Shown here one piece after another: positions 1 through 32,000 of a stretch of 32,000 nucleotides of DNA. The notes beneath the pieces were generated by a model. The model did not search any database. It saw nothing but the letters and a program-made list of their open reading frames with translations, and had not been told where the DNA came from. Position 1 is the stretch's first letter. The number at the start of each line of letters is the position of its first letter. Location: positions 2,021,646-2,053,645 of the forward strand of contig NC_012489.1 of assembly GCF_000010305.1 (NCBI RefSeq), in the 5' to 3' direction. The position numbers and the translations under genes are program-made. Source of the stretch: Gemmatimonas aurantiaca T-27 (lineage in GTDB: Bacteria; Gemmatimonadota; Gemmatimonadetes; Gemmatimonadales; Gemmatimonadaceae).

Positions 1-1598
1 GCTTGCCGACGACGCGCGATAGCGTTCCAGTCAACCGGAAGCCACGACGCGTCCCGACTACGTGGGTCCAGTCGAAATCCACCCCCTCTACGTGTCCAGG
101 TGAGGAACTGCTGTGCTTCCAGTCGTTCGAGGATGGGGACGAGTCCCATCGTCCCACCGAATCTCTGGGGAAGGCCCTGCAGATCAACCGCCGCGCCCGT
201 CTCCAGAGCGGCGCCGGCCACACGCCACAGGGCGCGCAAGACGTCGCGGTCGGTGGCGCGTGCTCCGGTGAGCTCCCGCGTGATACGGCCGGGTGAGGCG
301 ATGAGACGGACCCACACCTGATGCAACGAGGGCAGTTCCTCCGCACAGGCGCCGGCGCGGAGCAGCGCTCGCAACGCGGGGCCCGTCTTGCGTTCGCCGA
401 TCTTGCTGGGCAAGCAGGCAGCCAGGGCTTCGGGCGTGAGCGAGACAAATCCCTCGTGGTCGGCCTGGTCCCGTAGGGCACGCCAGACCAACTCCACGAC
501 CGGGCGCTCGGCGTGTGTGCTGTTGATGAAATACTCGTGCGTGAACCGATCGGGATAGCTGTGCAGCAGCACGCAGGTGCTGGCCTGGCCGTCGCGGCCG
601 GCCCGACCGGCTTCCTGGTAGTACGACTCCAGTGTGCCGGGCATGGAGTGATGCACCACGAGCCGCACATCGGGTTTGTCGATGCCCATGCCGAAGGCGC
701 TCGTGGCGACGATGACGCGCGAACGCTCCTCCATGAAAGCATCCTGGGCGCGCTGGCGTTGTCGATCATCGAGGCCTCCATGATAGGCCGTGGCCTTGAT
801 GCGACCCCGCAGGAGCACGGCCGTCACCCGCTCCACCGCTTTTCGGGTGGGCGTATACACCACGGCTGCACCTGGCGCGTCCCGCAGCCACTCGATGGCG
901 GTCAGATCCTTGTCGCGTTGCGTGCGCGTGGGCACGACATGGTAGGTGAGATTGGTGCGGTCGAAGCCACCCACCACCACCTCGGGCTGGCGCAGCAGCA
1001 ACTGGCGTGCGATGTCGCGGCGTACCTCAGGAGTCGCGGTGGCCGTGAGCGCCACGGTCTGTGGTGAACCGAGCTGCTCGCGAATGTATCCGATGCGTCG
1101 GTAGCTGGGCCGGAAGTCATGCCCCCATTCACTGATGCAATGGGCCTCGTCGACGGTCAGCAGCACCACGCCGATCGTGCGCAGTTGTTGCAGCATGCGT
1201 CCGGCTTCCATGCGTTCCGGCGCGAGATACAACAACCGCAAGGAGCCATCGCGGGCTCGTGCCATACGATCGGCCACTTCGCTGACCGAGAGCGTGCTGT
1301 TGATGTACGCAGCCTCGATACCACGCCGCGCGAGCGTCTCCACCTGATCCTTCATGAGGCTGATCAACGGTGAGATCACGATCGTCAGCCCATCCCGCAC
1401 CAAGGCGGGCACCTGAAAACACAGCGACTTGCCACCGCCGGTGGGAAGAACAATCAGGGCATCACGGCCAGATAGCACCGCTTCCACGGCGCGAATCTGC
1501 GGCGGCCGGAAATCGGGATAGCCGAAGTACCGCAGCAGCGTGGCGCGTGCCTGTTCGAGCGTTCCAAAGTGCCCGCGGGGGGTGGGGGCGGTCGACAT
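1..1598 (-). CDS. recQ: ATP-dependent DNA helicase RecQ; N-terminal ~532 codons, C-terminus runs off the left window edge
   Basis: Absent from the ORF track because there is no stop in the window. Hand translation of the minus strand from ATG at 1598 gives MSTAPTPRGHFGTLEQARATLLRYFGYPDFRPPQIRAVEAVLSGRDALIVLPTGGGKSLCFQVPA... Motifs seen: motif I PTGGGKS, DEAH box LTVDEAHCISEWGHDFRP, LTATAT, AFGMGIDKPDVRLVVH, and motif VI YYQEAGRAGRDG. The frame stays open to position 1. Confidence 0.9.
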   Translation of the reverse strand, partial: MSTAPTPRGHFGTLEQARATLLRYFGYPDFRPPQIRAVEAVLSGRDALIVLPTGGGKSLCFQVPALVRDGLTIVISPLISLMKDQVETLARRGIEAAYINSTLSVSEVADRMARARDGSLRLLYLAPERMEAGRMLQQLRTIGVVLLTVDEAHCISEWGHDFRPSYRRIGYIREQLGSPQTVALTATATPEVRRDIARQLLLRQPEVVVGGFDRTNLTYHVVPTRTQRDKDLTAIEWLRDAPGAAVVYTPTRKAVERVTAVLLRGRIKATAYHGGLDDRQRQRAQDAFMEERSRVIVATSAFGMGIDKPDVRLVVHHSMPGTLESYYQEAGRAGRDGQASTCVLLHSYPDRFTHEYFINSTHAERPVVELVWRALRDQADHEGFVSLTPEALAACLPSKIGERKTGPALRALLRAGACAEELPSLHQVWVRLIASPGRITRELTGARATDRDVLRALWRVAGAALETGAAVDLQGLPQRFGGTMGLVPILERLEAQQFLTWTRRGGGFRLDPRSRDASWLPVDWNAIARRRQ

Positions 1599-1635
1599 GC
1601 CACATCGTAGGGCCACTCCTGCGGCGATGTGGCAT
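1597..1635 (-). promoter_or_regulatory. 11-bp perfect inverted repeat (ATGCCACATCG-N17-CGATGTGGCAT) spanning the recQ ribosome-binding region and the first two bases of the start codon
   Basis: All 11 base pairs checked position by position (1597-1607 against 1625-1635). The 17-nt spacer contains AGGAG on the minus strand. The 3' arm of the minus-strand RNA ends in AU of the recQ AUG. The repeat is certain; a regulatory function is inferred. Confidence 0.35.
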
Positions 1636-1684
1636 CATTTCATTGCGCGCGTGATCGTTTCGGTGCGACAAGGTCCGAACAACC

Positions 1685-1847
1685 TTGCCACGGATTACGC
1701 GGAAACCACACGGAAACGACACGGATACAAAAGCCTTTGTTGATTGGTGCTTCTCCAGCCGTGCATTGTCTTCAGTTTTTCATTTCTTTGATTTGCTGTT
1801 GCAGTACCCGTGTCGTTTCCGTGTGGTTTCCGCGCAATCCGTGGCAA
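1685..1847. repeat. Large inverted-repeat element: 44-bp arms (42/44 complementary) flanking a 75-bp AT-rich core; MITE/REP-like element or structured RNA
   Basis: Left arm 1685-1728 is TTGCCACGGATTACGCGGAAACCACACGGAAACGACACGGATAC. Right arm 1804-1847 is its reverse complement except at 2 positions (1697/1835 and 1725/1807). The core 1729-1803 is 30/75 G+C by my count, in an otherwise GC-rich window. Each arm carries CACGGA(A/T)AC-type units at 11-bp spacing. Confidence 0.9.
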
Positions 1848-1858
1848 AGCAGTTCCCG

Positions 1859-4366
1859 TTACACGGCGCGTGCGAAGTGACCCCGGGTAAAGGCACCATC
1901 GAGCAGCACGCGTGATGCACTGGCAGGGGTTGGCGCACCCTGTGCCAGCGCGTCGAGGATGTCACGGTAGCTGCGCACCAACTGCTGCACCGGATCCCCA
2001 GCCACATTGAACACCATCTGATAGCCACGGATACCCTGCGCCCACAGCGCCGGCAAATACTCGGACGCATCGATGGGACGCGAATGCAGCAGCCGGTTGC
2101 GACACGCGCTGTCGGTCGCCACACCGAAGGTGTATCCAGCCGGATCGGTGAGTGACACCTGCGTGTGTTTTTGCACGCAGAGATCACGACACGTCGTGGC
2201 CTCGCGATCGAAGGCGGCGCTCAACACGCAGTGTTCGATGGTCATGCCTTCCGGGCGTCCGTACACCAGCACGTCGAAGCCTGCCCCGCCCCACGGTGCC
2301 GTGAGGGCCTGCAGTTCCTCTACTGTGAGCTCGATGGATGCCACCAGTTGCGACGCACCCACTTCGAACATCATGGCGGCCGTGTGCTGGTTGAACACGT
2401 TGGTGGCATAGTCCGCGATCACGTCCCGATCGCCGCCGAACTCACGAATGAGTCCGAGGTGGCCGCTGAGCAGTGGCAATCCCAGCGCCAACCATGGCGC
2501 GATCGCCTTGCGCTCTTCGGGGCGCACGATGGTGGGCGTGCGCAGGCGCAGCCCCACACCCTGCGCGGTCAGTTCGTCGCGTAGCGTGATCACGCGGCTG
2601 CGCGGCGGTGCCGGGTGACGGAGAAACGGATCGAACACGACTTCGGTGGCACCACCGGCGGCCGCTTCACGCGCCGACTCGAGATCGTACACAATCACGC
2701 GCAATGCGGGCGCTGCGCTCTCCGACCTCGCCTGGCCGCTCACCGGCACGGCGGTCACCGCATCGGCGATGTGCGCGACACGCACCGCCTCGTCGCTGCT
2801 GCGTGCCCATCCCAACTGCTCTTCGAGTTGCTCGACCGCGTCCTGCCGAATGCGATTGAGTTCGCTGACCGGAAGGAAGAGGCCATCACCGAGTCCCGAC
2901 GTGTCTATGCTGCCAAGCTTGAAGGCGGTGCCGCCGAGTCGACCCAGTTGCTCACGCAACTGCGTCATGTCGAGGGACCGCTTGCTGGCTGGTGCGAGCG
3001 TGACTTCACCACGCACCGACGACTCGAGTTCTCCGGCACGCCAGATCGTCTTGAGTGGTCCACCAGCATGACCGAAGCAGCGCACGTCCACGCGGATCGC
3101 CCCCACGCGCTCCGGCATCGGCACATTGGCATACGAGGCCTGCGCCTCACTCAGCAACTTGGCATCACTGGTGCGTACGACACGCCAACCGCTTGCCACG
3201 CGCGTGGTGCGCAATCCGCTGCGCACCGACACCACCTGTCGATGCAATCCATCACGCGTGCCCATCGCGCGCACACTTTGCACCGTGCCACCGATGTTGG
3301 CCGACGACGATGGATCGGGTGATTCGAAGCCCAGACCATCCCCCACCGTCAGTGGACGCGATACTTCAACAATGAGATCGTCGCCCTCCTGCCCCACCAC
3401 CGTGCCCAGTGTCAGCCCACGATTGTCCGGCTGCGTGCGGGTGATGTACTCGCGACCCTGCCGACCACCGTACATGCCACCCGTGTTGCCGCGGCTGAAG
3501 ATCTGCACCAGCGGTTCCACTTCGTCGATCGTCGGCGCACGTCCTTCTTCACCACGCGCGATGCCGTCGAGCCAGCCGCGATAGGCCTTCGTCACCGTCG
3601 CAACGTACTCGGGCTTCTTCTTGCGCCCTTCCACCTTGAGGCAGCCGACGCCGAGCTTGGCGATCTCTTCCAGGTGATCGTGTGCGGCCAGATCCTTGGT
3701 GCTGATCAGGTACCCCTGATCGAGCGTCGCACCGGTGCTGTCGTCGTTGAGCGTGTAGTCTTTGCGGCATGACTGCGCGCACGATCCACGATTGGCCGAG
3801 CGCTCGCTGATCATGCCGGACATGAAACACTGTCCGGAATACGAGATGCAGAGCGCGCCGTGCACGAACGTTTCGAGTCCGAGATCGGGCACCGCTTCGC
3901 GAATGAGGCGGATGTCCTCGAGCGTGTTTTCACGCGCCAGCACGACACGTTCGATACCCAATTCCTGCATGACCAGCGCGCCACCGGCATCGTGCACGGT
4001 CATTTGTGTGCTGCCGTGCACCTCGAGCTGGGGGTACACCTGCTGGATGAGGCGAACCACGCCCAAGTCCTGCACGATCGCGGCGTCGATACCGCGGTCG
4101 ATGCACTCGCCGAGATACACCAGCGCTTCGTTCAGCTCGTGCGGCTTGATGAGCACATTGAACGTGAGGTAGACCCGCACGCCCCGGGCATGGGCAATGG
4201 CGCAGGCCTGTCCGAGCTCATCGAGCGAGAGCTGGGCGCCTTCATCACGCGCATTGTACATGGACGCCCCGAGATACACGGCGTTCGCCCCATTGGCGAC
4301 AGCGGCGCGTACGGCATCGAGCGTGCCGGCGGGGGCGAGTAGTTCGGGAACGTGACGACGGGACAT
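1859..4366 (-). CDS. Peptidase U32 family protein, long two-module form (835 aa)
   Basis: ORF track, 835 aa. The U32 signature is present as ETFVHGALCISYSGQCFMS. The N-terminus ELLAPAGTLDAVRAAVANGANAVYLG is typical of the family. The C-terminal half contains a second U32-like module (VLVYGRPEGMTIEHCVLSAAF...CRDLC). High GC3. Confidence 0.85.
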   Translation of the reverse strand: MSRRHVPELLAPAGTLDAVRAAVANGANAVYLGASMYNARDEGAQLSLDELGQACAIAHARGVRVYLTFNVLIKPHELNEALVYLGECIDRGIDAAIVQDLGVVRLIQQVYPQLEVHGSTQMTVHDAGGALVMQELGIERVVLARENTLEDIRLIREAVPDLGLETFVHGALCISYSGQCFMSGMISERSANRGSCAQSCRKDYTLNDDSTGATLDQGYLISTKDLAAHDHLEEIAKLGVGCLKVEGRKKKPEYVATVTKAYRGWLDGIARGEEGRAPTIDEVEPLVQIFSRGNTGGMYGGRQGREYITRTQPDNRGLTLGTVVGQEGDDLIVEVSRPLTVGDGLGFESPDPSSSANIGGTVQSVRAMGTRDGLHRQVVSVRSGLRTTRVASGWRVVRTSDAKLLSEAQASYANVPMPERVGAIRVDVRCFGHAGGPLKTIWRAGELESSVRGEVTLAPASKRSLDMTQLREQLGRLGGTAFKLGSIDTSGLGDGLFLPVSELNRIRQDAVEQLEEQLGWARSSDEAVRVAHIADAVTAVPVSGQARSESAAPALRVIVYDLESAREAAAGGATEVVFDPFLRHPAPPRSRVITLRDELTAQGVGLRLRTPTIVRPEERKAIAPWLALGLPLLSGHLGLIREFGGDRDVIADYATNVFNQHTAAMMFEVGASQLVASIELTVEELQALTAPWGGAGFDVLVYGRPEGMTIEHCVLSAAFDREATTCRDLCVQKHTQVSLTDPAGYTFGVATDSACRNRLLHSRPIDASEYLPALWAQGIRGYQMVFNVAGDPVQQLVRSYRDILDALAQGAPTPASASRVLLDGAFTRGHFARAV

Positions 4367-4378
4367 CCCTGATAATCT

Positions 4379-4414
4379 AGCGGGTCCCAGCCCATGATTG
4401 GACCGGGACCCGCT
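4379..4414 (-). terminator. GC-rich stem-loop (10-bp stem, 16-nt loop) between the membrane mini-ORF and the U32 gene; possible terminator or attenuator
   Basis: AGCGGGTCCC (4379-4388) pairs perfectly with GGGACCCGCT (4405-4414). On the minus-strand RNA it is followed by AGAUUAUCAGGG and then the U32 AUG, so there is no strong U-tract. Confidence 0.3.
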
Positions 4415-4437
4415 TGCTCCTCACCTGGACGCCCGAA

Positions 4438-4590
4438 CTACGGCTGCCGAGGCTTGTAGAACCGCAACAACAAGGCGCTGGCCACCAACGCGATGCCGAT
4501 CCAACGCACCCACTCGAGGCTGGTGCGCTGGGCGACCGTGAAGGCGATGACGCCAAACGCGATCAGGGCAACGCGGAGGCGTATGATCAC
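4438..4590 (-). CDS. Small hydrophobic protein, 50 aa, two predicted TM helices (GTG start)
   Basis: This is the C-terminal part of track ORF 4438..4851. GTG at 4590 overlaps the upstream TGA (GTGA). Sequence: VIIRLRVALIAFGVIAFTVAQRTSLEWVRWIGIALVASALLLRFYKPRQP. About 45 of 50 third positions are G/C. The rest of the 137-aa track ORF overlaps the upstream gene and looks non-coding. Confidence 0.5.
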   Translation of the reverse strand: MIIRLRVALIAFGVIAFTVAQRTSLEWVRWIGIALVASALLLRFYKPRQP

Positions 4591-4940
4591 GCGAATGCCG
4601 GCAGGCCCGCCGCCTTGGCTTCGGCGTCCGGCACTTCGATGACCAGGCGCAGCAAGGCCGTGGAAAACACCTTGCCCTGCGCGTCGGTCTTGAGTGACAG
4701 CGTGCCACCGCCATCGAGCGCGCCATGCAGCAGGAAATTCAGCGCCAACAGATTGGGCAGCTCGAAGCGCACCACGTCGCCGGTGATATGGCCCGTGAAA
4801 TGCTTGGCCACCGCGGCCTTCGTGACGTACTTGTCGAGCACCGCATACCACTCGGGCTTGAGCGCGATGACACCCACGTTGGCCGTGTCGCCCTTGTCGC
4901 CGCTGCGGGCATGGGCAATATCGAGAAGTCGGACTTTCAT
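4587..4940 (-). CDS. AtuA C-terminal-domain-like small protein (117 aa), partner of the upstream DUF1446/AtuA gene
   Basis: Track ORF 4587..5054 trimmed to ATG 4940 (MKVRLLDIAHARSGDKGDTANVGVIALKPEWYAVL...), 4 nt after the AtuA stop. From memory it resembles the C-terminal portion of single-chain AtuA proteins. The 38 upstream codons overlap the AtuA gene. Confidence 0.6.
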   Translation of the reverse strand: MKVRLLDIAHARSGDKGDTANVGVIALKPEWYAVLDKYVTKAAVAKHFTGHITGDVVRFELPNLLALNFLLHGALDGGGTLSLKTDAQGKVFSTALLRLVIEVPDAEAKAAGLPAFA

Positions 4941-4944
4941 GCGA

Positions 4945-6324
4945 TTACTCCACGATGGCAACGGAGGTGGACACGGCGCGCTTGTCGAGCAGCGCGGGCC
5001 AGTAGGCCACGATCTCTTCAACCTTGGGGCGACCACCAGCGAAGCCGGTGACACTCGGCGGGCCGTTCAACACCAGCGGCACGATCTCGCGCGCAAAGCG
5101 CTCCACCGCCGCCTTGTCGCCACCACGCACACCGATGCGATACTGCACTTCCGGTGCACTGCGGCCATCGCCGGCCAGTGAACCGTGCGTGGATGTGGCA
5201 CCCACGAACTCGCTCAGCACCTGGTCGAACTTGAGGCCCAGGCGATCGAGACGCTCACGCAGCACCCGGTCGGCCAGCTCGGCCTTCTCCATGGCGTCCG
5301 GCCAGCCGTACACCAGCGTGCCCACGGCCTTGTAGCCCGAGCGGTAGGCGATGGACACCTTGAGGAACGGGGTCGGCGCGCCGCCGGTGATGCCGTGCAC
5401 GCGCACGCGGTTCTCACCGTCGGCCTGCAGGCGAATGCTGGTGAAGTCGGCCACCACGTCGGGCGTGATGTACGAATTCGGATCGCCCATTTCGTACACG
5501 AGCTGCTCGGTCACGCTGGGCACGTTCACACGGCCGCCCGTACCGGGATGCTTGGTGATCACGAACGAACCATCGGCGTTGGCTTCCGCAATCGGATAGC
5601 CGACGTTCGCGAGGTCGGGGATGTTGCGCCAGTCGTACAGGCAGTTGCCGCCCGAGCTCTGCGCACCACACTCGAGGATGTGTCCTGCCACGATACCGGA
5701 CGCGAGCTTGTCCCAGTCATCGGCCGCCCAGCCGAACTCATGACGCAGGGGCGCCATGGTCAAGGCGGTGTCGGTGCTGCGGCCAGTCACGACCACATTC
5801 GCGCCACGCTGCAGCGCTTCGACGATGGGCGTCGAGCCGATGTAGGCGTTGGCCGAGAGCACACGATCGCGAATCGTCGAGAGCGGCTCGTCGGTGTCCA
5901 TGTTGCGCAGTTCGTGGCCGGCAGCCATGAGCTCGTCGAGACGATCGAGCACATCGTCGCCCGTCACGACGCCGATGCGAATCTTGCCACGCACGCCATG
6001 CTTGCTGGCCGCTTCGAGCACAGCCTCTGCGCAGGCGTTGGGGTTCACACCACCGGCGTTGGCGATGACCTTCACGCCACGCTCGGCCACAGCCGGGAAC
6101 ACACTCTCCATCGCGCCCACGAAGTCACGCGCGTAGCCCATGCGGGGATCGCGTTCCTTCTGCTTCTGCACGATGGACATCGTGACTTCGGCGAGATAGT
6201 CGAGCATGAGGTAGTCGACCTGTCCGCCTTCCACCTGACGGCGCGGGGCTTCGAGCCAGTCGCCCCAGAAGCCTTGTCCGCTGGCCACGCGAACCACGCG
6301 GCCCTTCGATTCCTGCGACATCAC
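4945..6324 (-). CDS. AtuA-family (DUF1446, acyclic terpene utilisation) protein, N-terminal main domain
   Basis: 459 aa. [40 protein letters not shown]... is the characteristic AtuA/DUF1446 N-terminus. The start (GTG 6324, or ATG 6321) overlaps the carboxyltransferase stop. Confidence 0.8.
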
Positions 6325-7937
6325 TGCGCTCCGAATGTTGGCATCGGCGGCAGCACGAAAGCGCCGAGATGCGGTCCAGGGTTCTGCAACGCCGAGCGCA
6401 GGGCAAGCGCCAGCATGCTGCGAGTGTCTTCGGGATACACGATGGTGTCGACAAAGCCGCGCGCGGCGGCATAGCGAGCATCGAGCTGCGTCTCGTAGTC
6501 CGCCCGCATGCTGGCAGCAGCTTCGAGCACTTCAGGAGATGGCGGCGTGCCGGCCTTCTTGGCGGCATCGAGCGCCGGTCCGTGCACAGCCTGCACGGCG
6601 GCTTCTCCTTCCATGACCGCCATGCGTCCGGTGGGCCAGGAAAGGATGAAATCGGGATCGAAGCCCTGGCCGGCCATCGCGTAGTAGCCTGCGCCACTCG
6701 CGTGGTTCACGGTGAGCACGATCTTGGGGACGCGGGCACACGCCATCGCTTCGACAAAATGCGCGCCGGCGCGGATGATGCCTTCATGTTCCGCTTCGGG
6801 CCCGACCATGAAGCCGGACACGTCCTGCACGAAGATGATCGGGATGCCCTGCTTGTCGCAGCGCTCGATGAAGTAGGCGACCTTCTCCGCGCTTTCCGCG
6901 TAGATGATGCCACCGAAACGCGGCTTCTCACCCGGACGGCCTTTGATCAGTCCGCGCTGGTTGGCGATGATGCCCACGGGGATGCCTTCGATACGCGCAT
7001 CACCGCAGATCATTTCCTTGGCGAGGTTGCCCTGGAATTCATCCAGCTTGCCTTCATCGAGCACGGCGCGCAGCAGCGCATGCATGTCGTACTGCATGCG
7101 ATGATCGGCCGGCAGCAGGTCATACAGCGTGGAGGGCGGCTCGGCGGGTGGACGCCATGCGGCCTGCGGCGGCGTGTTCGGACGCGGCAGGCGCGCCACG
7201 AGTTCACGCAACTTGACCAGGCACGACGCATCATCGTCGAGCGCATAGTGCGCGACGCCGCTCACTTCGGTGTGCGTGAGCGCACCACCCAGCGTCTCGC
7301 CGTCGATGGACTGGCCCGTGGCGCCCTTCACGAGATTCGGACCACCCAGGCCCATGAACGACGTGCCCTTCACCATCAGGATCACGTCACTGAGCGCGGG
7401 GAGATAGGCACCGCCCGCCACACACTGCCCCATCACGGCCGCGAGCTGCGGAATCCGCAGGTAGCGACGCATGATCGAGTTGTAGTAGAAGATGCGCGCC
7501 GCGCCGTATTGTCCGGGGAACACACCACCCTGATAGGGGAGGTTCACACCGGCCGAGTCGACGAGGTAGATGATCGGGATGCGGCAGCGCATGGCCACTT
7601 CCTGCGCCCGCAGGATCTTGGTGATCGTTTCGGGCCACCACGAGCCGGCTTTCACCGTGGCATCGTTGGCGACGACGACCACTTCGCGTCCATCCACGAT
7701 CGCAATGCCGGTGATCACGCCGGCGCCGGGCGCCTGGCCGTCGTACCGGTCGTGGGCGATCAGCAGACCGATTTCGAGAAACGGGGTGCCGGGATCGGCG
7801 AGCTGTTCGACGCGTTCACGCGCCGTGAGCTTTCCCTGCTTGTGCTGCTTTTCGATCTTGTCGGGCCCACCGCCTTGGCGGAGCTGGGCTTCCAGCGCGC
7901 GGAGTTCATCGGCGAGCCGGCGCAAACGGCCGCTCAC
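6321..7937 (-). CDS. Acyl-CoA carboxylase carboxyltransferase (beta) subunit, MccB/AtuC-like
   Basis: 538 aa. Family blocks seen: [45 protein letters not shown], and [14 protein letters not shown] start at 7937 overlaps the upstream stop (GTGA). Confidence 0.85.
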
Positions 7938-8347
7938 GAGATCTGCTGCTCGCGGGCCGCAAACCAGGTGCGGATGTAGTCCACGAGGTCCTGCGTGCTG
8001 GTACCGGGGCCAAACAGGCGTGCAATACCCTGTGCGTTGAGCGCGTCCATGTCCTCTTTGGGAATAATGCCACCACCGGTGAGGAGGATGTCCTCACGCC
8101 CTGCTTCAAGGAGCAAGGCACGCACACGCGGGAACAGCGTCATGTGGGCGCCGGAAAGGATCGACAAACCCACGACGTCCACGTCTTCCTGGACAGCGGC
8201 CGTGGCGATCATCTCGGGAGTCTGGTGCAGGCCGGTGTAAATCACTTCCATGCCGGCATCGCGGAGTGCCGCGGCGACCACCTTGGCGCCGCGATCATGT
8301 CCATCGAGGCCTGGCTTGGCCACCAGCACACGGATCGGTCGAGTCAT
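7934..8347 (-). CDS. Cobalamin (B12)-binding domain protein; methylmalonyl-CoA-mutase-type small subunit
   Basis: Track ORF trimmed to ATG 8347 ([39 protein letters not shown]...). The DxHxxG B12-binding motif is present as [14 protein letters not shown] and GGGIIP are typical of mutase C-terminal domains. Confidence 0.85.
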
Positions 8348-8400
8348 CGGTTGGCTTGCAGGGTGGGACCCGGAGACGGAATTTTTTGCTCCGGTCGAAC

Positions 8401-8435
8401 GAAGGCCGCACCCCGGCAACCCGGGGACAGCCTTC
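8401..8435 (-). other. Composite GC-rich stem-loop in the 96-bp gap between the methyltransferase and B12-binding genes
   Basis: Outer stem GAAGGC (8401-8406) pairs with GCCTTC (8430-8435). Inner stem CCCCGG (8411-8416) pairs with CCGGGG (8421-8426), with a 4-nt loop. No U-tract follows on the minus strand. The function (processing site, weak terminator or stabiliser) is unknown. Confidence 0.35.
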
Positions 8436-8443
8436 CAACTTAC

Positions 8444-9247
8444 TCAACCTTCCTTACGCGCCACCAGCAGCATTTCGCTCGAAGTGCGGCTGAGGGGGCG
8501 GTCGGCCCAACTGTCGAAGGCCTGTTCCACGACGAGACCTACGTCGCGCATCCGGCCCGCCAGTTCGGAGGCGGTGTACAGCCTGATACGGTGCGTCCGC
8601 TCTCCCTCACCACTCGGCCCACGCCACGTCGAGGTGATCTCGAGGAAGCCAGACAGCGGATCGAAGCTGCGTTCCTGCCCGAACATCGTGCCGTCGGCGG
8701 TGCTCCACCAATCTCGCGTGAGGAATTTGGCCATCACGCCATCACGAGCTCCGCCGTGCCAGATCAGCACGCCACCGGGCTTGAGCACCCGGGCAAACTG
8801 CTCGAGTACGCGCAGGTCGTCCTGCGGTGTGTCAAAAAAGCCGAACGAGGTGAACAGGTTGACCACGGCATCGAACCGTTCGGTCCACCGCGCAGGCAGC
8901 TTGCGCATGTCACCCTGTGTGTAGCGCAGCGTACGGCCGGTCCCCCGCTTCCGTGCGACTTCGAGCAGGGGTTCGGAATAGTCGAGACCATCCACATCGA
9001 ACCCCGCCTCGGCCAGCAGATGCGCATGTCGCCCCTGCCCGCAGGGACAGTCGAGGATACGCGCACCGGACGGCAGGGCGAGCACCTCCATCAATCGCGC
9101 CACTTCGCGGCGATCCTGGACGAGGTCGAACAGCGGCTCGTATTCGTGCAGGTACTGGGCATCGAAGTGCGTCTGCCACCACGCTCCGCCTGGTTTCGCT
9201 TTTCCGGCAGCCTTGGGGGAAGCGGCGATCTTTCGGGGGCGCGTCAT
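8444..9247 (-). CDS. Class I SAM-dependent methyltransferase
   Basis: 267 aa. SAM-binding motif I is present as ILDCPCGQGRHAHLLAEAG, followed by DGLDYSEPLL and LKPGGVLI. Confidence 0.8.
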   Translation of the reverse strand: MTRPRKIAASPKAAGKAKPGGAWWQTHFDAQYLHEYEPLFDLVQDRREVARLMEVLALPSGARILDCPCGQGRHAHLLAEAGFDVDGLDYSEPLLEVARKRGTGRTLRYTQGDMRKLPARWTERFDAVVNLFTSFGFFDTPQDDLRVLEQFARVLKPGGVLIWHGGARDGVMAKFLTRDWWSTADGTMFGQERSFDPLSGFLEITSTWRGPSGEGERTHRIRLYTASELAGRMRDVGLVVEQAFDSWADRPLSRTSSEMLLVARKEG

Positions 9248-9251
9248 GGGA

Positions 9252-10313
9252 TCACTGGTCCTGTGAGGAAGTCAGTGGAGTGAAACTGGGCTGCGTGAGC
9301 AGTGACGCGCTCTGCGCACGCAGCGTGTCGGCCACGGCAAAGGGCACCAGCGAACCATCTTCGAGACCATCGAGCTGTGCATCGATCCACTGCAACGTGG
9401 TCGCGTCATGCCAGAGTCTTTGGCGGATCTGCTGCTCGACGACTTCCATCACGCGTTCGCGCAAACGCAGGCGTCGTCGCAGGCGCAACTCGCCACTGGC
9501 TTCGAGATACTGTGCGTGGCGATCGAGGGCCGTGACGATGTCATCGATCCCCTGATTCTGCGCCGCGATGGTACTGAGCACTGGCGGCGTCCATGTGTCG
9601 CTGTCGCTCGCCAGAGCAGACGCCTTCACGGGACGCGCATGACCAGCCCGCAAGCCGAGCATGAGCTCGATGTCGTGACGTAGGCGATCGGCGCCCGGGC
9701 GGTCGGCCTTGTTCACCGTGAACACGTCGGCAATCTCCATCACACCCGCCTTGAGGGTCTGAATGGAATCACCGGACTCCGGCACCAGCACGACGAGCGT
9801 GGAATCGGCCGCACGCGCGACATCGAGTTCGCTCTGCCCCACCCCGACGGTTTCGAGCAGGATGACATCCATGCCAAATCCGTCGAACACATCGCACACT
9901 TCGCGCGTGGCCGTGGCCAGGCCACCCAGCGAACCGCGTGTCGCCATGGAGCGAATGAACACACCTTCGTCGAGCGCCACCTCTTCCATGCGGATGCGGT
10001 CACCGAGCAGCGCGCCACCGGTGAAGGGTGACGTGGGATCGACCGCTACGATGCCCACGCGCAGTCCGCGCTCGCGGTAGGCGCGGGTGAGCCGCGTGGT
10101 GATGGTGCTCTTCCCGGCGCCCGGTGGTCCGGTGATGCCAATGCGACGGGCACGCCCGACCAGCGCGTGCTGTGCGGCCAGGATCTGCTCGAATCCCGGC
10201 CGGTGATTCTCGACGATGCTGACGGCTCGCGCGAGGGCGGCCGGCTTGCCTGCGCGAAACTGCTCCAGCAAACGTGCGAGGGCCGACTCAGTCGGCGCTG
10301 TCGTCATGTTCAT
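9252..10313 (-). CDS. meaB: Methylmalonyl-CoA mutase-associated GTPase MeaB (ArgK family)
   Basis: P-loop ITGPPGAGKST, plus VDPTSPFTGGALLGDRIRM and FTVNKADRPGA. The start is set at ATG 10313 (GGGAG lies 9 nt upstream); ATG 10307 is equally possible. The upstream part of track ORF 9252..10388 overlaps the preceding gene. Confidence 0.85.
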   Translation of the reverse strand: MNMTTAPTESALARLLEQFRAGKPAALARAVSIVENHRPGFEQILAAQHALVGRARRIGITGPPGAGKSTITTRLTRAYRERGLRVGIVAVDPTSPFTGGALLGDRIRMEEVALDEGVFIRSMATRGSLGGLATATREVCDVFDGFGMDVILLETVGVGQSELDVARAADSTLVVLVPESGDSIQTLKAGVMEIADVFTVNKADRPGADRLRHDIELMLGLRAGHARPVKASALASDSDTWTPPVLSTIAAQNQGIDDIVTALDRHAQYLEASGELRLRRRLRLRERVMEVVEQQIRQRLWHDATTLQWIDAQLDGLEDGSLVPFAVADTLRAQSASLLTQPSFTPLTSSQDQ

Positions 10314-11253
10314 CCCGAATGTCTCCCACCAGCTCCTCGAGCAAGTCCTCGAGGGTGACCATGCCAATGGTGCGCGCACCCTCGGCATTGCCCTCCTGCA
10401 CCACGGCGAGCTGACGACGGGCCCGCAGCAGTTCGAAAAGCAGTTCGTTGGCCGGGCGATCCGCGACAGTGCGGGTCACCGGCAGCATCGGCGGCAACGA
10501 CTCACCGCGACGCTTGAAGATATCCATCACGTGCACCATGCCGATGATCTGATCCGGCTGCTCGCGATACACCGGCACACGGCTGTACCCGGATTGTGAA
10601 ACCCGACGGGCCAGTTCATCGGCCGGCAGACCGTCCGGAATGGCGAAGAGCTCCGTCAATGGGCGCATCACATCACGCACTGTCTTGTCGCCGAACTGCA
10701 TCACACCGGAAATGATGGCCATCTCCTCGGTGGTGCTCATGTCGTCGAAGGCCCCTTCGCGCAACAACTCTTCCAGTCCGTCGCGGGTCTCGTCGCCATC
10801 CGCCGCGTCGCGTGCCGGAGAAACCAACCGGCGCACGGCATACGCGATCGCATGGAAAGGCGCGAGGGCGAGATCGACCACACGCAGCACGGGCACCATC
10901 ACGGGCACGAGGGTGGGCGCCCACCTTCTGCCGGCGGCACGTGGCAGCAACTGACCGAAGACCAGCAGCAGCACGAGGAACAGCGTCACGTCCGCCACGA
11001 ACTTCCACGCGCGCAAGCCGTCGGCCATCGCAATCAGGGCGCCGGTGGTGAACACCACCAGCATGCCAGCGGTGCCCGCCGCGTGCACCAGACGAGTGGG
11101 GCGTTCGAGATAACGCGCCATGGCACCGGCGCCACCCGCACGATGTTCGATCCAGTGCCGGAGCCACAACCGGCTGACCGTACGTACGGCGGTCGCGCCA
11201 ACCGTGAGCACGGCCATCACGCCGACCGCCAGAAAGATGAGCGCCACGATCAT
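10288..11253 (-). CDS. CNNM/DUF21 transmembrane + CBS-pair protein, short form lacking the CorC_HlyC C-terminal domain
   Basis: 321 aa. Hydrophobic N-terminal half, then a CBS pair (VRDVMRPLTELFAI...SRVPVY...IIGMVHVMD...LAVVQEG...IGMVTLEDLLEELVGDI). The protein ends right after the CBS pair. Confidence 0.75.
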   Translation of the reverse strand: MIVALIFLAVGVMAVLTVGATAVRTVSRLWLRHWIEHRAGGAGAMARYLERPTRLVHAAGTAGMLVVFTTGALIAMADGLRAWKFVADVTLFLVLLLVFGQLLPRAAGRRWAPTLVPVMVPVLRVVDLALAPFHAIAYAVRRLVSPARDAADGDETRDGLEELLREGAFDDMSTTEEMAIISGVMQFGDKTVRDVMRPLTELFAIPDGLPADELARRVSQSGYSRVPVYREQPDQIIGMVHVMDIFKRRGESLPPMLPVTRTVADRPANELLFELLRARRQLAVVQEGNAEGARTIGMVTLEDLLEELVGDIRDEHDDSAD

Positions 11254-12551
11254 CAGTGCGCCTCCGATGCGGACAGCGCATCGTCGGTGGTGTCCGGCAC
11301 ACGTTCGAGAAAGACGCGCTCGATCTTGCGGCGCACCACCCGCTCGACGATCGCCCGGAACGGCCCAATCGTCAGCGATTCTCCCGCTTTGGGCACACGG
11401 CCCAGCAACTCCAGCACGAGACCACCAACGGTCGATACATCGTCGCGGGTGAAATCATGACTGAGCGCCTTGGACAGATCATCCAGCGTGAGTCGGCCGG
11501 ACACCCAATACCGCGTCCCTTCTTCACTTTCGACGAGGCGTTCTTCATCGTCGTACTCATCACCGATCTCGCCGACCAGTTCCTCGAGCACATCTTCGAT
11601 GGTCACCAGTCCGGCCGTGCCGCCGTATTCGTCGGCGACGATGGCGATGTGCCGTCGGGCCTGGCGAAACTCCCGCAGCAGGTCGGCGATGCGCTTCGAT
11701 GTCGGAATGAACACCGGTGATCGCATCACCGAAGTCCAGCCCTCTGCCGGCTCCTCATCGGCCAATACGGCTGGCAGCACATCCTTGACGTACAGAATGC
11801 CAACAATCTCGTCGATCGATCCTTCGTACACCGGGATACGCGAGTGCTCGGCGCTGCGAATCCGGTCGAGCATTTCGGACCACGGCGTTTCGCGTTCCAC
11901 CCCCGTGATATCCACGCGCGGGACCATAACTTCTTCGGCCGTGGTCTCACCGAAATCGAACACGCCGAGCAACAGCTCACGCTCATCGCGGGATACATCG
12001 GCTTCGGTCGTCACCACATCGCGGAATTGTGCGGCCGCTTCTTCGCGCCGTTCGTGCGTGGCATCCACTTCAGGCACGATCTCGGCAAACAGTCCATCCA
12101 GCCAATCACCCAGCAGCATGACCGGTCGCAGCACCGCTTCGATGATCCGGCCGACACTGACGAGACGCATCGATCCGCTGGCGCCGAGCCCGTCGCCCAC
12201 CACGCGCGCAATACTCTCCGCCAGCAATACGGTGGTCAGTCCGAGCAGTACGACAGACAGCGCCGTGCCCAGCGTCGGCTGTTCGATCAGATCGAGTGCC
12301 ACGGCGATGCCGCTGCCGGCCGCGAGGTGGCCGATGACCCGGGCAAAGGCGAGGGCACGGTGTGTGCGCTCGCGCATGGCGACACTGCGGGCGCCGTTCG
12401 GTGCGGTGGACGACGGCGCGTCCGTCCCATCAGGACGGTCACTCAGGTGCGCTGGGAGCGGCAGGTCAGAGAGCAAGGCTCCGTCTGCAATTGCGGCGAG
12501 TGCTGCCAGCGCAGCGCCCGCTCCTGCCAATCCCCACGCCACGATACTCAT
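11253..12551 (-). CDS. Hemolysin/CorC-family protein: CNNM/DUF21 TM domain + CBS pair + CorC_HlyC domain
   Basis: Track ORF trimmed to ATG 12551, which forms an ATGA overlap with the ybeY stop. CBS pair: VMVPRVDITGV...SRIPVY...IVGILYVKD...IAIVADEYGGTAGLVTIEDVLEELVGEI. C-terminal block: RYWVSGRLTLDDL...STVGGLVLELLGRVPKAGE. Confidence 0.8.
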   Translation of the reverse strand: MSIVAWGLAGAGAALAALAAIADGALLSDLPLPAHLSDRPDGTDAPSSTAPNGARSVAMRERTHRALAFARVIGHLAAGSGIAVALDLIEQPTLGTALSVVLLGLTTVLLAESIARVVGDGLGASGSMRLVSVGRIIEAVLRPVMLLGDWLDGLFAEIVPEVDATHERREEAAAQFRDVVTTEADVSRDERELLLGVFDFGETTAEEVMVPRVDITGVERETPWSEMLDRIRSAEHSRIPVYEGSIDEIVGILYVKDVLPAVLADEEPAEGWTSVMRSPVFIPTSKRIADLLREFRQARRHIAIVADEYGGTAGLVTIEDVLEELVGEIGDEYDDEERLVESEEGTRYWVSGRLTLDDLSKALSHDFTRDDVSTVGGLVLELLGRVPKAGESLTIGPFRAIVERVVRRKIERVFLERVPDTTDDALSASEAH

Positions 12552-13051
12552 ATACGCGGGGACGGAGGCATCCAGAAGCGCTCGATGAGCTGCTCCTGGC
12601 GTCGCCACATCGGCGACGTCGTACGTGAGTCGTCTTCCGGGTGCTCCCAGCCCGAGGCGTGCAACGTGCCGTGCACCACCAGGCGGGCCAGCTCTTCACG
12701 AATACCCACACCATGCTCGCGGGCCTGCCGTCGTGCGACATCGGGGCAGATGTAGATGTCGCCGATCACGGTGCCATCGGGTGCATTGCCCAAGGCAAAG
12801 GTGATGACATCCGTCGGCCCGGTGTGTCCGAGGTGCTGCCGATTGAGCGTGGCCATCGCGCGTGAGGTGACAAACGTGATGGACAACATCGCGCGCGCGA
12901 CCTTGCCGGCACGCAACACCTGACGCGACAGCTCGGCCAGACGTGCCGCAGCCACGGGGATGCGTACACCATCACATTCCACAGCGACGGCACGCGGATC
13001 CGTTTTGGGCACGGACGGGCGCACGGTACGCACGGTACGAGCTGGTGTCAT
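12548..13051 (-). CDS. ybeY: rRNA maturation endoribonuclease YbeY
   Basis: Zinc-binding motif HGTLHASGWEH, with GDIYICPDVA upstream. Sits between phoH and corC-like genes, matching the conserved ybeZ-ybeY-ybeX order. Confidence 0.9.
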   Translation of the reverse strand: MTPARTVRTVRPSVPKTDPRAVAVECDGVRIPVAAARLAELSRQVLRAGKVARAMLSITFVTSRAMATLNRQHLGHTGPTDVITFALGNAPDGTVIGDIYICPDVARRQAREHGVGIREELARLVVHGTLHASGWEHPEDDSRTTSPMWRRQEQLIERFWMPPSPRI

Positions 13052-14031
13052 CAGCCCCCCGCCGCGTCTTCGTTGTACGCGCGGATGATGTCGCGCACGA
13101 GACGATGACGGACGACGTCGGCTTCTGTGAAGTAGTGGAACGAGATGCCGTCGATGCCATGCAGGATGCGCTCGATCTGCATCAATCCGGAGTCTTCGCG
13201 ACGCGGCAGGTCGACCTGCGTCTTGTCACCCGTGATGACGATCTTCGAGTTCACGCCCAGACGCGTGAGGAACATCTTCATCTGCATGCCGGTGGCATTC
13301 TGCGCTTCGTCGAGAATGACAAACGAATCGCCGAGGGTGCGGCCACGCATGAAGGCGAGCGGCGCCACTTCGATGGTGCGCGCTTCGATGAGCTTCTGAA
13401 TGCGCTCGACCGGAATGAGGTCGTCGAGCGCGTCGTACAGGGGGCGCAGATACGGATCGACCTTGGCCTGCATGTCGCCCGGCAGAAAGCCCAGGTTCTC
13501 ACCGGCTTCCACGGCCGGACGCGCCAGCACGATGCGCCGTACACGCTTGCGCATGAGGGCATCCACCGCAGCGGCCACGGCCAGGTAGGTCTTGCCCGTG
13601 CCGGCGGGGCCGATGCCGATGACGATGTCATGTTCGGCGATCTTGGCGAGATACTCGGCCTGTCCGGGCGTCTTGGGCTGCACACCGCGCCGAGCGCCGG
13701 GTAATACCAAGGAGCCATTCGTGGCGCCCGGCGCATCAGCCGGGCGTTCGATGAGCGAGAGGCGCAGCACATCGTCGGCGCCCACCGACTTGCCTTCACG
13801 CACCATGGTGACCATGGCGGCCGCGACCCCTTCGGCACGAGCCACGGCCTCCGCGTCACCGGTCAGCGAGAGATGGTCACCGCGCAACGCGACCCGCACG
13901 CCAGTGGCGCGTCCCAGCTCGACGAGATTGCCATCGTTGACCCCGGCCAGGAGCTGCTGGTCCGCTCCCTCGACCGAGACCCGAGCGATGACGGCCGATT
14001 CGGCCGTCCGCTCGCCGCGTGGTTCCGTCAT
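13051..14031 (-). CDS. phoH: PhoH-like ATPase (YbeZ)
   Basis: 326 aa. Walker A GIGPAGTGKTYLAVA, ILDEAQN, and ITGDKTQVDLP. Confidence 0.9.
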   Translation of the reverse strand: MTEPRGERTAESAVIARVSVEGADQQLLAGVNDGNLVELGRATGVRVALRGDHLSLTGDAEAVARAEGVAAAMVTMVREGKSVGADDVLRLSLIERPADAPGATNGSLVLPGARRGVQPKTPGQAEYLAKIAEHDIVIGIGPAGTGKTYLAVAAAVDALMRKRVRRIVLARPAVEAGENLGFLPGDMQAKVDPYLRPLYDALDDLIPVERIQKLIEARTIEVAPLAFMRGRTLGDSFVILDEAQNATGMQMKMFLTRLGVNSKIVITGDKTQVDLPRREDSGLMQIERILHGIDGISFHYFTEADVVRHRLVRDIIRAYNEDAAGG

Positions 14032-15833
14032 GACACTCCTTCGCCGCGCACGGCGATATGCAGCTCTCGGAGATCGTCCGCCGGGACGGCCACCGGAGCG
14101 CCTTCGAACAGGGAACGTGCCGCCGTGGTCTTCGGGAAGGCAATCACGTCACGCAACGAGGTGGCTCCCGACAGCAGCATGGCGATGCGATCGAAGCCAA
14201 ACGCGATGCCACCGTGTGGTGGGGCGCCCGCGCGCAGGCCTTCGAGCAGGAAACCAAAACGACGTTCCTGCTCTTCCGTGCTGCCGATACCGAGCAGGCT
14301 GAACATGCGCGACTGCACGGCCGGGTCACTGGTGCGGATGCTGCCACCACCCAGTTCGGTACCGTTGAGCACCACATCGTACGCGAGCGCACGCCAGCGG
14401 GCCGGTTCGTCCGGGTAGGCCTGCATGTCTTCCGGGTGCGACGCCGTGAACGGATGGTGGACCGCTGCGAGTGCGCCGGTCACCGGATCCTTTTCGAACA
14501 TCGGGAAGTCCATCACGATCAGGAACCGCTGCGCTTTGTCATCGACGATCTCGAGGCGACGCGCACATTCCTGCCGCACACGATCGAGCGCCGGGCTGCT
14601 GACGTGATCGGCCGCCGCGACAAACAGTGCCAGATCACCATCGGTGAGCGCAAACGCGGCCTTGGCATCGTCGGTGAGGAACTTGGCGAGCGGGCCATCG
14701 TAGGCCCCGTCGGCCATACGCAGGCGCAGCAGACCACCTGCACCGGCGCCCTTGGCCAGCGCTTCGAGTTCGTCGACTTGCTTGCGGCTCCACGCCGCGC
14801 CACCGGGAATCACCACACCGCGTACACGCGCGCCAGCGGCCAATGCCGCGTTGGTCACGGCAAAATCGAGACCGGCGAACACACTGCTGTAGTCGCGCAG
14901 CACGAGGCCATAACGCAGGTCGGGGCGATCACAGCCGTACTGTTCCATCGCATCGGCATAGCTCATGCGCTCGAACTGCGCCGGGATGTCATGCCCGGCT
15001 TCTTTCCACAGCGCGCCAATCAGCCCCTGCGCCATCGTGAGGATGTCTTCACGCTCGATGAACGAGGCTTCGATATCGATCTGCGTGAATTCCGGCTGAC
15101 GGTCGGCACGCAGGTCTTCGTCGCGGAAGCAGCGCGCGATCTGGAAGTAGCGATCATAGCCGCAGCACATGAACAACTGCTTGTAGATCTGCGGTGACTG
15201 CGGCAACGCATAGAACTCGCCCGGATGCACCCGGCTGGGCACGAGGTAGTCGCGTGCACCTTCGGGCGTGGGCTTGGTGAGGATCGGCGTCTCGAGTTCG
15301 AGATACCCCCGATCGCTCAGGAAGCGGCGCGTCACCTGCATCAGGCGATGGCGCAGCACGAGATTGTCCTGCAGCTCGGGACGGCGCAGATCGAGATAGC
15401 GATGACGCAGGCGCAGTTCTTCCGCCGGCATCTTGTCACCGCGACCACGGGCCACCGGGAGAGCGGGCGTGACGGCGGGGCCGACGACACGAATGGACGT
15501 GACACGCACTTCCACTTCACCGGTGCCCATGTCGGGATTCACCCGATCGGCCTCACGCGCGACGACTTCCCCCTCGCACAGCACGACCGACTCCACACCG
15601 ATGGCCGCCGCCGCATGCTGCACCTCGGCAGCGGTCCATGCGGGGCCGAAGGCGAGTTGCACCAGACCGGTGCGGTCGCGCAGGTCGATGAATACCAGCC
15701 CGCCGAGATCGCGGCTGCGATGAACCCACCCGCCGAGCCTCACGGTGCGTCCCACGTCTGCCCGACGGAGCAGGCCACAGGTGTCGGTGCGCAGTGACGT
15801 GGCCAACACGGACGGTTCGGACGAAAGCGACAT
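14028..15833 (-). CDS. aspS: Aspartate--tRNA ligase (bacterial type)
   Basis: 601 aa. LGGWVHRSRDLGGLVFIDLRDRTG (anticodon-binding OB fold), class II motif 2 FRDEDLRADRQPEFTQIDIE, and motif 3 GGIAFGFDRI. Confidence 0.95.
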   Translation of the reverse strand: MSLSSEPSVLATSLRTDTCGLLRRADVGRTVRLGGWVHRSRDLGGLVFIDLRDRTGLVQLAFGPAWTAAEVQHAAAAIGVESVVLCEGEVVAREADRVNPDMGTGEVEVRVTSIRVVGPAVTPALPVARGRGDKMPAEELRLRHRYLDLRRPELQDNLVLRHRLMQVTRRFLSDRGYLELETPILTKPTPEGARDYLVPSRVHPGEFYALPQSPQIYKQLFMCCGYDRYFQIARCFRDEDLRADRQPEFTQIDIEASFIEREDILTMAQGLIGALWKEAGHDIPAQFERMSYADAMEQYGCDRPDLRYGLVLRDYSSVFAGLDFAVTNAALAAGARVRGVVIPGGAAWSRKQVDELEALAKGAGAGGLLRLRMADGAYDGPLAKFLTDDAKAAFALTDGDLALFVAAADHVSSPALDRVRQECARRLEIVDDKAQRFLIVMDFPMFEKDPVTGALAAVHHPFTASHPEDMQAYPDEPARWRALAYDVVLNGTELGGGSIRTSDPAVQSRMFSLLGIGSTEEQERRFGFLLEGLRAGAPPHGGIAFGFDRIAMLLSGATSLRDVIAFPKTTAARSLFEGAPVAVPADDLRELHIAVRGEGVS

Positions 15834-15936
15834 CAGGGGTGAGACTCCAAAGGGGGCGGACCGAAGAAACGATGCAAACGTCGAAAGCTAAATGTGTTAC
15901 GAGACTGGGGGTAGCATTTTGATCACAGTGGTTCGC

Positions 15937-15966
15937 TTGACCCGTCCTCCAGGCGCCGTTTAGTCT
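15937..15966 (+). promoter_or_regulatory. Putative sigma70-type promoter TTGACC-N18-TAGTCT immediately upstream of the 15972 ATG; would give a leaderless or near-leaderless mRNA
   Basis: TTGACC at 15937-15942 and TAGTCT at 15961-15966. Only 5 nt (CCCGT) separate the -10 element from the ATG, and there is no purine-rich SD. Pattern match only. Confidence 0.3.
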
Positions 15967-15971
15967 CCCGT

Positions 15972-16868
15972 ATGCACCGCATCCTGATCTACGGGCTTGC
16001 CGCGTTCGGTTGGGCCAGTGGGCTCGGAGCGCAGGCGGTGCCTGCACGTGATTTGTGGGAGTTCCCGCTCGGCGCCATGTACGAGCCGCCTGCCCTGGCG
16101 TCCGAACCGGGGGCGGGACTGTGGAATCCGGCCACCATTGCACTGCGTTCCGGGGAGCGGTTTCGCTTCGGCGTGGCGTCGCTGGCCGCGGGTTCCGCCC
16201 AGGGGGTCGACGGGCAGCTCCTCAGCGCCGCCATGCGCCGGAGCTCCGGCACGACGTTCGGGCTGAGTGTCGCCCGTGCCGGCATCAGTGGTCTCGTGCG
16301 TACCGACACCGATCCGCTGGCGGTGGGCAACATCCCCTATGCCACCTGGCTGGTGAGCGTCAGCGGCGCACGGGAGTTGGTGCCCCACCTGACCGTCGGG
16401 GCGGCCGTCCGGTGGCGCCACGGGCGCGCCGATCAGGTCACCGGGGACGCACTGGCGGCCGATTTTGGTGCGGTGCTGCACGATCTGCCCTGGCGGAATG
16501 CCCGCGTGGCGCTGTCCAGCTTCCTGTGGCGTCCCGGCCGCGAGATCGAGGATCGGCCCGCCCTGCTGACGGCGGCCGATTTCCGGCTCGCGGGTACCAT
16601 GGTGGAGCGTGAGGTGCGGGCGGGCGTGGCATATGCCAACGTCAATCGAGGGGCGCAGGAAGTGGGTCCCTTTGTGTCCGCACGTCGCGATCGGGTGGAA
16701 GCCCGTGTCGCGCACCTGCGCACGGAGGTCGCCGGTCAGTCGGTCGATCGTCTGCGTTTTGGCCTGGCGCTCTATTACGCGAGATTCTCCGTCGGCGTCG
16801 CACGCGAAGAAGGTGTCTCCGGCCTCGGGGCCGTTTATCAGTTCACGCTCAGCTCCATCATCAAGTGA
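15972..16868 (+). CDS. Secreted protein, probable outer-membrane beta-barrel (hypothetical)
   Basis: 298 aa. Signal peptide MHRILIYGLAAFGWASGLGAQA|VP. Amphipathic strand-like segments throughout. The GLWNPATIAL (NPA) motif is reminiscent of FadL/PorV-type barrels. High GC3. The antisense 251-aa ORF is rejected. Confidence 0.65.
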   Translation: MHRILIYGLAAFGWASGLGAQAVPARDLWEFPLGAMYEPPALASEPGAGLWNPATIALRSGERFRFGVASLAAGSAQGVDGQLLSAAMRRSSGTTFGLSVARAGISGLVRTDTDPLAVGNIPYATWLVSVSGARELVPHLTVGAAVRWRHGRADQVTGDALAADFGAVLHDLPWRNARVALSSFLWRPGREIEDRPALLTAADFRLAGTMVEREVRAGVAYANVNRGAQEVGPFVSARRDRVEARVAHLRTEVAGQSVDRLRFGLALYYARFSVGVAREEGVSGLGAVYQFTLSSIIK

Positions 16869-17947
16869 CCGTACTCCCTGACCTGCTCGACTTCGACCCC
16901 GACGCGGCCCTGGCGCTGCTCGGTGAGTGGATGGCCGCGCGCGGAGAGCCCGCCTATCGGGCCGCCCAGGTGTTCGGTCGCCTTTGGCAGCGTCCGGTGC
17001 GCTCGTTCGATGAGATGACCGAGTTGCCCAAGGCGCTGCGCGAGGGGCTGGCGGGTTCGTTCCGCATCACCGCCCTCGAGCTGACCACGCGGCAGAAGTC
17101 GATGGATGGGACGGAGAAGTTTCTGTTCCGCATGCACGACGGGCAGTTGATCGAAACGGTGGCCATTCCCGACGGTGATCGCCTGACCTTCTGCATTTCG
17201 TCGCAGGCCGGCTGTGCCCTGCAGTGCGCGTTCTGTGCCACCGGGGCGATGGGGTTCCAGCGCAACTTGCATCCCTCGGAGATTGCCGGTCAGGTGCGTG
17301 AACTGCGCATGCTCACGCCGTCCATCGTGCCCACCAACATCGTGTTCATGGGCATGGGGGAGCCGCTCATGAACTGGAAGGCGGTGAGTCCCACGCTGTC
17401 GCTGCTGAATGATCCGCGTGCCCTGGGCATTGGCGCGCGGCACATCACGATTTCCACGGTGGGTGTACTGCCCGGTATCGTGGCACTCGCGGCCCGTCCG
17501 GAACAGTTCCGGCTCGCGATCTCCATTCATGCCCCGTCGGATGCGCTGCGGCGCACCCTGATGCCGGTCAACACGAAGTATCCGCTGGCCGACGTCATCG
17601 CGGCGGCACGGGAGTTCGACCGTCGGGTGACGTTCGAATACGTCATGCTGGGCGGCGTGAACGATCAACCGGAACACGCGGCGCAGTTGGCACAGTTGGC
17701 CCGCGATTGCCGTGCCTTCGTGAATCTCATTCCGCTGCATCCGGGTGGCTCGATGGGTTTCTCCCCATCCACCACACCAACCATCAACGCCTTCGCCAAG
17801 GCGATTCGCGCGCGTGGGGTGGAAACGGCGGTGCGCCGCAGCCGCGGGCTCGATATCGCCGCGGCCTGTGGTCAGCTACGGACGGAGCGGCTCGGTCGGC
17901 GGCTGCCAGTCGCGGCCCAGGACCACGGTGAGGTCCACGTAGCGTGA
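16865..17947 (+). CDS. rlmN: 23S rRNA/tRNA (adenine-C2)-methyltransferase RlmN (radical SAM)
   Basis: 360 aa. Radical-SAM cluster motif CISSQAGCALQCAFCATG, plus NIVFMGMGEPL and ACGQL near the C-terminus. GTG start at 16865 overlaps the upstream TGA (GTGA). Confidence 0.9.
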   Translation: MTVLPDLLDFDPDAALALLGEWMAARGEPAYRAAQVFGRLWQRPVRSFDEMTELPKALREGLAGSFRITALELTTRQKSMDGTEKFLFRMHDGQLIETVAIPDGDRLTFCISSQAGCALQCAFCATGAMGFQRNLHPSEIAGQVRELRMLTPSIVPTNIVFMGMGEPLMNWKAVSPTLSLLNDPRALGIGARHITISTVGVLPGIVALAARPEQFRLAISIHAPSDALRRTLMPVNTKYPLADVIAAAREFDRRVTFEYVMLGGVNDQPEHAAQLAQLARDCRAFVNLIPLHPGGSMGFSPSTTPTINAFAKAIRARGVETAVRRSRGLDIAAACGQLRTERLGRRLPVAAQDHGEVHVA

Positions 17948-18385
17948 CGTGTCGGTGCTGGGCGTGATCTCTCCCACGCCCAGCGCCCGCTGCAGACGCT
18001 CGGCCCATGGGGCGTGACCCGTGTGCACGAGGATTTGCGTGACCGGACGCTTGGCGTCGCGCTCGGAGTCGTAGTCCACCACGTCGTAGCCAAAATCGCG
18101 CAGCACCAGCGTGGCCCGTCGTGCGAGCCCCCGTACCCCCGACGCATTCACCACGCGCACCATCACGCGCGTGTCAGCGGGCGGCCTCGCCGTGCTGTCC
18201 TGGACGGACACTGTTGACGACGGTGCTGCTGGTGCGGCATCTGCCGCCGGCTGCGCAAACTGCCACCAGGCGAACGCGGAGCCCGCTGCCACGACCACCA
18301 GCACAACGACGGCCAACAGCCATCCACGTCGCCCGCCACCGCGTGATTCGGGAGGTTCAGGCCAGGTTGGAAACCCGTGCGTCAT
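17876..18385 (-). CDS. LytR_C domain-containing membrane-anchored protein
   Basis: 169 aa. N-terminal TM segment WLLAVVVLVVVAAGSAFAWW, a low-complexity linker, then VRVVNASGVRGLARRATLVLRDFGYDVV...VVLGRDW, typical of the LytR C-terminal domain. Confidence 0.7.
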   Translation of the reverse strand: MTHGFPTWPEPPESRGGGRRGWLLAVVVLVVVAAGSAFAWWQFAQPAADAAPAAPSSTVSVQDSTARPPADTRVMVRVVNASGVRGLARRATLVLRDFGYDVVDYDSERDAKRPVTQILVHTGHAPWAERLQRALGVGEITPSTDTSRYVDLTVVLGRDWQPPTEPLRP

Positions 18386-18394
18386 TGCCGGCGG

Positions 18395-18958
18395 TCAGCG
18401 GATCTGGTTCCAGAGCGCCACCGTTTCGGGCGACAGTCCCTTGCCTTCGCGGATGGTCCACTCGAGGCGCAGACGCACAACTTGTCGAAAGACCGCGTCA
18501 AAATCGTCGGCAACCCGATCGGCCAGGAACGCCCGATCGGTCTGCATGAAGTTGCGCCCGGGTTCGAGGAAATCGGCCATGAAGAGCGCCCGTCCTGTTC
18601 GGTACCAGTCGAGCGATCCGACAGTGTGCCACCGAATGGCATCGAGCACCGACTGACGCTCTTCGCCTTCAGCAGCGAGTCGCAGCGCCGCAGCGGGGCC
18701 GTGCAACATGCCAAAGGGCCGTTGTTGGTCGCCGGTTGCGGCCCGCAATGTCGGTTCATCGGCATCGCGCAGGGCGTCGTGCCACCGCCCCGCATCCACC
18801 CACGCACGACGCTCTTCGGTCGATAGAGACAGCTCGTCGGCCCATCGTTCGAGCAACGCGACCACGCGCTGAATGTGCGCGCGGCGCTTCTCCGTCACGA
18901 CCGCCCATTCCGGCAACACCACGGTGGTTGCCGATGGTGTGGTGTGATCAGCGCTCAT
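18395..18958 (-). CDS. HD-domain phosphohydrolase, YqeK-like
   Basis: 187 aa. H...HD pattern (RRAHIQRV, GRWHDALRD), followed by LHGPAAA, IRWHT and LFMADFLEPGR, which parallels YqeK-type HD hydrolases. The start overlaps the trpA end by 11 nt. Confidence 0.6.
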   Translation of the reverse strand: MSADHTTPSATTVVLPEWAVVTEKRRAHIQRVVALLERWADELSLSTEERRAWVDAGRWHDALRDADEPTLRAATGDQQRPFGMLHGPAAALRLAAEGEERQSVLDAIRWHTVGSLDWYRTGRALFMADFLEPGRNFMQTDRAFLADRVADDFDAVFRQVVRLRLEWTIREGKGLSPETVALWNQIR

Positions 18959-19763
18959 CGAGGGCCGCGCGCAGCGAACGCGTCAGCGCGATGGCATCTT
19001 CGATGGAGCGGCCGGCCGCACGCACCAGCGCACTTCCCACCACCACGCCATCACCCAGGGCGGCAGCGGCCTTGGCATCAGCAGGCGTGGAAATGCCAAA
19101 ACCGATGCACAGTGGCAGCGAGGTGGCGCTGCGTAGACGCTGCACGGTGACCGGGAGATCGTCAGGGAGCGAGTCACGCTCACCGGTCACGCCGAGTCGG
19201 CTGATGAGATACACAAAGCCCCCGCCGTGCCGGGCGATCTCCGCCATGCGCGGCGCCGGGGTGGTCGGCGCGACCAGACGCACAAAATCGAGACCGCTCG
19301 ATCCGAACCAGGCTTCGCGCTCGGGGTCGGCACCAACCGGCAGGTCGGTAGCCAGCACACCATCAACCCCCGCCGCGCGGGCGCGACGCAACACATCGTC
19401 CCCACCGGCCAGGATGGGATTCAGGTAGCTGAACAACACCACGGGCACATCGAGGCCCGCTTCCTTCACGATGTCGAGCGTGCGGGACAGCGTGATACCG
19501 TGTTCGAGCGCGACCTGTGAGCTGTGCTGAATGACCGGACCATCGGCCATCGGATCGGAGAACGGGACGCCCACCTCGATGACATCCGCTCCCGCTTCGG
19601 CCAGCCCACGCAGCAATTGCACACTGGAGGCCGGGTCCGGATAACCGGCCGTGACATAGCAGACGAGTGCCTTTCGACCTTCGGCGGCCAGTGCGCGAAA
19701 CCGCGCAGTGAGGCGCGACGGAGCGGAGACGTCAGGCGAAGTGGTCGCCGATGCTGATGCCAT
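18948..19763 (-). CDS. trpA: Tryptophan synthase alpha chain
   Basis: Track ORF trimmed to ATG 19763, giving 271 aa. ALVCYVTAGYPD and EVGVPFSDPMADGPVIQ (catalytic region), then GFGISTP. The start lies 32 nt inside the 3' end of the HD-GYP gene. Confidence 0.9.
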   Translation of the reverse strand: MASASATTSPDVSAPSRLTARFRALAAEGRKALVCYVTAGYPDPASSVQLLRGLAEAGADVIEVGVPFSDPMADGPVIQHSSQVALEHGITLSRTLDIVKEAGLDVPVVLFSYLNPILAGGDDVLRRARAAGVDGVLATDLPVGADPEREAWFGSSGLDFVRLVAPTTPAPRMAEIARHGGGFVYLISRLGVTGERDSLPDDLPVTVQRLRSATSLPLCIGFGISTPADAKAAAALGDGVVVGSALVRAAGRSIEDAIALTRSLRAALDER

Positions 19764-21186
19764 AACGGTGCGGATCCTCGGTGCGAATGATAGAGCGAAC
19801 AAACTGGCCAGACGCATCGCGCGCCGTAAGGTCCATCAGTTGTGCGGTGTTCTGCACCGGGTTGCCACGCTCGTCCATCAGGATGCGAACCAGCGGACGC
19901 GACAATGCCGCCGCGTCGGGATTGGCGGCCATCACCAGCGCGATTTCGAAGGTATCGAGCACCACGACCGTGCCAACCGGGTAGATACCGGTCAGGTTGA
20001 TGAACGCCTTCACCACCACCGGATCGAGCCCCAGGCGGGGATTGTCGCGCATCCCCCGCAGCACATCGGCCGGCGTCCAGGGCGCATCCTGATACACGCG
20101 GCTCGTCGTGGCGGCATCGAAGCCATCGGTGACAGCGATGATCTTCGAGAACATCGACAACGTGCGAGGCCGCACCAGCCGCGGATAACCAGAGAGATCG
20201 GTGCGCATGTGATGTTCGTAGGCGGCCGACATGGCCCGCCAGGGACGTGTGGCCACACCGGGAATGCCGAACAGCGCCAACACACCCTGCCAGGTGTGCG
20301 ACTGCAGCAGCAACCGTTCGTCCTCATCCAGTTCGCCGCGCTTGTTCAGCAGTTCGAGCGGCACACGCGACTTGCCCAGGTCGTGCAGCAGCGCCGCGAG
20401 GCCGAGGTCGAGCAGTTGCAGCTTGGCCAACCCCAGCCGACGGCCGAGCGCGACCGACATGATGCACACGTTCACGCTGTGCACAAACGTGTATTCGTCG
20501 AAATCCCGGAGCGTGGTGAGCCCCATCAGCGAGGTCGAATCGGTGAGAATCGAATCGACAATGCCCTGCACGGCGCGCTTCACACGCTTGAGGCTGGGGC
20601 TCTTGCCCAACCGCGTGGACGTGATGATCTCGCGCGTGACGTCGAGCGAGCGCACATAGGTCTGCCGGGCGCGTTCCTTGGCATCGAGTTCGGCCTCTTC
20701 GCGCACGCCTTCTTCCAGCGGCGGTGAGAGTTCGAAGTCGGCCACGCGGGCCTGTTCGAGTCGCGCCGTGAGCTGCGCCAGACGCTCTTCTTCGGGATAT
20801 TCGAGCGGCGGGGACTGGAGGAAAGACAGCAACACCACCCAGGCGCGCGGGTCGGGACGGCCGACCAGCACGATGCCCCCAATGCCCGCTTCCCGGAACA
20901 GCCCGAGCAACGACGCCACGGCCGCATAGTTGTCGAACGACAGTCGCAACCGCGTTTCGTTCACGAAAAGAAAGTCGCCAATTCTCCGCAGCGCACATTC
21001 GTCTTCGTCCTGCCGCACGCGTTCGGCGCTGTTCCCCAGTTCGGCGATGGCCCGCTGGACAGCGGCGTTTTCGATGGGGTACAGGCGTACCGCGCGCACG
21101 GCGCTGTTCATCGCCACGATGAATGCCCGTGCGTGTTTCTGTGCCGCTGCGCCGCTGCTCTGGTCGGCCATCGCGCCTGTGCCCAT
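19732..21186 (-). CDS. HD-GYP domain protein (predicted cyclic-dinucleotide phosphodiesterase) with an uncharacterised ~200-aa N-terminal domain
   Basis: 484 aa. All HD-GYP landmarks are intact: HSVNV, LLHDLGK, QSHT, EHHMRTDLSGYPR, and VTDGFDAATTSRVYQ. The ATG at 21186 shares 1 nt with the upstream TAA (TAATG). Confidence 0.85.
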   Translation of the reverse strand: MGTGAMADQSSGAAAQKHARAFIVAMNSAVRAVRLYPIENAAVQRAIAELGNSAERVRQDEDECALRRIGDFLFVNETRLRLSFDNYAAVASLLGLFREAGIGGIVLVGRPDPRAWVVLLSFLQSPPLEYPEEERLAQLTARLEQARVADFELSPPLEEGVREEAELDAKERARQTYVRSLDVTREIITSTRLGKSPSLKRVKRAVQGIVDSILTDSTSLMGLTTLRDFDEYTFVHSVNVCIMSVALGRRLGLAKLQLLDLGLAALLHDLGKSRVPLELLNKRGELDEDERLLLQSHTWQGVLALFGIPGVATRPWRAMSAAYEHHMRTDLSGYPRLVRPRTLSMFSKIIAVTDGFDAATTSRVYQDAPWTPADVLRGMRDNPRLGLDPVVVKAFINLTGIYPVGTVVVLDTFEIALVMAANPDAAALSRPLVRILMDERGNPVQNTAQLMDLTARDASGQFVRSIIRTEDPHRYGISIGDHFA

Positions 21187-22883
21187 TACTGACCGCCTCG
21201 CATGGCGCGCGCCACGGCGTTGCGCACCACCAGATCTTTCGTGTCTGCGGCGCGCTGCAACGAACCCATGGCCATCGGGGTGCCGATCAGCCCCAGCGCC
21301 CGCGCGGCACAGGCCCGGATCTCGGCATTTTCCTTCGCGCCCAACAGTCCGCGTGCGTTCAGCAGTGTGTCGAGTTCATTCACGCCCGAGTTGCCACACA
21401 GACTGCCAAACGCCTCGAACAGCGCCATCTTTTCGCCCAGGTCTGCACTGCGGGTCTCCTTGCGCCGAATGGCATCGAGCAGGCGCGGCAAGGCGCCGCC
21501 ATGTTTGCGGGTGCCGATGGCGCGATAGGTGGCGACGCGCACATCACGATCCGCATCGTCGATCGCGCGCTCGAGTGCCTGCAGGGCGCTGGGTGAGCCG
21601 ATGTCAGCAAGCACCCCCACCGCTTCGGCGCGTATCTGGGCTTCGGCGACACGCAGCAGCCGGGCGAGACCGGGCACCGCTGCGGCCGTACCCAACTGAG
21701 CCACCAGGCGGAGCGCGCCTCGCACGACCGCTTCCTTGGGATGCTCGAGCAAACGATTCAGTTCGGCCGTGTGTGCCCCCGCCAATCGCAGCGACGCACG
21801 CTCGATGGACGCTCGGGCCGGCGACGCGCTCGCGCCACCGAGCCAGGACACCAACGGTTCCAGCGCTTCGGCACGCAGCTCGGTGAAGAGTCCTTCGAGC
21901 AAGGATGCCACCGGCGTGCGCCGGCTTTCATCGAGCGCGTGCAGCAACTGCGCCACGACCTGCGGTTCACTGAGGCGACCGGGGAGCGCTTCCAGCGACT
22001 GCACCAGCGCCGGTCCAAGTTGTGGCCGACGTGCGGTGGTCGCCGCCTCGCGCAGCACATAGGCGACCAGCTCATAGTCACCCAGCGTGAGGAACTCGAT
22101 CACCAACTGATCGAGAATGCCCAGCACTTCGCGCTGTGCTTCCTCTTCGGGACGCGTCTCGAGAATGTCGAAAAGACTGGCCAGGACCAGCCGGCGTTGA
22201 TCCTCGGTGTATTCGCGGCGCAGTTCGTCCTGCAGGTACGCCGTTTCGCGCTGGTCGAGGAAGTAGAGCGTGGTGTCGAAGTTCTCGACACGCACCATAC
22301 CAGGCGGCCCCTCTCCCGGAGGCTGCGTCTCGGCGGGTGGTACGGCCAACGGCGCCTGCCCTGGCGCAAAGCTCGCCACACCGGGGCGGTCGCCCGACGA
22401 CATGAGCATGGGCTCCGCCGCATTGCCGACATCCACGTACCGATACGTGACATGGCCCAGGTCGGCCACCCACAGCATGGTCACCAGATCATCGTCATCG
22501 TTCGCCGCCGCTCGTGCGCGCTGCAACAGCGACAGCAGCGCCTCGAGATCCTGCTGCTCACATCCTGGCTGAAACGCCATCGCGCGCAGTCCATCGCGAT
22601 GCATCAACCAGGGCAGCGATTCGGTTCCGCGATCGGCGTCCTGAAACACGGTGCGCCCTTCCCACAGGAACGACGCTTCCTGCACCTGCAATTCGAGCAC
22701 CGACTCGTGCGCCCAGATCTTCGCAAACGCGGTGCGCGCGAGTTCGAGACTCTGCCCGCGCGCGGGATTGTTCGGCAGGTAGAGCTGCACGGCACGAAAC
22801 GCCTTGGACATCGCCCGAAGCGCGTCCTCGATCGCGGAAACTGCCTGCGGCGATGGCGTGGTGTCGTGAACAGCCATGGTCAT
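21186..22883 (-). CDS. HEAT-repeat (PBS-lyase-like) protein with an N-terminal domain paralogous to that of the downstream HD-GYP protein
   Basis: 565 aa. The C-terminal ~230 aa contain repeated units (AVPGLARLL...[41 protein letters not shown]...ALPRLLDAI...[40 protein letters not shown]). The ATG at 22883 forms an ATGA overlap with the trpB stop. Confidence 0.75.
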
Positions 22884-24103
22884 ACGTCAGGCAGCGTGTG
22901 CTGGCTGATGGTGCCCACGTCCTTGTCGCCGCGACCGCTCACGCACAGGAGGACGGGCTCGTCGGCCTGCCACCGACCAGCCGAACGCTCCACCCAGGCC
23001 ACGGCATGTGCCGTCTCCAGCGCCGGAATGATGCCCTCGAGGCGGCTCAGCACGGCCACCCCACGCAGCGCCTCGGTGTCGGTGACCGAATCGTAGAGGG
23101 CGCGGCCACTGTCGTGCAGCCACGAATGTTCGGGGCCAACGCCGGGGTAGTCGAGGCCGGCCGAGATGGAGTGCGCGGGGTGCACCTGCCCGGCCTCGTC
23201 CTGCAGCAGGTAGCTGAGCGAGCCATGCAACACACCAGGCGTGCCCTTGGTGATGGAGGCGCTGTGACGATCGGTGTCGAGACCGTCGCCGGCGGCTTCC
23301 ACGCCAACCAGTTCCACGTCGGCGTCCTGAACGAACCCCGAGAAGATCCCCATCGCGTTCGAGCCGCCACCAATGCACGCTACCACGGTCTTCGGCAGGC
23401 GACCCGCCCGTTCGAGCATCTGCGCGCGGGATTCGCGGCCAATCACCGACTGGAACTCGCGCACCATCCGCGGATACGGCGCCGGGCCGACTACCGAACC
23501 GATGATGTAATGGCTGTCATTCACAGTGGTGACCCAGTCGCGGATGGCTTCAGTGGTGGCGTCCTTGAGCGTACGCGTACCCGCTGTCACCGGCACGACC
23601 GTCGCACCGAGCAGACGCATGCGGAAGACATTCAGCGCTTGGCGCCGCATGTCTTCCTCACCCATGTATACGACGCACTCGAGGCCGAATCGGGCACAGA
23701 TCGTTGCCGTGGCCACACCGTGCTGCCCGGCGCCGGTCTCGGCGATGATGCGGCGCTTGCCCATGCGACGGGCCAGCAGCGCCTGCCCCACCGTGTTGTT
23801 GATCTTGTGCGCGCCCGTGTGATTCAGGTCTTCGCGCTTGAGCCACACCGGGGCGCCAATCCGCTCGCTGAGTCGTGGGGCAAAGGTGAGCGCCGTGGGA
23901 CGGCCCACGTACTCCCGCAGCAAACCATCCAGTTCGGCGCGAAAGGCGGGATCGGCGTTGGCTGCATCAAACGCGATATCGAGCGCGTCGAGGGCCGGGA
24001 TCAGCGTCTCCGGCACGTACCGACCGCCGAACGGCCCGAAGCGATCGTTGGCCACCGTCCCGAGTGTCGAATTGCCCGCCATGTCGCTCTGCTCCACCGT
24101 CAT
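22880..24103 (-). CDS. trpB: Tryptophan synthase beta chain
   Basis: Track ORF (535 aa) trimmed to ATG 24103, giving 407 aa and an ATGA overlap with the trpF stop. [10 protein letters not shown], the PLP-lysine motif [11 protein letters not shown], and [12 protein letters not shown]. Confidence 0.95.
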
Positions 24104-24798
24104 GCCTGAGTCTCCACAGCGCCGCGCGCTGCCATCACAAACTGTTGCACGCGCTCCGGATCCTTCACACCAGGCGCCACTTCCACGCCGGAAGATACGT
24201 CTACCACCTGCGGCGACAGCAGTCCGATGGCGGCGGCCACGTTTTCGGGACGGAGACCGCCGGCCAGTACCAACTGCACCGGCGTGGCCTGCCGGAGCGC
24301 CATCACCGAGGCGCGCAGCCCGGACCAGTCGAGCGCGACCCCGGTGCCGCCGAGTTGTCCGACGACGTGGGCATCCAACACCAAAGCACCTGCGGTTTGG
24401 GCGAGCGCTGCGGCGTCCTTCGGCAGTTCCTGACCGGCCACGCGCAGCACCGGCCACACGGTGCGTCCCGTGGTGTCCCGGAGCCAAGCGACCATCTCGA
24501 CGTATGAGCGACCGTTCGTCGAGGCATGCCCATGCAACTGCATGACATCGAGGTCGAGTGCGTCCGCGATCGAAACGATTTCTTCCGCCGACTGGTCACC
24601 GAACACGGCCACTCTTTGCACACCCTGACGACGTGGGCCAAGCACGGAACGGGCCGCGTCCACCGTCAGTAACCGAGGGCCTCCGGCCAGGATCACGCCC
24701 AGATAGGACGCGCCCTGCTGTTCGGCGTGTTCGGCATCCTGCGGGCGTGTCAGTCCGCAGATCTTGATACGGACCGGAGAGATGGGGGCGGAGGTCAT
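24100..24798 (-). CDS. trpF: N-(5'-phosphoribosyl)anthranilate isomerase
   Basis: 232 aa. [14 protein letters not shown] and YLGVIL, plus operon position between trpC and trpB. Confidence 0.85.
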
Positions 24799-24816
24799 CG
24801 GTGCGATCGTCGAGCG

Positions 24817-25662
24817 TCAGCGACGGGCGGTGGCATGACGGGCAATCGCGGCCAACGCACGCACCTGGGCTTCCGGATCGGTTGCCGTAGAGACCGCGCT
24901 GCCAACCAGTACGGCATCGGCGCCGGCATCGCGGGGCGCGTGCAGATCGTCCGGCTGCTGCATGCCACTCTCCGCCACGGCCACCCGATCGGAGGGGATG
25001 TGCGGAATGATGGCCGGCGCCGTGGCCGTATCGATGACCAGTGATTCGAGATTGCGATTGTTGACACCGATGACCGAAGCGCCAGCGGCCAGCGCCCGTT
25101 CGAGTTCGACGAGATCGCGAATCTCCACCAGTGGTTCGAGTCCGATCTCGCGTGCCGTGTCGATCAGCAGTGGCAGCAGCGAGGGGGCCAGTGATCGTAC
25201 GATCAACAGCGCCGCCGAAGCACCGGCCGCGCGAGCCTCCCACAACTGGACGGGGTGCACGAGGAAGTCCTTGCGGATCACGGGCACCTGCACGGCAGCA
25301 GCGACCGCTTGGAGATCTTCGAGGGACCCACCAAACCGCGTTGGTTCGGTCAGTACCGAAATCGCCGCTGCCCCGCCCCGCACGTACGCCTCGGCCTGGC
25401 CCACGGCGTCCAGTCCGGGGGCGATCGTGCCCTTGGACGGCGACGCGCGCTTCACCTCCGCGATGACCCGGAGATGTGGCCCCGTGAGGGCCTGGTGGAA
25501 AGGCACGACGGGTCGGGCGTCCCGCGCCACCGCCTTCAGGGCTTCGAGGCGGTCGGCGACCGCCATCGCCCGGGCGTGTGCCTCGCGGGTGAGCTGTCCG
25601 AGGGTGCCTTCAGGTTCGGTCCAGACGGGTGTTTCGGGCGTCTTTGAAGAAAATCCTTGCAC
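24817..25662 (-). CDS. trpC: Indole-3-glycerol phosphate synthase
   Basis: 281 aa with a GTG start at 25662. VIAEVKRASPSKG, ISVLTEP, PVIRKDF, and IGVNNRNL. Confidence 0.9.
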   Translation of the reverse strand: MQGFSSKTPETPVWTEPEGTLGQLTREAHARAMAVADRLEALKAVARDARPVVPFHQALTGPHLRVIAEVKRASPSKGTIAPGLDAVGQAEAYVRGGAAAISVLTEPTRFGGSLEDLQAVAAAVQVPVIRKDFLVHPVQLWEARAAGASAALLIVRSLAPSLLPLLIDTAREIGLEPLVEIRDLVELERALAAGASVIGVNNRNLESLVIDTATAPAIIPHIPSDRVAVAESGMQQPDDLHAPRDAGADAVLVGSAVSTATDPEAQVRALAAIARHATARR

Positions 25663-25715
25663 TTCGGCCTGTCTTCGGTTAGCGTGGCGGGTGATGCTCT
25701 TCGGCCTGTTTTCGG
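25658..25715. promoter_or_regulatory. Two 21-bp direct repeats, TGC(A/T)CTTCGGCCTGT(C/T)TTCGG, giving four (C/T)TTCGG hexamers with 11-bp phasing inside each repeat; candidate operator in the trpC/lexA divergent region
   Basis: Copy 1 is 25658-25678 and overlaps the trpC GTG start. Copy 2 is 25695-25715, ending 35 bp upstream of the lexA ATG. The copies match at 19 of 21 positions. Hexamers start at 25662, 25673, 25699 and 25710. The repeat is certain; the function is inferred. Confidence 0.45.
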
Positions 25716-25749
25716 GCTCGGCCGGTACCCCCTCTCAAGTGGAGCTCCC

Positions 25750-26358
25750 ATGCCGCTCACCAAGCGACAGCGCGAAATTCTCTCGTTCCTCTCCGAGTAC
25801 AACGAGGTCAACGGCTATGCGCCCAGCTTCGAGGAGATCGCGTCGCAGTTCAACTATAACTCGCTTGCGACGGTGCATGAGCATCTGACCAACCTCGAGC
25901 GCAAGGGGTACATCAAGCGCTCGTACAACGAGAGCCGCGCCATCGAGATCCTGCCGTCGGAGATCTACCAGCGTTCGGTGGAGTTACCGCTCCTGGGTTC
26001 TGTGGCGGCCGGTGCACCCATCGAAGCGGTACACAGTGGCGAGACGATGGCCGTGCCCGACGGGTTCTTGCGCCGGAACGGGAGTCACTATGTCCTGCGG
26101 GTGCGTGGCGACTCGATGATCGAGGAGCATATCCGCGACGGCGACTTTGTCGTGATCAACGACAAGCAGGCAGCCGACAACGGCGAAATGGTCATCGCCC
26201 TGCTCGATGGCTCGGGGGCTACCGTGAAGCGTTACTATCGCGAGCGTGATGGGCGCATCCGTTTGCAGCCAGCCAACGAAACGATGCAGCCGCTGTTTGT
26301 CCACGAAGACGACGTCCGCATCCAGGGCATCGTGGTCGGGGTGTTGCGCCGCTATTGA
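25750..26358 (+). CDS. lexA: LexA repressor (SOS regulator, S24 autopeptidase)
   Basis: Track ORF trimmed to ATG 25750 (GGAG lies 5 nt upstream), giving 202 aa. Winged-helix N-terminus MPLTKRQREILSFL, cleavage site VAAGAP, catalytic Ser in RVRGDSM, and Lys in ATVKRY. Confidence 0.9.
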   Translation: MPLTKRQREILSFLSEYNEVNGYAPSFEEIASQFNYNSLATVHEHLTNLERKGYIKRSYNESRAIEILPSEIYQRSVELPLLGSVAAGAPIEAVHSGETMAVPDGFLRRNGSHYVLRVRGDSMIEEHIRDGDFVVINDKQAADNGEMVIALLDGSGATVKRYYRERDGRIRLQPANETMQPLFVHEDDVRIQGIVVGVLRRY

Positions 26359-26365
26359 ATGAGTC

Positions 26366-26393
26366 GGCGCGCCTGAAACCGATCAGGCGCGCC
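26366..26393. terminator. Stem-loop (11-bp perfect GC-rich stem, 6-nt loop) between the convergent lexA and trpD genes; probable bidirectional terminator
   Basis: GGCGCGCCTGA (26366-26376) pairs with TCAGGCGCGCC (26383-26393). The right arm includes the trpD stop codon. There are no clear U-tracts. Confidence 0.5.
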
Positions 26394-27420
26394 AGCGCTG
26401 GGAAGCGGCTCGCAGGCGTTCCAGCGCGGTGTATCCGACGCCCGCCGCCAATGCAGAACGGGTCTGTGCCACGGCGTCGGCATACGTCAGGTCGTCTCGG
26501 CTGACATACAGGGCCGCGGCGGCATTCAGCAGTACCGCCGCTTGTGCTCCTGTTGAACCCGCGCCCTGCAACACGGCCTCAATGATCTCCGCGTTCTGCG
26601 CCGGATCACCACCGGCCAGCGACTCGGCGCTGACTGCACCCACGCCAAAGGCGGCGGGATCAATGGTCCAGCGGTGCACCGCGCCATCGCGCGCCTCGCG
26701 TACCTCGGTCAGGCCCAGCGGCGAGATTTCGTCCACCCCCGGAGCGCCGTGCACGACCATCGCGCGTACCGATCCGAGCTGCATGAGTGCGTTGGCGAGC
26801 AACTCGAGGCGTGCGATTTCCGCCACACCCACCACCTGACGGCCGGCACGGGCCGGATTGGCCAGCGGGCCCACGATGTTCATCACGGTGGGCACGGCCA
26901 GTTCACGGCGAATCGGGCCCACGTGACGCAGCGCCGGGTGCATGAGCGGTGCGAACATGAACACAATGCCCGCCTCCTCCAGCGTGGCAGCCATGGCGGC
27001 GGGCGTGGTTTCGATCACGACGCCCAGTGCCTCCAACACATCCGCGCTGCCCGATCGGGATGTGAAAGACCGGTTGCCATGTTTCGCGACCCGCACACCC
27101 ATGCCTGCCGCCAACAGGGCGGAGGCCGTGGAGATGTTGAACGTCGTCAACGAGCCGCCGCCCGTGCCGCAGGTGTCCACCAATGCGTTCGGGTCCGCCG
27201 CCGGCAGCACCACCATGGCGTCGCGCAGCGCCCGCACCACGGCAGCCACTTCCGACGGCGTTTCCCCTTTCACTCGCAGGGCCATCAGCAACGCGGCCAC
27301 CTGGGCCGGGGTGCCCTCGCCACGCATGATCACCTTGAAGGCCTGATGCAGCTCTTCGCCATCCAGCGGCTGATGCAGCGCGAGCCGCCGAATGGCAACG
27401 GCCAACGCCTCAGCGGGCAT
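26383..27420 (-). CDS. trpD: Anthranilate phosphoribosyltransferase
   Basis: Track ORF trimmed to ATG 27420, giving 345 aa. DTCGTGGGSLTTFNISTASA and VAKHGNRSFTSRSGSADVLEALG. The start overlaps the upstream GAF gene by 11 nt. Confidence 0.9.
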   Translation of the reverse strand: MPAEALAVAIRRLALHQPLDGEELHQAFKVIMRGEGTPAQVAALLMALRVKGETPSEVAAVVRALRDAMVVLPAADPNALVDTCGTGGGSLTTFNISTASALLAAGMGVRVAKHGNRSFTSRSGSADVLEALGVVIETTPAAMAATLEEAGIVFMFAPLMHPALRHVGPIRRELAVPTVMNIVGPLANPARAGRQVVGVAEIARLELLANALMQLGSVRAMVVHGAPGVDEISPLGLTEVREARDGAVHRWTIDPAAFGVGAVSAESLAGGDPAQNAEIIEAVLQGAGSTGAQAAVLLNAAAALYVSRDDLTYADAVAQTRSALAAGVGYTALERLRAASQRWRA

Positions 27421-28720
27421 GCAGTGTCTCCAGCAGCGCCTGCGGCAACCCGTTGCGCGAGGCAATCAGCGAGATCACCAACCCGAGCAGACGCACACGC
27501 TCTACGTCTTCTTCGGTGTAAATCCCGCGTTGGGCCCGGTTGGTCAGGTTGAGCACACCCACCAGTTCGTCGTGATAGACGAGTGGGAAGCTGATGAAAC
27601 TGCCGGTGGTGAAGTACTGATCACGCAGCAGCGGATGCTGCGAAGCTTCCCGTACATCCTGCACCAGCAGCGGCTCACGGGCTGCCGCCACCCGGCCGGC
27701 CACGCCTTCGCCGATCCGGATACGCATGCCTTCCACGATGTTGGGCGCGATCCCGCGGGCGGCCGCCAGGTAGAGATGATCCGGCTCCGGCGCACGCAGC
27801 ATGAGCGAACAGCGCTGGGCCTGCATATCGTCGCCCACGAGGGCCAACAGCGCGTCCACCAGGGTACGCGCATCGGTGGTTTCGGCATCGAGTGACAACG
27901 CGCGATCCACCAGGTACAGCGTGCGGGTGCGCTGACGCAGGGCTTCGCTGCGCCGGTGCAGTTCGATGTGGGCCTGTTCGAGCTGGCCCACGGCCGACGC
28001 GAGTTGCTGATCGGCCAGCTCCGCCTTCCGACCCGCACGACGCATCTCCTCCTGCGCCCGCGCGGCATCGGCCTGCAGGGCGATGGCTTCGGCGGAGTGG
28101 AATGCGGTGACCTGGCGGGGCGTGTTGCGCACTTCGCGCAGTTCGGCTTCGAGCACCGAGAGCTTGCGCACGTATTCACCGTGCACGCGCTGGGTGACAT
28201 CCTCGAGCGTCCGCACGGCTTCTTCGCGGGCATCCCGCTCGGAGATGCGGGCATAGGCCAGGTCGAACAGCGCAACGGCCGGCGCAATCCGCTCGGTGGT
28301 GCGGGTGCCGAAGATCTTGCGTGGCTCGTACAGCGCCAGCACGGCCCCGAGTTGTCCCTCCACCCGAAGGCCTCGCAACGCCAGCACTCCGCCGTCCAGC
28401 GCCGTGGCAAAACCGCACAGGCGCGCGTAGTCGGCCGATCGGTCGGTGACGTCGAGAAATGGACCACCCGCCAGAATCCGGGCCCGAACCGGCTCAGGGA
28501 GGTGATCGAACGTGGTCTCGATACTGGTCCGATGCACCTGTGCGCCCACGGGGGTGTAGCGGTCCCGGAGCATGTCCCGGCGCGCATCGTAGTGGATGAG
28601 CGCTACGGAGGCCCCGCGATCGAGTTCGGCGAGGCATTCGCCGAGGGCGACGAGCGCGCCATCGAGGTCGGGGGACGCCGTGAGGGCGTGCGCCAGTGAT
28701 GCGAGGGAACGTGGGGGCAT
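27410..28720 (-). CDS. GAF - coiled coil - GAF protein with no recognisable output domain
   Basis: Track ORF trimmed to ATG 28720 (MPPRSLASLAHAL...); ATG 28759 is an alternative. The C-terminal GAF domain is clear (RCSLMLR...IGEGVAGRVAAAREPLLVQDV...SFISFPLVYHDELVGVLNLTN). The central ~100 aa are heptad-like and E/R/A/Q-rich. The N-terminal third looks GAF-like but weaker. Confidence 0.7.
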   Translation of the reverse strand: MPPRSLASLAHALTASPDLDGALVALGECLAELDRGASVALIHYDARRDMLRDRYTPVGAQVHRTSIETTFDHLPEPVRARILAGGPFLDVTDRSADYARLCGFATALDGGVLALRGLRVEGQLGAVLALYEPRKIFGTRTTERIAPAVALFDLAYARISERDAREEAVRTLEDVTQRVHGEYVRKLSVLEAELREVRNTPRQVTAFHSAEAIALQADAARAQEEMRRAGRKAELADQQLASAVGQLEQAHIELHRRSEALRQRTRTLYLVDRALSLDAETTDARTLVDALLALVGDDMQAQRCSLMLRAPEPDHLYLAAARGIAPNIVEGMRIRIGEGVAGRVAAAREPLLVQDVREASQHPLLRDQYFTTGSFISFPLVYHDELVGVLNLTNRAQRGIYTEEDVERVRLLGLVISLIASRNGLPQALLETLHAR

Positions 28721-28826
28721 GACGAGTGAAAGAGACGTGGAGAAAACGTCAGCGACCATCACAATGCAATGGGCGGCGCTTCGTGAGTTGAAGCGGACGC
28801 CCCCCTCGCCTAGCTTCCCCGCGCTT

Positions 28827-29606
28827 ATGGACCCGCGACCGATCCTCCTGGTAACCCAGTACGACGGGGGGCGATTCGCCGGCTGGCAGCGCCAGCCCGA
28901 CGTGCGCACCGTCCAGGGTGACATGGAGCGGGTCCTGGGGCGTCTTTCCGGGGGGCTGTACGTGCCTGCCGTGGGCGCCGGCCGCACCGACGCCGGGGTG
29001 CACGCCCACGGTCAGGGCGTTGGCGTGCGAATGCCTCCTCAGTGGACCGCCCCGCGGCTCCGGCGTGCCATGAATGCCTTGCTGCCCGACGACATCTGGG
29101 TGGCCGCGGCGTACCAAATGGAGCCGGAATTCCATCCCCGGTACAGCGCAACGGCGCGGCGATATGGTTATCTTATCGGGACGGATGAATTGGCCTCGTC
29201 GCCGTTTCGCCGTCGCCACGAATGGGCACTCCATCGCCCCCTCGATGTCGAAGCGCTGCACGGCGAGGCTGCTGAACTGCTGGGAGAGCACACGTTCCGG
29301 GCGTTTGCCATAGCTCATACGGCGCCGGTCGACGATCACCACCGCTGCATCATTCATCATGCGGCGTGGGTGCCTCGCGAAGGCGGCTGGGTGTTCGAGG
29401 TGTCGGCAAACCGCTTTCTCCATCACATGGTGCGATTCCTGGTCGGGACGATGGTCGATGTGGCGCTGGGGCGCCGTCCGCGTGGTACGATCGCGCGGCT
29501 ATTGGTCACACCCGACAACGCGGACACCTCCCCGCCAGCACCCGCGCACGGTCTGTCGCTGCGCGAAGTGACGTATCCCGCGGCGCTGTACGCACAGGAA
29601 GGCTGA
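28827..29606 (+). CDS. truA: tRNA pseudouridine(38-40) synthase TruA
   Basis: Track ORF trimmed to ATG 28827, giving 259 aa. LLVTQYDGGRFAGWQRQP and the catalytic-Asp motif GAGRTDAGVHAHGQ. Confidence 0.9.
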   Translation: MDPRPILLVTQYDGGRFAGWQRQPDVRTVQGDMERVLGRLSGGLYVPAVGAGRTDAGVHAHGQGVGVRMPPQWTAPRLRRAMNALLPDDIWVAAAYQMEPEFHPRYSATARRYGYLIGTDELASSPFRRRHEWALHRPLDVEALHGEAAELLGEHTFRAFAIAHTAPVDDHHRCIIHHAAWVPREGGWVFEVSANRFLHHMVRFLVGTMVDVALGRRPRGTIARLLVTPDNADTSPPAPAHGLSLREVTYPAALYAQEG

Positions 29607-29607
29607 T

Positions 29608-31074
29608 ATGACCGCGATGCTTGCTTCTCTCACCCACCGCCGCGCCACGATGCGCTCCCGTGTCACGCTGGTGGGGCTGGTGGCGCTCGCGCTCGTCGGC
29701 TGCGAGGGGTTCAATCCCTCCGACTCGGGCGCGCAGCAGTCACGCACCCTGCCCCCTCCGCAGCCAGCGGGTCCGGTTCCGGCGCAGTCCATCAATGCGT
29801 CACGGCGTTCGGCCATCACCACCGCCGTCGAACGGGTGGCGCCAACGGTCGTGACCGTGCAGACCGAAACCGTCGAACGGGTTCCCGTCGACATCTTCGA
29901 CTACATGATGGGTGGCCGATCGGGCGAACGCCGCAATGCGGGCATCGGCTCCGGCTTTGTGGTGCGCAATGACGGGGTGATCGTCACCAATGCCCATGTC
30001 ATCGCGGGTGCCACGTCGGTGTCGGTGGCCATGCGCGACGGCACGACGTATCGCGCCACGGTGGTGGGCGTCGACGAAACCAACGATCTCGCGGTCGTGC
30101 GCATCAGCGCCAAGGATCTGCCCACGGCGCAACTGGGTCGCTCCAGCGATCTGATCGTCGGCGAATGGACCATCGCCATCGGCAATCCGTTTGGCTTCGT
30201 GCTGGGCAACACGGAGCCCAGCGTGTCGGTGGGTGTGGTGAGCGCGGTGGGACGCAACCTTGCCGGTCGCACCGAAGGTGGTGGTGTCTACATCGACATG
30301 ATCCAGACCGACGCGGCCATCAATCCCGGTAACTCCGGCGGCCCGCTGGTGAACGCCAACGGCGAAGTGATCGGTGTGAACAGCTCGATCTATTCGCCGA
30401 GTGGCGGATCGGTGGGGCTTGGGTTTGCCATCCCGATCGATCGTACGCGGCGCATCGTGGAAGACCTGCTCGAACATGGTGCCGTGCGGCATCCGTGGGT
30501 GGGCATCCGGTTGCAGACACCGCAGGTGCAGAGCGCACGGGAAGTGGCGTCGCTGGGCGCGGTGGTGGCGCGCGTGGCACCGGGATCACCCGCCGAGCGG
30601 GCCGGGGTGCGTGTAGGCGATCAGATCACGGCCGCGGCCGGGCGCCCGGTGCGCAATCCGTACGAATGGGAAGCGCGACTGCTCGATTTGCGCGTGGGCG
30701 AGTCGCTGGCCATCACACTGCGGCGTGCTGGGCGCGAGGTGCCCGCCAACATGCAGGTCGGTGATGCCCCGGAAGTGACCGCTCCCAAGGTCACCGTGCT
30801 GCGCGAATTGCAGCTCGTGACCGTGACCGATGCCATTCGCCAGGAACGTGGTATCGCATCCAACGCTGGTGCCCTCGTGTTCAAAGTGTCCGATCGCATT
30901 CGCGATGAGATCGGCCTGCAGGAAGGCGATGTGATCGCGCAAGTTGGACGCTCCCGTGTGGCATCGGCGCAGGAAGTGTCCGAAGCCATCGATCGGCAGG
31001 GCGCCCGCGGCGCCGTCGTGCTCGTGTTCGAGCGCAACCGACAGTATTTCCAGACGCAGTTCACCCTTCGTTGA
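29608..31074 (+). CDS. htrA: HtrA/DegP-family serine protease with two PDZ domains, probable lipoprotein
   Basis: 488 aa. Catalytic triad contexts TNAHV, NDLAVVRI and GNSGGPLVN. Two PDZ-like segments (VARVAPGSPAERAGVRVGDQI; VFKVSDRIRDEIGLQEGDVI). A lipobox LVGC follows MRSRVTLVGLVALA, so ATG 29650 is an alternative start. Confidence 0.85.
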   Translation: MTAMLASLTHRRATMRSRVTLVGLVALALVGCEGFNPSDSGAQQSRTLPPPQPAGPVPAQSINASRRSAITTAVERVAPTVVTVQTETVERVPVDIFDYMMGGRSGERRNAGIGSGFVVRNDGVIVTNAHVIAGATSVSVAMRDGTTYRATVVGVDETNDLAVVRISAKDLPTAQLGRSSDLIVGEWTIAIGNPFGFVLGNTEPSVSVGVVSAVGRNLAGRTEGGGVYIDMIQTDAAINPGNSGGPLVNANGEVIGVNSSIYSPSGGSVGLGFAIPIDRTRRIVEDLLEHGAVRHPWVGIRLQTPQVQSAREVASLGAVVARVAPGSPAERAGVRVGDQITAAAGRPVRNPYEWEARLLDLRVGESLAITLRRAGREVPANMQVGDAPEVTAPKVTVLRELQLVTVTDAIRQERGIASNAGALVFKVSDRIRDEIGLQEGDVIAQVGRSRVASAQEVSEAIDRQGARGAVVLVFERNRQYFQTQFTLR

Positions 31075-31079
31075 GTTCC

Positions 31080-32000
31080 GTGACCGCTCCAGACCGTTCT
31101 CCGCACGCTACGTACCAGTCGCCGCTCGCTGATCGCTACGCCTCGAAGGCGATGCTCACGCTTTGGGGTGGACAGACCCGTTACGGACTCTGGCGCCGCC
31201 TCTGGCTCGCCCTGGCCGAATCGCAGCAGGCTCTGGGCATCGACATTCCCGATGCCGCCATCGCGGAGATGCGTGATCATCTCGACGATATCGATTTCAC
31301 GGCCGTCGCGGCGTACGAAAAGTCGTTCCGCCACGATGTGATGGCGCATGTGCACGCGTTCGGTGATGTCGCGCCGGCGGCCCGCAAGTTCATCCATCTG
31401 GGTGCCACGAGCTGTTACGTCACGGACAACACGGAACTCGTGCTGATGCGCCGTGGCCTCTCGCTGCTGCGCGAGAAGTTGCTGGATGTGCTGGAAGCGC
31501 TGGGTGGGTTTGCCCGCGAGTGGAAGGACGTGCCGGCGCTGGGCTACACGCACCTCCAGCCCGCGCAGCTCACCACGGTGGGCAAGCGCGCCACGTTGTG
31601 GATGCAGGATATCCTGCTCGACTTGGAAGACCTCGAGTATCGCATTGCCTCGCTGCCTTTCCGTGGCGTGAAGGGCACCACGGGCACGCAGGCCAGTTTC
31701 CTCACACTGTTCGACGGCGATCACGCGAAGGTGCGCGAACTCGATCGCATGGTGTGCGAGCGCATGGGGTTCAAGACCTCCATCCCGGTCAGCGGCCAGA
31801 CGTATTCCCGCAAGGTGGATGCGCAGGTGCTGGGTGTCGTGGCCGGCATCGCCTCCACGGCGTCGAAGTTCTCGGGCGATATCCGCATGTTGCAGGCGTT
31901 CGGTGAACTCGAGGAACCGTTCGAGAAGAACCAGATCGGTTCGTCGGCCATGGCGTACAAGCGCAACCCGATGCGCTCGGAGCGCATTGCGGCACTCGCC
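31080..32000 (+). CDS. purB: Adenylosuccinate lyase; N-terminal 307 codons, runs off the right window edge
   Basis: Not in the ORF track because there is no stop in the window. Hand translation from GTG 31080 gives (M)TAPDRSPHATYQSPLADRYASKAMLTLWG...RHDVMAHVHAFG...IHLGATSCYVTDN...GYTHLQPAQLTTVGKR...GVKGTTGTQASF...GSSAMAYKRNPMRSERI (fumarate-lyase signature). TTG at 31071 is an alternative start. Confidence 0.9.
   Translation, partial: MTAPDRSPHATYQSPLADRYASKAMLTLWGGQTRYGLWRRLWLALAESQQALGIDIPDAAIAEMRDHLDDIDFTAVAAYEKSFRHDVMAHVHAFGDVAPAARKFIHLGATSCYVTDNTELVLMRRGLSLLREKLLDVLEALGGFAREWKDVPALGYTHLQPAQLTTVGKRATLWMQDILLDLEDLEYRIASLPFRGVKGTTGTQASFLTLFDGDHAKVRELDRMVCERMGFKTSIPVSGQTYSRKVDAQVLGVVAGIASTASKFSGDIRMLQAFGELEEPFEKNQIGSSAMAYKRNPMRSERIAALA

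Follow-up and report, generated by a model that had tools for sequence, protein, structure and literature searches.

The sequence between a gene for a U32-family protein and recQ in Gemmatimonas aurantiaca T-27 is probably one copy of a low-copy, dispersed, non-autonomous foldback repeat family found only in Gemmatimonas and a small number of close relatives. The copy spans positions 1677-1855 of the window, the 32,000-nucleotide stretch of T-27 DNA analysed here, and forms a hairpin of 179 bp. The kind of family is already known, as that of MITE- or ERIC-like palindromic repeats; the family itself is new, and no description of such elements in Gemmatimonas was found in the literature searched.

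The element between the U32 gene and recQ

The features of the region are as follows.

3..1598, minus strand: RecQ-type DEAD/Helicase_C helicase (open reading frame list; domain matches)
1677..1728, no strand assigned: left arm, with an outer GAAC-n-(G/A)C-CTTGCC terminus followed by four CRCGGA(A/T) units (inverted-repeat search; family arm profile E = 4e-14)
1729..1803, no strand assigned: apical loop of 75 nt, 40% G+C, unique within the T-27 genome
1804..1855, no strand assigned: right arm, mirror of the left arm (profile E = 1.7e-15)
1859..4366, minus strand: U32-family protein of 835 aa (open reading frame list; Pfam Peptidase_U32 at 1.4e-81 plus DUF3656)

The first-pass annotation had described arms at 1685-1728 and 1804-1847 that pair at 42 of 44 positions, and recomputation gave the identical count. 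This 44-nt core was placed correctly, but its outer limits were too short: the true arms are 1677-1728 and 1804-1855, an extended inverted repeat of 52 nt per arm with 47 of 52 positions complementary. Both mismatches of the core (1697/1835 and 1725/1807) are indeed A opposite C on the plus strand and are therefore G.U in minus-strand RNA. The 75-bp loop contained 40.0% G+C on recomputation, compared with 65.6% for the window. The CRCGGA(A/T) units begin at 1689, 1698, 1709 and 1720, with spacings of 9, 11 and 11 bp, and are mirrored in the right arm. These phased, iteron-like units, already pointed out in the first pass, are genuine and form the most distinctive trait of the repeat family. 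The loop had no further genomic match longer than 14 nt; its ends retain the AT-rich CAA../..TTG apical motif of the family and its middle, about 45 nt, is a private insert, long loops being unrelated between copies. As had been noted earlier, no target-site duplication was visible at this element.

The stop codon of the U32 gene (1859-1861) and the ATG start codon of recQ (1596-1598), both on the minus strand, are separated by a gap of 260 nt, most of which the element occupies. The element ends 3 nt from the U32 stop codon and 78 nt from the recQ start codon, and the conserved recQ leader (1599-1676), as delimited by comparison with relatives, lies outside it. At about 1640-1665 this leader carries ..CATTGCGCGCGTGATCG.. 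(plus strand), a motif that is palindromic in part and recurs in the spacers of G054, G011, G014 and G044, among them U32-recQ spacers of 63 and 92 nt. The CATTGCGCGCGTGATCG motif looks like a conserved recQ operator or promoter element outside the foldback element. A metagenome scan with the recQ-leader pattern gave no match.

Copies in T-27 and in other genomes

The T-27 assembly is a single contig of 4,636,964 bp with 64.3% G+C. Copies were searched by BLAST with the element and then with an nhmmer profile built from 14 arms. Copy number and distribution had been proposed in the first pass as a way to tell a mobile repeat from a unique site, and the searches recovered a dispersed family, with about 12 loci in T-27 and members in 12 of the 87 Gemmatimonas genomes (T-27 and 11 other species). 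Seven full copies are located at about 438.9, 875.5, 1726.3, 2023.3 (the U32-recQ copy), 2426.0, 3889.1 and 4486.2 kb. The two mini copies, whose arms have two units each, lie at 148.4 and 4230.2 kb; at 457.8 kb there is a one-sided copy made of three 10-nt units in tandem, and a sister subfamily with a different terminus is present at 388.9 and 3943.5 kb.

The common plan of the family is (G)AAC-n-GCTTTGCC, four units, an apex, the mirror arm and GGCAAAGC-n-GTT(C). The CRCGGA(A/T) units, each of about 10 bp, sit at offsets of about 0, 9, 19-20 and 30. Elements measured 110-270 bp with inverted arms of 45-52 nt, the short form being 110-125 bp. The apex is either short and AT-rich (18-28 nt, with a common CAACAA/TTGTTG motif) or carries a private insert, giving long apices of 61-157 nt of mutually unrelated sequence. 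The arms of the U32-recQ copy were 82-98% identical to those of copies at unrelated loci. The arms of the sister subfamily (C1:388860-389095 and 3943470-3943535; L141, L139) start with AACAGCGGGGGGAACACTGATGA, followed by CACAGAAAC, CACGGAAC and CACGGATAC units; of its two members, one is a full copy whose loop is about 135 nt long and the other a solitary arm, both beside ordinary genes.

All copies in T-27 were intergenic. Eight of the 10 main-family copies were located 3-35 nt past a stop codon; in four of these cases the flanking genes converge. The sole copy in a clearly divergent spacer was the aberrant one-armed copy. In relatives, about 17 of 25 copies had a stop codon within about 55 nt according to crude ORF calling. 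The genes beside one-armed or clustered copies were ordinary ones, encoding amidohydrolase, beta-lactamase fold, creatininase, Big_2 and Lgt proteins. No more than about 0.9 Mb separates nine of the 12 T-27 loci from coordinate 0, the region of the two parS sites. Canonical parS sites were found in T-27 only at genome positions 38041 and 38375, neither of which adjoins a family copy, and a likeness of the unit to parS or to a DnaA box was dropped. In a Gemmatimonadaceae MAG (L083 3355-3375), a parS-like 16-mer, TGTTTCACGTGAAACG, is present between two adjacent family copies.

Carrier genomes contained from 10 to about 35 matches each, which is low for an active mobile element. In a phylum-wide sample the family was detected in 6 of 401 genomes, representing 2 of 147 genera. 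The elements of the second genus (L138) have the same plan and the same CRCGGAT core, and so do those on a few metagenome contigs with 72% G+C, which also keep the phasing. Two 3-kb contigs of 71-72% G+C that were binned as Thermoplasmata archaeon BP_739 carry short, nearly loop-less palindromes of CGCGGAAAC units (L084 2500-2560 and L086 1255-1330); the palindrome on L086 directly follows a TGA stop triplet, with the plan seen in the Gemmatimonas family, and the archaeal binning of these contigs looks doubtful. Public matches to the arm pattern came from Gemmatimonas and from Gemmatimonadaceae MAGs, and one of them (L085) was the same as G054 over the stretch compared. Nothing similar was found in plasmid and phage collections. 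A metagenome scan with a degenerate arm pattern returned mostly chance matches, with real arms in 9 of the 80 loci retrieved. One match to a 72-nt periodic pattern, considered as a CRISPR-like array, was such a chance match: a stretch of a Vicinamibacterales MAG (L087 1560-1960) that looks coding carries about 10 tandem copies of a 36-nt repeat, and one of its reading frames, translated by eye, would give a putative His/Thr/Asp-rich peptide repeat.

The adjacency of the U32 gene and recQ was compared in the 28 genus genomes, T-27 included, in which both protein anchors were recovered. Family arms were present in the spacer of T-27 only and absent in the 27 others, with spacers ranging from 63 to 311 nt. 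Spacers of 270-311 nt occur in L050 and other relatives; that of L050 is G+C-rich, with a possible small extra ORF that is not in T-27. G054, the sister of T-27 on a rough tree of two gene fragments, has flanks that are 78-82% identical and a spacer of 92 nt without the element, and carries at least 8 family loci elsewhere. In G011, the U32-recQ spacer holds a degenerate, different palindrome. By parsimony, the copy would have been gained after the split from G054, a loss in G054 being the less parsimonious alternative; with the flanks of relatives only about 80% identical, the insertion junctions cannot be placed to the base and insertion is separated from loss by parsimony alone (absence in the 27 others). 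The mobile relic of MITE or REP type that was among the first-pass candidates is supported by the dispersed copies and by this empty site in the closest relative.

Presence and absence also differed at other orthologous sites, including between sister species. At locus G the element was present in G000 and G054 and missing from G011, G081, G009 and G005, whereas loci D and H had copies in three to four species. Inspection of 29 copies showed no target-site duplication, the outer boundary being fuzzy and the empty sites only about 80% identical; the metagenome scans yielded no strain-level empty site. The empty sites had no obvious pre-existing hairpin when inspected unfolded, so the element adds a stem-loop rather than replacing one. 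Draft assemblies often break within family copies.

Other palindromic arrays were seen in relatives. At locus D (875.5 kb), G005 (L103 2192-2343) and G009 (L104) carry a different foldback family at the orthologous site, with the same AAC-A-G termini and with arms of GAGGAT units, at a spacing of 8-9 bp, around a centre rich in G+C. Matches to this second family numbered 45 in G005 and 5 in G009, and G000, G011 and G054 had none. The start of contig 38 of G005 (L135 1-769) contains a 352-bp unit in tandem (2.2 copies, 90% matches), in which family arms are interleaved with a second palindrome of 10-nt CTGCAGTTCT units to give a chain of overlapping inverted repeats. Together these few loci suggest a superfamily whose members share their ends while the unit sequence is interchangeable.

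Arm pairing, unit cores and the search for a mobilising enzyme

The two arms were compared in 29 complete copies from several genomes. Read as complements, arms of one element were 86.8% identical, compared with 80.6% between elements and a maximum of 83.6% in 2000 permutations. Deviations from the consensus were common to both arms in 69 cases and limited to one arm in 148. RNAalifold on 17 short copies predicted 33 pairs, with double compensatory changes at 8. In this alignment each of the four units kept its C-CGGA core unchanged in 17 of 17 copies, while the spacers between cores varied. Paired changes are illustrated at locus D, where CCGCGG/CCGCGG and ATGA/TCAT in G000 correspond to CCACGG/CCGTGG and ATCA/TGAT in G054. 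The co-variation of the arms together with the invariant CGGA cores indicates that both the pairing and the core motif are maintained. Some unit variants were genome-specific and common to the copies of one genome, which points to subfamilies or concerted evolution. The pairing may be kept by a need for a single-stranded hairpin (RNA or DNA), or mutationally, through template switching that corrects one arm from the other.

The G.U mismatches of the U32-recQ copy had been taken in the first pass as weak support for RNA-level pairing, a point that did not generalise. Wobble-compatible mismatches numbered 45 vs 52 between the strands in the 29 copies, and RNA-level selection deduced from a G.U strand bias was rejected, no such bias being found across the family. 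Transitions made up 59% of the mismatches, consistent with ordinary mutation bias, and at locus G the sense strand holds A.C mismatches (arm alignment, by eye).

Spread of the family, present or past, would have relied on a trans-supplied enzyme with the repeated CGGA cores as its recognition sequence, and none was found. The Y1 (RAYT) transposase domain, PF01797, had no matches in T-27 or in the carriers G005, G006, G009, G011, G012, G014, G046, G048, G054 and G055, and two matches in carrier G043; these were the 11 carriers sampled besides T-27, with carrier G081 outside the sample. Apart from G043, the 15 genomes with PF01797 matches were non-carriers. The RAYT/REPIN reading was therefore rejected, the Y1 transposase being absent from T-27 and from 10 of the 11 sampled carriers. 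Transposase loci of the rve and DDE_Tnp_1 types exist in T-27, and a parent transposon was rejected among them because the ends of the IS, rve and DDE elements are unrelated to those of the foldback element. Three copies of a 1276-bp IS, 99.9-100% identical, lie at C1:135092-136367, 535126-536403 and 4262430-4263705; the IS encodes an rve-type transposase and has TGTC.. ends. No other clearly active IS was seen in T-27, and this one has no relation to the foldback repeats. No longer element bounded by family arms was found in T-27, relatives or metagenomes, and no autonomous parent with the same ends in plasmids, phages or the metagenome scan. Every arm pairs with its mate within 250 nt, so no long version was seen.

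Tentatively, and with a fairly low expectation that this will hold, the phased CRCGGA(A/T) cores may be the recognition array of a putative non-RAYT enzyme that binds hairpins or ends, perhaps a recombinase or a transposase with folded single strands as its substrate.

Alternative readings, known repeat families and significance

The same phased cores of about 10 bp could instead be head-to-tail sites for a clade-specific DNA-binding protein, the foldback copies having been domesticated as nucleoprotein sites. Such a protein would be nucleoid-associated, partition-like or a regulator, and the copies would form a regulon or chromosome-organisation set rather than selfish DNA. The invariance of the CGGA cores next to variable spacers fits this idea, as do the recurrence of core and phasing in another genus (L138) and in unrelated metagenome contigs of 72% G+C, the retention of some copies at orthologous sites in three to four species, and the position of 9 of the 12 T-27 loci within about 0.9 Mb of coordinate 0, near the two parS sites. 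However, independent double-stranded binding sites would have no need for arms that co-vary as complements, the copies sit at gene 3' ends and not at promoters, and presence is patchy even in sister species. Unit number varies as well (two units in the minis and a one-sided three-unit tandem array in one copy), which looks like slippage of a tandem array and not like a fixed binding architecture. The canonical parS sites are located elsewhere and no binding protein was found, and we consider a domesticated site of this kind unlikely. The first-pass suggestion of a unique nucleoprotein, recombination or origin-like site did not survive, given that the element is multi-copy, has loops of 18-157 nt of unrelated sequence and is absent at this site from 27 other genomes. 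Less probable again is an attC-like site of the resident integron integrase, either a solitary attC or an empty cassette at a secondary site. T-27 has a complete integron at C1:4143440-4148689 (L134 440-5689), whose intI reached 409.7 bits with the TIGR02249 model (cut-off 265) and which carries an array of at least 6 classical attC sites in the same orientation as intI, with a cassette array low in G+C (55-57%). An integrase above the cut-off occurs in 58 of the 87 genus genomes; the element is also comparable to an attC in size, being an imperfect palindrome that has ..AAC at its start and GTT.. at its end and follows gene 3' ends, and the 3-4 nt inside AAC/GTT are its worst-paired columns, like an unpaired central spacer. 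Yet the resident attC sites follow the classical pattern (TAAC ... GTTA/G, variable top, bulged L box), and their similarity to the element termini was no higher than that of shuffled sequence. An attC site is defined by R''/R' boxes (RYYYAAC / GTTRRRY), an unpaired central spacer and extrahelical L-box bases that create strand asymmetry; the element has AAC and GTT, but its arms are symmetric, without bulged bases or strand asymmetry, and the base after GTT is mostly C, not a purine. Copies are solitary, far from intI, never in the cassette array and without a gene travelling along, and presence of the integrase does not track the family carriers. An attC origin was rejected after the T-27 array had been located, folded and found unrelated to the element; the unrelated termini, the lack of bulged bases and the absence from the array make this reading very improbable.

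We give the lowest probability of all to a locus-specific structured RNA or oversized terminator that regulates the U32 gene, recQ or both, with the likeness elsewhere due to chance or convergence. The hairpin is very stable: minus-strand RNA of 1600-1860, the fold that had been proposed as a check, reached -124.7 kcal/mol compared with a shuffled mean of -77.5 kcal/mol (z = -10.1), and 0 of 200 shuffles equalled it. In the sense-strand RNA of this copy both core mismatches become G.U pairs, and a place between two co-directional genes would suit an insulator. Against this, the site is empty in 27 other genus genomes in which both flanking genes are conserved, the arms match copies at unrelated loci at 82-98% identity, and the wobble mismatches have no strand bias across the family. 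Neither arm is followed by a U-tract or T-run, so termination is not predicted by the classical rule, and the element held no terminator-like site combining a G+C-rich stem with a U-tract; the stem and loop limits of the terminator scan were narrower than this hairpin, which makes the absent T-run the relevant point. No sigma-70-like promoter was detected in the AT-rich loop. Rfam 15 gave no match at the gathering score for this copy, the sole match being a plant miRNA precursor model at 49 bits against a gathering score of 100, a long-hairpin artefact, and five other copies gave no matches. Copy number and synteny already largely refute a locus-specific RNA or terminator.

As a dispersed foldback repeat, the family shares defining traits of MITEs, being small, non-coding and dispersed with inverted repeats, and differing in presence at orthologous sites (1 of 28 genomes at U32-recQ; 2 filled and 4 empty at locus G), but no autonomous parent element was found. 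Like the Correia/NEMIS MITEs of Neisseria, it consists of small non-autonomous elements with long terminal inverted repeats and an AT-rich centre, which form a long hairpin when transcribed and vary in presence between related genomes. In contrast to Correia/NEMIS, neither a target-site duplication nor a parent IS with matching ends was seen, almost all of the element consists of the inverted repeats, which are built of tandem sub-repeats, and there are about 10-35 copies per genome, not hundreds.

The ERIC/IRU elements of enterobacteria and the YPAL elements of Yersinia are imperfect palindromes of about 110-130 bp that are intergenic, mostly transcribed and located beside gene 3' ends. They have low to moderate copy numbers, size variants that arise from inserts at an internal site and an expected effect on mRNA folding and stability, and they are not known to have an associated transposase. 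The architecture of ERIC/IRU, an intergenic palindrome of about 127 bp with internal-insert size variants, recurs in the Gemmatimonas family, with its short apices of 18-28 nt and its insert forms of 61-157 nt. This likeness is one of architecture only, and homology of sequence to ERIC is unlikely given the different phylum. Unlike ERIC, the arms consist of about four direct sub-repeats of about 10 bp with an invariant CGGA core, and the family is limited to one genus-level clade.

REP and REPIN elements are mobilised by RAYT transposases (PMC3116915, PMC3733652). A REP unit is an imperfect palindrome of 20-40 bp with a conserved GTAG or CGTC tag, and a REPIN consists of two inverted units (PMC3733652). 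The text of that REP survey contains no mention of Gemmatimonas (PMC3733652). The present family resembles REP/REPIN elements in being extragenic palindromes near gene 3' ends, in having two inverted halves that form one long hairpin, in the occurrence of sequence types within a genome and in the breaking of assemblies at copies. It differs in that the halves are direct-repeat arrays and not palindromes of 20-40 bp, with no conserved GTAG or CGTC at either end, so that neither a tagged palindromic unit nor, apart from the one carrier above, a RAYT gene was found. The foldback (FB) transposons of Drosophila also have long inverted arms of short tandem sub-repeats, with a variable middle and a varying number of units; they are eukaryotic, of kilobase scale and in some cases have coding middles. 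The resemblance to FB transposons is purely architectural, with no sign of relatedness.

At the U32-recQ locus, the most likely effect of the foldback copy would be to give the 3' end of the U32 message a strong and very stable stem-loop, which precedes the conserved recQ leader. In the manner of REP and ERIC elements, such a stem-loop could act as a barrier to 3' exonucleases and as a partial insulator between the U32 gene and recQ, rather than as a dedicated regulator. The RNA-stability element among the first-pass candidates may hold as a secondary effect of this kind. In terms of annotation, the hairpin adjacent to recQ becomes a copy of a dispersed repeat and not a regulatory RNA, an origin or a recombination site, and the same label fits about a dozen loci in T-27 and tens in relatives.

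To our knowledge, almost no repeat biology has been described in the Gemmatimonadota. The family is unsurprising in kind and moderately interesting to specialists in bacterial repeats. If the recognition array of a non-RAYT enzyme proved true, the sister families with AAC-n-G termini and other units would represent co-diversification of element and enzyme, and the system would be a new means of mobilising bacterial foldback repeats in an under-studied phylum. The traits that suit the family as a model are its tandem 10-bp units with an invariant CGGA core, the strict complementarity of its arms and the occurrence of sister families at one orthologous site. It can be used to ask how palindromic repeats spread in genomes that lack RAYT and why they gather behind stop codons.

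Follow-up and report, generated by a model that had tools for sequence, protein, structure and literature searches.

A HEAT-repeat and HD-GYP gene pair separates trpB from trpA in Gemmatimonas aurantiaca and most of its sampled relatives

Results

Genes and junctions of the trpB-trpA interval

The window, the whole stretch of 32,000 nucleotides analysed here, comes from Gemmatimonas aurantiaca T-27. Its minus strand carries, in order, trpF, trpB, a gene for a HEAT-repeat protein (565 aa), a gene for an HD-GYP protein (484 aa), trpA and a small HD-domain gene, with successive overlaps of 4, 4, 1, 32 and 11 nt read directly from the sequence; all genes and protein domains located below lie on this strand. 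The run opens with trpC (indole-3-glycerol-phosphate synthase; 24817..25662; Pfam IGPS, 245 bits), which is kept upstream of trpF/trpB in related loci, followed by trpF (PRA isomerase; 24100..24798; Pfam PRAI, 123.9 bits), whose stop overlaps the trpB start. An earlier note on this DNA had identified the next four genes, and profile matches above cut-off bear it out: trpB (tryptophan synthase beta chain; 22880..24103) with TIGR00263 (610.6 bits, cut-off 392), the HEAT gene (GAU_1722; 21186..22883) with HEAT_2 (65.6 bits, cut-off 27.7), the HD-GYP gene (19732..21186) with HD_5 (69.4 bits, cut-off 27.2) and trpA (tryptophan synthase alpha chain; 18948..19763) with TIGR00262 (221.4 bits, cut-off 102). 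The small HD-domain gene (YqeK-like; 18395..18958) continues the run by overlapping the end of trpA, matches TIGR00488 below cut-off (38.9 bits) and the C-terminal part of PRK07152 (2.6e-12), and is syntenic in the loci of relatives.

In bacteria, trpB and trpA are normally adjacent. Here the canonical trpBA pair is absent, with two genes and about 3.1 kb lying between the trpB stop (22880) and the trpA start (19763). Both subunits are nonetheless of the standard type (TrpB1-type beta), with equivalog-level matches and no additional domains.

The coordinates and overlaps proposed for the interval all hold on direct reading. The trpB stop (TGA) and HEAT start (ATG) share an ATGA (22880..22883), the HEAT stop (TAA) and HD-GYP start (ATG) share a TAATG (21184..21188), and the HD-GYP gene and trpA overlap by 32 nt (19732..19763). 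In this last junction the HD-GYP stop TGA occupies 19734-19732 and the trpA ATG 19763-19761, read in a different frame from the HD-GYP codons R-Y-G (cgt tAT Ggc) that contain it. Two alternative starts are also present: Met6 of the HD-GYP protein (21171), whose use would open a gap of 14 nt behind the HEAT gene, and an in-frame trpA ATG at 19817, likewise within the HD-GYP gene.

Among related loci, the junction is -4 nt in 54/67 for trpF to trpB, -4 nt in 71/80 for trpB to HEAT and -32 nt in 49/70 for HD-GYP to trpA, while the gap from HEAT to HD-GYP is 20 nt or less in 60/81 and at most 65 nt. An ATG stands at the embedded trpA start position, in HD-GYP R-Y/H-G codons, in 53 of 73 loci; where the HD-GYP codon at that position is TAC or TGG there is no embedded ATG and trpA starts elsewhere. 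The HEAT protein is a 100% match to GAU_1722, which GenBank gives as 534 aa with a start 31 codons downstream and hence a gap after trpB. We favour the start in the ATGA overlap because residues 19-31 are invariant among homologs.

Two proteins that share an N-terminal domain

The AF2 model of the HEAT protein has a mean pLDDT of 83.6, and Foldseek matches it to alphaRep (E = 1e-6) and to armadillo solenoids. Its C-terminal HEAT repeats (aa ~384-562; 21198..21734) include the top HEAT_2 stretch (aa 408-476) and form paired helices at pLDDT 93-97; by Pfam score and AF2 helix pairs, it is a protein with HEAT_2 repeats and an alpha-solenoid fold. The HD-GYP protein consists of an N-terminal domain, the HD-GYP domain and a small C-terminal beta domain (~85 aa).

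The N-terminal alpha/beta domain of the HEAT protein (aa ~8-152; 22428..22862) aligns with that of the HD-GYP protein (aa ~10-160; 20707..21159; pLDDT 80-94) in hhalign with a probability of 96.8% and E = 3e-10 over 115 columns, against E = 0.061 for the reversed control. In the AF2 models the order of secondary-structure elements largely agrees, with one extra strand in the HEAT protein's domain. Neither domain has a Pfam match, the HD-GYP protein's has no PDB sequence match either, and comparison with Pfam and PDB sequences linked the N-domain to no known ligand-binding family. These N-domains (~120-150 aa) are homologous, paralogous and uncharacterised.

The HD-GYP catalytic site

The catalytic domain (aa ~230-400; 19987..20499) was aligned to the motifs of PmGH and V-cGAP3; its AF2 model is poor (pLDDT 35-70). 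Besides HD_5, the protein matches Pfam HD (32.9 bits, cut-off 22). Foldseek and phmmer both match it to known HD-GYP phosphodiesterase structures, with phmmer finding V-cGAP3 (5z7c, 4.8e-18) and PmGH (4mcw, 2e-15) and the best matches including PA4781. The metal-ligand set is present as H236, H268-D269, H297, H325-H326 and D354, and the GYP motif reads EHHMRTDLSGYP in the window protein. Across 75 loci, the catalytic residues H/HD/H/HH/D and GYP are kept in 72-75: G333, Y334 and P335 are invariant, as are all metal ligands other than the His of HD, which is replaced in three loci (L025, L058 and L087). The earlier description of this HD-GYP domain as apparently catalytically intact agrees with this residue set, intact in 72/75 loci. 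The HHE of classical enzymes reads HHM/K/L in these loci (HHM in the window protein), and the third-metal Glu of PmGH aligns with Tyr232, next to a position 231 that is E in 66 loci, D in 8 and A in 1.

The protein shares HD_5, metal ligands and GYP with the phosphodiesterases PmGH (4MCW), PA4781 (4R8Z), V-cGAP3 (5Z7C) and RpfG and, like PmGH and Bd1817, places an N-terminal regulatory domain ahead of the catalytic one. It differs from the known HD-GYP phosphodiesterases in having no receiver, GAF or PAS domain, in an N-domain that belongs to no Pfam or PDB family and is duplicated in the adjoining HEAT protein, in the HHM motif, and in its extra C-terminal beta domain. As the protein has no Response_reg match, it is not of the REC-HD-GYP (RpfG) type, and the only loci where a separate receiver gene adjoins the pair are L086 and L098, both non-trp.

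Conservation of HD-GYP is on a par with that of TrpA and TrpC, with median identities of 70% versus 76% and 65% in a nearer set of loci and 51% versus 52% and 50% in a deep set. These values suggest strong purifying selection on the module itself, HD-GYP evolving as slowly as TrpA and TrpC.

Conservation across relatives

We surveyed synteny in 174 related loci with HEAT identities from 90% down to about 30%, sampled by similarity to the HEAT protein, so that relatives with adjacent trpBA and no module lie outside the survey. HEAT is followed by HD-GYP in 161/161 testable loci, trpB lies directly upstream of HEAT in 150/159, and trpA directly downstream of HD-GYP in 119/126. The full order trpB-HEAT-HD-trpA occurs in all genome loci where the contig reaches (L001-L080; HEAT identity 90% to 40%), in about 70 of 80 metagenome loci, and in 6 of the 9 deep sequence clusters sampled, to about 35% identity. 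The arrangement is real, and chance is not at issue, because a deterministic gene order recurs in at least 150 independent assemblies. Comparison of gene order among relatives had been proposed as the check on an arrangement confined to one strain, and the conserved order and overlaps show that it is not. The sequences indicate that the trpB/trpA split is ancient and stably inherited in Gemmatimonas and most sampled relatives.

The content of the operon is mixed, comprising trp genes together with folB/folK, panB/panC, the YqeK-like HD protein and LytR_C. One clade has a gene with an MCP domain (chemoreceptor signalling domain) after trpA, and in one deep clade trpF is missing from the site upstream of trpB.

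The pair also occurs in about 12 loci without trp genes. Neighbours of these stand-alone pairs include a receiver gene (the two loci named above), an LMW phosphatase (L087), DUF3187 (L092 and L095) and BatD/TPR (L114). A further locus (L094) reads purC-purB-htrA-truA-lexA on one side and HEAT-HD-MCP-folK-HD-LytR_C on the other; this is the same neighbourhood with every trp gene absent. HEAT and HD-GYP are a self-standing module, of which the non-trp pairs could be paralogs in the same genomes instead of relocated orthologs.

Transcription signals

Upstream of the gene run, the divergent lexA/trpC control region (25663..25750) is the sole non-coding stretch of any size; it carries two conserved TTCGG-N6-TTCGG repeats; this motif accompanies lexA even at loci without trp genes. 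A consensus scan, whose consensus may not fit this phylum, detected zero promoter-like sites, and terminator-like ones were not in excess. A search of the window against Rfam gave no match, and so no trp-specific regulatory element. With non-coding DNA lacking elsewhere, the lexA-trpC region probably holds the promoter, though internal promoters may lie within coding sequence. Co-transcription and coupled translation of the cassette with the trp genes would follow naturally, and gene order and overlaps make co-expression well supported at the sequence level.

Discussion

We think it probable that the HEAT and HD-GYP genes form an old, self-contained, two-gene cyclic-dinucleotide module that became entrenched in a housekeeping operon, a hitch-hiker and not a partner of tryptophan synthase. 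The module would have lodged between trpB and trpA in the ancestor of most sampled Gemmatimonadota and been inherited vertically since, within one long polycistronic operon, trpC-(trpF)-trpB-HEAT-HDGYP-trpA-...-yqeK-like-lytR_C, in which trpF, the YqeK-like gene and the four between them are presumably co-transcribed. Translation may be linked as well: the ATGA between trpB and HEAT is consistent with termination-reinitiation, and the putative trpA start and its SD-like GAGGA sit within the HD-GYP coding sequence. Adjacency and the common N-domains suggest that the two proteins cooperate, either as a heteromer or by sensing a shared ligand, and the pair would hydrolyse a cyclic dinucleotide, most likely c-di-GMP. 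Their tie to tryptophan biosynthesis would be one of expression only, with no physical or catalytic partnership. We propose that the arrangement has been retained because the translation signals of trpA are embedded in the cassette and the module is under strong purifying selection.

The same observations can be read as adaptive regulatory coupling, in which making a phosphodiesterase whenever the trp genes are transcribed pays: limitation for Trp or amino acids might, for example, raise the phosphodiesterase, lower c-di-GMP and shift behaviour, or the N-domains might sense Trp, indole or serine. The very deep conservation of the position with its overlaps, the interleaving of trpA translation signals with HD-GYP codons, selection on HD-GYP as strong as that on the trp enzymes, and the recurrence of signalling genes in the operon, as seen in the MCP-domain gene, all agree with such coupling, and selection for a joint function might be the very reason why the pair has kept its place between trpB and trpA. 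We nevertheless judge it unlikely: the Rfam search of the window gave no trp-specific regulatory element, the sole upstream non-coding DNA is shared with lexA and carries a motif that tracks lexA even without trp genes, the module persists in the trp-less locus L094 and in unrelated contexts, and the N-domain resembles no known ligand-binding family. A bolder version, in which the paired N-domains sense indole, serine or Trp, or contact TrpA-TrpB, and cyclic-dinucleotide turnover is hard-wired to tryptophan synthase flux, is a long shot; if true, much of a phylum would share a conserved, direct connection from amino-acid biosynthesis to second-messenger signalling.

A direct partnership, with HEAT and/or HD-GYP binding to the TrpA-TrpB complex, serving as its scaffold or regulator, or moonlighting in tryptophan synthesis, strikes us as very unlikely. 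Interaction is common among gene neighbours that stay linked over great distances, HEAT solenoids serve as all-purpose scaffolds for protein binding, and genes inserted in trp operons were earlier speculated to aid the pathway (PMC2395257). The invariant association, however, is that of HEAT with HD-GYP, not with TrpA or TrpB, and the pair stays whole at loci where trpB and trpA do not adjoin it or are missing; moreover, TrpB and TrpA are ordinary equivalog-level matches without extra domains, and the operon neighbours are functionally heterogeneous. Of the two claims made earlier, then, obligate co-expression agrees with the conserved order and overlaps, whereas a functional link to tryptophan synthase, or a role as its moonlighting regulator, is not supported, given pairs that persist without trp genes, L094 among them, and the mixed operon.

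The proposed chemistry could also fail, were HD-GYP a degenerate receptor or scaffold like Bd1817 of Bdellovibrio, or a hydrolase of some substrate other than a cyclic dinucleotide. The altered HHE, the shifted third-metal Glu position and the three loci with a replaced HD His point that way, as does the presence of Bd1817 (3TM8), a member of the HD-GYP family that has the same two-domain layout and an N-terminal domain without known function, among structural matches covering most of the protein (Foldseek, 342 aligned columns; TM 0.53 normalised to target). Bd1817, however, has no Tyr in its GYP motif and is regarded as degenerate (PDB title HDG"Y"P), whereas GYP is intact in the Gemmatimonas protein, to which its sequence similarity is weak (E = 1.5e-5, aa 203-302 only). 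With the other metal ligands and the full GYP invariant in every locus compared, and proven phosphodiesterases (V-cGAP3, PmGH and PA4781) as the top sequence matches, we hold an inactive or otherwise directed enzyme to be improbable.

We give almost no credence to the idea that the arrangement is an artefact of assembly or annotation, a mobile element, or an insertion that is recent or limited to one strain. Nothing was found in favour, the GenBank start of GAU_1722 with its resulting gap being the one discrepancy; against it, the upstream HEAT start is backed by the invariant residues 19-31, and the same order recurs in the independent assemblies from 90% to about 30% protein identity. GC is uniform over the region at 0.64-0.68, equal to the flanks, with no compositional anomaly. 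A recent horizontal insertion or island was rejected on this composition and on the wide, deep distribution. The earlier view that the cassette is no recent arrival stands; it has no intergenic DNA of its own, and order and overlaps are kept across a large part of Gemmatimonadota.

Compared with canonical, coupled trpB-trpA of the E. coli type, the Gemmatimonas genes keep the same strand, the same operon and standard TrpB and TrpA, and overlaps of the ATGA/TGATG kind are common to both. One report associates such stop/start overlaps with translational coupling (PMC6728339). Coupling here would have to pass through two cistrons and 3.15 kb, and the trpA start lies 32 nt before the stop of the gene ahead of it, not at that stop.

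Non-trp genes have been described between trpB and trpA in some Burkholderia, Flavobacterium and a Sargasso Sea contig (PMC2395257, citing Xie et al. 2003), where genes of unknown role likewise break a highly conserved pair within a trp operon. Judged by that description of the Burkholderia and Flavobacterium insertions, the Gemmatimonas case differs in comprising two genes that form an obligate pair, one of them encoding an identifiable signalling enzyme, in having overlaps in place of spacers, and in being conserved over a large part of a phylum.

A HEAT-repeat and HD-GYP gene pair lies between trpB and trpA

trpB and trpA are a textbook gene pair, kept together because their products form one enzyme. 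In the window, ORF reading places eight minus-strand genes in an unbroken run: trpC (24817-25662), trpF (24100-24798), trpB (22880-24103; TIGR00263, 610.6 bits), a 565-aa HEAT-repeat ORF (21186-22883; HEAT_2 repeats, 65.6 bits) corresponding to GAU_1722 of Gemmatimonas aurantiaca T-27, a 484-aa HD-GYP ORF (19732-21186; HD_5, 69.4 bits), trpA (18948-19763; TIGR00262, 221.4 bits), a small 187-aa HD-domain ORF (18395-18958; YqeK-like, scoring below the family cut-off) and a LytR_C ORF (17876-18385; domain match). GC content is flat over the region. Direct reading of the junctions gave an ATGA for trpB/HEAT (22883-22880), a TAATG for HEAT/HD-GYP (21188-21184), and a trpA ATG at 19763, 32 nt upstream of the HD-GYP stop codon (19734-19732); the junctions as first stated in the earlier note were exact.

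GenBank lists GAU_1722 at 534 aa, which puts its start about 31 codons further into the gene than the ATGA-overlap start (window 22791-22883). HEAT residues 19-31 are invariant among homologs, so the 565-aa ORF is probably the right one and the GenBank entry is cut short at its start.

The gene order is conserved on the scale of the phylum

A pattern scan covering a single genome of each species yielded 80 loci, every one in an assembly classified as Gemmatimonas, Gemmatimonadaceae, Gemmatimonadales or Gemmatimonadota, with one contig binned under another name. Using tblastn with eight window proteins, we found the order trpC-trpF-trpB-HEAT-HDGYP-trpA, and its strand, to be identical in all 80 as far as the contigs reached, over a range of HEAT identity from 90% down to 40%. 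We also searched 1.8 billion representative proteins with 380 non-HEAT residues, obtaining 562 clusters at E <= 1e-10; 112 full-length proteins were clustered, and one or two members of nine clusters were looked up for context. Six of the nine, holding most of the sequences, displayed trpD / lexA (opposite strand) / trpC-(trpF)-trpB-HEAT-HD_5-trpA, and most loci from a metagenome scan, for which the most divergent clusters served as seeds, showed this context too.

Over the resulting 174 loci plus the window, HEAT is followed by HD-GYP in 161 of 161 testable cases, trpB directly precedes HEAT in 150 of 159, and trpA follows HD-GYP in 119 of 126; these counts describe loci sampled by HEAT similarity, a search that would pass over relatives lacking the pair. 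Since the order recurs over this set, the arrangement is not confined to one strain, an outcome that the earlier note would have taken as a refutation. The median identity of HD-GYP is 70% in the nearer loci and 51% in the deep set, alongside 76% and 52% for TrpA, and 65% and 50% for TrpC; by this measure, the evolution of HD-GYP is as slow as that of the trp enzymes.

Overlapping junctions suggest one transcript and linked translation

Junctions were surveyed in the first 85 loci and the window (negative values denote overlap). The trpF>trpB junction is -4 nt in 54/67 and trpB>HEAT is -4 nt in 71/80; HEAT>HD measures 20 nt or less in 60/81 (maximum 65 nt), and HD>trpA is exactly -32 nt in 49/70 (maximum +79 nt). 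All four junctions are too tight to hold a conventional promoter or terminator, and the only substantial upstream non-coding DNA is the 88-bp lexA-trpC divergent region, from which we infer one transcript and linked translation across the gene run. A scan for sigma-70 and terminator consensus over 17.5-27.5 kb revealed no promoter-like site, and terminator-like sites were no more frequent than expected; with Rfam, neither a leader nor a T-box or riboswitch was detected in the window. ATGA-type overlaps are associated with termination-reinitiation coupling (PMC6728339).

The -32 trpA start is embedded, out of frame, in a conserved C-terminal HD-GYP motif, R-(Y/H)-G-I, as cgN tAT Ggc. ATG occupies this position in 53/73 loci; in the others the codon reads TAC (11 loci) or TGG (9 loci), and trpA has its start at another place. 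In the window, a Shine-Dalgarno (SD)-like GAGGA, formed by the HD-GYP codons for T-E-D (acc GAG GAt), lies 11 nt upstream of the trpA ATG. TAT makes up 80% at the embedded site as compared to 44% elsewhere in the same genes, with phylogenetically clustered exceptions; this clustering tempers the bias as strong independent evidence.

The two proteins share a paralogous N-terminal domain

HD-GYP can be aligned with V-cGAP3 (5z7c, 4.8e-18), PmGH (4mcw, 2e-15) and PA4781 (4r8z) over their catalytic domains, with H236, H268-D269, H297, H325-H326, D354 and G333-Y334-P335 in register. These catalytic residues are kept in 72-75 of 75 loci. In the alignment Tyr232 lies opposite the third-metal Glu of PmGH, and a conserved acidic residue is present at 231. 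AF2 modelled the N-terminal domain confidently (aa 11-160, pLDDT 80-94) and the catalytic domain poorly, at low confidence; the model ends in a small C-terminal beta domain. Foldseek against the PDB matched this model to HD-GYP structures only. At three of the related loci (L025, L058, L087), Phe or Tyr stands in place of the HD-dyad His, the only catalytic change seen, with all other catalytic residues retained; these may be catalytically impaired variants.

The HEAT model (pLDDT 83.6) begins with an N-terminal domain (aa 12-149) that a disordered linker (153-206) joins to a helical middle part, followed by C-terminal HEAT repeats, and Foldseek against the PDB found generic solenoids only. 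The order of secondary-structure elements is largely equal in the N-terminal domains of both proteins, that of HEAT having one extra strand and a short extra helix. BLASTP between the two proteins was insignificant, and an earlier hhalign comparison on shallow alignments was weak (probability 34%). Only after distant loci had been added to the profiles did a clear match emerge (probability 96.8%, E = 3e-10 over 115 columns), against E = 0.061 for the reversed control. Pfam, at E up to 10, gave no credible match for the isolated N-terminal domains or the C-terminal domain, nor did a PDB profile search with the N-terminal domain give any match. By these profile comparisons, the cassette is a pair of proteins with a paralogous, uncharacterised N-terminal domain; this shared domain, together with their invariant adjacency, argues that the HEAT and HD-GYP proteins act together.

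The pair persists outside the trp context, and operon content is mixed

In three divergent clusters the pair does not lie between trp genes. Its neighbours at individual loci are a stand-alone receiver gene before HEAT (L086) or after HD (L098), an LMW phosphatase gene after HEAT-HD (L087), DUF3187 before HEAT (L092, L095), or BatD and TPR genes upstream (L114); trpB or trpA is missing beside the pair in L093, L096, L100, L133 and L158. These non-trp copies may be paralogs or relocated orthologs. The locus that tells most is L094, on a 382-kb contig (JGI 3300055048): here purC-purB-htrA-truA-lexA occupy one strand and HEAT-HD-MCP-folK-small HD-LytR_C the other, the same neighbourhood as in trp-context loci, and none of trpD, trpC, trpF, trpB or trpA is found in the 13.7 kb of the locus. 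Either the trp genes have moved elsewhere, or this lineage is auxotrophic for tryptophan. What stays together throughout is HEAT plus HD-GYP, a unit that persists in place without adjoining tryptophan synthase genes.

The operon also carries genes of other pathways. In deeper clades trpA is followed by folB, folK, panB, panC, the small YqeK-like HD gene and LytR_C; those for folate and pantothenate (folB-folK-panB-panC) are gone from this position in G. aurantiaca, where the end of trpA overlaps the small HD gene by 11 nt. One large clade (L081-L085 and most of L097-L173) lacks trpF between trpC and trpB and has a gene of about 680 aa with an MCP-signal domain directly after trpA (GAF and MCPsignal by Pfam in L084/L085). 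This MCP gene is a second signalling gene inside the same biosynthetic operon. The small HD gene (YqeK-like; Ap4A hydrolase family) and the LytR_C gene form a pair syntenic across the phylum.

What ties the cassette to the trp genes

The earlier note had proposed a functional link between tryptophan synthesis and cyclic-dinucleotide signalling, or a moonlighting regulator of the synthase. Because operon content is functionally mixed, membership in the gene run does not in itself imply a part in making tryptophan. Lying between the genes for the two halves of tryptophan synthase, at a junction kept over most loci, the cassette proteins could be direct partners of that enzyme; we consider this very improbable, and note that the pair stays together at L094 and in the divergent clusters. 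Adaptive coupling of the cassette to trp expression would fit the stitched junctions, and we regard it as rather unlikely. A tie through expression only is the reading we moderately favour; co-expression with the trp genes may be adaptive or simply frozen.

The pair would constitute a cyclic-dinucleotide phosphodiesterase module, acting most likely on c-di-GMP, whose two proteins may associate, or sense the same signal, via their N-terminal domains. It would have entered the trpB/trpA junction once, early in the lineage; its transcription would start, along with that of the operon, in the lexA-trpC region, and its translation would be linked to that of the neighbouring genes. Loss of the module may now be difficult, because its coding sequence contains the start codon and SD-like sequence of trpA. 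Further cyclic-di-GMP components are known in G. aurantiaca, such as GAU1030, a GGDEF-HD-GYP hybrid (PMC2952852).

Insertions in trp operons and HD-GYP enzymes are already known. As the cassette does here, unknown genes split trpB from trpA in some Burkholderia, Flavobacterium and a marine contig, where 'morons' or pathway helpers were possibilities raised by the authors (PMC2395257). Our literature search found no description of the trpB-HEAT-HDGYP-trpA arrangement or of a HEAT/HD-GYP pairing; new are the division of trpBA by a signalling pair, stitched in by overlaps and on the scale of the phylum, and a two-protein family with a shared novel N-terminal domain. Such a long-standing split, with all junctions overlapping, offers a clean natural case of a foreign module entrenched in an essential operon, and of how far translational linkage stretches. 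The always adjacent HEAT partner and HD-GYP enzyme are a concrete target for cyclic-dinucleotide research, in a phylum that is abundant in soil and freshwater and poorly studied. If expression truly tracks the trp operon, metabolic state would be connected to second-messenger level by a simple route that can be tested.

The lexA-trpC region and the gene upstream of trpD

Two copies of a direct-repeat element, TTCGG-N6-TTCGG, are present in the lexA-trpC region (25658-25750), the first within a sigma-70-like promoter toward lexA, in the 17 nt that separate its TTGCAC and TAGCGT elements. Of 120 intergenic regions next to lexA in related loci, 96 carry two copies of CGAA-N7-CGAA about 27 nt apart and another 22 a single copy, against a background frequency of 0.17 per kb; the motif is also found at L094, which has no trp genes. 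We propose the repeat (CGAA-N7-CGAA / TTCGG-N6-TTCGG) as a candidate LexA operator of Gemmatimonadota; the 88-bp region that holds it must also contain the promoter of the trp-HEAT-HD operon. A 525-aa ORF with a C-terminal GAF domain (27410-28987, minus strand) lies directly upstream of trpD (26383-27465) on the same strand, the two overlapping by about 56 nt as called; a GAF protein gene likewise precedes trpD at the related locus L090.
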